This document shows, one piece after another, positions 1-59,466 of a stretch of 59,466 nucleotides of DNA (positions are counted from its first letter, which is position 1; each line of letters begins with the position of its first letter). The DNA is from Spirochaetota bacterium. GTDB taxonomy: Bacteria; Spirochaetota; UBA4802; UBA5368. Location: positions 1 through 59,466 of the forward strand of contig JALOTJ010000015.1 in assembly GCA_025457965.1 (NCBI GenBank), written 5' to 3'. Position numbers and translations under genes: made by a program. The notes under the pieces were generated by a model. The model made no database searches. It was not told where the DNA came from and saw nothing but the letters and a program-made list of their open reading frames with translations.

Positions 1-825
1 GAGCCCGTAGTTCTTCCCGTGATGACCGGGATCGAAAAGCTCCTCGAGCATTATGGTGTCACGGTGAACCGGGATATCGTGCTCGATGAAAAGTGCTACC
101 AGGCCAGCATGCGCGGCATGGGCGAACAGAGCCTGTATTTCGCCCCGATGATCGGTTCGGAAGGCCTTAACGAACAAAACGTTATAACGAAATACCTAAA
201 AAAAATCGTGTTTCTAAAGTCATCATCGCTGTCCATCGCCGCGGAGGGCCGACCCGGAACCCGTCCCGAGGCGCTTGTATCCTCCTCCGATCGCGGCTGG
301 CTTATGAAGGGGAGGATAAGCTTCATGCCCTGGTCCATGGCGCCGCCCGATGCGTCCCAGATGGGGAAGCATGTGCTTGCCGCGGCCCTTGCCGGCGATT
401 TCGCGAGCTATTTTGCGGAGCGGGACGCTCCGGCGCGGAAGGGAGGCGCGGCGACCGGCCCCGTCGCCACGGACACGATCGTCAGGCGAACGTTGAAGCC
501 CGCAAGGATCATCGTGGTGGGGACCTCGGAGATCACCACCCCCTCGGTGATCGACAAGGAGGGGAAGACGCCCAATTCCGTACTGGTGCATAACATGATC
601 GACTTCCTGAGCGGCAACTATGATGTTCCGGAGATGCGGAGCAAGGGTCTCGAGCTCAATCCCCTCAGGGACTCGAGCGACGGTACGAAGCTCGCGCTCA
701 AAATTTTCAACATCGCGCTCCTGCCGCTCCTGGTCATGGGGGCCGGCCTTGTCGTATGGAAGCGCCGGTCGACGCGAAGAAAACGTATAATGGCGGAATT
801 CGCGACGGAGGTGCACGGTGAATAA
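1..825 (+). CDS. GldG-like auxiliary component of an ABC-type (gliding-motility-type) transport system, C-terminal part; the 5' end lies outside the window
   Basis: The frame is open from nt 1 (listed ORF 19..825). The segment ...RIIVVGTSE...NSVLVHNMIDFLSG... is followed by a C-terminal TM helix and basic tail (ALLPLLVMGAGLVVWKRRSTRRKR), as in GldG C-termini. It overlaps the next gene by 8 nt. Confidence 0.6.
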   Translation, partial: EPVVLPVMTGIEKLLEHYGVTVNRDIVLDEKCYQASMRGMGEQSLYFAPMIGSEGLNEQNVITKYLKKIVFLKSSSLSIAAEGRPGTRPEALVSSSDRGWLMKGRISFMPWSMAPPDASQMGKHVLAAALAGDFASYFAERDAPARKGGAATGPVATDTIVRRTLKPARIIVVGTSEITTPSVIDKEGKTPNSVLVHNMIDFLSGNYDVPEMRSKGLELNPLRDSSDGTKLALKIFNIALLPLLVMGAGLVVWKRRSTRRKRIMAEFATEVHGE

Positions 826-1750
826 AAAGATAACCGCCAGCCTTGCTCTGATCGTCGTACTCGCGGTCGTGCTCCTCGTGTTAACGCGCGAAAAGGGGGC
901 GGACCTCCCGCCTCTGGAGTCGTGGAGCGGCGAGACTCAGGAGATACTGCTGAAGAAATCAGGTGAAACGATCCGGATTTTCCGTTCCGATGGGACCTGG
1001 CTGATCGGAGAGGCCGCCTATCCCGCGGATGCGCAGGCCGTGGCGGGGCTTGAGGAAAAGATGAAAAACCTCGTGCTGTCCGATCTGATATCCTCCAGGG
1101 AGCATTACGAGCGTTACGAGCTCGGCGACGACCGCGCACTCGAGGTGTCACTGCGTTCGGGCGGAAAACTCGTCCGGCATATATTCATCGGCAAAAAGAG
1201 CAGTACGTTCAGGCACACCTATGTGCGACTCGCCGGCCGGCCGGGCGTCTATCTGGCCGAGGGGGCTCTGTCGGATGAATTCGGCAAGCCGCTTGACGAA
1301 TTACGGAGCAGGGAGATCTTTTCCGAAACGAAAAGCTCCATCGATTCCATCGAGATCCGCTACGGCGCCTCGAATATCACGCTCGTAAGGAGGGACGTAC
1401 CGGAGGCGCCATCCTCAGGAAAGAAAGATGAAGCGACGAAGGAGGATCGCTGGGAGTGCGTCTCATGCGCCGCCCCGGTAGACGCAAACAGGATCGGCCA
1501 GATAGCCGGTTCGTTCGCGCCTTTCACCGCGGCGGCCTTTCCCGCGATAGATAAAAAGGTCCTCGGGGCGCCGCGCTGTACGGTACGGATTAAAACCGCC
1601 GGGAAGCGTATTGAGCTTGCATTCTACTCGAAAATCGGGGATAATCGGTACCTGTGCACCTCGACCGGGTCCCCGTATGTATTTGCCGTCGACGCCTGGA
1701 AGGCCGAGCGCTACTTCGTCACGGCGAAAGATCTTAAGGAGAAGAAATGA
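818..1750 (+). CDS. DUF4340-like membrane-anchored protein (the usual downstream partner of GldG-type genes)
   Basis: GTG start with GGAG upstream. N-terminal TM anchor (ITASLALIVVLAVVLLVL). Its size (310 aa) and position right after a GldG-like gene fit, and it is translationally coupled on both sides. The family assignment is from memory, not a search. Confidence 0.45.
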   Translation: MNKKITASLALIVVLAVVLLVLTREKGADLPPLESWSGETQEILLKKSGETIRIFRSDGTWLIGEAAYPADAQAVAGLEEKMKNLVLSDLISSREHYERYELGDDRALEVSLRSGGKLVRHIFIGKKSSTFRHTYVRLAGRPGVYLAEGALSDEFGKPLDELRSREIFSETKSSIDSIEIRYGASNITLVRRDVPEAPSSGKKDEATKEDRWECVSCAAPVDANRIGQIAGSFAPFTAAAFPAIDKKVLGAPRCTVRIKTAGKRIELAFYSKIGDNRYLCTSTGSPYVFAVDAWKAERYFVTAKDLKEKK

Positions 1751-2859
1751 CCAAACGCCAGAAGGCGGGTAACAGGATCGGAACCGAGGTCCTCGCCACC
1801 GTCGGGCCCGCTACGATCGGGCTGATCGACGCCCTCTATGATGCGGGGCTCTCGGGACTGAGAATAAACAGCTCTCACGGAGACCCCTCTTTTCACGCCA
1901 GGGCCGTCGAGCTGTCGCGCAAGGCGCGCCCGGGGGCCTATATCATCTATGATATCAAGGGCCCGAAGATACGCCTCGGCGACATTCCGAAACCATATAC
2001 GATTAAATCCGGTGACCGAGTGGTTCTGAGGACCGATATACCCAAGAGCGATGGATCGGACTATCCAGCCGTCGCCGATTTCAGGGAGGGTATCCCCGTA
2101 ACCTATTCAGATCTCGACGAGTTCGTCAGGCCGGGAGACCGTCTGTTTATCGATGACGGGTATGTGGGTCTGCGCGTTGAGCGCACGGCGAGGGGGATTA
2201 TCGAGTGCGTGGTGCTCTTCGGTGACGTGATGCGTTCGCGCAAGGGGCTCAATCATCCCGATACGGTCGTCGGCTATCCGTATACCATGCCGCAGGACCT
2301 TCCCGACCTGGAGTTCGCGATACGCCACGGGGTCGACTTCCTCGCCGATTCATTTACGCGCAACGCCGAAGACGTTCGCGAATTGCGCGAGCGGCTTTCG
2401 GGCACCGGCATCGGCATCATCTCCAAGATCGAAAATCCCGAGGGTGTAAACAACTTCGACGAAATCCTCAGTGAAACCGACGCGGTCATGGTCGCCCGGG
2501 GTGACCTCGGCGTCGAGATGGACCCGGTGATGCTCCCGGAGATGCAGAAGATCATGATCGAGAAGTGCACGCTCGCCGGAAAGCCCGTCATTACCGCGAC
2601 ACAGATGCTCGAGTCGATGATGGAGAATGCGCGGCCCAGCCGCGCCGACGTAAGCGATATCGCCAATGCCCTCTACGACGGCACCGATGTGCTGATGCTT
2701 TCAGGGGAAACATCGGTGGGCAAGTTTCCCGTGGAGTGCGTCAGAATGATGCGGCGGATCGCCGAGTACGTGGAGGGGACCAGGCGTTATCGCGAGCGCA
2801 AACGGGAGGTGAGGGGCCTTTCAGCGCTTCGCGAGGGCTCCCGCGGTGGTGGCGAATAA
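1747..2859 (+). CDS. pyk: pyruvate kinase-like enzyme, short form (370 aa) lacking the C-terminal regulatory domain
   Basis: PK signatures are present: LRINSSHG, DIKGPKIRLG, ISKIENPEG, VARGDLGVEM, ITATQMLESM, MLSGETSVGKFP. The ATGA overlap with the upstream gene indicates coupling. Confidence 0.75.
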   Translation: MTKRQKAGNRIGTEVLATVGPATIGLIDALYDAGLSGLRINSSHGDPSFHARAVELSRKARPGAYIIYDIKGPKIRLGDIPKPYTIKSGDRVVLRTDIPKSDGSDYPAVADFREGIPVTYSDLDEFVRPGDRLFIDDGYVGLRVERTARGIIECVVLFGDVMRSRKGLNHPDTVVGYPYTMPQDLPDLEFAIRHGVDFLADSFTRNAEDVRELRERLSGTGIGIISKIENPEGVNNFDEILSETDAVMVARGDLGVEMDPVMLPEMQKIMIEKCTLAGKPVITATQMLESMMENARPSRADVSDIANALYDGTDVLMLSGETSVGKFPVECVRMMRRIAEYVEGTRRYRERKREVRGLSALREGSRGGGE

Positions 2860-3240
2860 TCCGGCCGCCGCGCAGTAGAGTCCGGGGCCGTAATGTTCGG
2901 GAGAAACGGGAAGACTCAGTATCGCGGCGGTGACCAGTATCGCGGTGATGACGGCAAGCGAAAGCGCACGTTCGGCCCTGGCCGAAACCAGAAGGTAAAG
3001 GGCGTTTAATCCCACTAGCGCCGCGGCCAGCGCGGGCAAAACCGTGGAAACGGGGTTTCCCGCGATAAATTCGAGCAGGATGCGCAGGCCTTCTATCCCC
3101 GAGTGCGAAAGACGGTATTCGACATAGTACCATGGAAGGGCGAGCGATACGAGCATTGCAAACGCCCCTGAGACCGAAACAAGGTTGCCCCCGTTTTTGT
3201 CGCGAACCGTTACGAAACGTTCATGCCATTTCACCGCCAT
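2821..3240 (-). CDS. small integral membrane protein (hypothetical)
   Basis: Listed ORF 2821..3567 trimmed to the internal ATG at 3240 (MAVKWHERF...). The longer N-terminus would run antisense through tRNA-Leu. It has 3-4 hydrophobic helices and a 39-nt convergent overlap with the pyk 3' end. Confidence 0.45.
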   Translation of the reverse strand: MAVKWHERFVTVRDKNGGNLVSVSGAFAMLVSLALPWYYVEYRLSHSGIEGLRILLEFIAGNPVSTVLPALAAALVGLNALYLLVSARAERALSLAVITAILVTAAILSLPVSPEHYGPGLYCAAAGLFATTAGALAKR

Positions 3241-3440
3241 GCGTTCACCGTGTGCTGCATTCGCATTTTTATAAGGCGCCGGTTTATTTCCTGTTGATGC
3301 GCCCGATCGCCGCGAAAAAATACTTTGTTTCCGGCGCTGTGTCCACCAGAAAAATAAATTTTTTGTGTTGACACGGTGCCCCATTGATTTTAGTAACTCC
3401 CTACCGGGGACGTGCGGGTCTGTCGGCCGGTGGAACAATC

Positions 3441-3524
3441 GCCCAGGTGGTGGAATCTGGTAGACACGCATGGTTGAGGGCCATGTGGGAATTTCCTGTA
3501 TGGGTTCAAATCCCATCCTGGGCA
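3441..3524 (+). tRNA. tRNA-Leu (anticodon GAG), long variable arm, no encoded CCA
   Basis: Acceptor stem GCCCAGG/CCTGGGC, anticodon stem CATGG/CCATG with loop TTGAGGG, T-loop GGTTCAAATCC. Confidence 0.9.
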
Positions 3525-3530
3525 CAAACG

Positions 3531-3559
3531 AAAACCGCGGTGAAGCCGCGGTTTTTTTT
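3531..3559 (+). terminator. rho-independent terminator after tRNA-Leu
   Basis: Stem AAAACCGCGG, loop TGAAG, stem CCGCGGTTTT, running into a T8 tract. Confidence 0.75.
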
Positions 3560-3633
3560 GTTTTCATCGAATATCGCCTTCACTCCGATACCATAGATGA
3601 GGGAAGTCCGCAATTCCCAAAGGAGGGGATGTC

Positions 3634-3792
3634 ATGGAGTATAAATTTAATGAGGAATTTGAAATCATACCCAAACACTGTCCCCGGTGCGAGGCGCTTG
3701 TCATGGCGGCGGTGGTGAGGACGTCGGATGGCGATTTTTACAAGTATCGAGAGGCGCGGTGTTCTCAATGTGACTGGACCAACGGCGCCTGA
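3634..3792 (+). CDS. 52-aa zinc-ribbon protein (below the ORF-track size cutoff)
   Basis: ATG 3634 is preceded by AGGAGG (3621-3626). Translation: MEYKFNEEFEIIPKHCPRCEALVMAAVVRTSDGDFYKYREARCSQCDWTNGA, with two CxxC pairs. A hairpin plus T-tract follows at 3862-3890. Confidence 0.55.
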   Translation: MEYKFNEEFEIIPKHCPRCEALVMAAVVRTSDGDFYKYREARCSQCDWTNGA

Positions 3793-3861
3793 GCGGTGCG
3801 CGATACAAAAAATTCTTGATAAATTCAGTCCGTTTAACAGTCTGTTCACGGTAGCGCATTC

Positions 3862-3890
3862 ATAGACTCGTCAGAGAGTCTATTTTTATT
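3862..3890 (+). terminator. hairpin plus T-tract terminator
   Basis: ATAGACTC / loop GTCAGA / GAGTCTAT, followed by TTTTATT. Confidence 0.6.
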
Positions 3891-3949
3891 TCAGCAAACT
3901 GTGGACGGGATTGCTCGTACGATACCATCCATATCCAGTGGAGAGAAAA

Positions 3950-4597
3950 ATGCGACTGATAATGCTTGGGGCGCCCGGAAGTGGAAAGGGGACAATCTCG
4001 AAAATGCTTGTCGAGAAGTACAATATCGTGCAGATATCCACTGGAGATATCCTGCGCGGCGCCGTCGCGGCCGGGAGCCCCGTCGGCAAACAGGCCGATG
4101 CATATATGAAGCGCGGCGACCTGGTCCCCGACGGGGTGATCATGGGAATAATGGAGGAACGGTTGCGGGAGGCCGATTGCGCGCCGGGATTCATCCTGGA
4201 CGGTTTTCCCCGGACGATACCCCAGGCCGAAGCCCTCGGAGGGCTGTTGAAGAAGCTTTCCCTCGGGCTCGACGCGGTCTGTAACCTTGACGTGCCCGAG
4301 GATGTAATAATTCGAAGGCTCACGGGGCGGCGCACCTGTACCAATCCATCGTGCCAGGCCATCTACAACCTTGACGGCAAGGCCCCGAAGAAAGAGGGTG
4401 TATGCGACCGATGCGGAGGCGCCCTCGCGCAGCGGGATGACGAGAAGGAGGACGTGGTCCGCGCCCGGTTGAAAACCTACGTCGAGAAAACGGAACCGCT
4501 CATCGGCTATTATGAGAACGAAGGCCTTGTGCTCACCGTAGCGGGAAGCGAGAGCAGGCTCCTTTTCGATCAGATGGTTGCAAAGCTTGGAAAATGA
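3950..4597 (+). CDS. adk: adenylate kinase (zinc-lid type)
   Basis: Start trimmed to MRLIMLGAPGSGKGT (P-loop), with GGAGAG upstream. The lid carries CTNPSC...CDRCGG. Confidence 0.93.
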   Translation: MRLIMLGAPGSGKGTISKMLVEKYNIVQISTGDILRGAVAAGSPVGKQADAYMKRGDLVPDGVIMGIMEERLREADCAPGFILDGFPRTIPQAEALGGLLKKLSLGLDAVCNLDVPEDVIIRRLTGRRTCTNPSCQAIYNLDGKAPKKEGVCDRCGGALAQRDDEKEDVVRARLKTYVEKTEPLIGYYENEGLVLTVAGSESRLLFDQMVAKLGK

Positions 4598-4669
4598 GGA
4601 CGCGGACCGGAGCCGTTGACTAGGTTCGCAATAAGAAGTGACGTGCAGGCGGCATGACCGCCGTTAAAG

Positions 4670-4755
4670 GGAGAGATGCCAGAGCGGTTGAATGGGGCGG
4701 TCTCGAAAACCGTTGAGGGGTTTCCCCTCCGAGGGTTCGAATCCCTCTCTCTCCG
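4670..4755 (+). tRNA. tRNA-Ser (anticodon CGA)
   Basis: Acceptor GGAGAGA/TCTCTCC, anticodon loop CTCGAAA, long variable arm, T-arm GAGGGTTCGAATCCCTC, discriminator G. Confidence 0.9.
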
Positions 4756-4808
4756 AATTCCGCGTCGAATATCGGTACCGGCGGCGCGGGGGACGATGCT
4801 TGCAGCAG

Positions 4809-4893
4809 GGAGAAGTGTCTGAGTGGCCGAAGGAGCACGGTTGGAAACCGTGTGTAGCGCAAGCTACCGAGGGTTCGAATCCCTCCTTCTCCG
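4809..4893 (+). tRNA. tRNA-Ser (anticodon GGA)
   Basis: Acceptor GGAGAAG/CTTCTCC, anticodon loop TTGGAAA, long variable arm. The T-arm and the 3' flank (AATTCCG) are the same as in the upstream tRNA-Ser. Confidence 0.9.
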
Positions 4894-4980
4894 AATTCCG
4901 TCGGCGGATAACAGGTGCCGGGCCGGCATGGTGCCGTCCCGGCGCGACGCCATCCACATCCACATCCCTGAAGAGAGACA

Positions 4981-6639
4981 ATGTCATACCAGGTAATCGC
5001 GAGAAAGTGGCGGCCCCAGGATTTCGACGCGGTCGTTTTCCAGGAGCACGTATCGCGCACCATCCGCAACAGCATTAGAAGCGGACGGATCGCCCACGCC
5101 TATATCTTCGCGGGCCCGCGCGGTGTCGGCAAGACCACCATGGCGCGCATCCTCGCGAAGGCCGTCAACTGCAAGGAAGGACCCACCGACAGTCCCTGTG
5201 GCGTATGCGAAAACTGCAGGGAGATCCGCGAGGGCATCGCCTTCGATGTCATCGAGATCGACGGGGCCTCCAGCCGGGGAATTGAAAATATCCGAGAACT
5301 TCGCGAAAACGTCAACTTCGCGCCGCTCAAATCGAAATACAAGGTCTACATCATCGACGAAATCCACATGCTCACCACCGAGGCCTTTAACGCTCTGTTG
5401 AAGACACTGGAGGAACCCCCGCCGCATGTCATATTTGTCTTCGCTACCACCGAGATGCACAGGGTGCCCGATACCATCCTGTCCCGCTGCCAGAAGTACT
5501 TTTTTAAAAAAATATCAATCGACGCGATCGTCGCGCACCTTGCCCACATCGCGGGGGTGGAGGGCTTCAGCGTGGACGAAAAGGCGCTGTACTCGATCGC
5601 CCGCGCCGCCGACGGCTCCATGCGCGACGCGCAGTCGCTTCTCGACCAGATGCTTTCGTATTCAGACGGCGCGGTCGGCGAGGGTGAAGCGCTCGCGCTT
5701 CTCGGCGTCGTGCCGCTTGCAAGCTACCTGCATGTGCTGGGCGCCGTCGCCGGAGGCGACAGGAAGGCCCTCATGGACGAGGTGCACCGGGTCGTGACGC
5801 TTGGAGTGGATGTTCCGCGGTATGTGGCCGGACTCATGGATGTCATCAGAAGCGCCCGCCTTATTAAAAACGGTGTCGAGGTGCGGGAGATTCTGGGCTT
5901 CTCGGCAGAGGAGACCGCCGATCTGCAGGCGCTTGCGGCGAAATTCCACGACGAGGATCTCGGCGTGCTTTTCAGAATAGGTATCGAGATGCAGGGCGAC
6001 CTGCGTGCCCAGGCGGGAGAACGGATATGCCTCGAGATGGGTCTGCTCGACATGGCCGCGGCGAAGGCGGCGCCCTCCATCGCCGAAATTCTACGGAAAA
6101 TCAAAGGGGATCGTCCGCTCCCGCCGGCGGAAAAAAAAACCCCTGAGCGTCCCCGGCCTCAAGGAGCGGCATTGAGCGCACCGGAGACCGTAATCCCCCC
6201 TCCGCCGGGCGGATCGTCCGCGGTCATCGCCCCGAGATTGCGCGATGAGTGGTCGTCATTTCTCTCGTCGCTCGAAAAACAACGGCAATACCTTCACGTC
6301 CGACTGAACCAGGCGCGACCCTCCTTCGAGGACGGGCGCCTGGTTCTCTCCTTCCCCATAAGCGACGAGAACGGCTTTCACAGCAGGATAATTGATGGTA
6401 AGGATATCATCTTCATAAAAGACGAACTCTCAAGACGCCTGGGTGGCGCGGTGGCCGTTGTAACGCGGGACGCCCCGGGCGAAGAAAACCTCGAGGCGCC
6501 GGACAACGGGGACGTTCCACCCCCCGAGGCCGTGATGCTCTCGAGGCCCGAGCCGGAGGAGTTGCCGGTTGTCAGCCCGGTGGTCGAGAAGGTCAAAGAC
6601 ATGTTTCACGGTCGGATTATCGATAAAGGAGACGAGTGA
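4981..6639 (+). CDS. dnaX: DNA polymerase III subunit gamma/tau
   Basis: YQVIARKWRPQDF, GPRGVGKTT, the zinc module CGVCENC, and YIIDEIHML. It sits in the conserved dnaX-ybaB-recR order. Confidence 0.93.
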   Translation: MSYQVIARKWRPQDFDAVVFQEHVSRTIRNSIRSGRIAHAYIFAGPRGVGKTTMARILAKAVNCKEGPTDSPCGVCENCREIREGIAFDVIEIDGASSRGIENIRELRENVNFAPLKSKYKVYIIDEIHMLTTEAFNALLKTLEEPPPHVIFVFATTEMHRVPDTILSRCQKYFFKKISIDAIVAHLAHIAGVEGFSVDEKALYSIARAADGSMRDAQSLLDQMLSYSDGAVGEGEALALLGVVPLASYLHVLGAVAGGDRKALMDEVHRVVTLGVDVPRYVAGLMDVIRSARLIKNGVEVREILGFSAEETADLQALAAKFHDEDLGVLFRIGIEMQGDLRAQAGERICLEMGLLDMAAAKAAPSIAEILRKIKGDRPLPPAEKKTPERPRPQGAALSAPETVIPPPPGGSSAVIAPRLRDEWSSFLSSLEKQRQYLHVRLNQARPSFEDGRLVLSFPISDENGFHSRIIDGKDIIFIKDELSRRLGGAVAVVTRDAPGEENLEAPDNGDVPPPEAVMLSRPEPEELPVVSPVVEKVKDMFHGRIIDKGDE

Positions 6640-6962
6640 TGCTGAAAGGACTTGGAGAGATGGGTCAGATCATGAAGCTTCAGAAGGAGTTTAAAAACAT
6701 CCAGAAGAAGCTGCAGAAGAACGAGGTAGTCGGTGAGAGCACGGACGGAACGGTGAAGGCCACCATCAACGGTGAATACAAACTGGTAGACCTGAAGATC
6801 GACGAGGCGGCGCTTACGTCGGCGGACAGGCGTGCCATCGAGAAAAAGATCATCTTCGCGGTCAACGACGCGGTGGATAGAACCAAAGAATACGCAGCCC
6901 AGGAAATGGCCAGACTCACCGGAGGGCTTAATATCCCCGGCCTTGGGGACTTCTTGAAGTAG
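6639..6962 (+). CDS. ybaB: nucleoid-associated protein YbaB/EbfC
   Basis: About 107 aa with QKEFKNIQKKLQ...VKATINGEYKLVDLKID. The ATG overlaps the dnaX stop (TGATG), and AAGGAG lies 7 nt upstream. Confidence 0.9.
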   Translation: MLKGLGEMGQIMKLQKEFKNIQKKLQKNEVVGESTDGTVKATINGEYKLVDLKIDEAALTSADRRAIEKKIIFAVNDAVDRTKEYAAQEMARLTGGLNIPGLGDFLK

Positions 6963-6971
6963 GATGAGCGA

Positions 6972-7568
6972 GTGAACCTCCCCGGCACACTGGAAGCGCT
7001 TATCCGCGAGCTGTCGCGGCTTCCCGGCATAGGTCCCAAGAGCGCCTCGAGACTCGCGTTTCACCTCATCAAGGCGGCCCCCGAGGACGCGGCCGCCCTG
7101 GCGCGGGCCATCGTCGAATGCAAGAGCGCCATCACCGCATGCACGGCATGCGGCGCCATTGCGGAGGGCGGGCTCTGCCCGGTCTGCTCGGACGCGACGC
7201 GCGATCAAACGGTACTCTGCGTGGTCGAAAATCCTCGAGATGTGCTAACCATTGAACGAACGGGCGAGTTCCGGGGCCTGTATCACGTGCTGGGAGGTGT
7301 CATCTCCCCGCTTGACGGGATCGGACCGGACGAGCTTTCGGTCCGTGGCCTCGTCGACCGCTGCACGGGAGGCGTGGTACGCGAGCTCATTATTGCCACC
7401 AATCCCACGGTCGAGGGCGATGCCACCGGCCTTTATCTCGCGCGGCTCCTCAAACCGCTGGGCATCCGGGTTATGAGGATTGCGCACGGGCTGCCGGTGG
7501 GGGCCGACCTGGAATATGCCGATTCGATGACCATTGCCAGGTCGATTGCGGGGCGCGTGGAGATGTAG
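6972..7568 (+). CDS. recR: recombination protein RecR
   Basis: GTG start. LPGIGPKSASRLAFHL (HhH), a C4 zinc finger (CTACGAIAEGGLCPVC), and a Toprim segment. Confidence 0.93.
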   Translation: MNLPGTLEALIRELSRLPGIGPKSASRLAFHLIKAAPEDAAALARAIVECKSAITACTACGAIAEGGLCPVCSDATRDQTVLCVVENPRDVLTIERTGEFRGLYHVLGGVISPLDGIGPDELSVRGLVDRCTGGVVRELIIATNPTVEGDATGLYLARLLKPLGIRVMRIAHGLPVGADLEYADSMTIARSIAGRVEM

Positions 7569-7581
7569 GGGCGGCCCGCGG

Positions 7582-8895
7582 TCAGCGTTTTTTCCCTTCA
7601 ATAGAGATATCGATGGGTATCCCCGTAATGTCCAGTTTCCGCTGGAGCGCCTTCTCGATATGACGGAGGAGATCTTTGCGGAAGAGTTCCGGATTATTCA
7701 CGAAGAGCTTGAACCGGGGAGGTTTCACCCCCGTCTGCGTCAGATAATAGATCTTAAGCCTGCCTCCCAGCGTCGGAATATGGTGCGATCGCTGGATTTC
7801 TTCCATCACCCTGTTTAGCCTGGGTGTTTCAACCCGCTTCAAGGCTCGCTCGCTCAGTTCGATCGCCGTGGTCACCAGGCGGTGAATACGCTGTTTATCC
7901 CGTGCCGAAATGGAAATAATCGGAAAATCACCGGCCCGGTAGAACGTAAAGATGAGTCGCTCCTTATAGACGTCGAAGGTTTTATGGTCTTTATCGATCG
8001 CGTCCCACTTGTTTACCGCGATTATGGTGGGCTTGAATGCCGCGATTATCTCATCCGCTATCTTCTTATCGGTGTCGGTGAGTCCCTCCACCGCGTCGAT
8101 GAGGTGGATTACGACGTCGCACCGCCGGATTGACTCGACGGCGCGCCTGAGGGAGTAGAAGTCGACATTTTCGGTGATGCGGCTTTTTTTTCGGATACCG
8201 GCCGTGTCAATCAGAGTGATCGTGCGGCCGTGAAAGACGAAATCCTCATCGACGGCGTCGCGTGTAGTGCCCGGGATATCCGATACAATCGAACGTTCAT
8301 AGCCGATGAAAGCGTTCAGGAGCGTGGATTTGCCCGCGTTCGGTCGTCCGACTATGGCGATTTTGAGCTTTTCCCCCTCCGAATGGAGACGCTTGACGGG
8401 CAGCCGGTCGATGATTTTGTCCAGCAGAAGGCCAATATTGACCCTGTTCAGGGCGGAAATCGGCAGGAAATCATCGAATCCCATCTCGTAAAAGTGCGGG
8501 AGGTTCTGAAAATCGGAAGGGCCATCCATCTTGTTGACGGCGATGATGACCGGGATGCCGAGTTTGCGGACGATTTCGGCCAGTTCCATGTCGAATGAGG
8601 CCGGGGCCGGGTTCTCGAGGAGGAGGATGATCACCGTGGAGCGCGAAAGGAAATTTTTCGCGTTCTCGAGTATCGTCCGGGAGAGCAGGGACGAATTATC
8701 TATGTCCAGTCCCGGCGTATCGGACAGCATGAACGAGGCGTCGGCATGCGTGACCCGGTACGACAGAATATCGCGGGTAAGGCCCGGCATCGAGTCGACA
8801 ATCGCCTTCTTCTGCTTTATCAGCGCGTTAAAGAGGGTCGATTTGCCGACATTCTGCCTGCCGATGATCGTAACTATTGGAAGTTGTTTTGCCAT
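7582..8895 (-). CDS. der: ribosome-biogenesis GTPase Der (EngA), two G domains plus a KH-like domain
   Basis: GRQNVGKSTLFN and GRPNAGKSTLLN P-loops, DTPG and DTAG, NKMD and NKWD. Confidence 0.93.
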   Translation of the reverse strand: MAKQLPIVTIIGRQNVGKSTLFNALIKQKKAIVDSMPGLTRDILSYRVTHADASFMLSDTPGLDIDNSSLLSRTILENAKNFLSRSTVIILLLENPAPASFDMELAEIVRKLGIPVIIAVNKMDGPSDFQNLPHFYEMGFDDFLPISALNRVNIGLLLDKIIDRLPVKRLHSEGEKLKIAIVGRPNAGKSTLLNAFIGYERSIVSDIPGTTRDAVDEDFVFHGRTITLIDTAGIRKKSRITENVDFYSLRRAVESIRRCDVVIHLIDAVEGLTDTDKKIADEIIAAFKPTIIAVNKWDAIDKDHKTFDVYKERLIFTFYRAGDFPIISISARDKQRIHRLVTTAIELSERALKRVETPRLNRVMEEIQRSHHIPTLGGRLKIYYLTQTGVKPPRFKLFVNNPELFRKDLLRHIEKALQRKLDITGIPIDISIEGKKR

Positions 8896-9208
8896 TGCCG
8901 TTATTGCTCTCCGCTGCTCTTCGACAAGAATAATCGAGGCCGCGGCGCTTACAAGTAAATTAATTTATTAAGCTCCGCCGGGCGAAAGTGGTGTCATCCC
9001 GGGTCGGTGCCACTCCCCGTTCCATGACCATTCGGACGCGGCGGCCACGTCGTTAATCGCGCGAGCCGGACATGGAATGCGCGCGGCCCTTTGGAAAAAT
9101 ATTTACTACCGCCCCTGTCGCCGAAATGCGCGCCGACAGCGAATGAAGTGATAGTGATATAAACTGAAAAGATAATATTAATATTTATTATATAAAACAG
9201 TTTTTTAC

Positions 9209-9236
9209 TTGCAAAAAAATATAATATGTTTACAAT
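9209..9236 (+). promoter_or_regulatory. sigma70-like promoter candidate inside the AT-rich island
   Basis: TTGCAA (9209-9214), 16 nt spacer, TACAAT (9231-9236), about 115 nt upstream of the Lys-rich gene. Confidence 0.35.
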
Positions 9237-9350
9237 ACTTTCCAAAATGCATTCGCGAATGTCCGGCCTCGTTAATTAATTGACACGACGTTCGCGGTTG
9301 CTTCGGGGTTATGGACCCCGGGAAAATATAAAAAAGGGGTGGTGCATTAA

Positions 9351-9554
9351 ATGAAAGGTAAATCGGTAAAGCAGTTGACGGCGGAAGGAAAGAGAAGGGC
9401 GATCAAAATCAGGAAGCTCGATAGCGAGCTGAAGAGGGAGAAGGCTGCTCTTGCCAAGGCACAGAAGGACCTGGTTGTGGCAAAGAAGGCCGAGGCCGCT
9501 GCGAAGAAAAAGAAAGTAGCGAAAAAGCCCGCGAAAAAAGCCGTTAAAAAGTAA
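9351..9554 (+). CDS. 67-aa lysine/alanine-rich, histone-H1-like basic protein
   Basis: 22 Lys and 4 Arg in 67 aa, with an AKKxxAKK-type tail (AAAKKKKVAKKPAKKAVKK). A purine-rich SD (AAAAGGGGTGG) lies upstream and a terminator follows. Confidence 0.6.
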   Translation: MKGKSVKQLTAEGKRRAIKIRKLDSELKREKAALAKAQKDLVVAKKAEAAAKKKKVAKKPAKKAVKK

Positions 9555-9585
9555 ACCATACCCGAAAGAAAACGAAGAACCAACG

Positions 9586-9616
9586 AGGGGAGAAATGAGG
9601 CTCCCCTTCTTGTTTT
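9586..9616 (+). terminator. rho-independent terminator after the Lys-rich gene
   Basis: AGGGGAG / loop AAATGAGG / CTCCCCT, followed by TCTTGTTTT. Confidence 0.55.
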
Positions 9617-9698
9617 GGGTCGCATCCGAGCGGAAATGTCCAATAAAATAGAGTGAAGTATTTTATAGCGGAATTCGATAGGTATTGTGAGGGCGTAT

Positions 9699-9784
9699 CT
9701 CGAAAGGCGGGCCTCTCCCGGGAGGTCGCGGCCCGCTGCCACGGGAGTTCGCGAAAGCGACTGCGCACGAATAACGGTTTCGAG
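9699..9784 (+). promoter_or_regulatory. candidate structured 5' leader RNA (three helices) upstream of the PilZ-like gene; class unknown
   Basis: P1: CTCGAAA (9699-9705) pairs with TTTCGAG (9778-9784). P2: GCGGGCC (9707-9713) pairs with GGCCCGC (9730-9736). P3: hairpin 9746-9762 with a GAAA tetraloop. The segment is GC-rich, the gene downstream is AT-rich, and it ends 17 nt before the AAGGAG SD. Confidence 0.35.
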
Positions 9785-9812
9785 CCGGGAGCGGCGTGAT
9801 AAGGAGACGGTG

Positions 9813-10979
9813 GTGGCAGAGTTCAGGGAAAGAAAACCGCGGTCGTTCGATGATGTCAGGACCCTCCCGGACATCATCGAGATGCTCAAAACCCATTTCC
9901 ACAGCAGGAAGCTCAATATAAAATACTCCATCGACAGGATGGAAGCCAAGGTCAACGAGTATCTTGAGGACAACACCGTGATGCTCGTGACGGATCAGGA
10001 GTTCACACCGGAGAATTCCATCACCGTCTATGGCCTGCTTGACAAGTATTTTGAAATCGACCTCAAGGTGGTGGAAACGCGGGGGCCGGGATACTTCAGG
10101 TGCAGTATCGTCAGCATGAGGAAGGCCTCGCGCGGCAGGAGGGACCTGCGCTTCAGGGTAAGCCCCGAAAAGGTAATCGCCACGAATTTTAAAATTTCCA
10201 AGCATACCATCGATATCACTAATTTCACGATACCCACGGGCATAAAGGTCATTATCGAGCAGTTCCAGTCCCAGCACTCAAAGCTTGCCGATATCTTCAA
10301 GGTGGATGTTTTTCAGCCTGGCGACCCGATAATCGACCGGGTGAAACGGAGCCAGAAGACCGTTTTTATTGAAGATTTTTCAAATTCGGAGTCACTGAAA
10401 CCCGAAAACGATAACTTTATGGACCTGGAAGAATTTCTGGGAACTGAGGCTGATCAGTATCTGAAAAAGGGGATAGAACGCGGCTATAAATCGCTTATCA
10501 TCTCTCCGGTAACCTATATAACCCCGGCGGACCAACCGATTCCCTTCGCCTATATTCAGGCCATTTCGAAGAAAGACATTCTTACAATAGAAAAAGTGCT
10601 CGAGATAAAGGAACTGGGGTTTTCACTGATGGATCGTATCAGGGACGCCAACACCCTGATGGTGCCCGTGCACCAGCAAATCGTCGATATAAGCCTGGGG
10701 GGTGCGAAGCTTTTGCTCTCTGACGAAAACCTCAAAAAGTACGTCATACACTCCAAGGGTTTCGTTTTTGACGTCGTCTTCAAGCTGCAGGCCCCCATCA
10801 CCATCTACGGCGAAGTGAAATTTACCTTCTCTGATAACGCGGGCAACATGTTCGTGGGGGTCGATTTCGCGGGCAATTCGTCGAGGAAGGACGAGATGAA
10901 ACGTTTTTACTCGATCATCAAGCCCATGGAGATCGAGTATAAAAACAGGCTTATCAAGGAAATGAAGCAGAAAAAATGA
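9813..10979 (+). CDS. PilZ-like (DUF1577-like) putative c-di-GMP-binding protein
   Basis: Start moved to the GTG 6 nt after AAGGAG (9801-9806). RxxxR (RRDLR, 10137-10151) and DxSxxG (DISLGG, 10686-10703) are both present but lie about 180 aa apart. Confidence 0.6.
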   Translation: MAEFRERKPRSFDDVRTLPDIIEMLKTHFHSRKLNIKYSIDRMEAKVNEYLEDNTVMLVTDQEFTPENSITVYGLLDKYFEIDLKVVETRGPGYFRCSIVSMRKASRGRRDLRFRVSPEKVIATNFKISKHTIDITNFTIPTGIKVIIEQFQSQHSKLADIFKVDVFQPGDPIIDRVKRSQKTVFIEDFSNSESLKPENDNFMDLEEFLGTEADQYLKKGIERGYKSLIISPVTYITPADQPIPFAYIQAISKKDILTIEKVLEIKELGFSLMDRIRDANTLMVPVHQQIVDISLGGAKLLLSDENLKKYVIHSKGFVFDVVFKLQAPITIYGEVKFTFSDNAGNMFVGVDFAGNSSRKDEMKRFYSIIKPMEIEYKNRLIKEMKQKK

Positions 10980-11711
10980 TTATTCCTTCCGCAACCCGTT
11001 TCTTTTCTCTTCCATGATTACTTCGGCATCCGACTTGCGCGCGTAAAATGGAACGACCGCTGTGAAGTCAGCGTATCGTTCCGGGTTCGTTGCGTATATA
11101 TCCCCGACAATTCGGCAGGCGACGCTTCCCGAGGGGGCGAAACCCGCAAGCACCGTGCATTCGGGAATGTGTGCTTCAATCTCAGAGCGGTATTTTTCGG
11201 CCCCGTCGCCGACGGCGAAAGCGCGTTTACCGCGAGCGGGGGGTGCCAGTCGGGCGATCTCGTAATCACCCGGGGCCATCACCTCGACCGGGGAAAATGG
11301 ATCGTCCGAGAAGCGGTAGAGTGCGCCGAACACGCGGCCCTTCTTCGCGTCGAAGGCGACGAGTACGTATTCGCCGGGCGCCGCCGCGACCGAAGCCGCG
11401 TAGAGGAGCTGTGATTTCACGGGGACAAGGGGCGTGCCCAGCGCCTGGGCCAGCATGCGCGCGGTGCTTACGGCGATCCGGATGCCGGTGAAGGAACCGG
11501 GACCCACGCCAACGCCGATCAGTTCGATGTCGCGTATGCCGATGCCGAGCTCGCCGAGCGCCGCGTCGAGGTTCGCGAACAGCGTTACCGAATGGGAAAC
11601 GCGCGACGCCGCCGTACGGTCCGAGGTCCTCCCTCCCGAGGAGGCGGCGAGAAGCTCGGTGGAGGTGGCGGTTTCAATCACCAGGATATTCAATGCTGAT
11701 TTTCCTTTCAT
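10980..11711 (-). CDS. tsaB: tRNA t6A37 biosynthesis protein TsaB
   Basis: ILVIETATS..., GVGPGSFTGIRIAVSTARMLA. It lies next to tsaE. Confidence 0.85.
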   Translation of the reverse strand: MKGKSALNILVIETATSTELLAASSGGRTSDRTAASRVSHSVTLFANLDAALGELGIGIRDIELIGVGVGPGSFTGIRIAVSTARMLAQALGTPLVPVKSQLLYAASVAAAPGEYVLVAFDAKKGRVFGALYRFSDDPFSPVEVMAPGDYEIARLAPPARGKRAFAVGDGAEKYRSEIEAHIPECTVLAGFAPSGSVACRIVGDIYATNPERYADFTAVVPFYARKSDAEVIMEEKRNGLRKE

Positions 11712-12102
11712 TATCGCCGAGGTATTCCATGAATATGACGATGGTCGAATCCGGGAGCAGCCCCTCGGCGCGCTCGGCCCATTCGACTACGGAAACACCG
11801 TCGCCCTCCCAGTATTCCTCGAAACCGAGCGTATCGAACTCGGCGGTTTTTTCTATGCGGTACAGGTCGAAATGGTACAGCGGCGTACCGCCGTCGTAAA
11901 TTTCGAGCAGGGTAAACGTGGGGCTGGTAATGTCATCGGTTATGCCCAGCCCCCTCGCGATCCCGCGGGCCAGTACGGTCTTCCCGCTTCCGAGGTCGCC
12001 GTGCAGCGCGAAGACGGTTCCACGGCGCGCGCTTTGTCCGAGCTCTTTGCCGAGGCAAAGACTCTCCTCCTCTGAGCGGCTTATCAGGGTCCTGCGTCGC
12101 AT
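11674..12102 (-). CDS. tsaE: tRNA t6A37 biosynthesis ATPase TsaE
   Basis: LHGDLGSGKTVLARGIARGLG, SPTFTLLEIY, HFDLYR. Start set to the ATG at 12102; the listed ORF extends to a TTG at 12138. Confidence 0.8.
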   Translation of the reverse strand: MRRRTLISRSEEESLCLGKELGQSARRGTVFALHGDLGSGKTVLARGIARGLGITDDITSPTFTLLEIYDGGTPLYHFDLYRIEKTAEFDTLGFEEYWEGDGVSVVEWAERAEGLLPDSTIVIFMEYLGDNERKISIEYPGD

Positions 12103-12109
12103 GCTTAAC

Positions 12110-13141
12110 TCAAGACGCGGGGGCCGTCTCTTTTTCAAGTCTTTTTATAAAAGCGACGATATGCGCGGGCGGGTCGATTCCAAAGCGCATGGGCTTCCCG
12201 GATACGGGGTGGGCGAACTCGAGGTATACTGAAGCGAGCAACAGATGGGGTACGCGGTATTTTTCCCACTTTTTCGAGTAGATCGGGTCGCCGATGACCG
12301 GGAGCCCCGTCGAGGACAGGTGCACCCGGATCTGGTGCGTACGTCCGGTGTGGATGAGAATGTCGAAGACCGAAAAGACGCCGGAATGAGCGTGATAGAC
12401 CTTTTTTAAAAACAGTTCGGTGACGGCCGCCCTGCCGTCTTCGCGGATGCTCATCTTGTGTCGGTATTTGGGGTGCCTGCCTATCGGCGAATCGATGATC
12501 ATGTGTTCGGCCTGGGGTTTTCCCGCGCTGACGGTGAGGTAGCGCTTTACGACATTCCTGCCGGCGAACGCCTCGGATAAAAACCGGTGGGCCTGGTCGG
12601 TCTTGGCTATCACCATCACTCCCGCCGTGTCCTTGTCCAGACGGTGCACGATTCCCGGCCGCTCCACGCCGCCGATCGACGAAAGGTCGCGAAGATGATG
12701 GAGCAGGGCGTTGACCAGGGTCCCGTCGCGGTTGCCCGGGCCGGGATGAACGACCAGCCCGGCGGGCTTGTTGATGACGGCGAGATGGCCGTCTTCGTAC
12801 AGAATGTCGAGCGGAATGTCCTGTGGCTCGAGGTCCAGTTTTTCGGGCTCGGGAAAGGTGATCGATACGGCGTCATCGGTTTTAAGCCGGTAGTTGGGCC
12901 TGACATGCTCGCCGTTGACGGTGATGTGGCCGTGCCGGAGGAGGTTCTGTATAAGGCTGCGCGAAAGCTCCATCTCGAGGGACTGTGAGAGGAAGCGGTC
13001 GATCCGCTCGAGCTCGCCTTCGCCGGGTATGATGATTTCGATGGGTTCGCCGCGCATTGGGTTACCGGACCGGTATAGTACGCCGCGCTCTGTTCGCAAC
13101 GCGACGAAATTGATTATATATTGACTTTCGTATTCGTCCAT
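12110..13141 (-). CDS. rluD: 23S rRNA pseudouridine synthase, RluA family (RluD-like) with an S4 domain
   Basis: RIDRFL... (S4), VINKPAGLVVHP, HRLDKDTAGVMV, HQIRVH. An internal ATG at 13057 is an alternative start. Confidence 0.85.
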   Translation of the reverse strand: MDEYESQYIINFVALRTERGVLYRSGNPMRGEPIEIIIPGEGELERIDRFLSQSLEMELSRSLIQNLLRHGHITVNGEHVRPNYRLKTDDAVSITFPEPEKLDLEPQDIPLDILYEDGHLAVINKPAGLVVHPGPGNRDGTLVNALLHHLRDLSSIGGVERPGIVHRLDKDTAGVMVIAKTDQAHRFLSEAFAGRNVVKRYLTVSAGKPQAEHMIIDSPIGRHPKYRHKMSIREDGRAAVTELFLKKVYHAHSGVFSVFDILIHTGRTHQIRVHLSSTGLPVIGDPIYSKKWEKYRVPHLLLASVYLEFAHPVSGKPMRFGIDPPAHIVAFIKRLEKETAPAS

Positions 13142-13156
13142 TCATTAATAGCCGCC

Positions 13157-13594
13157 ATGAAACTGAAAGTCGCACCGCACATCCTTGCCGCTTACGCCTC
13201 GTCGCTTCGCGGGTATTTGCAAGAGCGCGCCGGTACGGTAATTTCGTACGCGGGCATCCTCTACTTTATGGAGATCATCTATTTCATGATCGCCATCGCG
13301 TTCCTCTACGGCAGGGCCCCGGCGGTCGCCGCCGGCTTTCTGCTTTCGGGTCTTTTGAGCGTCCAGTTAATCGGCCTTTCGATGAAAAAAGAGCCGGCCC
13401 GAAAGGTCCAGCTCTTTCTAATGGAGGTCCACGCCGCCTATTCGATACCCTTCCTAATTGGCGCGTTTACCGGCGCGGTCCCGGTAACGGGTTATGACCA
13501 GGTGTTCATCGCCCTGCGCTGGGTACTCGTGCTGATCGAGATCGGCGGGATCTACCTTCTTACCGATGACCGGGTGAGGGCTTCGTTCGCCTAA
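13157..13594 (+). CDS. hypothetical integral membrane protein
   Basis: Four predicted hydrophobic helices. The start is uncertain (TTG 13121 or ATG 13157). There is a 4-nt convergent overlap with the icd stop. Confidence 0.5.
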
Positions 13595-14805
13595 ATATTT
13601 TCCGCAACGGCCATGCCGAATTCGGAACATCGCAGGAGCTTCGCCCCCTCCATCTGCCGCTCCAGGTCGTAGGTAACGCGCTTCTGGTCGATGGTCTTTT
13701 CGATCGCCCTTACCAGCCGATCGGCCGCCTCACTCCATCCGAGGAAGCGCAGCATGAGCTCTCCCGACAGGATGAGCGAGGTCGGGTTGACTTTGTCCTG
13801 GCCGGCGTACTTCGGCGCGGTTCCGTGCGTGGCCTCGAAAATAGCCTCGCTGTCGCCGATGTTCGCGCCCGGCGCCATGCCGAGCCCCCCGACTTGCGCG
13901 GCCAGCGCATCAGAGAGATAATCGCCGTTGAGATTGGGTGTGGCGATAACGTCGTATTCCTCGGGACGCAGCAACACCTGCTGGAACATGGAATCGGCGA
14001 TGCGGTCTTTGACCACAATTTTTCCTTCGGGCGCCTTCCCCTTGTGGGTATTCCAGAGTTCGTCCTCCGTGAGGGTGTGTTCGGCGAATTCCTCCCTGGC
14101 CAGTTCGTACCCCCAGTCCCTGAAGGAGCCCTCGGTGAATTTCATGATATTGCCCTTGTGCACGAGGGTCACACTCTTCCTGCCGTTCTGGATGGCGTAC
14201 TTGATTGCGCTGCGCACGAGGTTTTTGGTGTTTGAAATGCTGATGGGTTTAATGCCGATGCCTGCGTCAAATTCGAGCTTTTGCCCCATCTCGCGGTTGA
14301 GGAATTCGATGAGCTTTCTGGCCTCGCCCGAGCCCTGCTTCCACTCGATCCCCGCGTACAGGTCTTCCATGTTCTCTCGGTATATGATCATGTCCACCTT
14401 GCCGGGCTCCTTGACGGGACTCGGGACACCGGCGAAATATCGTACCGGCCGCACGCAGGCGTAGAGCTTCAGTATCTGCCGCAGGGCGACGTTGATACTT
14501 CGAATGCCGCCGCCGACGGGCGTGGTGAGCGGCCCCTTGATGGCGACCTTGTATTCCTTGATCCGGTCGATGGTTTCCGCGGGAAGCCACTCGCCGGTAG
14601 TATTGAACGCTTTTTCCCCGGCCTGGACCTCCATCCAATCTATGCGCTTTTTGCCGCCGTAGGTCTTTTCGACGGCCGCGTCCAGCGCGATTTTAGTCGC
14701 GCGCCAGATGTCGGGCCCGGTGCCGTCGCCCTCGATAAACAGTATGACGGGGTTGTCCGGAACCTCGATCTTCCCGTGTTCGTACCGTATTTTTAGAGCC
14801 TTCAT
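13591..14805 (-). CDS. icd: NADP-dependent isocitrate dehydrogenase
   Basis: [49 protein letters not shown]. Length 404 aa. Confidence 0.93.
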
Positions 14806-15264
14806 AGTCGGGTACCTTCGATAATTATTAGAATTCTACCGCCGATCAACCGTACGGCGGCAACGGCAATGCCATGCATGGTCCAGTTCGGTGAAAGCAC
14901 AGGACCGGCGCACTACCTTCAAAAAACGCAAGTATGAAAACAGGGCGCACTTTCTGCCAATTCTTTTTTAGGGCGTTTGTCGTAAATTCAATTGCAAACC
15001 CGTTTGCCGTATGTATATGATGGGGGCGCAGCATGGCGGCCTATTCCCCGGCCGGGTTAACACGGGAGGGGCTCCCCGTTGGATTCTTCCCGCGCCCGGG
15101 ATTTTGCGTAATGATTTTTAGAAAAGACCGGGCTGCGGGCCCGTGCGGTTTGACGCCTGATGGCCTGCAATAGGCATAAGCATTCAACCCGCATGTGCCG
15201 ATAGTGTTACTGGTGTGAATCGGATCCGTCTGACAAGATTATATTGTAACGCGAGGTGGTACCC

Positions 15265-16551
15265 ATGGGCGAAAATGAAAACCTGAGCATTGATTTCTCG
15301 GAGCTCAAGTACCTCGAGCGCCAGCTCCACAACCTGAGCAGACTGGTTGAGATCAACGGAATCATCAACTCCACACTCGACATAGCGAAACTTCTGACCC
15401 TCGTCATGGAAATCATCAAGGAAATAATGGATACCGAGGCAAGCACCCTGCTTCTCTATGAGGAGCCGACGCGCGAGCTGGTGTTCAAGGTGGCCCTTGG
15501 CGAGGCCGGCAAGGAGCTGCAGGAGCGTTATCGGGTCAAGGTGGGCCAGGGAATAGCGGGATGGGTGGCCGAAAACCGCACTACGGTCTATATAAACGAT
15601 GCATACGCCGACGAGCGGTTCGATCCGTCGTTCGACGCCAAAACGGGATTCACGACGCGCTCCATGCTGTGCGCGCCACTGCTTTTCAAGGGGCGTCTTG
15701 TCGGGGTGATCCAGGCGATCAATCCGGTAAACCGCCCCGGTTTCGACGAGGAGGACGTGGTGCTGTTTAACGCGTTCGCGACGCAGTGCGTGCTTGCGGT
15801 GCAGAACGCCATCTTCTTCCAGAACGCCCTCGAGGAGGAGCGCATAAAAAACGAGCTCCTGGCGGCGCATTCAATACAGCAGTCGCTTCTGCCGGTCGTC
15901 AGCCGCCGGCACGGCAATGTCGCCATCGGCGCGCGCTCAATCTCGGCGCGCGAGGTGGGCGGCGAGTTCTATGATATCTTTTTCCTTAAAGACAATTCCA
16001 TCGCGGTGGCGCTGGGAGACCTCCACACAAAGGGGATTCCTGGAGCGCTGTACGCCTCGGTCGTAAATGGTGCGGTCAAGGCGCTCTCGCACGGGAGGTC
16101 TGACAACCCGGCCGGAATAATATCGTTTGTACAGGACATCATTCGCGATCATATGAACGAGGCCGTCAGTCTTTCGCTGTTCTACGGAATTCTGAAGTGT
16201 GACGATAACACCGTACGCTTCGCGAGCACCGGCATCGCCTATCCCATACTTGTGCGGGAAGGCGTGGCGCGCTATCTGCGTTTCGGCGCGGCGGCCGGCG
16301 AAAACGCCACAAGGAATGTTAGTGTCAGGCTTAAACGGGAGGATGTTTTCGTGATTATATCATCCGGGATGGTCAATGTTAAAAACCGGGCCGGGCAGCT
16401 CCTTGGTCTGAACCGTGTCATGAAACGCCTCGAGGCGAAATTTGAGAATCCCGAGGCGGTCATAGAATCGCTCCTCGCCCTGATGGAAGAGTTCACCGAA
16501 AAGCTCCAGCGCCGCGAGGACGTCTCGATCATCGTTTTCAGGATGGAATAG
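15265..16551 (+). CDS. GAF-domain PP2C (SpoIIE/RsbU-type) serine phosphatase
   Basis: N-terminal GAF (GIAGWVAENRTTVYINDAYADERF). The C-terminal PP2C/SpoIIE part has GGEFYDIF...ALGDLHTKG...SSGMVN. The ATG lies 5 nt after GAGGTGG. Confidence 0.8.
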   Translation: MGENENLSIDFSELKYLERQLHNLSRLVEINGIINSTLDIAKLLTLVMEIIKEIMDTEASTLLLYEEPTRELVFKVALGEAGKELQERYRVKVGQGIAGWVAENRTTVYINDAYADERFDPSFDAKTGFTTRSMLCAPLLFKGRLVGVIQAINPVNRPGFDEEDVVLFNAFATQCVLAVQNAIFFQNALEEERIKNELLAAHSIQQSLLPVVSRRHGNVAIGARSISAREVGGEFYDIFFLKDNSIAVALGDLHTKGIPGALYASVVNGAVKALSHGRSDNPAGIISFVQDIIRDHMNEAVSLSLFYGILKCDDNTVRFASTGIAYPILVREGVARYLRFGAAAGENATRNVSVRLKREDVFVIISSGMVNVKNRAGQLLGLNRVMKRLEAKFENPEAVIESLLALMEEFTEKLQRREDVSIIVFRME

Positions 16552-16553
16552 AA

Positions 16554-16575
16554 GGCGCGAATAATAATTCGCGCC
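16554..16575. terminator. perfect 9-bp hairpin between convergent genes (no U-tract)
   Basis: GGCGCGAAT / AATA / ATTCGCGCC, immediately after the PP2C stop codon. Confidence 0.4.
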
Positions 16576-16701
16576 CATCGAATATTAATTCGTCGTATCG
16601 AGCATACTCTCATTGCCCCGGAAATGGAAACGCGCCGTGTCCCATCAATCCGCGCATGGGCGGACATCGTCCGCGCCACATGGAGTGATCGAGCCGGACC
16701 C

Positions 16702-17535
16702 TCAGCGCCCGAATATCCGCTTCAGAATGACCCTGAAAAAGAAGAACTTGGTGCGGACGATCCTGCCGATTCTCCACGGTTTGGTGATGATTCGATAAAA
16801 CCAGTCCAGACCGCGGTCCATAAAGAAGGCGGGGGCCTTTTTGATCTCGCCGGAGATTACGTCGATTGCGCCGCCGACACCGACGAGCACCGCGTTCCTG
16901 AATTCGTTGCGGTATTTGTCGATCCAGCGGTCCTCCTTGGGAAAGCCGAGTCCAACGAAGATGATGTTGGCGTTCGACTTTCGTATAGCCTCGACGACCG
17001 ATTTTTCGCGCTCGGAGTTAAAATACCCGCCGTGCCGGCCGACGATCCGGATCTTCGGGAATGATTTTTGAATATTAGAGAAGGTTTTCTCCACGATCTC
17101 GGGGCGCGCCCCCACGAGAAATATCGAATACTCCTTGATCTCGGCGATGCGCACGAGGTCCATGAGAAAGCTGATGGGAGGGATCCGCTCCTTGAGTGGC
17201 GTCCTGAGTAAACTCGCCGCCCAGCCAAGCCCCGCGCCGCTGGCGATGTGCATGGAAGCCCTGCTCGAAATGAGCTGAAGGTCCGCGTTGGATTTATACC
17301 GGTGGAGCTTGTACGGGTTGAGAAGTATGACATGGTGGATCCCGCCGGTGTCGATCATTTTCATGACCTTCACGACGGCCTGCGACCTGGTTACGTTGTC
17401 TATTCCGATTCCGAGGATGTTAACGATGTTCGCGTCATCGAGCTTTACCTGGTTGTATTCGAGGATGATGTCGCGCTCTTCCTTCCACGAGTCATAATAC
17501 ACCGAATCGTTGACCACCTCATCCTCCCGTCGCAT
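16702..17535 (-). CDS. WecB/TagA/CpsF-family (GT26) glycosyltransferase
   Basis: ILGIGIDNVT..., LNPYK..., FLVGARPE..., IFVGLGFPKEDRWI..., VGGAIDVISGEIKKAP. Confidence 0.8.
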   Translation of the reverse strand: MRREDEVVNDSVYYDSWKEERDIILEYNQVKLDDANIVNILGIGIDNVTRSQAVVKVMKMIDTGGIHHVILLNPYKLHRYKSNADLQLISSRASMHIASGAGLGWAASLLRTPLKERIPPISFLMDLVRIAEIKEYSIFLVGARPEIVEKTFSNIQKSFPKIRIVGRHGGYFNSEREKSVVEAIRKSNANIIFVGLGFPKEDRWIDKYRNEFRNAVLVGVGGAIDVISGEIKKAPAFFMDRGLDWFYRIITKPWRIGRIVRTKFFFFRVILKRIFGR

Positions 17536-17762
17536 GCCTGTGATGCCGTTAAGTTATACCGCGAATGGCGCTGAATTCAACAGGCCCGCCGAGTCGCCCC
17601 GACTTCGCAGGGGGGAAGGGCGTTCACCTGTTTCAAGCCATCAGACTGATTCATATCATGAGAACGGCGGGTTTCCTTCGCCGAATTTAAAGCTATTCGA
17701 TACCCCTAATGTATTCATGGTATAAAACCAGCGTGAGTGGATTTTTTAATTGAAATTGATCG

Positions 17763-18602
17763 GTGTCAATACAAAAATATGAAATGCCGCGGTCGCAAGG
17801 CGGCCATAGAAGGACTATAGAGGTGGAGATGGAGAGGCTTGATAAGGTGAGTGCATTTCTCGAATTCGATAGAGCACGGGGCGGGTACGTCGAGCCACCG
17901 GCGCGGATGGACGCCGTTCGGGAGCGGCTGTTCGATGTCATACATACGTATAATCCCGGTGTAATCGTCAAGGCGGGGCTCGGCGGCGGACGCCTGCTGA
18001 TTGAGATGGTTGAAAACAGCGAGGCGTATATCGTGGTGGTGGAGCCATCGCTCGATGCCGTCAACGGATTTCTCGAGAGCTGCCAGGCCCCCGTCCGCGA
18101 GCGCGTCCGCTTTATAAACGGCGATTTCCACGATTTCCCGATCGATTACTACAAGGCGGATCTGCTCGTATGCGTCGATTGCCTCGATATCTTCGATTCC
18201 AGCCGCTCTCTCGACGAGTTCAAGCGTGCCCTTCAGTTCGATGGCATACTCTTCCTGTGTACGGTGGTGCTCGAGAACGAGGATGCCGACGGCGTTTATG
18301 ATGAATATATGCACGCCGTCTTTCCCCTGCACAACGACTACTATCTGGAAGACGACCTTAAAACTTTTCTCGAACTGAAGGATTTTCGCTTCATAAAGGG
18401 GAGTGTGCTGAAATTCGAAAAAAATCTGAAAACGGAAACGGCGTATTTCGGAGAACACTTCGAGAACCTTGCCGGGCCCGAAGTGTTCGCGCTGCTGGAG
18501 CGGCACCGCGAACCGATGGGGAGGCTCTATGCGATGGACAACGAGTTGCTGATCAGGGAGCCATACATGATCGGCTGCTTCATGAGGAATAAGCCGTCAT
18601 AA
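17763..18602 (+). CDS. class-I SAM-dependent methyltransferase-like protein
   Basis: Motif-I-like VKAGLGGGRLL followed by VVVEPS and INGDF. The start is uncertain (GTG 17763, ATG 17784 or ATG 17829). Confidence 0.5.
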   Translation: MSIQKYEMPRSQGGHRRTIEVEMERLDKVSAFLEFDRARGGYVEPPARMDAVRERLFDVIHTYNPGVIVKAGLGGGRLLIEMVENSEAYIVVVEPSLDAVNGFLESCQAPVRERVRFINGDFHDFPIDYYKADLLVCVDCLDIFDSSRSLDEFKRALQFDGILFLCTVVLENEDADGVYDEYMHAVFPLHNDYYLEDDLKTFLELKDFRFIKGSVLKFEKNLKTETAYFGEHFENLAGPEVFALLERHREPMGRLYAMDNELLIREPYMIGCFMRNKPS

Positions 18603-18608
18603 CAACCG

Positions 18609-18631
18609 GGCCGCCGCGATGCGCGGCGGCC
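18609..18631. terminator. GC-rich hairpin between convergent genes
   Basis: GGCCGCCGCG / ATG / CGCGGCGGCC, followed by GCACTTTTA. Confidence 0.45.
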
Positions 18632-18646
18632 GCACTTTTACGGCGA

Positions 18647-19432
18647 CTACTTGGCCAGCATGCCGCCGTCAACGGGAATGATGGCGCCCGTAACGTAATC
18701 AGACGCTTTTGACGCCAGAAAAACGGCAAGCCCCTTTATGTCGTCCTCCTCTCCCATCTTCGGTATCGGAATCTGCATGAGCACGGCATTCCTGATCGGC
18801 TCCATCTCGGCCTTGTCGAGGTATCCCATCATGTCGGTGTGGAAGAATCCCGGCGCGATGGCGTTGACGTATATCTTGTACCGCGCCAGCTTGATCGCGA
18901 GGTTCATGGTGAGGAGATTGATGGCGGCCTTGGACGAATTATAGGCAACGGCCGGGTGCGCTTCCTCGATCGAGCCGCGGAAACCCATAACCGATGAGAT
19001 GTTGATGATCTTTCCGCCGCCCTTTTCCTTCATGACTCTCGCCGCTTCCTGCGATAGTATCCAGACGCCCTTCACGTTGACGTCGAATATCTTCTCCCAT
19101 TTGTCCAGCGGGAAGTCGAGCGTGGGAGCCCCCCAGGTGACGCCGGCGTTGTTGACCAGGATATCGATGGTGCCGAATTCCTTTTTGGCGGTCTCGACCA
19201 GCGCGCGGATCTCGTCCGGAGAACCCATATCGCATTTGACCGGCAGGCACTTTACCCCGAGCTTCGAAATCCCCTCCGCTGTTTTGGAAAGCGTTTCGAG
19301 CTTTCGCGAGGCGATGATGATGTCCGCGCCCGCTTCGGCGAGGCCGGTGGCGATGAACTTGCCGATACCCCTTCCGCCGCCGGTGACGATGGCCTTTTTG
19401 CCTTTCAGGCTGAACAGATCGAGTAATTTCAT
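18647..19432 (-). CDS. short-chain dehydrogenase/reductase (gluconate-5-dehydrogenase/FabG-like)
   Basis: Trimmed to MKLLDLFSLKGKKAIVTGGGRGIG with GAGGAGG upstream. NNAG is present, as is the catalytic S...YxxxK (YNSSKAA). Confidence 0.85.
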   Translation of the reverse strand: MKLLDLFSLKGKKAIVTGGGRGIGKFIATGLAEAGADIIIASRKLETLSKTAEGISKLGVKCLPVKCDMGSPDEIRALVETAKKEFGTIDILVNNAGVTWGAPTLDFPLDKWEKIFDVNVKGVWILSQEAARVMKEKGGGKIINISSVMGFRGSIEEAHPAVAYNSSKAAINLLTMNLAIKLARYKIYVNAIAPGFFHTDMMGYLDKAEMEPIRNAVLMQIPIPKMGEEDDIKGLAVFLASKASDYVTGAIIPVDGGMLAK

Positions 19433-19685
19433 GGGAACCTCCTCGAGTGATTGTAAGATAAATTCGCCGAGAATACCGCGGTATGGGCCGGGGCTGCATG
19501 GGCCCGCGCACCGCGGACCAGTGAATGGTCGAGCTTCCGGGGAATCTGTCCAGTACATTTTAGATGCGTAAAAAATTGTTGACAATGGTGGACGCCAAAC
19601 GGATATGTAAAGACACCGATGGGCCGGACGGTGACGTATTGATACGCCGATCGTGCTTGAGGTCGATTCACATACAGGATTATTC

Positions 19686-19760
19686 GGGCGATTAGCTCAG
19701 TTTGGTTAGAGCGCCTGCTCGACACGCAGGAGGTCATTGGTTCGACTCCGATATCGCCCA
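19686..19760 (+). tRNA. tRNA-Val (anticodon GAC), with C at position 33
   Basis: Acceptor GGGCGAT/ATCGCCC, D-arm GCTC...GAGC, anticodon stem CCTGC/GCAGG with loop TCGACAC, T-loop TTCGACT, discriminator A. Confidence 0.85.
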
Positions 19761-19787
19761 ACTTTTCTTTTTCAGGAGTGCCGTTAA

Positions 19788-21727
19788 TTGTCCAGTGAAG
19801 TCAAAGTCACCCTCCCGGACGGATCCACCCTCCCGGTCGAATCGAACTCCTCGGTCTACGAGGTGGCCGGTAAAATCGGAAAGAAACTCCAGAAGGCAGC
19901 GCTGGTCGGAGCCGTTGATGAGCGGCCGGTCGACCTGTCGTTTCGCCTCACCGGCGACTCGGGCCTGAAGCTCTTCACCTTCACCAGCGCGGAGGGCAAA
20001 GACGCGTTCTGGCATACGGCCTCGCACCTTCTGGCCCAGGCGGTGAAGAGGCTCTTCCCGGGAGCGAAGCTCGCCATAGGCCCTGCCATCGACAACGGCT
20101 TCTACTACGACTTCGAGGTAGAGAGAAACTTTACTCCGGAAGACCTGGTGAAGATAGAGGCCGAGATGGCGAAGATTGTCGCCGAGGACCTTGAGGTCTT
20201 CCGCGAGGAAATGCCGCGCCGGAAGGCGATAGACTACTTTACGTCCCTCGGAGAGACTTACAAGATCGAACTGCTCGACGGCCTTGCCGATGGAGCGGTT
20301 TCGCTCTACCACCAGGGCGAGTTCGCCGACCTCTGCCGCGGACCGCATATTCCGCGCACCTCGTACATAAAGGCATTCAAGACATAAAGGCATTCAAGCT
20401 TCTGTCGATTGCCGGGGCATACTGGCGCGGAGACGAGAAACGCCCGATGCTGCAGCGCATCTACGGCACGGCATGGCCCACAAAGGACGAACTCGACGCG
20501 TATCTAAAGCACCTGGAAGAAGTCGAGAAGCGCGACCACCGCAAGCTGGGCAGGGAACTCGACCTCTACTCGGTACACGATGAAACCGGCGCCGGCCTCA
20601 TCCTGTGGCATCCGAAAGGGGCGCGCCTGCGCCATATAATTGAAAGCTTCTGGCGCGAAGAGCATTATAAAAACGGCTACGACCTGGTATACTCGCCGCA
20701 CATCGGAAAATCAACGCTCTGGAACACCAGCGGGCACCTCGGCTTCTACAGCGAGAACATGTATTCACCGATGGACATCGACGGGCAGGACTACTACGTG
20801 AAGCCCATGAACTGCCCCTTCCATATAATGATATACAAAAGCAGGGGATGGTCCTACCGCGACCTGCCCCTGCGCTGGGCGGAGCTCGGCACCGTTTACC
20901 GATACGAACGAAGCGGCGTGTTGCACGGGCTGCTTCGCGTGCGCGGCTTTACCCAGGACGATGCCCATCTCATTTGCCGTCCAGACCAGATGCCCGAGGA
21001 GATTGACCGCGTGCTCGCCTTTTGCCTGTACATGCTTCGATCTTTCGGTTTTACGGATTTCAAGGTCTACCTCGCCACACGCCCCGGCGAAAAGTTTGTG
21101 GGCGATGAGGCCATGTGGAGCGAGGCCACGCAGGCCCTTAAGGAATCGGTGGAGCGCGCCGGAATCGACTACGAGGTGGATGACGGTGGCGGCGCGTTCT
21201 ATGGTCCCAAGATCGACATCAAGATAAAAGACGCGCTGGGCCGCGAGTGGCAGTGCAGCACCATACAGTTCGATTTCAACATGCCTGAACGTTTCGATGT
21301 CACCTACGTCGGAAGCGACGGCCAGAAACACCGTCCCTACATGATACACCGCGCGCTCCTCGGCTCTATCGAGCGATTTGTCGGCGTGCTGGTGGAGCAT
21401 TACGCGGGGAAGTTTCCGCTGTGGCTCTCTCCGGTGCAGGTTGCGCTCCTCAATGTCGTTTCGGAGGCCGCCGACCATACCGCGCGACTTCGCGACGAGC
21501 TGATGCGCCGCGGGCTGCGCGTCGAGGCCGACCTCCGGGAAGAGACCATAGGCTATAAAATCCGCGACGCGATCGAAAAAAAGGTGCCGTATATCGGCGT
21601 GATCGGTAAAAAGGAAGTCGAGAGCGGAGCCATTTCGGTGCGCAGGCGCGGAGAAAGCTCCTCGCGGGTACTGCCGGTAGATGAGTTTATCGCCCAGCTG
21701 ACGGCGGAAGCCGCTGAAAAAGCGTAA
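19788..21727 (+). pseudogene. thrS: threonyl-tRNA synthetase, reading frame broken by a 17-bp tandem duplication (ORFs 19788..20387 and 20447..21727)
   Basis: The N-terminal ORF carries the TGS and editing-domain start and ends ...[13 protein letters not shown]. The downstream frame continues (IKAFK)[26 protein letters not shown]. Removing one 17-bp copy restores a single ThrS ORF of about 640 aa. Confidence 0.85.
20365..20398 (+). repeat. perfect 17-bp tandem duplication ACATAAAGGCATTCAAG x2 inside thrS
   Basis: 20365-20381 and 20382-20398 are identical, read directly from the sequence. Confidence 0.95.
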
Positions 21728-21924
21728 AAAAATATACCCGATCTGCGGCATGTCGAAATTTTGTTGATTAATATTGGCATATACTGTCAATGTGGCTCAG
21801 TGCCGGGTCTTAACCGATTCGGGCAGGTGGGGTATTCCACGCTCGTTTTTTTTTGCCTGCCGTGCACCACGCCCTTCACGGGCGGTCTTATTAATCTTTG
21901 CTTGAGGGCGGAAGGAGGCTTCGC

Positions 21925-22458
21925 ATAGACAAATCAGATATAAAACGCTACCGGATCAATGATCAGATCAGGGAGCCGATGGTCAGGCTTGTTGGAGAGG
22001 AGGGGGGCCCCCAGGTCGTGCCGACCGACGAGGCCATGGCTCTTGCGAAGAACAAGGAGATGGATCTCGTTGAGATTTCTCCGGATCAGGATCCCCCGGT
22101 AGTCAAGATCATTGATTTCAGCAAATTCCGATTTGAGCAGATTAAAAAGGCCAAAGAGGCGAAGAAAAAGCAAAAGGTCATTCACGTAAAGGAGATCAAG
22201 TTCCGGCCTTCAATCGATTCCAACGATTACAGGCACAAGGTCAATCATGCCAGGGAGTTCCTGGAGAAGGGCGACAAGGTGAAATTCACCCTTATGTTCA
22301 GGGGAAGGGAGATTGTTCATAACGAACTGGGCTTCAAGGTGATGGATAATATCCAGAAAGACCTCGAGCAGTCCGCCCTGGTCGAGAAAAAGGCTTCCAT
22401 TGAGGGAAGGAATATAACGATGATAATGACGCCCGTGCCGTCGATGGCGAAGAAGTAG
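21925..22458 (+). CDS. infC: translation initiation factor IF-3, probable non-canonical ATA start
   Basis: GGAAGGAGG (21910-21918), a 6-nt spacer, then in-frame ATA at 21925. Translation continues IDKSDIKRYRINDQIREPMVRLVGEEG... The listed TTG at 21898 has no SD. Confidence 0.85.
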   Translation: MDKSDIKRYRINDQIREPMVRLVGEEGGPQVVPTDEAMALAKNKEMDLVEISPDQDPPVVKIIDFSKFRFEQIKKAKEAKKKQKVIHVKEIKFRPSIDSNDYRHKVNHAREFLEKGDKVKFTLMFRGREIVHNELGFKVMDNIQKDLEQSALVEKKASIEGRNITMIMTPVPSMAKK

Positions 22459-22487
22459 CGGCGGGGGCTTTTCAGAGCGAGGAAAAA

Positions 22488-22685
22488 ATGCCTAAAATGA
22501 AGACGAACAGCGGCGCTAAAAAGCGGTTCAAGGTCACCAAGAACGGAAAGGTGAAGCGGGCCAACGGTTATAAAAAGCATTTGCTCGAGGCGAAATCGTC
22601 AAAGCGTAAAAGACAGCTTCGCAGTCCCAGCCTCGTTCATGAGACCGAGCTCGGCCGCGTTCGACGCATGCTTCCCTACGGCTGA
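22488..22685 (+). CDS. rpmI: 50S ribosomal protein L35
   Basis: MPKMKTNSGAKKRFKVTKNGKVKR. It sits in the infC-rpmI-rplT order. Confidence 0.93.
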   Translation: MPKMKTNSGAKKRFKVTKNGKVKRANGYKKHLLEAKSSKRKRQLRSPSLVHETELGRVRRMLPYG

Positions 22686-22730
22686 TTCGCCGGGGGAACC
22701 GATTACTGAAACATTTCGAGGGGAAGAGTT

Positions 22731-23087
22731 ATGCCACGTGCAACAACCGGAAAGGTACATCATAAAAGGCGCGAGAAGGTCTTAAAGGATGTACAGGGCT
22801 TTTACGGGGCCCGAAAGAACCTTTTTAGAACGGCGAAGGACGCGCGGCGCAAGGCGCTGCAGAATTCCTATAAAGACCGCAGGCGCAGGAAGCGGGACTT
22901 CAGGGCGCTGTGGATCATACGGATCAATGCGGCGGCCCGCCTTAACGGTATATCCTACAGCCGTCTCATCGCCGGGATGGATCTGGCCGGTATTACCATG
23001 AACCGTAAACTGATGGCCGATCTCGCCGTGAGCGATCCGAACGCATTCGCTCAGATCGTTAATGCGGTCAAGGAAAAGCTGTCCTGA
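22731..23087 (+). CDS. rplT: 50S ribosomal protein L20
   Basis: MPRATTGKVHHKRREKVLK...FRALWIIRINAAAR. Confidence 0.93.
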   Translation: MPRATTGKVHHKRREKVLKDVQGFYGARKNLFRTAKDARRKALQNSYKDRRRRKRDFRALWIIRINAAARLNGISYSRLIAGMDLAGITMNRKLMADLAVSDPNAFAQIVNAVKEKLS

Positions 23088-23132
23088 GCTTCGCCTGTTC
23101 CGGACGCTCGGCCTGAACGCCGGGAGCACAAA

Positions 23133-24038
23133 ATGCCTGTGAAAAAAAGCGCCCTCGTTGCGGCGCTTGTTTTATTTTTAGCCCTAGCGGCGGCCTCCCG
23201 GGCCTCAATGCCGCTTACCGAAACGATCGCGACCCTGCCCGAGGGCACGATGGAACTGCTCGTCGAGGAGGAATTCTTTACCCACGGCAACGGCTACCGT
23301 CGCGATACGTTCGGTATCGGCTTCGGGATCGTCGACCGTCTCTGCGCCCGGGTCTATTTTCAGTATCTGCATGATGGTTTTCCGTCTTCGCGCGACGCCG
23401 TTGTGGGCGATACGTTCGTGCGCCTGTGGTGGTACGCCGGCGGCGCCGCCGGCGGCGCGCTGCGCTGGGGATTACTCGCGCTCTTTCGCTTTCCGACCGG
23501 TCCAAACGCCTATACGGATGAACAATGGCGCAACCTCGCACTTGGAAACAACGAGCTGAAGCTGGGCCCGGTGGCCCAGTACGAGGCGGGCGTGCTGTTC
23601 TTCCATGCAAACCTGTTCTATGTTTTCAGGGAAAAGAATCGTGAAGGATTTTACAACGGGTTGTATCTGAATCCCGCTGAAAAGCAAACGTATAACAGGG
23701 CCTTCGGGCTCAACTTTATGTCCGATGGTACTTTCCTCTATTCGAAGCGGCTCGAGAACGATTATGCGGTCGCATCGCTCGCGCTGAACACCGACGCGCT
23801 TTACCCGTTCATCCCCTGGGTATCCGCCTATGTGTCCCGCCGTTTCACACGCGTACGGGACGAAATCGAGGAGATTCCTGTCGAGGGGGCGCTCGTCAAT
23901 CCGCTGCTGTTCTCGGCAGGCGCGCGCTACTTCTTCTCTTACAATGCGTTCGCCGGGATTTCGGCGACGGTAAGCGCCGTCAGGAAACGGCGGTATCCCG
24001 GAGAAACGATAGGTATTGAAATGCGGCTCCAATTTTAG
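23133..24038 (+). CDS. putative outer-membrane beta-barrel protein
   Basis: Signal peptide (ALVAALVLFLALAAASRA), alternating aromatic/small residue pattern, and a C-terminal ...GIEMRLQF ending in Phe. Confidence 0.55.
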   Translation: MPVKKSALVAALVLFLALAAASRASMPLTETIATLPEGTMELLVEEEFFTHGNGYRRDTFGIGFGIVDRLCARVYFQYLHDGFPSSRDAVVGDTFVRLWWYAGGAAGGALRWGLLALFRFPTGPNAYTDEQWRNLALGNNELKLGPVAQYEAGVLFFHANLFYVFREKNREGFYNGLYLNPAEKQTYNRAFGLNFMSDGTFLYSKRLENDYAVASLALNTDALYPFIPWVSAYVSRRFTRVRDEIEEIPVEGALVNPLLFSAGARYFFSYNAFAGISATVSAVRKRRYPGETIGIEMRLQF

Positions 24039-24265
24039 GATAAAAAACTTGATTATATTTCGGACCTGTGCGTATGCTTGAGTTGTCGCAAAACTGAGGG
24101 AAAGCCCGTTTATACTCTTTTTTATTGCAGGGAGTGGTAATTAACGCCGAAAATATGGTAAGGCAGTGTACCTGGCTTCACTGCTACCTGCTTTTTGGCT
24201 GGCGCGCTTGTTGCCGTTTCTGACAACGACCGGGTGCCAACAATAATGATGGAGGTATCAAAGGA

Positions 24266-24976
24266 ATGATTTCCATGCAGCAGCTCGAGGAGCTTGAAAG
24301 CAGGATAATAAAGGCACTGCAGCTTATCGGCGACCTGAGGACTGAAAACTCGAAACTCGAGTCCGATAACGAGTCCCTCAAAGTCGTCGCCGAGGAGGCG
24401 AAGCTGAGCCTTGAGGAGAAAGAGCAGGAGCTGGCCGGCATTCAACGCGAGCTCGACGAGACCGCGCGTGAGCTTGCCGAACTGAAGGGCAGGGAGGACG
24501 TGCTCGAGAAAAAGATCATCGAGCTGCTCGGCAAGATGGACGCGCTTAAGAGCGGCTCCGCCCCGATCTTCGAAAGCGGCATGCGCGCTGAAAAGCCCGC
24601 CGCGCGTGGATCGGCGCACAAGAGCGCATCGCGCGTCGCTCCTGCCAGGGAAGAGGTCAGCGTTGAGACCGTTCGAAGCGGCGATGATATCGTGATTTCC
24701 GACGGGGACGACGATATCATCATTATCGACGACGACACCGCGTTCGCTGATGCGGACGTCAGGGTCGAGGCCGTTTCCGGCAGGTCGGGCGCAGAGGACG
24801 AGATCATTCTCCTCGACGAAGGGGCGGATGAAATAATGATCGATGACGTCGACAGCGAACTGGTCATTATCGACGAAACGGAAAAGGGAAAATCCTCCAA
24901 AAAGAAGAAGGGTGCGTCTTTCGACGAGCTCTCCCTTGATGATGATTTTCTTATAATAGAAGAGGACGGCAAGTAG
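24266..24976 (+). CDS. ZapB-like coiled-coil protein with an acidic/hydrophobic repeat tail
   Basis: The N-terminal 95 aa form a heptad coiled coil (QQLEELESRIIKALQLIGDLRTENSKLESDNESLK), similar to ZapB. It lies directly upstream of zapA. The tail carries six acidic-IIII-acidic motifs. Confidence 0.5.
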   Translation: MISMQQLEELESRIIKALQLIGDLRTENSKLESDNESLKVVAEEAKLSLEEKEQELAGIQRELDETARELAELKGREDVLEKKIIELLGKMDALKSGSAPIFESGMRAEKPAARGSAHKSASRVAPAREEVSVETVRSGDDIVISDGDDDIIIIDDDTAFADADVRVEAVSGRSGAEDEIILLDEGADEIMIDDVDSELVIIDETEKGKSSKKKKGASFDELSLDDDFLIIEEDGK

Positions 24977-25016
24977 GCGCGACGTGAGCGCCGCAGGCCG
25001 CAAAAGGAGGTAGCCG

Positions 25017-25349
25017 ATGGAGAACAGGGCCAAGGTTTCCATCTACGGCGGTACCTATTCGATACAGGGGGAGGCGGCGCCGGAATATATCGAGCGACTG
25101 GCTCGCTTCGTGAATGAACGGATGGAAGAAGTGGGCCGAAGCCTGTCGAACGGCACTCCGCTTCAGGTGGCGATTCTGGCGGCGCTCAATATCGCCGATG
25201 AATACATGCAGGTCAGGGACCTCAAGGTGGGGCTGACCGGCGAACTGGAGCAGAAGACGAGACAGCTCATCTCGCTTCTTGATGAGGGTCTTATCGGTGA
25301 TATATTCTCGCAGTTTGAAGCCTCACGGTCGCACCCGCCGCTTCCCTGA
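25017..25349 (+). CDS. zapA: cell division protein ZapA
   Basis: VSIYGGTYSIQGEAAPEYIERLARFVNERM...LQVAILAALNIADEY, with a strong SD (AAGGAGG). Confidence 0.8.
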   Translation: MENRAKVSIYGGTYSIQGEAAPEYIERLARFVNERMEEVGRSLSNGTPLQVAILAALNIADEYMQVRDLKVGLTGELEQKTRQLISLLDEGLIGDIFSQFEASRSHPPLP

Positions 25350-25585
25350 GCGCCGCGCGGCGGGCTCCCTCCCGCAAGGACGCTTTGCGCTCCGTGCGGG
25401 CGCATGATGATGCACGGGAGGCGAGTCCGCGACGGGCGTATACATCACCCCCGGTCCCAGCGCCGTAAAACGCGTCGTTTATAATCTTTTCCTTTACCAC
25501 GACACGCATATCTTCTATACTGCTCCGGCCGGCTCGAGGATATTTTTTACACTTTTTACCATAAACTGGGTATCTAGAGTAACTG

Positions 25586-26152
25586 ATGAGTGAAGTTTCT
25601 GTGACCATCGGCGACGAGGATCTTGTCAGACAATTCAAGAAAGGTGAACAAAAAGCCTTTGATGAATTGTATCTGCGATATGCGTCCCGTCTCAAGCGAC
25701 TCATCATGTATTCCCTTGGAGATGCTGACGAGTCCGAGGACGTTCTGCATGATGTGTTCATGAGAGTGTTTCTGCATATTGACTCGTTCAATACCGACAT
25801 GGCTTTCTCGTCGTGGATTTACCGTATCGCCGTCAACTGCTGCAAGAATTATCGCAAGAAGCGCATGAAGGAGAAGTCGACGGTCGGCGGGGACCAGATG
25901 GACGGCATCAACTCTCCCGAGGGTTCCCCCGAGGAGCTCTATATCCGGGAAGAGGACATGCGAGAGTTTTACCTGGCGGTGGACTCGCTCAAGGAGAAGT
26001 TCAAGACCGTGTTCCTGCTGAGGTTCGATCACGGGATGCAGTACAGCCAGATTTCGAGCGTACTGGATTGCCCGGAGAGGACGGCGAAGTGGCGCATGCA
26101 GAAGGCCGTCGAGAAGATCGCGGACCGGCTTAAGTCGAGAAACGTGGTATAA
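25586..26152 (+). CDS. ECF-type RNA polymerase sigma-70 factor
   Basis: Region 2 (DVLHDVFMRVFLHIDSF...FSSWIYRIAVNCCKNYRKK) and region 4 (YSQISSVLDCPERTAKWRMQKAVEKI). Confidence 0.85.
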   Translation: MSEVSVTIGDEDLVRQFKKGEQKAFDELYLRYASRLKRLIMYSLGDADESEDVLHDVFMRVFLHIDSFNTDMAFSSWIYRIAVNCCKNYRKKRMKEKSTVGGDQMDGINSPEGSPEELYIREEDMREFYLAVDSLKEKFKTVFLLRFDHGMQYSQISSVLDCPERTAKWRMQKAVEKIADRLKSRNVV

Positions 26153-26180
26153 GTACCGGGGGGTATAAAGAGTAACGCTG

Positions 26181-28238
26181 ATGGGAGCCGGGGGAATGGA
26201 GCCGCATATCGAAAAGGAAATAATCGCGATCGTCGAGGGGCTTCGCGAGGACGGGCGCTGTTCCGATGTCCAGGCGCGCTCTCTCTCCTCGATTTTCAAA
26301 CGCTCGCGATTCGATGACCCGCCGATCGATGCACCGCGCGGTCTTTCCCGCGTGCGCTTCGAGGCGGCGCGGGTACGCGGACGGCATACGTCTGCGCGGG
26401 CGTTTACCGCACGGACAAAGGTACTTATGGCCGCAGCTTCGGTTTTCATAATCGCGGGAGCCGCTTTTCTTGTTTTCAGTACGGGTGATGGGATCATCCC
26501 TCCCGAAACGGCGGCGGAGGCCGTCATCGGTGATGTTACGTTTGAACGCAGCGGTACGGTCTCTGTCCTCGAAGCGGGTGCGCTTCTTGGCGGTGGCGAT
26601 ATTGTACGCACCGGTCCCCGTTCGTTCGCGGATCTCCGATTCAGGGATGAAGTTATTATAAGGATCAAACAGGACTCGCGTTTCAGAATAGATCGGCTGA
26701 CCCGCGACAAAAACGCTTCACTTCGCGCCGGTCTGGACCTTTCGGCGGGAACGGCACTTTTCAGTTTTAAAAAGCTGCAAAGGGGCGATTTCGCCGAGGT
26801 GCGCACCCCGACATCCGTGGCGGGTGTACGCGGCACGAGTTTCGGCGTTTCGGTTTCGGAAAACCGGGATGTTCGCTACGAGGTCCTCGAGGGTACGATC
26901 AGCGTTCGCGGAAGGGTCGTCATCGACGGGTCGGGGCCGACGGATGAGGCGGCGCGCGGGGTACTGGAAGGAGTCGAGCGCAGGCTCGCGGAGCGGGCGG
27001 TCGCCGTGGAGGCGAACGAGGTGTGCGAGGTGAAGGAACGCGACGCCCGCGCCCTGGCGAAAAAAATCGAAGAAATACTGGTCGTGCTTCCGGAAAAAGG
27101 AAAACGCGCCGAAGAAAGACGTCTTGACGATGCCATAACCAAAATAGCCGCGGAAACGGCGACCCCCCGCATCTACACCGCCGCCGAGTCGCCGCCGGCC
27201 CATTTACTCGAGCTCAAGCAGATGGCGATCATCGGGGAGGGGAAGGACGAATCCGTCGTGACCCGGTGGGAGAGGGATCGCCCCGTTGCGTTTGACCAGA
27301 ACGCCTGGATGGACCGGGCGAGGGTCTCATACGTTGTTACCGACGACGCGCGACAGCTTTTCATAGCGGTCGGAACGAACGGACGCATTGACGCGCTCCG
27401 GCGCGGGGCCGTGGTGTGGCGCTTCCGGTGCGGCTCTCCGGTTAATGCGCAGCCGGTTTCCGACGGCGAGATTGTTTACCTTGCCACGGCAGACGAGCGC
27501 ATTATCGCCCTATCGCTCGATAACGGCAAGGAGCTATGGAGCAGAAAGATCGACGGCGTACTGCATTTCGGAGCACGGCTTTCGATAGGCGGGGACGGGA
27601 TCTACGCCGCCACGGCGAAGGGCCGGCTATACCGGTTCAACCGCCGGGGCGGGGAAGAATGGAGCCTGAGGCTTCCCGCGGCCTCTTACTCGACACCGGT
27701 CCTCGACGGCAACCTCCTTTTCGTGCCCGTACAGGATGGAAAGATTCATGTCGTTGATACCGTGCTCAGGATCGTCGTTATGAGGATTGATTCGGGGAAG
27801 ATAATAGGTTCATCGGTCATCGTCCGGGGGGATCGGCTATATTATGCGAATTTTGATGGCGTCGTCGCCTGCCACAACATCAGGCGCGATGAAACCGAAT
27901 GGCGTTACCGACTGAATGGAGCCGTAACCGCCGATCCCGTTATAGACGGGGGCTTTCTGTTTGCCGTTTCCTCGGGTGGAGACGTGGTCAAGCTCTCGCT
28001 TGACGGCAGGGTGGCCTGGCGTGCGGACCTAGGCGGCCCCGTTGACAGAAGCCCGGTGGTAATGGGGTCGGGCCTGTACGTTCTGTCGCGGCGCGTGTTT
28101 TATGTTTTTGACACGGAGAAGGGGACGGTGCAGTGGTCGCTCGTTACGCCGTCTGAATCGGCCTCGAATATTGCCGTGGCGGGCACAACGATGTACTTTG
28201 GAACCGAAGAGAACGGAATATATCGGATTAAAAAATAA
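26181..28238 (+). CDS. single-pass membrane FecR-domain protein with a C-terminal PQQ/BamB-like beta-propeller (putative anti-sigma/sensor)
   Basis: About 85 cytoplasmic aa, then a TM helix (VLMAAASVFIIAGAAFLVF). The FecR core has VRTPTSVAGVRGTSFGV. Repeated propeller blades follow (WRF...PV...G.IYLAT.DERIIALS...GKELW). Confidence 0.7.
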   Translation: MGAGGMEPHIEKEIIAIVEGLREDGRCSDVQARSLSSIFKRSRFDDPPIDAPRGLSRVRFEAARVRGRHTSARAFTARTKVLMAAASVFIIAGAAFLVFSTGDGIIPPETAAEAVIGDVTFERSGTVSVLEAGALLGGGDIVRTGPRSFADLRFRDEVIIRIKQDSRFRIDRLTRDKNASLRAGLDLSAGTALFSFKKLQRGDFAEVRTPTSVAGVRGTSFGVSVSENRDVRYEVLEGTISVRGRVVIDGSGPTDEAARGVLEGVERRLAERAVAVEANEVCEVKERDARALAKKIEEILVVLPEKGKRAEERRLDDAITKIAAETATPRIYTAAESPPAHLLELKQMAIIGEGKDESVVTRWERDRPVAFDQNAWMDRARVSYVVTDDARQLFIAVGTNGRIDALRRGAVVWRFRCGSPVNAQPVSDGEIVYLATADERIIALSLDNGKELWSRKIDGVLHFGARLSIGGDGIYAATAKGRLYRFNRRGGEEWSLRLPAASYSTPVLDGNLLFVPVQDGKIHVVDTVLRIVVMRIDSGKIIGSSVIVRGDRLYYANFDGVVACHNIRRDETEWRYRLNGAVTADPVIDGGFLFAVSSGGDVVKLSLDGRVAWRADLGGPVDRSPVVMGSGLYVLSRRVFYVFDTEKGTVQWSLVTPSESASNIAVAGTTMYFGTEENGIYRIKK

Positions 28239-28312
28239 ACGTGCGTGCCCGTGTGCCCGCGTTCGTTTGGTGAGTTTCACGGAAGGTCAGGCTGTAAAAA
28301 GGAGGGATTATC

Positions 28313-30346
28313 ATGAAGAGGATAACGGCGATTGGACTTGCGGCGTTTGTCGCCCTCTCGATCTCATGCGCTAAGAAAACTGAGAATCAGTCGAGGGCGG
28401 TGGTCACGTTTATCATAGGAGAGGTGCAGGTTTTTAAAAATAATGCATGGGGCGGTGCCGAGGCGGGCGCCGAACTCTACCAGGGTGATCGGATCAGGAC
28501 AAATCCGGGAGCGACGGCCGACATACAGATCGGTCAGAGCGTCGTGCGCGTCAAGGAGAAGAGCGAGCTCGCCCTTGCCGCCCTTTTCATGGACCGGTCC
28601 ACGGGCGCGGAAAATACCTCTCTCGAGCTTGCGGTGGGAACGGTGCTCGCAAAGCCGCGTAAGCTTGTCAAGGGCGAAAGTTTCATGGTGAAGACCCCCA
28701 CGGCCGTCGCCGGTGTCAGGGGGACCATGTTCATGGTCGAGTCGAACGCCGCGATGGACACGCGCGTTGAGGTCGTTGACGGCAAGGTCCAGGTTTCCAA
28801 GCGCATTGCCGCTATCGAAAACATCGACAGCGATGCGGTGAGGGACTCCGAGGCGGTGAAGAAGATCGAGGCCCACATCGAGGAGAGCTCGGTGACCGTT
28901 ACGGAAAACAAGGCCGTGAAGGTTGAGGCGAGAGAGGTCGCGAAAGTCAATACACAGGTCGAAAAAATGGTGCTGGCCGTTGCCGCAGTGGAAGAGAAGA
29001 GGGTCGACGCTCCCCCCGTTGAGATAGCCAGGGTCGTGAATGAGATTGCTGCGGTAAAGGCCATTACGGCCAGCGAGGTGCGGGACGACACGGCTTTAAA
29101 AAAGGAATTCGAGGAGATGAAGCTCGTCGAATTAAAGGAGCCGGTTAAAGAGGCTCCCATTGAGAAGGGACGCGTAGAAATTTCCGTGAAGCCGGAAAGT
29201 GCGCTCGTCTATCTCAACGGCGAAATGGCGGGTTCGGGCGATATCTCCCTCGAGCTTTCTCCCGGGGCCTATTCCCTGAGGGTGGAGGCCGAGGGGTACG
29301 AGATTTTCCAGAAAGATGTAGTTCTCGCGGCTGACAGGCCGGTTAAGGAAAAAATCGAGCTCGCGCGCCTGCGTCCGCTCGACAGGGTGCGCTGGAACCT
29401 CGACGTTAAATCCCCGGTAAAAGAGATGGCGTATTCGGGCAGAAGGGTGTTCGTCGCGACGGGGGACGGCATGCTCCTGGCTTTTGAACGGGATAACGCC
29501 GCGAAGTCATGGGGAAGAAAAACCGGACCCGTTACATCGGGCCTGGCGCTGGGCAATAATGTTCTGTATTTCGCCACCGCGGACGAGAAGCTCAATGCCG
29601 TTTCAATGGAAACCGGTGAGCCGCTCTGGAGCGAGAAACTGGCCGGTGCCGTAATCGACACAATGACGGCCGTGGTCACCCCGGCCGCCGTGTATATCGC
29701 GACAACGAAGGGGATGGTTTATTCCTTTAATTTGAAAGGAAGGGAAAACTGGAAATTCAACGCCGGGGCGGGGGTTTTCGAAACCCCCATGCTGGTAAAC
29801 AACCGCATCCTGGTGTCAGGAAGCGATGGCAGGCTCCATTCGCTCGCCGCACAATCCGGAAAGGAACAGTGGGCGGTCGATGTTGGTGCGAAATTCAGGC
29901 TCGCGTTCCAGCGGGGTACGCTCTATGCGGTCAGCTATTATGGATCGGTATCCGCGCTTGAGATGGAAAAGGGCGCCGAGCTGTGGAAGAAGGAGCTCGC
30001 CGATACGTTTGTCACCGCTCCGCTCGTGTTCGAAAATCGCATGGTCGTGGCCGGCATGAAGGGCGCCGTTACCTGGCTGAACCTCGACAACGGTTCCGTC
30101 ATCGCGAAGAAAGCCCTGGGAGGGGCCGTCCGGAACTCTATGGCCCTGAGCGGAGGAGTTCTTTACATATCAGCAAACGATACGCTCTTCGCGATAGACG
30201 CCTCCGGCGGGGGCGTACAATGGAAACACCAGGCGAAGGGAAGGATCAGCACTTCGGCGAGCATAGTCGGCAACGAGGTTTATGTGGGGCTCGACAACGG
30301 GCGGGTGGTATCTCTGAATCGAAACATCGAAAGGGGCAGGCAGTAG
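28313..30346 (+). CDS. lipoprotein with FecR domain, PEGA domain and PQQ/BamB-like beta-propeller (paralogue of the preceding gene)
   Basis: Lipobox LSISC. FecR core VKTPTAVAGVRGTMFMV. PEGA-like VEISVKPESALVYLNGEMAGSG...YSLRVEAEGYE. Multiple propeller blades. Confidence 0.7.
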   Translation: MKRITAIGLAAFVALSISCAKKTENQSRAVVTFIIGEVQVFKNNAWGGAEAGAELYQGDRIRTNPGATADIQIGQSVVRVKEKSELALAALFMDRSTGAENTSLELAVGTVLAKPRKLVKGESFMVKTPTAVAGVRGTMFMVESNAAMDTRVEVVDGKVQVSKRIAAIENIDSDAVRDSEAVKKIEAHIEESSVTVTENKAVKVEAREVAKVNTQVEKMVLAVAAVEEKRVDAPPVEIARVVNEIAAVKAITASEVRDDTALKKEFEEMKLVELKEPVKEAPIEKGRVEISVKPESALVYLNGEMAGSGDISLELSPGAYSLRVEAEGYEIFQKDVVLAADRPVKEKIELARLRPLDRVRWNLDVKSPVKEMAYSGRRVFVATGDGMLLAFERDNAAKSWGRKTGPVTSGLALGNNVLYFATADEKLNAVSMETGEPLWSEKLAGAVIDTMTAVVTPAAVYIATTKGMVYSFNLKGRENWKFNAGAGVFETPMLVNNRILVSGSDGRLHSLAAQSGKEQWAVDVGAKFRLAFQRGTLYAVSYYGSVSALEMEKGAELWKKELADTFVTAPLVFENRMVVAGMKGAVTWLNLDNGSVIAKKALGGAVRNSMALSGGVLYISANDTLFAIDASGGGVQWKHQAKGRISTSASIVGNEVYVGLDNGRVVSLNRNIERGRQ

Positions 30347-30347
30347 C

Positions 30348-31232
30348 TCACGAGGGTCGTTTCGTATAGCAGAGGCCGCACGTGAGGCAGTTGGCCCTGT
30401 CGCAGACCGGAAGACAGGGCCGGCCTGCCGGCTCGATTTCAGGCGGAAGATCGCGCTCGATAGGGGAGGGCGAATTCGCGGCGAGGAGGGCAGCCCCGTA
30501 GGCGGCGGTGATTTTGTTCGCGCTCGGGACCACCACCGGAAGATTGAGTCGTTTTTCAAACGAGCGCCTCATGGCCTCCATTTCGGAAACGCCTCCGCAG
30601 AAGAGCACCGGGCCGATGACGTTCATCCCTGAACCGAGGTCATTGAGGAAGTTTTCGCTCACCGCGTCGAAGAGCCCCGCGGCGATGGATTCAGCGCTCC
30701 AGCCCCTCTGCTGCAGGTTTATCATTTCGGTTTCAACGAAGACCGTACAGCGCCCGGTGAAGCGCGCGGGACGCTCCGACCTGAGTGCAAGTGTCGAAAG
30801 CTCCATCGGAGTGATGCCGAGCCGGTGGGACTGCTGTTCAATAAAGGCGCCCGTACCCGCCGCACAGACCGAATTGAGCCTGAAGTCGCGGATCTCGCCC
30901 TCTTCAAGCGATATCAGCTTTGAGTCCTGCCCGCCTATCTCGATAATGCTCCCGGCGTCCGGCATGAGCGAACGGACCGCTTGCCATGTGGCGGTTATCT
31001 CGTTTTTCACAAGGTCGGCATTCAGGCAGTCTCCAATAAAGTTCCTGCCCGAACCGGTGACGCACAGCGAGCGATACCGGCCGAACCCTGCATCGCGTGC
31101 CCCCCGGCACAATTCCGCGGTTGTACCGGCGGGATCGCCGCGATGGTACCGGTAGTCGGCGTGGAGTATTTCGCCGCCGTTGGTAACGACCAGTTTTGCG
31201 CTGATCGATCCTATGTCGATTCCAATATACAT
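30348..31232 (-). CDS. BadF/BadG/BcrA/BcrD-family ATPase (2-hydroxyacyl-CoA dehydratase activator-like)
   Basis: MYIGIDIGSISAKLV, EIGGQDSK, NSVCAAGTG, GRCTVFVETE, GGVS. There is an extra Cys-rich C-terminus (CLPVCDRANCLTCGLC). Confidence 0.8.
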   Translation of the reverse strand: MYIGIDIGSISAKLVVTNGGEILHADYRYHRGDPAGTTAELCRGARDAGFGRYRSLCVTGSGRNFIGDCLNADLVKNEITATWQAVRSLMPDAGSIIEIGGQDSKLISLEEGEIRDFRLNSVCAAGTGAFIEQQSHRLGITPMELSTLALRSERPARFTGRCTVFVETEMINLQQRGWSAESIAAGLFDAVSENFLNDLGSGMNVIGPVLFCGGVSEMEAMRRSFEKRLNLPVVVPSANKITAAYGAALLAANSPSPIERDLPPEIEPAGRPCLPVCDRANCLTCGLCYTKRPS

Positions 31233-31598
31233 GCGTTTCCCCGGGTATGACCGGCACCAACCGGCCTAAGGTAACTCTCGCGGACCGCCGTATATGATCA
31301 AGCATAATATGCCGGTAAGGTGCCATGCTTTGCCATAAATCAGGCGGTTTATTGATTGATTGTGGCCACAAGGGGGAAAATCGATTCGCCGAGCCGTATC
31401 GGCGGTAAATAGCGGACCATGTACCGGTCAACAGATCGGAATGTGATAGGTTTACACCTCATGCAGGCATGTTTGCCCGGCGGCAGTTGCGTTGTGGTAG
31501 GACTTTATTCGGTATTTTCCGCGGAACACGCAGAGATAAAGGGATGCGGGGAAGGGGAAGTATTCGGATCGGGCGGCAGGTTTGACCGTAAAAAAAGC

Positions 31599-31626
31599 TT
31601 GAAAACGAAAAGGCGTGGTTTATTAT
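31599..31626 (+). promoter_or_regulatory. sigma70-like promoter candidate for the che operon
   Basis: TTGAAA (31599-31604), 16 nt spacer, TATTAT (31621-31626), about 50 nt upstream of cheW. Confidence 0.35.
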
Positions 31627-31673
31627 AGAAGGGGAAACAGGCCGATTATATCACAGACGGGCGGTTTTGGCAA

Positions 31674-32216
31674 ATGAATATTAACGAACTGACGCAGATG
31701 GTAAACAGGGTGACGGCGGTGACCGCCGGAGACGGTGCCGACTCGGCCGTTTCGGAAGGCGAGATTGTACAGATCGTGAGTTTTATGCTGGATGACGTGG
31801 AATATGGAATTAATATTCTTCAGGTGCATGAAATCATCAGGATGCCCGAGATAACGCGGCTTCCCAATACCCCGGAGTATATAAAGGGGGTCATCAACCT
31901 CAGGGGGTCCGTAATACCGGTCGTCGATATGCGCCTCCGCTTCGGCCTGCCGCAGGGAACTATCACCGACCTTACGCGCATCATCGTGGTGGAAACCGGC
32001 GAGAAACTGGTGGGGCTGCTGGTGGATAACGTCTACCAGGTTATTCGCATGCCCGGTAGAAACATAGACCCCCCGTCGGACCTGATAGAAGGTATATCAG
32101 ACGAGTTTATCAGGGGCATAGGACGTGTTTCCGGACGTCTTGTCGTTATTCTCAATCTTGACAGCATTCTCTTCTCGCGCTCCGATGGGGAGAAAACGGC
32201 CTACGGTTATATGTAA
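31674..32216 (+). CDS. cheW: chemotaxis coupling protein CheW
   Basis: IVSFMLDDVEYGINILQVHEIIRMPEITRLPNTPEYIKGVINLRGSVIPVVDMR. Confidence 0.9.
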   Translation: MNINELTQMVNRVTAVTAGDGADSAVSEGEIVQIVSFMLDDVEYGINILQVHEIIRMPEITRLPNTPEYIKGVINLRGSVIPVVDMRLRFGLPQGTITDLTRIIVVETGEKLVGLLVDNVYQVIRMPGRNIDPPSDLIEGISDEFIRGIGRVSGRLVVILNLDSILFSRSDGEKTAYGYM

Positions 32217-32296
32217 TACTGGCCGATGCGGTGCCCCGCCGGATTCGTACCGTCGGGGGGAGCGGACGATTCTACAATAATGCGCGGGGTGCGGCC

Positions 32297-35200
32297 ATGA
32301 CGTTTTCCTTGGGTGAATATCAGGACATTTTCCTTGAAGAGGCTGACGAACAGCTTCAGGAGCTCAACCAGAACCTTCTTGAGCTCGAAAAGAATCCCGA
32401 CAATGACGACATTATCAATAATATTTTCAGGGCGGCGCACTCTCTTAAGAGTTCAGCGGCGTTTGTCGGCCTTAACGATCTGAGCGACCTGGCCCATAAG
32501 ATGGAAAACCTGCTGCAGGGGATCCGGGACAAGACCATGCAGGTGACGCCGACGATCGTGGACGTCCTGTTCAGCTGTTTTGACGTAATAAGCTCGGTCA
32601 TCGACACGGTCGGTTCGGGTAAAAAACCCGAGCAGGACCTTTCTGAGATCATCGCACGGATCAGGGATATCGGCGAGGATGTAGCGGCGGCATCGCCCGC
32701 GGAACGCCCGGGGAAGGCCGCGCCCGAGATCGAGAACATCCCAAAGACGAAGCTTACCGCCGCGCAGATGCGGCAGGTCAAGGACGGGCTTGAGAGCGGC
32801 ATATCGTGCTGCGAGGTGATCGTTTTCGTCGATCCGTCCGCTCAGATGAAGTGGATCAAGGCGCAGCTTGTCCATGCCAACCTAGAGAAGATAGCCGCGA
32901 TCGTGGCGTTGATGCCGTCGCTGGACGCGCTTCGCGAAAATAACGAGAGCGATGTATTCAAAATGGTGATCCTCACCACGGCCGCGGTGGAAGACGTGCG
33001 CAGGGCGTGCGGGCTCGACCAGGTTATACGGATAGATCTTAAAAGGATAAGCCTGAGTAAAAACAACGACAAGATGGTGCTGAAATTTCACGAAAAGGAA
33101 ACGCTGTTCAGCGAGGAGGTGAGGGAGGGTGGTACCTCGGCCGACTATCTCGCGGAAAAGGAAGTGGATGACGACGAAGAGGAAGAATACAAGATAGAGA
33201 CTATCCGAAGAAAGGACGGTAGGAAGACCACAGCGATCAAGATAGTAAAGGTCTCCGTGGACAAGCTCGACCTGCTGTTAAACAACGTTGGAGAGCTGGT
33301 CATCGCCAACTCCGGTTTTTTCCGCCTCTATGAAGAAATGCGCAAGGCGAATTTCGACAAGTCCATTACTAACGAATTCAAGAACCGCATGGACCAGATG
33401 TCCCGGATCGCCAAAGACCTGCAGGGCGGTATCATGAAGACGAGGATGGTGCCCGTGGGCCAGGTGTTCTCCCGGTTCAACCGCCTTGTTCGCGACCTCG
33501 CCAAGGAGTTCGGGAAGCTGGTGACGCTGCAGATCAAGGGCGAGGAAACCGAGCTCGATAAAAAGGTCATCGATGCAATCGGCGAACCGCTGATGCATCT
33601 TATCCGGAACGCGATCGATCACGGGGTCGAGACCGCCGAAGAACGCAGGAAGCTCGGCAAGCCCGACGTCGCGATGGTGGCGCTTAACGCCTACCAGTCG
33701 GGTAACCAGATATTCGTGGAAGTGAGCGACGACGGCCGCGGGCTTAATGCGAGCCGGATCAAGAAAAAGGTGCTCGAAAAGGGGCTGGCGTCACCGGAGA
33801 TGCTGGCGAACATGGACAACGAGGAAGTGTATAATTTTATCTACAATCCGGGTTTCTCGACCACCGATGTCGTGACCGATATCTCCGGACGCGGCGTCGG
33901 CATGAACGTCGTAAAGGAGATCGTCTCCGAGCTGAATGGTAATGTGACCATCGAGACCGAGCCTGGAATGGGGACGCGATTTTTACTCTCCTTCCCCCTG
34001 ACGCTGGCCATCATACCGGCGATCATGGTCAAGGTGCGCCATGAGCTGTATGCCATTCCGCTTTCCGACGTTATCGAGACCATCAAGATCTCGTACGCCG
34101 ATATGACGACGATCGAGGGGCACGAAGTCATTAACCTTAGAGGGGAAATCCTTTCGCTTCTGCGGCTCAACGAGTTCGTCGGGACCGAGAGCGGTATAGA
34201 GGACGACCGCAAAGTGCCCGTGGTCGTTGTGGGCTATGGGAACAGAAAGATCGGCCTCATCGTAGACCATCTCGAAGGCAAACAGGAGATCGTGATCAAG
34301 TCGCTGGAACAGAATTACGCCAATGTGGAGGGACTCTCCGGCGCGTCCATCCTGGGTGACGGCAGCATTTGCCTCATCCTCGATATCGCCTCCATGATAA
34401 ACAGGGTGATTACGGACCAGGACCGGCTCTCACGGATGCAGCGCCAGCGGGTTGTGGGGCAGAAGTCCGCGCAGGTCGAGGAAATCAGGGAAATCACCGA
34501 CCTCCAGCGTTCCGCCACGGAGAAAAGGGAGAAGGACCTTCGGGAACCTGCCATTAAAAAAGAAACGGCGGCTCCCGCTCCCCGGGCGAAGGATATATCT
34601 CAGCGAAAGGAGGCCGTGCGGACCGAGAACGCCCCGGTCGAAAAGATAAAGGAAGATATCATATTCGAGCGCCGGGATACGATTCCTGCCGCACCGTCGA
34701 AGGCTGTTCCGGCTTCCGCACCGGCGAAAAGCGCCATGAAGGCCGGGGAGGACGAATCGGCGATCGAGGCGAAGGTGCGTGACGTCCTCAGATCGTTCAA
34801 GGATGAGTTGAAAGACAGTATACGGACCACCGTCGAGAGCGGCGAGCCCGACGGCCATATAAAGAAGTCGCTGGGCATTACCGAGGAGGACATGGAGCGC
34901 GTGCAGGTGCTCGCCAACGTGGGTATCACCAATGCCGCGGAATCGCTGTCGAAGATACTTGGCAAGCAGATAGACCTTTCCATCCCCACGGTCGAACTCC
35001 TTCCGGTTGAAAAGGTCCCGGAGAATTTTGGCGAGGTTGATAACGTCTATATCGGCGTCTATATGCCGCTGGTGGGCGACATTAAAGGTACGATACTTTT
35101 CGGGCTTGCGGAGGAGGCCGGTTTTGAACTCATCGACATGCTGTACGGGATCGAAAGCGGCAAAACGCGCGAGCTCGACGAGGACGGCGAATCGGCCCTT

Positions 35201-35467
35201 AAGGAAGTGACGAACATCGTGGGGTCCTCCGTGGTCAACGTCATCTCCGAGAAGACTGCGATAGCGATTAAGCCCACGGTGCCGACCGTCGTGCATGACT
35301 TTATGCAGTCGATTCTGGATTCGATCCTGGTACTGCACAATATATCCAACGATTACGTTCTGGTGATGGACACGGAATTCTACTACCAGAACGACAGGGT
35401 CATCGGGAAGCTCATGGTGCTCCCCGAGACGGAGTCGCTGAAGAAGATTGTAGAACGGTTGAGATAA
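32297..35467 (+). CDS. cheA: chemotaxis histidine kinase CheA with a C-terminal CheC/CheX-like phosphatase domain
   Basis: Hpt (FRAAHSLKSSAAFVGL), dimerisation domain, HATPase (HLIRNAIDHG, DDGRGL, GRGVGMNVV) and a CheW-like P5 domain. After a linker of about 170 aa comes a 197-aa CheC-like domain (34874-35464). Start set to the ATG at 32297. Confidence 0.9.
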   Translation: MTFSLGEYQDIFLEEADEQLQELNQNLLELEKNPDNDDIINNIFRAAHSLKSSAAFVGLNDLSDLAHKMENLLQGIRDKTMQVTPTIVDVLFSCFDVISSVIDTVGSGKKPEQDLSEIIARIRDIGEDVAAASPAERPGKAAPEIENIPKTKLTAAQMRQVKDGLESGISCCEVIVFVDPSAQMKWIKAQLVHANLEKIAAIVALMPSLDALRENNESDVFKMVILTTAAVEDVRRACGLDQVIRIDLKRISLSKNNDKMVLKFHEKETLFSEEVREGGTSADYLAEKEVDDDEEEEYKIETIRRKDGRKTTAIKIVKVSVDKLDLLLNNVGELVIANSGFFRLYEEMRKANFDKSITNEFKNRMDQMSRIAKDLQGGIMKTRMVPVGQVFSRFNRLVRDLAKEFGKLVTLQIKGEETELDKKVIDAIGEPLMHLIRNAIDHGVETAEERRKLGKPDVAMVALNAYQSGNQIFVEVSDDGRGLNASRIKKKVLEKGLASPEMLANMDNEEVYNFIYNPGFSTTDVVTDISGRGVGMNVVKEIVSELNGNVTIETEPGMGTRFLLSFPLTLAIIPAIMVKVRHELYAIPLSDVIETIKISYADMTTIEGHEVINLRGEILSLLRLNEFVGTESGIEDDRKVPVVVVGYGNRKIGLIVDHLEGKQEIVIKSLEQNYANVEGLSGASILGDGSICLILDIASMINRVITDQDRLSRMQRQRVVGQKSAQVEEIREITDLQRSATEKREKDLREPAIKKETAAPAPRAKDISQRKEAVRTENAPVEKIKEDIIFERRDTIPAAPSKAVPASAPAKSAMKAGEDESAIEAKVRDVLRSFKDELKDSIRTTVESGEPDGHIKKSLGITEEDMERVQVLANVGITNAAESLSKILGKQIDLSIPTVELLPVEKVPENFGEVDNVYIGVYMPLVGDIKGTILFGLAEEAGFELIDMLYGIESGKTRELDEDGESALKEVTNIVGSSVVNVISEKTAIAIKPTVPTVVHDFMQSILDSILVLHNISNDYVLVMDTEFYYQNDRVIGKLMVLPETESLKKIVERLR

Positions 35468-35474
35468 GGGGCTC

Positions 35475-36527
35475 ATGCCGCAGAAGATAAAAGTTCTGGT
35501 AGTCGATGATTCTGCGCTGGTAAGGAAGATCGTTTCGGATATTTTGCAGAAGGACCCCGGTATCGAGGTTGTTGGGACGGCGAATAACGGCAAGACCGCC
35601 ATCTTTAAAAACCAGACGCTGAACCCGGACGTCATCACGCTCGACATAGAGATGCCCATCATGGATGGGCTCGAGGCCCTGCGTCAGATTATCGAGACCA
35701 ATCCGAAGCCGGTCATCATGATGAGCGTTCTGACCCAGCATGGGGCCGAGGCCACCTTCCGGGCGCTTGAATACGGTGCGGTTGATTTTATCCCGAAGCC
35801 CTCCACGGCGCTTTCGATTTCGGTGGACGAAATTTCCGACCTGCTCATACGGAAAGTCAAATCGGTCTACAAGTCAAAAATCAAGCTTCATCCCGGCGGG
35901 CCCCCCGAGCCCCGGGAGCCTGAAGCGCGAAAAACGGAAGCCCCGCGGTCCCGGGAACCGGGCAAGAGGGTGGTGGCCATCGGTACATCGACCGGCGGCC
36001 CGTCGGCGCTTCTGCAGGTATTCCAGAAGCTGCCGTCCGATTTTGGCTCACCCGTGCTGGTGGTGCAGCACATGCCCGAGGGATTCACGCGTGCTTTCGC
36101 CGAGCGGCTTAACATGAATTCAGGCCTGAACGTCAGGGAGGCCGAGGACGGTGACAGGGTGCGTCCGGGTTTCGGGTATATCGCGCCCGGGCATTCGCAT
36201 ATGCGGATAGAGGCAAACGCCGGCGAGAAGGTTCTGAGGGTATTTAAGGGTGAGAAGGTTTCCGGACACCGCCCGTCAATCGACGTTCTGTTTGATTCGG
36301 TCGCGGAATCCTGTGGAGGCGATTCCGTTGCGGTGATAATGACGGGAATGGGAAAGGACGGTGCCGACGGTATATCCCGTATCCGGAAAAAGGGGGGATA
36401 CACGATCGCCCAGGACGAAGATACATCGGTAGTTTACGGGATGAACAGGGTTGCGGTCCAGGCCGGAGCGATCGACAAGGTCGTTTCGTTGTACCGGATC
36501 GCCGAAACGATTCTGGAGCACGCCTGA
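35475..36527 (+). CDS. cheB: chemotaxis response regulator protein-glutamate methylesterase CheB
   Basis: REC domain (VLVVDDSALVRK...TLDIEMP) plus methylesterase (IGTSTGGP, VVQHMP, MTGMGKDGA). Confidence 0.92.
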   Translation: MPQKIKVLVVDDSALVRKIVSDILQKDPGIEVVGTANNGKTAIFKNQTLNPDVITLDIEMPIMDGLEALRQIIETNPKPVIMMSVLTQHGAEATFRALEYGAVDFIPKPSTALSISVDEISDLLIRKVKSVYKSKIKLHPGGPPEPREPEARKTEAPRSREPGKRVVAIGTSTGGPSALLQVFQKLPSDFGSPVLVVQHMPEGFTRAFAERLNMNSGLNVREAEDGDRVRPGFGYIAPGHSHMRIEANAGEKVLRVFKGEKVSGHRPSIDVLFDSVAESCGGDSVAVIMTGMGKDGADGISRIRKKGGYTIAQDEDTSVVYGMNRVAVQAGAIDKVVSLYRIAETILEHA

Positions 36528-36656
36528 ACTGTATCGCGGCGGACGGAATTATTTGCGCGGGTATCGTAAATTATTCTTGAACACTTTATCGGTCGTTTGT
36601 AGACTGTGATGCCGAGAGTATTGCGGACGCTAATGCCTTGAATATGGAGTGGGGAA

Positions 36657-37016
36657 ATGGCTACAATCCTTATTGTTGATGATGCGAAATTCATGAGGAC
36701 GCTTGTGAAGGACGCCCTGGTGCCAAGAGGACATGAGGTGATAGGCGAGGCGGAAAACGGCAATCAGGCGGTCGAGCTCTATAAAAAGATGAAGCCTGAT
36801 CTGGTTACCATGGACATCACGATGAGGGAAAAGGACGGTATCCAGGCAGCGGAGGAAATCCTGACCCTTGATCCGAAGGCCCGGATTATAATGGTAACGG
36901 CGCTGGGCCAGGAAAATCTTCTTACACGGGCGATAAAGATCGGCGTAAAGGATTTTGTCGTTAAACCCTTTCCTCCCGAAAGACTCCAGAAGGCCGCCGA
37001 AAAGGCGCTGGCCTGA
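36657..37016 (+). CDS. cheY: chemotaxis response regulator CheY
   Basis: ILIVDDAKFMR, LVTMDITM, MVTALG, DFVVKPF. Length 119 aa. Confidence 0.9.
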   Translation: MATILIVDDAKFMRTLVKDALVPRGHEVIGEAENGNQAVELYKKMKPDLVTMDITMREKDGIQAAEEILTLDPKARIIMVTALGQENLLTRAIKIGVKDFVVKPFPPERLQKAAEKALA

Positions 37017-37076
37017 ACCGATAAACCGGCACGCCATAGCGGCGGCCGGGCCCCGCTTGACGAAGCATACAGCACA

Positions 37077-37100
37077 GGGCGGAGAGGAGGCTCTCCGCCC
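37077..37100 (+). terminator. 10-bp GC hairpin after cheY (weak U-tract)
   Basis: GGGCGGAGAG / GAGG / CTCTCCGCCC, followed by GTCATTATAAAG. Confidence 0.35.
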
Positions 37101-37132
37101 GTCATTATAAAGAGGTAACGGTTTTTTCCCTC

Positions 37133-37894
37133 ATGCAGGAAAACGAAAAAGAGTCCATCCCCGGGAAGGACGATGGCCGTCCGGTCATACACATCGAAAA
37201 CTTTGACGGCCCGCTCGATCTCCTCTGGGGCCTGATCAAGAAGGCCCGGATCGAAATTACGGATGTATCGATTTCGAGCATTACCGAACAGTATATAGCC
37301 TATCTCAAGCTGATGGAGCAGATGAACATCCAGGTGGCATCCGATTTTATCGTCATGGCGTCAGAACTGCTGTACTACAAGTCGAAGGCGCTTCTGCCGG
37401 GCGGGGAACTGGAAGACGAGTATTTCATACCGCCGTTGCCGCCCGAACTGGTGCAGCGGCTGCTGGAGTTCAAGAAGTACCAGGACGCCTCCAGGAGTTT
37501 CCGGCGCATGTTCGAGCTTCAGGCCGACGCCTACTCGCGCGTCAATCCCGTTGAAACCGGGGGAGCCGAGCCAGAGCTGATCGAGGTGTCGCTTTTCGAT
37601 CTGCTGAGCGCTTTCGCTGAGGTGATGGATTCGACCCGGGAGATCGAGCAGAAGGAAATTGTATTTGACGAAATACTGGTGAGCGACAGAATCGCGCTCA
37701 TTACCGAATTGCTGAAAGAGAAAGAGCAGGTTCTCTTCGCGGAGATCTTTACTCAGAAGCCGTCCCGGGCGGAGATCGTGGCGACCTTCCTGGCAATGCT
37801 CGAGATGGTTAAAACTGGAAAATTGAAGATAATGCAGCACCGGGTGTTCGGGGATATCCGCCTGCTCCGTGCGGAAGCGGAACAACCGGCGTAG
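37133..37894 (+). CDS. scpA: segregation and condensation protein A
   Basis: FDGPLDLLWGLIKKARIEITDVSISSITEQYIAYL. It lies next to scpB. Confidence 0.88.
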   Translation: MQENEKESIPGKDDGRPVIHIENFDGPLDLLWGLIKKARIEITDVSISSITEQYIAYLKLMEQMNIQVASDFIVMASELLYYKSKALLPGGELEDEYFIPPLPPELVQRLLEFKKYQDASRSFRRMFELQADAYSRVNPVETGGAEPELIEVSLFDLLSAFAEVMDSTREIEQKEIVFDEILVSDRIALITELLKEKEQVLFAEIFTQKPSRAEIVATFLAMLEMVKTGKLKIMQHRVFGDIRLLRAEAEQPA

Positions 37895-37911
37895 GACGAA
37901 CCGGATGTGAT

Positions 37912-38562
37912 ATGGGCAACAGCGAAGAATTGACCGACAACCTGAATGCGGAAGCGCCGGCCGAGACCGGGCCGGGAGATGCTATAGCCGAGCAAACGGA
38001 CGAAGACCGGGATACGGCACCGCAGGAGGAACTTGACCTCGCCGGCCTGTTCGAGGCGTTGCTGTTCCTTTCGAACGAGCCGCTGCCGCTCTCCTTTTTC
38101 GTGAAAAACCTGGGTGTTGACGCCCAACAGGCGAAGATAATACTGGACTCGCTCGTGGACGAGTATGAGGAGCGGGACGGTGGAATAAAGCTTTTTGAAA
38201 TTTCGAACGGCTATCATTTCATGACCAGCAGGCGCTACTCCACGCAGATACGACGCATCATGGGCTATGCCCGGCGCGAAGGGCTTTCGAAGGGAATGCT
38301 CGAAACGCTTTCCATCATCGCGTACAAGCAGCCGATCGTGCTTGCCGAGATCGAGGAACTCCGCGGCGTTTCGTCCCGCATGATGGTTGCGAACCTCATG
38401 AAAAAAAACCTCATCAAGCCCGTCGGGAGAAAGGAGCTGCCCGGGCGACCGCTGTGCTACGGCACCACCGACGAGTTCCTGCGATATTTCGGCCTCAATC
38501 GGCTGTCCGACCTCCCGAAGCTTTCCGAGATTAAGGAGTTTTCCTTCGAGAACGAGGAATAG
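37912..38562 (+). CDS. scpB: segregation and condensation protein B
   Basis: EALLFLSNEPL..., LSKGMLETLSIIAYKQPIVLAEIEELRGV, GRPLCYGTTDEFLRYFGL. Confidence 0.88.
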   Translation: MGNSEELTDNLNAEAPAETGPGDAIAEQTDEDRDTAPQEELDLAGLFEALLFLSNEPLPLSFFVKNLGVDAQQAKIILDSLVDEYEERDGGIKLFEISNGYHFMTSRRYSTQIRRIMGYARREGLSKGMLETLSIIAYKQPIVLAEIEELRGVSSRMMVANLMKKNLIKPVGRKELPGRPLCYGTTDEFLRYFGLNRLSDLPKLSEIKEFSFENEE

Positions 38563-38563
38563 C

Positions 38564-39613
38564 GTGATGGACAAGCGTATAGTGGAACTGGATAAAAGGA
38601 TCGTTGAACTTCTCGCCGAGCGCTGCAAAATCCAGATCGAGGAACTGAAGAGCCTCCCGCCCGGGGAGGACCTCTTCTCCGCGGCGCGGGCGAAAGAGCT
38701 CACCTCCTTCCTCGAGTCGCTCGACACGGGCCCGCTGTCGCGTGATCTTGTTAAAAAAATTTTTAGTGACCTCTCGGCCTTCTCGGTGAGCGCCGTCAAG
38801 CCCCCGGCGGTTGCCTACCTGGGTCCCGAGGGCACCTTTACCCATTCGGCCATGCTGGAGGTCTTCGGCGTTTCGGCGGCGGGCATTCCCGTAAAAAGCA
38901 TACACGATGTTTTCGTCGAGGTGGAAACGGGTCGCGCGGATTACGGCGTGGTGCCGGTAGAGAACAGCACCGAGGGCGCGGTGACTTACACGCTCGACGA
39001 GCTGATGGAAACCGAGCTGAAAATCACCGCGGAGAAATATCTTCGCGTGTCATACAGCCTGGTGTCGGTCTCGAAGGATATTAAAAGCATTAAAAAGCTC
39101 TATTCGCATCCGCAGTCGTTCGGCCAGTGCAAGGAATGGCTCAGGAAGAACCTGCCCGACGCCGAAATGCATAACGTGAGTTCGACATCGCTCGCCGCGG
39201 AAACGGCGTCATGGGACAAGTTCGCGGCGGCCGTTACATCGCACGCCTCGGCGGAGATTTACGGGCTCAACGTTCTTGCCACGAACATCGAAGACTCGCG
39301 CCAGAACTACACCCGATTTTTCGTCATCGGCGAGCACGACAATCCCCCCTCGGGCAGGGACAAAACATCGATTATCTGTGCCGTGCGCGACAAGCCGGGC
39401 GCGCTCTACGATCTCCTGAGGCCCTTCAACGAAACGGGAATCAATATGACCAAGATCGAATCGCGCCCCGACAAGAAAAAGATGTGGGAGTACAATTTTT
39501 TCATTGACTTCATCGGTCACAGGGATAGTACGATCGCACTGAGCGCGGTCGAGAAGATGAAAGAAGACCTCATTTTTCTGAAAGTCCTCGGCTCTTATCC
39601 GGCGGAGAAGTAG
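38564..39613 (+). CDS. pheA: bifunctional chorismate mutase / prephenate dehydratase (P-protein) with ACT domain
   Basis: Short N-terminal CM helix region, then PDT (VAYLGPEGTFTH, VPVENSTEGAV, HPQSFGQC), then ACT (TSIICAVRDKPGALYDLL...ESRP). Confidence 0.88.
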   Translation: MMDKRIVELDKRIVELLAERCKIQIEELKSLPPGEDLFSAARAKELTSFLESLDTGPLSRDLVKKIFSDLSAFSVSAVKPPAVAYLGPEGTFTHSAMLEVFGVSAAGIPVKSIHDVFVEVETGRADYGVVPVENSTEGAVTYTLDELMETELKITAEKYLRVSYSLVSVSKDIKSIKKLYSHPQSFGQCKEWLRKNLPDAEMHNVSSTSLAAETASWDKFAAAVTSHASAEIYGLNVLATNIEDSRQNYTRFFVIGEHDNPPSGRDKTSIICAVRDKPGALYDLLRPFNETGINMTKIESRPDKKKMWEYNFFIDFIGHRDSTIALSAVEKMKEDLIFLKVLGSYPAEK

Positions 39614-39661
39614 AGACGTTTTCCCTGCGCATTCATCACCCCTCGGCAACTGGAGTGCATC

Positions 39662-40678
39662 ATGCTTATAGTACTTAAACCCAATGTCAGTAAGGAAGAA
39701 ATCGATCATATCGTAGACAAGATACGATCGCTCAAACTGGAGCCGCACGTATCCACCGGCGTTCAGCGTACCATTATTACCGTCATCGGCGACGAGGACA
39801 TAATCCGTGAACAGCCGCTCGAGGCGATCGCCGGTGTGGAGTCGGTAAAGACCATCCTGAAGCCGTTCAAACTGGTATCGAGTGAGACACAGCCGGACCG
39901 AAGCGTCATCCGCGTGAACGGCATCGAAATAGGCGGGAAAAACATAGTGATCATCGCCGGTCCCTGCTCGGTGGAGGGAGAGCGCGAGGTTGTAGAGCAT
40001 GCGCAGATGGTGAAGGAATCGGGAGGACACATTTTCCGGGCGGGGGCATTCAAGCCGCGCACCTCTCCCTATTCCTTCCAGGGATTCGGCGTCCAGGGGC
40101 TCAAGTTTCTGGCGAAGGCCAAGGCCGAGACGGGCCTGCCCATCGTTACCGAGGTGATGGACCCGCGCGATGTGGGCGTGGTTGCCGAGCACGTCGACAT
40201 TCTGCAGATAGGGACCAGGAACATGCAGAATTTCAACCTGCTCAAAGAGGTCGGCAGGATCGACAAGCCGGTGCTGTTGAAGCGGGGCATGAGCGCCACG
40301 GTGAATGAATTTTTAATGTCGGCGGAGTATATTCTCTCGCAGGGGAACAGGAAGGTTGTGCTCTGTCCCCGCGGCATTCGCACCTTCGAGGATATAACAC
40401 GCAACACGCTCGACGCCGGGGTGGTGCCGGTAATCAAGGGGCTCAGCCATCTGCCGGTGCTCTGCGACCCGAGCCACGCAATGGGTCTTAAAGACTATGT
40501 GCCCGCGGCCGCGTACGCGTTTATTGCGGCGGGCGCCGACGGGGTCATGGTCGAGGCACATCCCCGCCCCGAAGACGCGCATTCCGACGGCCAGCAGACC
40601 ATCGACGCAAAGACCCTCGTCGCGATGATTGACAGGATCCGCAAAATCGCGCGGGCGCTGGACAGGGACCTGCCCTGA
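39662..40678 (+). CDS. aroF: 3-deoxy-7-phosphoheptulonate (DAHP) synthase, type I-beta with an N-terminal ferredoxin-like regulatory domain
   Basis: MLIVLKPNVSKEEIDHIV... regulatory domain, then IIAGPCSVE, FRAGAFKPRTSPYSFQG, LLKRG, DPSH. Confidence 0.88.
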   Translation: MLIVLKPNVSKEEIDHIVDKIRSLKLEPHVSTGVQRTIITVIGDEDIIREQPLEAIAGVESVKTILKPFKLVSSETQPDRSVIRVNGIEIGGKNIVIIAGPCSVEGEREVVEHAQMVKESGGHIFRAGAFKPRTSPYSFQGFGVQGLKFLAKAKAETGLPIVTEVMDPRDVGVVAEHVDILQIGTRNMQNFNLLKEVGRIDKPVLLKRGMSATVNEFLMSAEYILSQGNRKVVLCPRGIRTFEDITRNTLDAGVVPVIKGLSHLPVLCDPSHAMGLKDYVPAAAYAFIAAGADGVMVEAHPRPEDAHSDGQQTIDAKTLVAMIDRIRKIARALDRDLP

Positions 40679-41532
40679 TGTTCCGTCGCGTGGCGGTGCT
40701 GGGTCTTGGCCTCCTTGGCGGTTCTCTATGCCGGGCCCTTAAGGAGACCGATTCATCCGTGGACATAACCGCGTTCGCGCGCGATGTCGCGCGACTTTCT
40801 TCCGCACTCGCGGACGGGACGATCGGCCGCGCGCTTCCCCTGGATGAGCTTTCTCCCGCGGGGATGGATCTCGTGGTAATCGCATCCCCCGTGCTTTCAT
40901 CAATCGATTCGCTTAAAAGGCTCCTTGACCATCCGGACCTCGGCGACTGCGTTGTCATCGACGTCGGCAGTGTCAAGGGACCGCTTGTCGGGCTCGCGGC
41001 CGCGCATGCGCACGGCGGCCGATTTGTGGGCTGTCATCCCATGGCCGGGTCGGAACAATCAGGCTACGAACACTCGAGCGGGTCGCTGTACCGCGGGGCC
41101 TCGGTCATCATCACGCCCCATGAAAAAAACGGCGAAACGATCATCGCGGCCGTGGAGCGTTTCTGGGAATCGGTCGGTTCGCGCACCGTGCGCTGCGACG
41201 CACAGGCCCACGACAGACTGGTCGCACTGACGAGTCATGTACCGCACCTGGTCGCCTGCGCCGTCGCCGATCTCGTCGCGGACGCCTCCACCGGTACCGA
41301 TGCTGCGCCCTTTATCGGCAGCGGTTTCCGTGACCTCACGCGTATCGCCATGGGCTCACCGGACATGTGGACGGATATTGCTGCGGCGAATGGCGGGAAC
41401 ATTGTCGGCGGGATCGATGAACTGATTGGAAAACTGGAATATATCCGACGTTTTATCACGGAAGAGGGGCATGATGTGGACGGTCGGCGCTTCCTCGAGC
41501 GCGCGAGGGCTTTCAGGAGGAGCATCGGGTAA
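40678..41532 (+). CDS. tyrA: prephenate dehydrogenase
   Basis: VAVLGLGLLGGSL (NAD site), DVGSVK, HPMAGSE. The start overlaps the aroF stop (TGATG). Confidence 0.85.
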   Translation: MFRRVAVLGLGLLGGSLCRALKETDSSVDITAFARDVARLSSALADGTIGRALPLDELSPAGMDLVVIASPVLSSIDSLKRLLDHPDLGDCVVIDVGSVKGPLVGLAAAHAHGGRFVGCHPMAGSEQSGYEHSSGSLYRGASVIITPHEKNGETIIAAVERFWESVGSRTVRCDAQAHDRLVALTSHVPHLVACAVADLVADASTGTDAAPFIGSGFRDLTRIAMGSPDMWTDIAAANGGNIVGGIDELIGKLEYIRRFITEEGHDVDGRRFLERARAFRRSIG

Positions 41533-42239
41533 TGGGCGGGAAGCGGATCGTGGTGGCGGTGGATGGGCCCGCCGGTTCGGGCAAAAGCAGCGTCTCGCGC
41601 GAGGCTGCCCGGCGGCTGGGGCTTCGCTACATCGATTCGGGCGCCATTTACCGTGCGGTGACACACTTCCTGCTGGGCCGTTTCGGAAGCCTCGAAAAGG
41701 GCAGGAGTTATGCCGCCTTTCTGGACGGCCTGGAGATCGCCCAGCGTTTTGATCCCGAGGGGCGCGTGCACACCTCGGTTAACGGAGATGACGTCTCGAG
41801 CGCGATACGGGACGAACTGATCGCGCGGAACATCGGGACCGTTTCCGACGATCCGGGGATCAGGAATTTTGTGAACGGCCTTTTGCGATCGTGGAGCGGA
41901 CGCGAATCGCTCATCATGGACGGGCGGGATATCGGGACCGTTGTGTTCCCGGACGCCGCGGTGAAAATATTCCTTGACGCTTCGGCCGAGGTGCGGTCAT
42001 TGAGGCGGGTCGCCGAGTACCGGGAAATGGGAAAAACTGTTGACGTAAACGAGATTAGAAACCAGATTATCCGCAGGGATCAGGAAGACACCGAGAGGCC
42101 CTTCGGACGCCTTGCAAAGGCGGAAGGCTCTTTCTATATCGATACCTCTTCGATGGATAAAGAAGAGGTCATCAAGCGGATAATTGAGTTAATAGCGGAG
42201 GCTGGCGCTCCGGGACTGATGGACGGCCGGCAGGGATGA
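41532..42239 (+). CDS. cmk: cytidylate kinase
   Basis: VAVDGPAGSGKSSVSREAARRLGLRYIDSGAIYRAV. It sits in the conserved cmk-rpsA order. Confidence 0.92.
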   Translation: MGGKRIVVAVDGPAGSGKSSVSREAARRLGLRYIDSGAIYRAVTHFLLGRFGSLEKGRSYAAFLDGLEIAQRFDPEGRVHTSVNGDDVSSAIRDELIARNIGTVSDDPGIRNFVNGLLRSWSGRESLIMDGRDIGTVVFPDAAVKIFLDASAEVRSLRRVAEYREMGKTVDVNEIRNQIIRRDQEDTERPFGRLAKAEGSFYIDTSSMDKEEVIKRIIELIAEAGAPGLMDGRQG

Positions 42240-42364
42240 GACCGCGAATGCAGCAGCGACTCACGACGCCCCGAAACAGTTGACCGCAGGCAGGTATAAT
42301 TCCCGTACTACAGTGTTTTTACTTGAATAGACCGGTTTTCAATCTTGTGTTCAGGGTGCAGTGT

Positions 42365-44035
42365 ATGGAGAACGTGAACGAAAAAATAGACGACGGCTTT
42401 ACGATGGAAAGTATCGCAAACAGCGCTATGGATGAGCTGCAGCCGAACAAGCTGATGCAGGGCGAGGTGGTGACCATCGACAGCGAATTCGTCTATGTCA
42501 ATGTGGGGACCAAGTCCGACGGCCGGGTGCGGATTCAGGAGTTCGCCGAGCCGCCCGCGGTCGGCGATACGATCGACATCGTGCTCGCGGAACGACGCCT
42601 GGTCGACGGGATGTATATGTTTTCCAATACCGCGGCCGTCAGGGAAAAGGGCTGGCGCAGGCTGCAGGATCTCAGAAATTCTGGTCAGGAATACCTGACC
42701 GGCGCGATAGCGGCGGTCGGCGAGAAGGGGCTTACGGTTGATTGCGACGGCATCAGCGCCTTCCTTCCCTTTTCGCAGGCTGCGGACCTCCGCTCGAAAA
42801 AGACAGCGGCTCCCGGGGAGATGTACACCTTCAAGATCAAGAGCATCGATCCAAAGAAGCGTTCCGTGCTTGTGTCCCGGCGGGAATATCTCGATGAGAC
42901 CAGGGAGAAGTTCTGGGCGGGCATAGTTGACAAGTACAATGTCGGCGACAGGATAACGGGCAAGGTAACCCGTTTTGTCGAGTTCGGGGCGTTTGTTGAC
43001 ATCGGCGGGGTGGAGGGGCTGCTCCATAAAAACGACATTTCGTGGAAGCGCGTATACAAGAAAAAGAATATCCTGCATGTCGGCGAGGAGCGGGAGTTCG
43101 TTATTCTCGATATCAAAAAGGATGAAGGTAAAATTTCGCTGGGCCTCAGGCAGCTCGTCGATGACCCGTGGGTCTCGATAGGCGAAAAGTATAAAACGGG
43201 CGACACGGTGGAAGGTCGGGTGGTGACGCTGACGGGCCAGGGAGTGTTTGTGGAGATCGAAGACGGGGTGGAGGGTTTCCTCAGCGCTTCGGAGGTTTCC
43301 TGGACGCGGAAAACCGTGCTTATAAAGGATACATTTAAAAAGGGACAGGCCGTAACGGTAAGCATACTCGGGATCGACGGCGGGGAGCGCAGACTGGTGC
43401 TGGGCATGAAACAGCTCGCGAACAATCCGTGGGACGCCATCGACGAGCGCTTTCCGGTCGGTACGACGCTGAAGGCCCCGGTACGCAAGGTCGTTAGTTT
43501 CGGCATCTTTGTTGAAATCGAAGAGGGCATAGACGGGCTGGTCCATCTTTCGGACATGAGCTGGGAAGACAACGTTAAAGACCCCGCGCAGCTCTTCAAG
43601 GCGGGCGACGAGGTCGAGGTGAAGATACTCGAAATTAAGAAAAAGGAGATGAGGATCTCCTGCGGCATCAAACAGCTCACCCGTTCTCCCTGGCAGGCGG
43701 TCAAGGAGAAGTTTCCGCCGCGCAGCAAGGTCTCGGGCGTGGTTTCGGGGGTCGTGCCCTTCGGGCTTTTCGTACGGTTGAGCGAAGACCTGGAGGGGCT
43801 GGTTCATATCTCCGAGGTTTCGCGCAGGAAGATCGAAAACCTTGAAGAGAAATTTAAAGTGGGCGACCAGGTCAGCGCCGTGGTGCTGGGGGTCGATGTG
43901 GATAAAAAACGGCTCTCGCTCAGCATGAAGCACTTCGAGGTTATGAGCGAGAAAGAGGAGCTCGGCAAGATCCTCAACAACTCCGCCCCGGCAAGGATCA
44001 CGATCGGCGATATGATCAGGATGAAACAGGGATAA
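42365..44035 (+). CDS. rpsA: 30S ribosomal protein S1 (six S1 domains)
   Basis: Repeated S1 motifs (G.V...V.FGAFVDIGGVEGLLH etc.). Start set to the ATG at 42365; the listed ORF starts at a TTG at 42323. Confidence 0.9.
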   Translation: MENVNEKIDDGFTMESIANSAMDELQPNKLMQGEVVTIDSEFVYVNVGTKSDGRVRIQEFAEPPAVGDTIDIVLAERRLVDGMYMFSNTAAVREKGWRRLQDLRNSGQEYLTGAIAAVGEKGLTVDCDGISAFLPFSQAADLRSKKTAAPGEMYTFKIKSIDPKKRSVLVSRREYLDETREKFWAGIVDKYNVGDRITGKVTRFVEFGAFVDIGGVEGLLHKNDISWKRVYKKKNILHVGEEREFVILDIKKDEGKISLGLRQLVDDPWVSIGEKYKTGDTVEGRVVTLTGQGVFVEIEDGVEGFLSASEVSWTRKTVLIKDTFKKGQAVTVSILGIDGGERRLVLGMKQLANNPWDAIDERFPVGTTLKAPVRKVVSFGIFVEIEEGIDGLVHLSDMSWEDNVKDPAQLFKAGDEVEVKILEIKKKEMRISCGIKQLTRSPWQAVKEKFPPRSKVSGVVSGVVPFGLFVRLSEDLEGLVHISEVSRRKIENLEEKFKVGDQVSAVVLGVDVDKKRLSLSMKHFEVMSEKEELGKILNNSAPARITIGDMIRMKQG

Positions 44036-44046
44036 AGCGAAGCCAT

Positions 44047-44751
44047 ATGGAGACCAGGGACATAGAGATACGCAGAAACGTCGTCGAGCGGGCCCTTATG
44101 GCCGCGAAGGAGTACGCGAAGGAGCACCTGCGGCTGGTGGTGTACTGCGCAATCGGTCTGCTCGCCACGGTACTGCTCTTTTCGGCGGGTTACCTGTATT
44201 ATGAAAACCGCGAGGCGGACGAGCTGGCGCGCTTCGAGAAAATACTGGACGACTACCGAAACCTGCAGTTCGCGGGCGAGGCGGAGCGAACGGCCGCACT
44301 CGAAAAAACAGCCTCCGAAATCATTGCCGCGTCGGACTCATCATACTGGGGCTACGTTCGTCGAAACGGCTATTATGTGGCCGCGGGCCTCTATTATGAC
44401 GCGCGAATGTACGAGAAGGCTCTGGCGTCATACCTTGCATTCGCCGATCGGTCTCCGCGCTCATTTTTTGCGCCGCTCGGCCTTCAGCAGGCCGCTCGCT
44501 CGTACGAGGCGACGGGCCGGAACAGGGAAGCCATAGCGGTATACGAGCGTCTCGTGAAGGATTACGCCGACAGCGCGGTTGCCGACCAGATTCTGTACGA
44601 CGCGGGAAGGCTGTACCAGATGGAAGGCGATCTTTTCAAGTCGAGGGAAAGCTTCAACCGGCTGATGACGCTGTTCCCGAAGTCCCCGTTCGCCCGTAAG
44701 GCGCGGGAGCGGCTGATGCTCCTCGGCCTCATTGAAGTGAAGAAGGGCTGA
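44047..44751 (+). CDS. membrane-anchored TPR-repeat protein (YfgM/YbgF-like)
   Basis: N-terminal TM helix (LVVYCAIGLLATVLLFSAGYLYY) followed by TPR-like repeats. Confidence 0.5.
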   Translation: METRDIEIRRNVVERALMAAKEYAKEHLRLVVYCAIGLLATVLLFSAGYLYYENREADELARFEKILDDYRNLQFAGEAERTAALEKTASEIIAASDSSYWGYVRRNGYYVAAGLYYDARMYEKALASYLAFADRSPRSFFAPLGLQQAARSYEATGRNREAIAVYERLVKDYADSAVADQILYDAGRLYQMEGDLFKSRESFNRLMTLFPKSPFARKARERLMLLGLIEVKKG

Positions 44752-44924
44752 TCCCGCCGCTCGGCGGCGGGCATAACGGTGTAAATTTGCCCACTTCCCC
44801 GGATTTTGGTGTTGACATTACCGGGCGGCGATTGTAAAGACGACTAACTTTCCGACTGTGATATCCCTCCAGGAGAGCGCTGGTGGCGTCGGTTTTTTAT
44901 AATAATGTACTATGGAGTTGAACC

Positions 44925-45125
44925 GTGGCTGTTCCAAAGAGAAGAAAATCCAAGTCTAAAACACGCATGAGGAGATCGCACGATGCGATCGGCGTTCCTA
45001 ATTTGAGGCCGTGCCCGCGTTGCGGTGCCTATGTCGCCCCTCACAGGGTATGTCCCGAGTGCGGTCACTACAAGGACACCCTGGTCGTCGAGCCGAGAGT
45101 GAAAGTTAAGGATAAAAAGAAATAA
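44925..45125 (+). CDS. rpmF: 50S ribosomal protein L32
   Basis: GTG start. [19 protein letters not shown]...CPRCG...CPECG. Confidence 0.92.
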
Positions 45126-45367
45126 CGCCCCCGCATTCGGGTGTGCCGGTATGGTTTTCTGATCGGTAGCGATCCGCGGGAAATGCCGATGGCCGTCGCC
45201 TGGAGATTATGGCTTGACAGACATCGTTCGGTGTCTATAATTGCTGACAATCCGCCGGCGTGCGGGGCCGGGTAGTTCCGCGGCTGTCTGGGTTTCAATC
45301 ATGTTCTCTCTGGCCTTGTTCGTGAAGATTCTCGAACGAGGGAGGGTCTGATTCAGGAGGGGCTGTT

Positions 45368-45604
45368 ATGGCGGTTGATTTCGAAAAGGTGCGCAAAATC
45401 ATCGTTGATCAGCTTGGCGTTGACGAGTCAGAGGTGACCGATGACGCGTCGTTCGTCGATGATCTCGGAGCGGATTCGCTTGATACCGTCGAGCTGGTGA
45501 TGGCCCTTGAAGAGGAGTTCGGCATAGAAATTCCGGACGAGGACGCGGAGAAGATCATTACGGTCGGCGACGCGGTAAAATATATCGATTCCAAGCTCAA
45601 GTAG
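45368..45604 (+). CDS. acpP: acyl carrier protein
   Basis: [26 protein letters not shown], with SD CAGGAGG. Confidence 0.93.
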
Positions 45605-45639
45605 CCCGGGAAAATCCAGGCAGGCTCAACTGGTCGCGC

Positions 45640-46386
45640 ATGATCGAGGATGATAAACACACCGACAGCAAAAAGAAAAACCGCCTGCGTCAGATCAACA
45701 AGCTCCAGAGCATTCTAAAAATAAAATTCCGAAACAAAAGCCTGTTGAACCGGGCGCTTACCCACCGTTCGTATCTTAACGAAGCGGGACCCGGTGCGAG
45801 GGACAACGAGCGCCTCGAGTACCTGGGGGATTCCGTACTCGCACTGGTCGTCAATGAGTATCTCTTCAAGCGATTCGAAAAATATCCCGAGGGTGACCTG
45901 GCAAAGATCAAGTCCGCCGTGGTTTCCGAGGCGACGCTATTCAAGGTGTCGCGCGATTTAAACCTGGGAAGCTTCCTTCTAATGGGCAGGGGTGAGGAAA
46001 CCAGCGGCGGGCGGACCAGGCCTTCGATCCTTGCCAACTCGCTCGAGGCGGTCATCGGGGCGCTGTATCTCGATTCGGGAATGAAGGACTGCAAGAAGCT
46101 GGTGCTGTCGCTTCTTAAAAACGACATCGAACGCATCGACAGCATGGAGACCTATCGCGATCCCAAAACGACACTCCAGGAATACGTGCAGAAAAAATAC
46201 CGCGAGCGGCCGCAATACGAAATAATCGACGAGAGCGGCCCCGACCACCTGAAACAATTTACCGTCCGCCTCATTGTCGCCGGAAAAGGTATTACCGAGG
46301 GGACCGGCGCGAGTAAACGCGGCGCGGAGATGGAAGCCGCCCGAAAGGCCCTCGATATGATACAGGGAGGCGGGCGCGCGTTTTGA
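45640..46386 (+). CDS. rnc: ribonuclease III
   Basis: LTHRSY, ERLEYLGDSVL, and a C-terminal dsRBD (DPKTTLQEYVQK...). Confidence 0.92.
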   Translation: MIEDDKHTDSKKKNRLRQINKLQSILKIKFRNKSLLNRALTHRSYLNEAGPGARDNERLEYLGDSVLALVVNEYLFKRFEKYPEGDLAKIKSAVVSEATLFKVSRDLNLGSFLLMGRGEETSGGRTRPSILANSLEAVIGALYLDSGMKDCKKLVLSLLKNDIERIDSMETYRDPKTTLQEYVQKKYRERPQYEIIDESGPDHLKQFTVRLIVAGKGITEGTGASKRGAEMEAARKALDMIQGGGRAF

Positions 46387-46841
46387 TAGTACGAAAACTT
46401 AAAAACACCCGCGTAAGAGTCGCCGGCGTGCTCCTCGAGGAAGGGAGGCTGCTCCTTATCGCGCATAAAAAGAAAAAGGACGTGTACTGGCTTCTGCCCG
46501 GGGGCGGTGTCGATTACGGCGAATCCCTCGCCGAGGCGCTGAAACGCGAACTGCGCGAGGAGCTCTCGATCGAGGCCTCGGTGCACGACATCGTCTTCGT
46601 CTGCGACTCTATCGGTCCCGGCCTCGAGCGCCACATCGTAAACATCTGTTTTTACTGCACGCGTGAAACCGGCGACCTCTCGCTCGGGAAAGAAAGGCGC
46701 CTGCACGATTTCAACTTCTTCGACGCCGCGGGCCTTGACGAGGTAATCATTTTCCCTCCCATGCGTGATGAACTTAAAAGCGTGCTTGGCGGCGGAGGCG
46801 ACGGCCGCACCTATATCGGGAAACGATGGATGGAGCTGTAA
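46383..46841 (+). CDS. NUDIX hydrolase
   Basis: Nudix box GGGVDYGESLAEALKRELREELSI. The TTG start overlaps the rnc stop. Confidence 0.8.
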   Translation: MIVRKLKNTRVRVAGVLLEEGRLLLIAHKKKKDVYWLLPGGGVDYGESLAEALKRELREELSIEASVHDIVFVCDSIGPGLERHIVNICFYCTRETGDLSLGKERRLHDFNFFDAAGLDEVIIFPPMRDELKSVLGGGGDGRTYIGKRWMEL

Positions 46842-47923
46842 AAAGGGTCCCGGTCAAAACACCGGGCGGCGCGTACGACGTAGTGGTGGGCACGGGGACG
46901 CTTCCGCTCATCGCGGAAAAGCGTGACATGCTGGAGCGCGACACCTTCGCCCTTGTCGTCAATGAGACAGTGCTGGGTCTGCACGGTGATTTTATCCGCC
47001 GCTGTTTCGGAGGTTTCCGGAATTTTCAGTCGTACGTCATGCCCGACGGGGAGGAGCATAAGAGCTACCGGCACGCGGAACAGGCCTTTGACTGGCTGCT
47101 CGAAAGCGGGATCTCCCGGCGTTCGACCATTGTCGCCATCGGCGGCGGGGTCACGGGCGATTTCGCCGGGTATCTGGCGGCGCTTTACATGCGCGGGGTC
47201 TCAATCATCCACGTGCCCACGACGCTGCTCGCGATGGTCGACTCGAGCGTGGGGGGAAAGGTGGCGGTGAACCTCTCGGCGGGGAAAAATATCGTCGGCG
47301 CCTTTCACCAGCCAGAGATCGTGCTCGCGGACGTGGATTTTCTGCGTACGCTTCCGGACAATGAACTTCGAAACGGGCTTGCCGAGGCGGTCAAACACGC
47401 CTTTATCGGCGAGGAAAGCCTCTACGCGCTTTTCGATGCGAATGATTACGACTCGATTAAAAGCCCGGAAATACTCGCCGAGGTCGTATACCTTTCGGCG
47501 CGCTTCAAGTCGTCGATCGTTGAGCGTGACGAGCGCGAGGGCGGCGTGCGCGCCATACTTAATTTCGGACACACGGTGGGACACGCGATTGAATCGCTGC
47601 TGGAATACCGGGGCATTTCGCATGGAGAGGCGGTCTCGCTGGGCATGGCGGCCGAGCTCGAGCTGTCGGTGCGCGCGGGCCTTCTGGACGGCGCGCACGC
47701 GGGGCGGTGCGTGCGGCTTCTCGAGCGCTACGGTCTGTGCACGAGGCGCGAGGGACTGGATGCCGACGGGCTTATGCGTCATATGAAATTCGACAAGAAG
47801 ACGTCGGGCGGCACGGCGCACTTCGCACTGCTTTCCGGCACCGGTGAGCCGGTGTACGACCGGGCAGTGCCGGACGATCTAGTGCGCGGCGTTCTTATCG
47901 ACGTGTTCGCGGCGGGGGGGTAA
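46826..47923 (+). CDS. aroB: 3-dehydroquinate synthase
   Basis: GGGVTGDFAGYLAALYMRGV, PTTLLAMVDSSVGGKVAVN, NFGHTVGHAIE. Confidence 0.9.
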   Translation: MDGAVKRVPVKTPGGAYDVVVGTGTLPLIAEKRDMLERDTFALVVNETVLGLHGDFIRRCFGGFRNFQSYVMPDGEEHKSYRHAEQAFDWLLESGISRRSTIVAIGGGVTGDFAGYLAALYMRGVSIIHVPTTLLAMVDSSVGGKVAVNLSAGKNIVGAFHQPEIVLADVDFLRTLPDNELRNGLAEAVKHAFIGEESLYALFDANDYDSIKSPEILAEVVYLSARFKSSIVERDEREGGVRAILNFGHTVGHAIESLLEYRGISHGEAVSLGMAAELELSVRAGLLDGAHAGRCVRLLERYGLCTRREGLDADGLMRHMKFDKKTSGGTAHFALLSGTGEPVYDRAVPDDLVRGVLIDVFAAGG

Positions 47924-47925
47924 CC

Positions 47926-48276
47926 ATGGGATCCGGGCTGGAATATTCCTTGGAGGATCGCGACGCGGCGAGGGTGGTACACCTGACCGGAAGCGTCACC
48001 GGCGTGAACAGGGCGGCATTTGAGTCTCTGATAGAAGAAATCACCATGAAGGGAAACTGCATCATTAACCTGAGCGCCGTTTCGATGCTGAGCACCTCGG
48101 GAATCACCGCACTCGGCGACGTGAGCCTGAACGCGCGGAAGAAGGGCAAGCGAGTGGTCCTGATGGGAATGCATCCCGCGATCATACGGACCTTGGAGCA
48201 GTTGGATATGTACGATTACTTCATCTTCGTCGACAGTGTAGAAGAAGGCCTGCTGAAGATCCGCTATTACACCTGA
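47926..48276 (+). CDS. STAS-domain protein (anti-sigma-factor antagonist family)
   Basis: 116 aa with ...INLSAVSMLSTSGITALG...RVVLMGMHPAIIRTLEQLDM... Confidence 0.75.
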   Translation: MGSGLEYSLEDRDAARVVHLTGSVTGVNRAAFESLIEEITMKGNCIINLSAVSMLSTSGITALGDVSLNARKKGKRVVLMGMHPAIIRTLEQLDMYDYFIFVDSVEEGLLKIRYYT

Positions 48277-48281
48277 GCCGC

Positions 48282-49043
48282 TCAGGTGCCCGGGAAGAAG
48301 TGTACCTCGGGCCTGCCGTTATAGATGTTCCTCGAAACGAGCACCTCGGTTCTGAAATACCTGCGTATGATGTCCGCGTCGAGCGATTCAGGGGCGATGT
48401 CCTCGACCACTGCGCCGTCCTCCATTACAAGTATGCGGTCGGCGGTCTGTGCCGCAAAGCTCAGGTCGCCCGACGCGAACAGCACGGTTCTGTCACCTCC
48501 CATGGTGTGACGCGCGAGGGCACGCTGGACAATCCCCATGGAGTGAATGCCGAGGCCGGCGACGGGATCATCCATGAGGAGCAGCTCGGAGTCGCGCAGG
48601 ACGCTCAGGGCGATAAGCGCGCGACGCAATGCGTCGGAGGGGAGCGTACAGAACACCCGCGAACGGTATTCATCGAGATCGAACGCCTCGATCGCGGAGT
48701 CGGCGGCCTGCAGATGGTGTTCGCCGAATGGGTGGAGAAAACGCTTCATGTGGGCGCGCGCCAGCAGAAGGAAATCGTGGAGGGTTTCGCCGAAGTCGGC
48801 CGGTGTGCTGCCATCGAAGTAGGAGACGTACAGGGGATATTCCTTTTGTGTGATGCCTGAGAGCGACCGCCCGGCAATCAGTATTTCGCCGGGCGGGGAG
48901 AAGCGTCGGGCCACCGCCGCGAGGAGAAGGGACTTCCCCGAACCGGACGGCCCTATTATTGCCGTAATCGAGCCCGTTTCGAACTCGAGCGAGATCGGCG
49001 TTTCCGCGCCCATGGGCAGGCGCACACCCCGAAGTTCAAGCAT
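48282..49043 (-). CDS. ABC-transporter ATPase-like protein with degenerate catalytic motifs
   Basis: Walker A is intact (GPSGSGKS). The other positions read: Q-loop YFDG, signature LPSDA, Walker B LLLMDDP, D-loop AGLG, H-loop SGDL. Confidence 0.8.
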   Translation of the reverse strand: MLELRGVRLPMGAETPISLEFETGSITAIIGPSGSGKSLLLAAVARRFSPPGEILIAGRSLSGITQKEYPLYVSYFDGSTPADFGETLHDFLLLARAHMKRFLHPFGEHHLQAADSAIEAFDLDEYRSRVFCTLPSDALRRALIALSVLRDSELLLMDDPVAGLGIHSMGIVQRALARHTMGGDRTVLFASGDLSFAAQTADRILVMEDGAVVEDIAPESLDADIIRRYFRTEVLVSRNIYNGRPEVHFFPGT

Positions 49044-49941
49044 GCGGGAATATCCTCCTCATGTTTTTATGAAAAAAGACCACGCCCGTTACGACAAACC
49101 ACAGGGGCGCGATGAAGATCGATCCCGCCAGCGACGAGGCCAGCAGAAGGATCTGGGCGAAACAAAGGTACTGCGCGAGCGTTGAGAGGTCGCGCGCAAT
49201 ACCGATTTTTGTACCGCGTGGAGCCGGGCCGACGAGCACGGCGCCGCCGAACCAGCCCGCGACGAGCAGGGTGATGGAGGTGAGGAGTCCCCGCGCGCAG
49301 AGGAGCGCGGTACGGGCACGCTCGTGATTCATGCCGGCCCCCTGGAAGTAAGACCGGCCGAGCGAAAGGAGCGCGAGTTCGGGTGCGGCCCTTCGCGCGA
49401 AAAAATGGATCGCAACGAGCACCGGGATGACTGCCGCGGGTGCATAGATCGCACCGATCGATGCGCCCGCGGGGCCTGATAACAGGCCGGAGAGCGCGGC
49501 CGTGTCGAAGCGCGGATCGGCGCTCAGCATGAAGAGCGCCGGCACGGCGAAGAGGAGATTGAGCGCGATTCCCGCCAGGACGGTGTCCCTCCGGCCGAGC
49601 GTGAGAAAACGGCGCGTATAGAATTCAAAAAGTACGGCAAGGACGGGTACGAGACAAAAAACCGCGATGGTCGAGGAGAAAAAGCGCGTGGAGATAATGA
49701 TACACAGGCTGAGGAAGGCGGCTCTTCCCGAGTGCAGGTAGTCGGGAGCGGGCGGCGGCCCCGTGGCATCGATTCGTCCGAGGAGAAAACAGGCATAGCC
49801 GCCCGCGGCGTACCAGAGGGCTGCGGCGGGGCTTTTCCCGACGGCAAGTACGGTGCAGACGGCGGCCGTCGCGGCCGCGAGGGCGAACCCGAAGGCCATC
49901 AACTCGAAGGGCGCCGTCGCGCTTTCAGTTTCTGGTCTCAC
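49036..49941 (-). CDS. polytopic membrane protein, divergent FecCD/BtuC-like permease
   Basis: GTG start and multiple TM helices. The segment LALLSLGRSYFQGAGMNHERARTALLCARGLLTSITLLVAG resembles the FecCD conserved region. It overlaps both neighbours (8 and 17 nt). Confidence 0.5.
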   Translation of the reverse strand: MRPETESATAPFELMAFGFALAAATAAVCTVLAVGKSPAAALWYAAGGYACFLLGRIDATGPPPAPDYLHSGRAAFLSLCIIISTRFFSSTIAVFCLVPVLAVLFEFYTRRFLTLGRRDTVLAGIALNLLFAVPALFMLSADPRFDTAALSGLLSGPAGASIGAIYAPAAVIPVLVAIHFFARRAAPELALLSLGRSYFQGAGMNHERARTALLCARGLLTSITLLVAGWFGGAVLVGPAPRGTKIGIARDLSTLAQYLCFAQILLLASSLAGSIFIAPLWFVVTGVVFFHKNMRRIFPHA

Positions 49942-51385
49942 CGGATTTCGCTTTGGCCTCTTCCTCGATCTGCGAGAGAATTTTTGAAAGCACGGGCTCT
50001 TTACTTGCCTTCGCCCTGTACGTTTCGCTGGACACCAGCCCGGTCAGGATGGTCCGCGCGCGCCCGGTTTGGCCGGTCTTAGCGTAGAGCAGGCAGAGGA
50101 TATAGCGGTCTTCCTCACCGCCGGGCGAGAGCCGCTCGTAGCGGCGGATGGCTTCTTCGTAATCGCCGAGGTGATAGCTGGCCCGTGCGCGCATGAGGTT
50201 CTGCTCGTGCGTGCGCCCACCGTCGGGAAGGGCCTGCATTATTGTATCGGCGCGCGCGTAGTTTCCGGCCTGGAAATGGTGTTTTGCCAGGATCTCGAAG
50301 GCGCGGTGATATTTTTGAGGTATATCGCTTTCACCCTCGGTAAGATTGAAGAGGCGGTCGAATTCGGCCGTGTGGCGCGCGTCACCCAGGCGGTAATGGA
50401 TGCTGCCGGTCTGGAAGATGACCTCGGTGTCGTCGGGGTCGAGTTTGTGGGCCTTCTCGAGCGATGAGAGCGCCTCGCGGTAGTTTTCCTCGCGGATGTT
50501 GATTGCCGAGAGCATCAGGAGCGCGTCGCGCGAGGCGGCGTTGAGCTTGAGCGCGGAGGCCAGGTGCTCCTTGGACTTTTCGAAATTGCGGATATTATAC
50601 TGGGCCGTTGCGTTTTTTATGTAGACCTGGTATCGCGAATTTTTATCGAGAAAACTGGTTTCCATGGCGCGGTCTAAATGGAAGGCCGCGTCACGGTAAG
50701 CCTCGCGCTGGAAATAGATGTCGCCCATGAGAAGGTGCACCTCTCCGTAGAAGGGGATGCGGTCTGCCACCCGCGCGAAGTAGTGGAGCGCCTCTCCGCC
50801 GCGGCCTCTTCTGAGCTCGGAGAGGCCGAGCTCAAACTGGGGCGCGAGAAAGGACGACTCGCGGGATAGCGCCTCCCGGAATGCGGACTCGGCCTCGTCG
50901 TATTTTTCGGCCTTTTTAAACTCGATTCCGCGATTGTACGACTGCTTGGCTTCTTCGTTGTCCGTCCACAGGAATTTGTTGATGACCGATTCGACCTTGG
51001 TCTTGGCACCGTCGTCGCCGGTGCGTTCGTAGAGCTCGCGGCAGAACTTTACCATGCCCGTGTAATCGCCCGTCTGTTCGGTGAGCACGATGACGTTCCA
51101 GTAGGCAAGCTTATAGTATTTGCGGTTGATGCGGCCCTTGACCGCGAGCTGGTAGTACTCGACCGCCTTCTCGAAGTTCTTTTCGTTCTTCTCGATCTCA
51201 CCGAGGAAGTAGTAGGCATTGCCGTCGTTGCTGGCCTCCACGGCCTTCAGGAACATCTCGCGCGCCTTGGCGTAATTGCGGTATACGTAATAGCGGCTGC
51301 CCTGGTCGAAATAGCCGGCACGGGTGTCGGCGGCAGGTAACAGGACGAGCAGGAGAAGTGCGCTGAAAAACAGGTTCTTTTTCAT
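49925..51385 (-). CDS. secreted multi-TPR repeat protein
   Basis: Start trimmed to MKKNLFFSALLLLVLLPAADTRA (signal peptide), followed by about 10 TPR-like repeats. It is the first gene of the TPR-permease-ATPase operon. Confidence 0.7.
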   Translation of the reverse strand: MKKNLFFSALLLLVLLPAADTRAGYFDQGSRYYVYRNYAKAREMFLKAVEASNDGNAYYFLGEIEKNEKNFEKAVEYYQLAVKGRINRKYYKLAYWNVIVLTEQTGDYTGMVKFCRELYERTGDDGAKTKVESVINKFLWTDNEEAKQSYNRGIEFKKAEKYDEAESAFREALSRESSFLAPQFELGLSELRRGRGGEALHYFARVADRIPFYGEVHLLMGDIYFQREAYRDAAFHLDRAMETSFLDKNSRYQVYIKNATAQYNIRNFEKSKEHLASALKLNAASRDALLMLSAINIREENYREALSSLEKAHKLDPDDTEVIFQTGSIHYRLGDARHTAEFDRLFNLTEGESDIPQKYHRAFEILAKHHFQAGNYARADTIMQALPDGGRTHEQNLMRARASYHLGDYEEAIRRYERLSPGGEEDRYILCLLYAKTGQTGRARTILTGLVSSETYRAKASKEPVLSKILSQIEEEAKAKSGETRN

Positions 51386-51745
51386 ATCAGTGTAATAAAA
51401 CTCCAATTATACAAAGATAGCACGGCGCGCGCGGCCTTTTGTCAAGAGAATTCCTCCGCGTTCACCGGCGGTGTGCCAAAATCCCGGGTGACTATAGTAG
51501 ACTTGTTGTATAACTGACAAAAATGTCGTCGCGAGGAGGCCGCAGGCCGACGTGGCGATCTCAAAAGGCAACAAGTTAGAGGCGAAAAACCAGATACTGT
51601 ATGAGATTGCCGCGCCCCGATAAGACCGGGGCCCGCAATGGCAGCATGGTAGTATGATGTATCCCGGAATTTATTGTTTACGCTTCGCCGGCGGGCACAA
51701 TTTACATTTGACTTAATTCTTCCGGCACGCCATACAGGCGCCATT

Positions 51746-53308
51746 ATGGTCGCGCAATCCATGCTCAGATCGGCGGGCGTCGTCATGCTCTCCACGCTCA
51801 CCAGCCGCGTTATGGGCTTCGTTCGCGACATGATCGTCGCCGCCTGTTTCGGGGCCTCGGCATCGCTCGACGGCTTCTTCATCGCCTTTCGCATACCGAA
51901 TTTGCTCAGGAGGCTGGTGGCCGAGGGAGCGCTTACCATCTCCTTCATTCCGATCTATACCGAGTACCTGGTTAAAAAAGGAGACGGGGAAGGGCTTGAG
52001 CTGGCGCAAAAGACGCTCTCGATATTGCTGGTGGTGCTGGCAACGCTCTGCGCCCTCGGGGTGTTTTTTTCACCTGAAATTGTGAGGCTCTTCGCCTACG
52101 GCTTCACCGACGAGGCGGTGCTCGCGCTCACCACCGACCTGAACCGGATCATGTTTCCCTACCTCTTTTTCGTCGGGCTGGTCGCCTTCGCGATGGGGGT
52201 GCTGAACTCGCACGGCTATTTTTTCGCGCCGGCGTTTTCGCCCGTGCTGTTAAATGTGGGCTTTATAATCGGCGCGCTCTTTTTTCGGGATCTGTTCGAT
52301 GAGCCGCTCCACGGGCTGGCCTGGGGCGTGATACTGGGGGGCGTTCTGCAAGTCGTTCTTCAAATACCCTACATGGTGAAGTCCGGATTTCGCATGCGCT
52401 TTTCGATCGACTTCAACCACCCGGGCATCCGCTCGATATTCAGACTTATCGCACCGGCGGTTTTCGGCATAGCGATATACCAGATCAATATTTTCATGAG
52501 CACGGTGCTGGCGTCCATGCTTGCCCCCGGGAGCATCTCGTACCTGTATTACTCGGACCGGCTGACCGAGATGGTGCTGGGGATTTTCATCATCTCGATC
52601 GGTAACGTCATCCTGCCCGAGATGTCGCGCGTTTCGGCGAAGGACGACTTCGAGGCGCTCAAGAGCATTTATGTCCGGTCGGTGCGCGCGGCGCTCTTCC
52701 TGGCCGTGCCGGCGGCGGCGGCGCTCATGGCGGCGGGGCTGCCGATCGTATCGGTGCTCTTCATGCGGGGGGCATTCACCGCGTATCACGCCGAAATGAC
52801 GGCGCGCGCACTTTTTTGCGCGAGCATCGGCATCGCCTCGGTCGCGGTGCTTCGCATAACCACACCGACCTTCTACTCGCTGAAGGACACCCGGACCCCG
52901 GTCGTGACCTCGGCGGTCTCGTTTGTAATCAATATCAGCCTGGGCTACGTACTCATGCAAACGGCGCTCGCGCACGCGGGACTGTCGCTGGCCAATTCAA
53001 TTTCGGGGACGGTGCAGATGGGGCTCCTCCTCTGGTGGCTCTTCCGGAAAATCGGAGCGGTCGCCGCGCGTCCACTGATCGTGCCCGTCATAAAATACTG
53101 CCTCGCCAGCGGCGCGATGGTCGGCGTTATACTGCTCGTTGCCGGCATTGTGGACTGGACGGGCGATCCGTTCATCCGCCGCGCGCTTTTTCTTATTATC
53201 GTGGTGGCTTCCGGCGGCGCGGTATACCTGCTTGCGTGCCTGGCGCTTGGAGTGGAGGAGATGCGCTACATTATCGATAAGATGCGGAGCGTTGCGGGGA
53301 GGCGCTGA
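51746..53308 (+). CDS. murJ: lipid II flippase MurJ
   Basis: SRVMGFVRDMIVAACFGAS...DGFFIAFRIPNLLRRLVAEGALTISFIPIY, with about 14 TM helices. Start set to the ATG at 51746. Confidence 0.9.
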   Translation: MVAQSMLRSAGVVMLSTLTSRVMGFVRDMIVAACFGASASLDGFFIAFRIPNLLRRLVAEGALTISFIPIYTEYLVKKGDGEGLELAQKTLSILLVVLATLCALGVFFSPEIVRLFAYGFTDEAVLALTTDLNRIMFPYLFFVGLVAFAMGVLNSHGYFFAPAFSPVLLNVGFIIGALFFRDLFDEPLHGLAWGVILGGVLQVVLQIPYMVKSGFRMRFSIDFNHPGIRSIFRLIAPAVFGIAIYQINIFMSTVLASMLAPGSISYLYYSDRLTEMVLGIFIISIGNVILPEMSRVSAKDDFEALKSIYVRSVRAALFLAVPAAAALMAAGLPIVSVLFMRGAFTAYHAEMTARALFCASIGIASVAVLRITTPTFYSLKDTRTPVVTSAVSFVINISLGYVLMQTALAHAGLSLANSISGTVQMGLLLWWLFRKIGAVAARPLIVPVIKYCLASGAMVGVILLVAGIVDWTGDPFIRRALFLIIVVASGGAVYLLACLALGVEEMRYIIDKMRSVAGRR

Positions 53309-53324
53309 ACTACGCGCCGGAGGC

Positions 53325-54122
53325 TCAGGGTTCCCGCTCCACCGAGAGGTTTTTGATCGCCGCCACCGCCCTGAGGTACGACAGGGGCGTCGCCGTTTTA
53401 AGATGATGATACGAGAAAGCCACGTAGCGGTTTGCCTGCTTTGCGCCCGGCCGCGTGGCATCGACCTGCACCCATTTCCCGTTCCGGTGCGCCTCGGCCC
53501 ACATGTGAAAGACAAAGACGTTGTGCGCTCCCTCGAAACTCTCGCTGTAGACCATCCCCACCACGGCGCGCGCCGGCACGCCGAGCGAGCGAAGCAGCGC
53601 CACGGCGAGCACGGCGTGTTCGGTGCAGTCGCCCGCGCGGCCGATCGCTATTTCGCGCGCCGGTATGATGGGTATGCCGGCTCGTTTATCGGTGATGTGC
53701 GCGTATACCAGCCGCTCGACGGCGTCGATTTCGTCGGCCCTGCCCCTGGCACGGGTGGCAAGCGCCCGCAAGAAGGGATCGTCCAGGTTCAACAGCGCCG
53801 TATCGTCGAGGTGGCCGGCGGCGGGCGGATTCGCCCCGTCGATGCCCGACTGTAGTGACAGCATGGTCTTTCCTCCACGGCTACGGCGCGCGGTTACGCG
53901 CTGGAAGGGGGTGTCGGGCAGGGAAAAGGAAGGGTCGGTCGAGGATAACAGGTAACGGCTTACGCGTTCCAGGGGGATGCGCGCCGTGTCGCCGCGCGCC
54001 GGCACGGAGAACATGGCGGGATCGAGCGCGGTCGAATCGGCGCTCCAGGTGAAAGCGATCATCAGGGACGCGGCGGTGCACCATCGCCTGATGCCGCGGG
54101 ACTTGTTTGCGTTATGGCTCAT
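53325..54122 (-). CDS. transglutaminase-like cysteine peptidase domain protein
   Basis: A Cys-His-Asp arrangement: GRAGDCTEHAVLAVALLRSLGVPAR ... HMWAEA ... WVQVDAT. Confidence 0.8.
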   Translation of the reverse strand: MSHNANKSRGIRRWCTAASLMIAFTWSADSTALDPAMFSVPARGDTARIPLERVSRYLLSSTDPSFSLPDTPFQRVTARRSRGGKTMLSLQSGIDGANPPAAGHLDDTALLNLDDPFLRALATRARGRADEIDAVERLVYAHITDKRAGIPIIPAREIAIGRAGDCTEHAVLAVALLRSLGVPARAVVGMVYSESFEGAHNVFVFHMWAEAHRNGKWVQVDATRPGAKQANRYVAFSYHHLKTATPLSYLRAVAAIKNLSVEREP

Positions 54123-54805
54123 TCGAGGATGAGCTCGACGGTGAGGTTCATCATCTGGATGACCGCCTTTACCATTACGCCCTTTTCGTCGAGGTACGAG
54201 TCGGCGCTTTTGATGACATCGATCGACTGGCTGACGTGGAGCAGCCTGCGCTTCGTTCCCGCGACGTCGACGAGCTCCCGTCCCACCACGCGCGTGGTGA
54301 CGGGGACCAGCGCGTCGAGTTCGATGGACGGATCGTAGATGGCGCCTTTAATTTCGAGGCCCTCGCGGAAGCGGCCCTCGATGAGTTTCGCCGCAAAGTA
54401 GTTGCCGTCGAGCACAAAATCGCCCTGCAGGGTGACGGTCGTTTTTCGACCGCCGGAACGGATTTCGACGTTTCTGCCGCGGAAGAGGGCTGTCGTTTCG
54501 ATGTCCTTCCATCCCGTCGGGAATTTTATGCGGTTGCTGGTTTCGATTTTTACCGGGGTGAACTCCGTGGTTTCGGTGACGACCTGCCTGGAGACGTTCT
54601 GCATTCCGGCGATGTTCATAGTGAGCTCGGAGGTGATGATGTAGGTTTCGCCCTCCCTCCGGTTGGAGATGACGGCGTTTCCACCGCGCGCGCCGTTGAT
54701 GAGCAGGGCGTAATTCCAGCGTCCGGTCGGTATGGAGTCGGGAACGCCGCCGCATCCGAGCGAGATCAGAAGTGCGATGAGCAGGGCCGGGATGATATGG
54801 TTCAT
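54119..54805 (-). CDS. hypothetical lipoprotein
   Basis: Lipobox LISLGC. The body looks beta-rich. Its stop overlaps the transglutaminase-like gene start (ATGA). Confidence 0.6.
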   Translation of the reverse strand: MNHIIPALLIALLISLGCGGVPDSIPTGRWNYALLINGARGGNAVISNRREGETYIITSELTMNIAGMQNVSRQVVTETTEFTPVKIETSNRIKFPTGWKDIETTALFRGRNVEIRSGGRKTTVTLQGDFVLDGNYFAAKLIEGRFREGLEIKGAIYDPSIELDALVPVTTRVVGRELVDVAGTKRRLLHVSQSIDVIKSADSYLDEKGVMVKAVIQMMNLTVELILE

Positions 54806-54864
54806 GCTTTCCTCCTGCGTGTGGTGATGGCGCGCCGGTTCCGACCGGTCCGCGGCGGGGTGCT

Positions 54865-55359
54865 TCAGGGCGCCCCGGTATCCGCCGCGTATTCCTCCGC
54901 GTCGATTGCGCTTCCGTTCCTTTCGATTGTCTGACCCGTGCGAACCAGTTCGCCGACGGGGGTGACGCGTACGCCGTCGATGGTGATGGTCATGGTGGCA
55001 ACGTGCCGGCGCGCCGAAGCGAACAGGTAGCCTCCCCGGGTCGAGTAAAGATGCGAACGTTCGCCCGCAGACCGGCTCTTTCCGTCACGCGTGTTATCGA
55101 CGGGAATGGTCTCCTCGATTATGCGAAATCCGAGGCCGGTGTGGGCGGCGATCTCGCGGGCCGCAGAGAGGATGCCGCCGGCGGTGTCGGCGAGCGCGCC
55201 GGGGGCGAACATCTGGCGTATGCCGCGCAGGAGCGCCCCGGCGGCCTCGTCGTCGGGACGCCGCTCGCCGATCGTTCCGGTGAGATACAGCGTATCGCCC
55301 GCGCGGGCGCCGTTTTCGCGTACGATCAGCACGGCTTCTTCACCCGGCAAACCGGCCAT
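54865..55359 (-). CDS. stand-alone AIR-synthase-related C-terminal-domain-like protein (PurM/ThiL/HypE superfamily fragment?)
   Basis: ARAGDTLYLTGTIG...ALADTAGGILSAAREIAAHTGLGFRIIEETIPV resembles the AIRS_C fold. No N-terminal domain is present, and the ORF start overlaps the gltX 3' end by 20 nt. Confidence 0.45.
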   Translation of the reverse strand: MAGLPGEEAVLIVRENGARAGDTLYLTGTIGERRPDDEAAGALLRGIRQMFAPGALADTAGGILSAAREIAAHTGLGFRIIEETIPVDNTRDGKSRSAGERSHLYSTRGGYLFASARRHVATMTITIDGVRVTPVGELVRTGQTIERNGSAIDAEEYAADTGAP

Positions 55360-56782
55360 GGATGTATTCGATGCGCTTGCGGCATTTTTCGTAACCGAGG
55401 ATCGGCACCGTTACATCGAGCTCGGGGCCGTGGAGCGAGCCGGTAAGCATGGCGCGTACGGGCATGAAGAGCTTCTTGCCCTTCATGCCGGTGTTCTTTT
55501 TTATACGGCCGACCAGTTCGGCGGCGCAGGTGGTTTCGTTGAGCTCGCCGGTGATGAGACGGTACGCCTCGGCGATGACGGCCTTCGAATCGGGCTCTTC
55601 GAGCATCGCGGAGGCCTCGGCGTCGGGTTCCATTATTTCGTCGAGGAAGAGCGCGGCGTGGCGCGGGACGTCGGAGAGCACCTCGCAGTTTCCCCGCACG
55701 GCGTCGATGACGCGCTCGAGCCAGGACCGGTCGAGCCCCGACACGTCGTAGCCGGCATCCGAAAGATGCGGTATGAAGAGATCGGTGATCTTGCCGAGAT
55801 CACAGGCGCGGATGTACATGCCGTTCATCCAGCGCAGCTTCTGGAAATCGAAGACGGCGGCGCTTCGCGCGAGGTTTCCCATCTCTATCTGCCGGGCGAT
55901 CTCCTCGACGCCGAGGATCTCCTCGCCGGACTCGGCGGCCCAGCCGAGCATGGCCAGGTAATTGACGAGCGCATCGGCCAGATACCCCTCGCGCCGATAT
56001 ACGTCGACCGAGGTGATGCCGTGGCGCTTGCTGAGCTTGGAGCGGTCGCTTCCCAGCACGAGCGAAAGGTGCGCGTACTCGGGCACGGGGAGTCCCAGCG
56101 CCCGGGCGATGAGCACCTGCTTGGGCGTGTTCGGGAGATGGTCCTCGCCGCGGACGACGTGCGTGATTTTCATGAGGGTGTCGTCGATGATGACGATGTA
56201 ATTGTACACCGGCACCCCGTCGGAGCGCACGATTATGAAATCGCCGCCGATATTGCCGCTCTCGAAGACGACCCGCCCCTTGATGTGGTCGTTTATGACG
56301 ACGGTTTCATCATCCGGTACGAGAAAGCGAACGGTGGGTTTCCGGCCCTGTGCCTCGAGCGCGGCCCTTTCGGTATCGCCGAGCCTGCGGCACTTTCCGG
56401 GATAGACGAATGCGCGCCCGGCCTCGGAGGCCTCGCGGCGCATCGCTTCGAGCTCGTCCTGGCTGCAGTAGCAGTGATAGGCCTTTTTTTCGGCGAGCAG
56501 GACGTCGGTGTATTTTTTATAGATGTCGAAACGCTCGGACTGCCTGTAGGGGCCGAAGTCGCCGCCGGCGTCGGGGCCCTCGTTCCAGCGGATGCCGAGC
56601 CAGCGCAGGTCGTCGAGAATGGACGCCTCGGACTCGCGCGTGCTTCGCTCCATGTCGGTGTCCTCGACGCGAAGCACGTAGGTGGCGCCGTACTTTCGCG
56701 CAAGGAGGTAGTTGAGCACCGCGGTGCGCGCGTTTCCGATGTGCAGGTAGCCCGTGGGGCTTGGGGCGAATCTGAGTCTCAT
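55340..56782 (-). CDS. gltX: glutamyl-tRNA synthetase
   Basis: RFAPSPTGYLHIGNARTA (HIGH) and KLSKRHG (KMSKS). Length 480 aa. Confidence 0.93.
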   Translation of the reverse strand: MRLRFAPSPTGYLHIGNARTAVLNYLLARKYGATYVLRVEDTDMERSTRESEASILDDLRWLGIRWNEGPDAGGDFGPYRQSERFDIYKKYTDVLLAEKKAYHCYCSQDELEAMRREASEAGRAFVYPGKCRRLGDTERAALEAQGRKPTVRFLVPDDETVVINDHIKGRVVFESGNIGGDFIIVRSDGVPVYNYIVIIDDTLMKITHVVRGEDHLPNTPKQVLIARALGLPVPEYAHLSLVLGSDRSKLSKRHGITSVDVYRREGYLADALVNYLAMLGWAAESGEEILGVEEIARQIEMGNLARSAAVFDFQKLRWMNGMYIRACDLGKITDLFIPHLSDAGYDVSGLDRSWLERVIDAVRGNCEVLSDVPRHAALFLDEIMEPDAEASAMLEEPDSKAVIAEAYRLITGELNETTCAAELVGRIKKNTGMKGKKLFMPVRAMLTGSLHGPELDVTVPILGYEKCRKRIEYIHGRFAG

Positions 56783-56871
56783 TGGGTTCTCCTTGGACTG
56801 CGTGTATCCGGAGCGGCCGGCCGGCGCCGGCAGGCGTATCCATCACGCCCGCGCCTTTTCGCCGTGCGCGC

Positions 56872-57105
56872 TCAGTAATCGTACAGATTGACCGACGGCC
56901 TTCCGGTAATGACCTGCGCGGCGTCGCGCGCGAGCCGGTTTTCGATTTTCTTGATGCGGTCCACGGTCTCCTCGGTGAAGAGCACGCGGCCGCAGCGCGT
57001 ACACTGAAAGGCGGGGATGTCCTCCAGCATCAGATAGAAATTATCGCGGCTTACGCTGTAACAGCTTTTTCCCTCGATCAGCGCCCCGCCGCAGCTGCAT
57101 TCCAT
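56872..57105 (-). CDS. YgiT/MqsA-N-type zinc-finger protein (77 aa)
   Basis: MECSCGG...FQCTRCGRVLFTEET. This C4 ribbon matches the YgiT-type finger. No toxin-like partner ORF is adjacent. Confidence 0.6.
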   Translation of the reverse strand: MECSCGGALIEGKSCYSVSRDNFYLMLEDIPAFQCTRCGRVLFTEETVDRIKKIENRLARDAAQVITGRPSVNLYDY

Positions 57106-57248
57106 TAGGTGGCTCCGTTTCGGTCTTCGTGACGCCCGCGCGCCCCGGAAAGCTATATGTCGCGCCGACAGCCTCCCGCGTAAAGTACAATTTTTGCGTG
57201 GAGCGGGGGTAATCGCCGTAAATTTTGGCCGCGGATTGAGGGGAATGC

Positions 57249-57718
57249 GGGGTCAGAGCATCCGGCAACGAGCATCGTGAATGCGGGGTCAGAGCATTGA
57301 TTGAGGATGGCTGGGATGATGGGGGTCAGAGCATTGATTGAGGATGGCTGGGATGATGGGGGTCAGAGCATGGTTTGAGCCCGGATTGAGAATAAGGGGT
57401 CAGAGCATCCGGCAGCGGGTTGGCGCACCCCGTACGGTGCGGGATGGGGCCGGCTGGATGATAGGGGGTCAGAGCACTTTTCGGGGACGGCAGGGGGAAA
57501 CAGGGGTCAGAGCATGCAATTTTACCGGGAATGGCAGGGGTCAGAGCCCCTTGCGGATGGCTGGGATGATGGGGTCAGAGCCTTCGGCGGGTTCCCGGCT
57601 GGAAAGCGATAGGGGGTCAGAGAACGGGTTGAGAACGGGTTCGGCTTGCGTCGATTGCGATACGGGAATGCGGGCGCAGGGCATTTCTGCGGATTACTTT
57701 GTGCAAGGGGTCAGAGCC
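57249..57718 (+). repeat. degenerate tandem array with 11 intact copies of the core GGGGTCAGAG(C/A)(A/C) at 34-42-nt spacing (two longer gaps); not CRISPR
   Basis: Core starts: 57249, 57285, 57322, 57359, 57396, 57465, 57503, 57537, 57571, 57613, 57707. A 9/12 degenerate copy lies at 57672. Units 57285-57321 and 57322-57358 are identical. The + strand is strongly G over C. Confidence 0.85.
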
Positions 57719-57881
57719 CTCAATTTAAGCCGTGCGTTTGAAGATGCAAAAAAATCGCACCCTCACGATAGTATAGGTACTACTTGCCTATTTCATCAAC
57801 AGATCGGGCGGTGCGTTCAGTTCTGGCGCTATAGCGGCAATTTTAACATTATTTTTACCTCGTCTTGATAGGAATTTAACA

Positions 57882-57909
57882 TTGACATGAGAGCTTTGCC
57901 TCGTAGACT
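57882..57909 (+). promoter_or_regulatory. sigma70-like promoter candidate for the porin gene
   Basis: TTGACA (57882-57887), 16 nt spacer, TAGACT (57904-57909). This would give a 5' leader of about 240 nt. Confidence 0.4.
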
Positions 57910-58156
57910 CGCCTGCGTCTTGTGAGTTTACCGGACGGCGACCTGCATGTCCACGCGGCCCCGCCTCTCTCCCGTGATGAAACGGGAGGACCGCGGGACC
58001 CGGAGCGGTATGCGGCGCTCCGGCCGAATAATGGAGGTATCGCGAAACCCGGTAATGCCGGACCTTTCCCGCCCGCTGCGGGAAAGCGATGCGCATTCCC
58101 CGGCCGAGCGATACTTCCATAGCATACAATTAAAATCGTTTCAGGAGGAATTACAG

Positions 58157-59338
58157 ATGAAGTCACGTAAATTTTTTGCGCTTCTGGTGGCGGCCGTGTT
58201 CGTATTCGCCGGCGCCGCGTTCGCGCAGGACGCGCCCAAGGCCGACGAGCCGAAGCCCGTTGTTGACGTGAGCGGCGTGCTGTATCTGGACTACGCGTAT
58301 TACATGAAGAGTGACTCTGGGCAGGAAAAGGCCGACAATATGCGGATCACGCGTGCGTATGTCAACTTCGCGAAGAAGATTGATGATGTGTGGAGTGCGA
58401 AGGTCACCATAGACGGTTCTGGAGTTGCTGAGAAGGACAAGGACAATAAAATTACCGCGAACAACCTTGTCTTTATTAAGAATGCTTATGTTGAGATGAA
58501 ACAGGCATTCGACCCGGTTGTCCTGAAAATTCAATATGGTATCGTGGGTACGCCAATCATCGGCATCGCCGACAGCATGGGGGGGGCACGATGGATTTAC
58601 AACACGTACCTGGATAAAAGCGGTGACCTGCTCGGAAAGACCGGTGATGCGGCTGTTGCCGCAGACTATAAGAGTCATGCGCTGGATGTTAGCTCCGCCG
58701 ACATGGGTATCAAAGGTGAGCTTAGCATCATGAAGATGGTTACGATAACCGGTATGTATTCCAACGGTACTGGGTTCAAGTATACTGAGGAAACACAAAC
58801 CGCCAGCACAGAGCCGAATCCCATAGTTGATAAGGCCTATTATGGCATGATCAGCATCACTCCGATTAAGGGCCTCTTTATAAACGGTTACTACCACACC
58901 AGGGATATCGTTAAAGCTACTGCAGACGATGATGAAGTTACCTATTATGGTGGCGGACTTGCTTGGAGCGACAAGTCCTTTAAGGTCGGTGCCAACTACG
59001 TGATGGGTGAGCGGGATTCAGTTGATGTTCGGCAAAAAGCCGATTATACCCTTTACGAAATTTGGGCAAACATCAACTTGGCAGAAGTGGTCGGAGTTCC
59101 GGTCATTCTGTATGGCAAGTATGCAGTGGGTAGCACAGAAAGTGATGTAAACATATTGGGTGAAGTGCAGGATGTGGATAGCACCGTATACTATGCCGGT
59201 CTTGGCTATCAGTTTAACAACGCTGTCCAAGCGATGGTTGTGTATCAGGCACAGGAGTCTGAAGGCAAACTAAATGGTGGTGGAAAGGGAACGGTCAAGG
59301 ACAACACCCTTTGGGTGAAGACGGAAGTCAAGTTCTAA
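58157..59338 (+). CDS. porin-like outer-membrane beta-barrel protein
   Basis: ATG 8 nt after AGGAGG. Signal peptide MKSRKFFALLVAAVFVFAGAAFA, beta-strand periodicity, and a C-terminal ...LWVKTEVKF. The listed longer ORF (from 57947) would place 70 aa ahead of the signal peptide. Confidence 0.75.
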   Translation: MKSRKFFALLVAAVFVFAGAAFAQDAPKADEPKPVVDVSGVLYLDYAYYMKSDSGQEKADNMRITRAYVNFAKKIDDVWSAKVTIDGSGVAEKDKDNKITANNLVFIKNAYVEMKQAFDPVVLKIQYGIVGTPIIGIADSMGGARWIYNTYLDKSGDLLGKTGDAAVAADYKSHALDVSSADMGIKGELSIMKMVTITGMYSNGTGFKYTEETQTASTEPNPIVDKAYYGMISITPIKGLFINGYYHTRDIVKATADDDEVTYYGGGLAWSDKSFKVGANYVMGERDSVDVRQKADYTLYEIWANINLAEVVGVPVILYGKYAVGSTESDVNILGEVQDVDSTVYYAGLGYQFNNAVQAMVVYQAQESEGKLNGGGKGTVKDNTLWVKTEVKF

Positions 59339-59364
59339 GCTTCCATTCCAGTTTGTGCGTACGG

Positions 59365-59396
59365 AAGAGCGCGGCGTTTGCCGCGCTCTTTTTTTT
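59365..59396 (+). terminator. rho-independent terminator after the porin gene
   Basis: AAGAGCGCGGC / GTTT / GCCGCGCTCTT followed by a T-run. Confidence 0.8.
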
Positions 59397-59440
59397 GTGG
59401 TTTGGGCCGGGGTGTGGGGTGAGAGGCGCAGCGGCTGGGC

Positions 59441-59451
59441 GCTCTGACCCC
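59441..59451 (-). repeat. isolated inverted copy of the GGGGTCAGAGC core
   Basis: The + strand reads GCTCTGACCCC, the exact reverse complement of the array core, 45 nt past the porin terminator and at the window edge. Confidence 0.6.
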
Positions 59452-59466
59452 TGGTGCGAACGCGGC

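Follow-up and report, generated by a model that had tools for sequence, protein, structure and literature searches.

What is the G-rich array of short, near-identical motifs that separates gltX from a porin gene in the genome of a Spirochaetota bacterium? The window analysed here is a stretch of 59,466 nucleotides that makes up one entire contig. A first-pass annotation, made from the sequence alone, had offered three hypotheses for the array: a protein-sponge small RNA, an iteron or operator array upstream of the porin gene, or a cluster of a genome-specific REP-like element. We re-examined the array in the window, compared it with related contigs and searched for its core motif in other phyla.

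The array in the window and in its syntenic relatives

The locus comprises the following features.

57249..57718, + strand: direct array of 11 copies of the core GGGGTCAGAG(C/A)(A/C), in units of 34-94 nt
57285-57321 and 57322-57358, + strand: two identical 37-nt units, which together with the next unit form a 2.6-copy TRF array
57672..57683, + strand: decayed core GGGCGCAGGGCA (9/12) within the 94-nt unit; the homologous site in the related contig L129 reads GGGTTCAGGGCA
57882..57909, + strand: predicted sigma-70-like porin promoter (TTGACA, 16-nt spacer, TAGACT), in a stretch 95% identical to L129
58157..59338, + strand: gene for a porin-like outer-membrane protein of 393 aa, flanked by the direct array and the inverted core
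59363..59392, + strand: intrinsic porin terminator, between the porin gene and the inverted core
59441..59451, − strand: twelfth core, inverted, 103 nt past the porin stop and 15 nt before the contig end

The direct cores start at positions 57249, 57285, 57322, 57359, 57396, 57465, 57503, 57537, 57571, 57613 and 57707. The eleven copies and their spacings (36, 37, 37, 37, 69, 38, 34, 34, 42 and 94 nt) were thus recovered exactly as first annotated, as was the 9/12 decayed core at 57672 inside the 94-nt gap. Seven of the 11 cores are exact 12-mers, while the other four depart from the 12-mer at a single position, either 11 or 12; the variable segments between them are related to each other. Matches to the core with at most two mismatches number 14 in the window versus 4.0 ± 2.0 in dinucleotide-preserving shuffles of it, and none of the 100 shuffles reached 14. 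The identity of the 37-nt pair at 57285..57358 is taken as indicating a recent tandem duplication. The inverted twelfth core, which sits directly beyond the porin terminator, was absent from the first-pass annotation. Apart from the array and the porin locus, no core occurs in the 59-kb contig, and none was found in about 105 kb of sequence of the window's clade away from the locus (about 48 kb of it from relatives). To judge from this sample, the core family in this clade looks local rather than dispersed in high copy.

The previously reported excess of G over C on the + strand of the array is real (198 G versus 87 C, with a GC skew of up to +0.5), and the strand that has positive GC skew over the whole window carries all 11 array cores. 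The GGA triplets, put at about 18, amount on recounting to 15, no excess over composition (16.8 ± 3.1 in mononucleotide shuffles). An Rfam search of the array, proposed at first pass, gave no real match: nothing at the gathering score, and chance-level matches only at E≤5. Folding against shuffled sequence detected no excess structure in the array as RNA (z = +0.65) and no excess hairpins as DNA (z = −0.89). Most units are devoid of self-complementarity, and neither GTAG nor GTGG is present in the core on either strand. No sigma-70-like promoter was found on the + strand 5′ of the array; the only one on that strand there is the predicted porin promoter, 3′ of the array. The sole terminator-like site within the array is weak.

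Two readings already set aside at first pass can be left there. In CRISPR arrays, too, variable spacers separate the copies of a conserved repeat, with a period of about 36 nt, but their repeats measure about 23-55 nt, their spacers are unique and cas genes accompany them, whereas the conserved unit of the window is 11-12 nt long, its spacers are interrelated and cas genes are lacking. No CRISPR repeat in Rfam matched the array at the gathering score. Nor is the array coding. The open reading frame 57338..57868 is an artefact because the array turns over by whole units, and the indels of 74, 33 and 41 nt that distinguish it from a relative with 97% identical flanks would break the frame.

This turnover is apparent from related contigs that share the order MurJ, a transglutaminase-like gene, two small genes, gltX, a gene for a 77-aa zinc-ribbon protein, the intergenic region and the porin gene, namely L125 (identical to L126 over the shared region), L127, L129 and L132/L133. 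Across the 9.5 kb that end halfway through the array, the window and L129 are 96.9% identical. Three indels distinguish the two arrays. Their lengths are 74 nt (exactly two units of 37 nt), 33 nt and 41 nt, and one or two cores lie in each; units 3 and 4 (57322-57395, 74 nt) are missing from L129. L125 and L127 match the window at 82-88% identity in the flanks; their array region is unalignable with that of the window, and alignment resumes at about 57813-57840, just 5′ of the porin promoter. The alignment of the gltX-porin intergenic region, another check proposed at first pass, therefore finds the array conserved in its orthologous place and the sequence between the cores unconserved. Because of the unit indels in L129 and the unalignable arrays of L125 and L127, the array turns over fast by whole units, its cores staying exact.

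The zinc-ribbon-like protein encoded between gltX and the array (56872-57105, − strand) contains four cysteines and is 87-100% conserved in all syntenic relatives; its homologues have no Pfam family on record. In L129, which is derived from long reads, gltX is split into two open reading frames (7334-8777), and the Y1 transposase gene at 11999-12466 encodes 155 aa with a weak Pfam match and appears truncated or frameshifted. The split gltX and the short Y1 gene could be either real pseudogenes or assembly indel errors.

The number of direct cores 5′ of the porin gene varies among these relatives (two in L125, three in L127, seven in L129 and three in L132/L133), and in each of them, as in the window, an inverted core lies about 100 nt past the porin stop (at 11280 in L125, 11303 in L127 and 11265 in L129). 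In all five relatives the porin is followed by a Y1_Tnp gene, which is encoded on the other strand. More cores surround it, so that cores flank a Y1 transposase gene in every syntenic relative (L125, L127, L129 and L130-L133). The proteins of L125 and L127 score 82.4 and 84.4 bits, respectively, against a cut-off of 80 for the NCBIfam model NF047646 (REP-associated tyrosine transposase).

No Y1 transposase gene was detected in the window itself by tblastn. In L129, positions 11265-11314 form a perfect palindrome made of a core, a 28-nt self-complementary spacer and a second core, an arrangement that resembles a REPIN. The inverted core of the window at 59441..59451 is probably the first arm of a similar palindromic core pair. 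Most likely, this repeat or palindrome is where the assembly broke off, and a Y1 gene lies just past position 59466, to judge from the syntenic relatives, which carry Y1 there.

The GC content of the porin gene is 0.495 versus 0.573 for the contig; its closest homologues are in Spirochaetota metagenome-assembled genomes, and some homologues carry PF13609 or PF07396. Between the window (58300-59300) and L129 (10140-11140), the mature porin is 59-80% identical with several indels, while promoter, 5′UTR and signal peptide are 91-95% identical and the 9.5-kb flank about 97%. The divergence of the mature part suggests either that the allele was replaced or that this surface protein has diversified strongly. 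A swapped porin cassette bounded by cores, considered in view of a drop in BLAST identity from 97% to 74%, was rejected, since a 100-nt sliding comparison puts the divergence within the coding sequence at 58300-59300. The leader between predicted promoter and ATG (57915-58156, about 245 nt) is GC-rich, up to 65%, and for the most part 91-94% identical to L129, falling to 85% in the last 100-nt window that includes the ATG. It has no Rfam match even at E≤5 and could hold a regulatory structure. No porin of this family was found adjoining cores outside the syntenic clade. On the sequence comparisons made here, the porin is a neighbour of the repeat family and no part of it.

The core across phyla and its association with Y1 transposase genes

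When one genome per species was scanned for core pairs with a distance of 18-34 nt, at least 120 loci in at least nine phyla were retrieved, where about 1-10 would be expected by chance as calculated from base composition. According to record titles, the loci listed include Pseudomonadota (Massilia, Telluria, Polaromonas, Casimicrobiaceae and Haliea), Gemmatimonadota, Spirochaetota, Actinomycetota, Planctomycetota, Acidobacteriota, Verrucomicrobiota, Myxococcota and Bacillota, among others. Some of the genomes listed contain several separate core loci, five in Massilia phosphatilytica and four in Spirochaetota USMO_maxbin.118. What is conserved between lineages is the 11-mer GGGGTCAGAGC only, flanks and spacers being lineage-specific. 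The proposal of a genome-specific REP-like cluster is hence right about the REP-like character and wrong about the genome specificity, since the same 11-mer recurs in at least nine phyla.

Arrays in the loci listed have periods of 12-42 nt, and a direct array very often faces an inverted one. Some layouts are very unlike the period of about 36 nt seen in the window. In Gemmatimonadaceae, near-pure tandem arrays repeat the core up to 10 times with a period of 12-13 nt, at the following places.

L027, 2935-3062: tandem core array
L054, 898-999: tandem core array
L072, 7352-7427: tandem core array
L008, L071 and L074: further tandem core arrays

In Biformimicrobium and a Thermoleophilaceae metagenome-assembled genome (L025, L079 and L033), + and − cores are interleaved 14-15 nt apart. 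Four contigs of the IMG/VR viral collection (L121-L124) bear core pairs 30-31 nt apart from start to start, with 19-20 nt between them.

Facing arrays that are separated by 0.8-1 kb enclose a gene whose product, 196-320 aa in length, contains a Y---NP tyrosine motif as well as an HUH motif that reads NHVH, NHIH or NHFH. This protein matches Pfam Y1_Tnp with E values of 1e-10 to 1e-15 and next best the NCBIfam model REP_Tyr_transpos, and its closest solved structure is 4ER8, the TnpA-REP of E. coli. Residues H60, H62 and Y125 are invariant in an alignment of nine proteins. Among the 124 core-selected 8-kb loci listed, none of which belongs to the genome of the window, 15 contain a Y1 gene and two more a fragment of one. 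We also examined the association from the side of the protein, in 80 metagenome loci picked by protein similarity alone (49-88% identity) with an alignment of four Spirochaetota proteins, a sample that covers that clade only. The exact 11-mer is found within 500 nt of the Y1 gene in 71 of these 80 loci, and core density is 2.37 per kb near the gene versus 0.32 per kb more than 1 kb away.

The Y1 gene is multi-copy in some metagenomes, with two copies on one contig. Copies within one metagenome are 82-92% identical (most 88-92%) over only about 700-750 nt. On the upstream side the shared block extends 15-29 nt past the core, and on the downstream side it stops near the core, so that the cores bracket it; the multi-copy block is an IS-like unit with subterminal cores.

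The proteins fall into different types. Those of Massilia, Haliea and Phycisphaerae (L091, L102, L104 and L114) have NHVH and YIELNP motifs, L091 has in addition a Bac_DnaA_C-like tail, and the cores around their genes face inward. The clade next to the porin in Spirochaetota is 196 aa long, with NHFH and YLAFNP motifs and without the tail, its subclass being uncertain; its cores are of mixed orientation. In most of the Spirochaetota-type sample (L134-L209), the cores face outward, at about −84 upstream and +18 downstream.

Our preferred reading, to which we assign a probability of roughly 0.78, is that the array is a cluster of the end or recognition repeat of a class-2 Y1 (HUH) single-stranded DNA transposase of the RAYT/TIRYT type, and the outer part of a REPtron- or TIRtron-like neighbourhood. 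It builds on the observed co-occurrence of core and Y1 gene, the orthologous placement of the array and the gain and loss of whole units. Counted against it are the opposite orientations, inward and outward, of the cores around different gene clades, and the fact that slippage or unequal recombination alone could yield gain and loss of units.

Relation to known repeat systems and a possible mechanism

RAYT-like genes that are flanked by terminal inverted repeats and lack GTAG-tagged REPs have been named TIRYT, and the corresponding units TIRtrons (Di Nocera et al. 2013, PMC3733652). Many of these repeats share GGGGWSAS, and some moderately abundant families occur as single copies, dimers and clusters (PMC3733652). 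Most TIRYTs belong to TnpA-Y1 subclass 2.1, characterized by NHVH or NH[YF]H, by YIELNP or Y[IV]HLNP and by a C-terminal DnaA_C-like helix-turn-helix, and no REP-like sequences were found near subclass 2.1 genes by Quentin et al. (2018, PMC6006769). TIRtrons also correspond to group 1 of Bertels. In our literature search the term TIRYT turned up in two relevant papers only, and no later work on TIRYTs was found. The statement in the first-pass annotation that the core was not a described element has to be withdrawn, as its first 8 nt match the GGGGWSAS of the repeats flanking TIRYT genes (PMC3733652; PMC6006769).

Shared with TIRtrons are, in the syntenic relatives of the window, a Y1/HUH RAYT-like enzyme flanked by inverted short repeats and, in the window itself, the lack of GTAG-tagged palindromes and a core, GGGGTCAG(AGC), that fits GGGG[AT][CG]A[CG] in all 11 copies and in the inverted one. 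Because these 8 nt fit GGGGWSAS and the proteobacterial proteins fit subclass 2.1, we regard the array as a TIRYT-type repeat cluster. It departs from TIRtrons in its longer motif, the exact 11-mer; in the presence of this core with a Spirochaetota clade of 196-aa proteins (NHFH/YLAFNP) that are about 26% identical; and in its tandem arrays, which run in one direction, comprise as many as 11 units in the window and elsewhere have periods down to 12-13 nt. A full-text literature search for the 11-mer and its reverse complement returned only unrelated eukaryotic and viral primer sequences. What seems new beyond PMC3733652 and PMC6006769 is that an exact 11-mer is common to many phyla, that it also accompanies a second clade of shorter proteins, whose identity to the first is about 26%, and that it makes one-directional tandem arrays of almost any period.

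The array can also be compared with REP/BIME clusters, with REPtrons such as that of E. coli yafM (PDB 4ER8) and with Pseudomonas REPINs. All have short extragenic repeats clustered around a usually low-copy Y1 gene, by which the repeats are presumably mobilised, and REP/BIME clusters, too, are intergenic and vary in copy number between strains. A canonical REP, however, is an imperfect palindrome that spans 20-40 nt and is tagged with GT[AG]G on its 5′ side; its sequence is specific to the lineage, and successive copies in a BIME have opposite orientations, whereas the core of the window has neither hairpin nor GTAG, is the same across phyla and points in one direction in all 11 copies. The array works like a REPtron neighbourhood; with both the hairpin and the GT[AG]G tag missing, it is not a REP in the strict sense. 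IS200/IS605 elements (TnpA-Y1 subclass 1.1) have in common with the present family the HUH/Y1 catalytic core and, in some metagenomes, a multi-copy unit of gene and cores of about 750 bp, but they are distinguished by subterminal hairpin ends, by a Y---Q motif in place of Y---NP and by the lack of tandem arrays of end motifs. On the whole, the array is largely explained as a REP-like, TIRtron-type cluster next to a locus for a Y1 tyrosine transposase; arrangements of this kind are known but have received little study.

The TnpA of IS200/IS605 and the TnpA-REP of E. coli are single-strand-specific HUH enzymes that act at replication forks. By analogy with these two enzymes, the Y1 enzyme would recognise the 11-mer by its G-rich strand in single-stranded form, for instance in the template of the lagging strand. 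Units would then be duplicated or deleted as the DNA is cut and rejoined between one core and the next, perhaps along with slippage or unequal recombination, and such gain and loss would build a tandem array with arbitrary spacers. If the skew reports replication direction here, the array cores would be on the lagging-strand template, which is compatible with the model and unproven. We infer that the Y1 enzyme binds or cleaves at the core. Its mode of recognition must differ from the solved examples because the units, unlike REPs and IS200/IS605 ends, form no hairpins. To our knowledge, no Y1 transposase of the TIRYT or subclass 2.1 type has been the subject of biochemical work. Within the divergent intergenic stretch that separates the zinc-ribbon/gltX operon from the porin gene, the array is most likely selfish or neutral DNA.

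Competing explanations and implications

An unlikely alternative is that the array is an inert minisatellite whose cores are fossils of old element ends and whose length now changes only through slippage during replication or through unequal homologous recombination, no enzyme being involved. Slippage between direct repeats of 11-12 nt would give just such indels of whole units and just such a perfect duplication of 37 nt, and the adjacent Y1 gene of L129 seems to be damaged. Across relatives and phyla, however, cores remain exact while the spacers diverge freely, a pattern that favours ongoing selection on the core or its renewal.

We consider it improbable that the porin is a passenger, with the array and the cores past Y1 acting as the two ends of a composite element and the porin gene as a mobile or recombining cassette. 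Such an arrangement would suit L125, where the only two cores in canonical inversion to those 5′ of Y1 are the ones upstream of the porin, and it would accommodate both the low GC content of the gene and the divergence of its mature part between genomes that are 97% identical elsewhere. The break points, however, are not at the cores, as the divergence lies at about 58300-59300 within the coding sequence and DNA on the array side is 91-95% identical. Flanking genes are the same in all relatives, with no sign that a two-gene unit has moved, and the restriction of core-adjacent porins of this family to the syntenic clade speaks against the passenger reading as well.

The second hypothesis of the first-pass annotation, taken here in the form that a DNA-binding protein, possibly Y1 itself, coats the cores and modulates the porin or the zinc-ribbon/gltX operon, finds some encouragement in the location of the array, which is kept in all relatives, within a 1-kb divergent intergenic region and 165 nt 5′ of the porin promoter. 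It nevertheless retains little probability. Syntenic relatives carry anywhere between 2 and 11 cores but share a conserved promoter region downstream, the spacing is irregular (34-94 nt), the same core makes arrays at unrelated loci in many phyla, and the local Y1 clade is without the extra helix-turn-helix tail. A CsrB/RsmZ-like sponge RNA presenting reiterated GGA or core motifs, suggested at first pass by the many GGA triplets and repeated motifs of the G-rich strand, is hardly credible, since such RNAs present enriched GGA motifs in hairpin loops and are discrete transcripts with their own promoter and terminator, whereas the array has no surplus of GGA or of RNA structure, no Rfam match, no + strand promoter-like site upstream and only a weak terminator-like site. 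In addition, its intercore sequence is not conserved in relatives, being unalignable where flanks are 82-88% identical, and in many phyla the core goes together with a DNA transposase.

One extension of the transposase reading is a long shot. It holds that GGGGTCAGAGC is a near-universal single-stranded recognition or cleavage site of at least two deeply diverged class-2 Y1/HUH clades, and that in this Spirochaetota lineage enzyme and arrays have long been kept around a hypervariable surface porin because the way they process DNA would promote replacement of porin alleles or switch porin expression. If this were true, the porin-linked Y1 gene and array would be a diversification system exploited by the host and not junk DNA.

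For annotation, the preferred reading, a repeat cluster of a Y1 transposase, means that an odd G-rich array and the break of the contig are both explained by a REP-like repeat family, and that such an array should not be called a small RNA, a CRISPR array or an open reading frame. For the study of mobile DNA, it means that enzymes of the subclass 2.1 type, which one survey reported to be without associated repeats, share an exact, non-palindromic 11-mer, and this 11-mer is a concrete candidate substrate for the first in vitro work on TIRYT-type enzymes.
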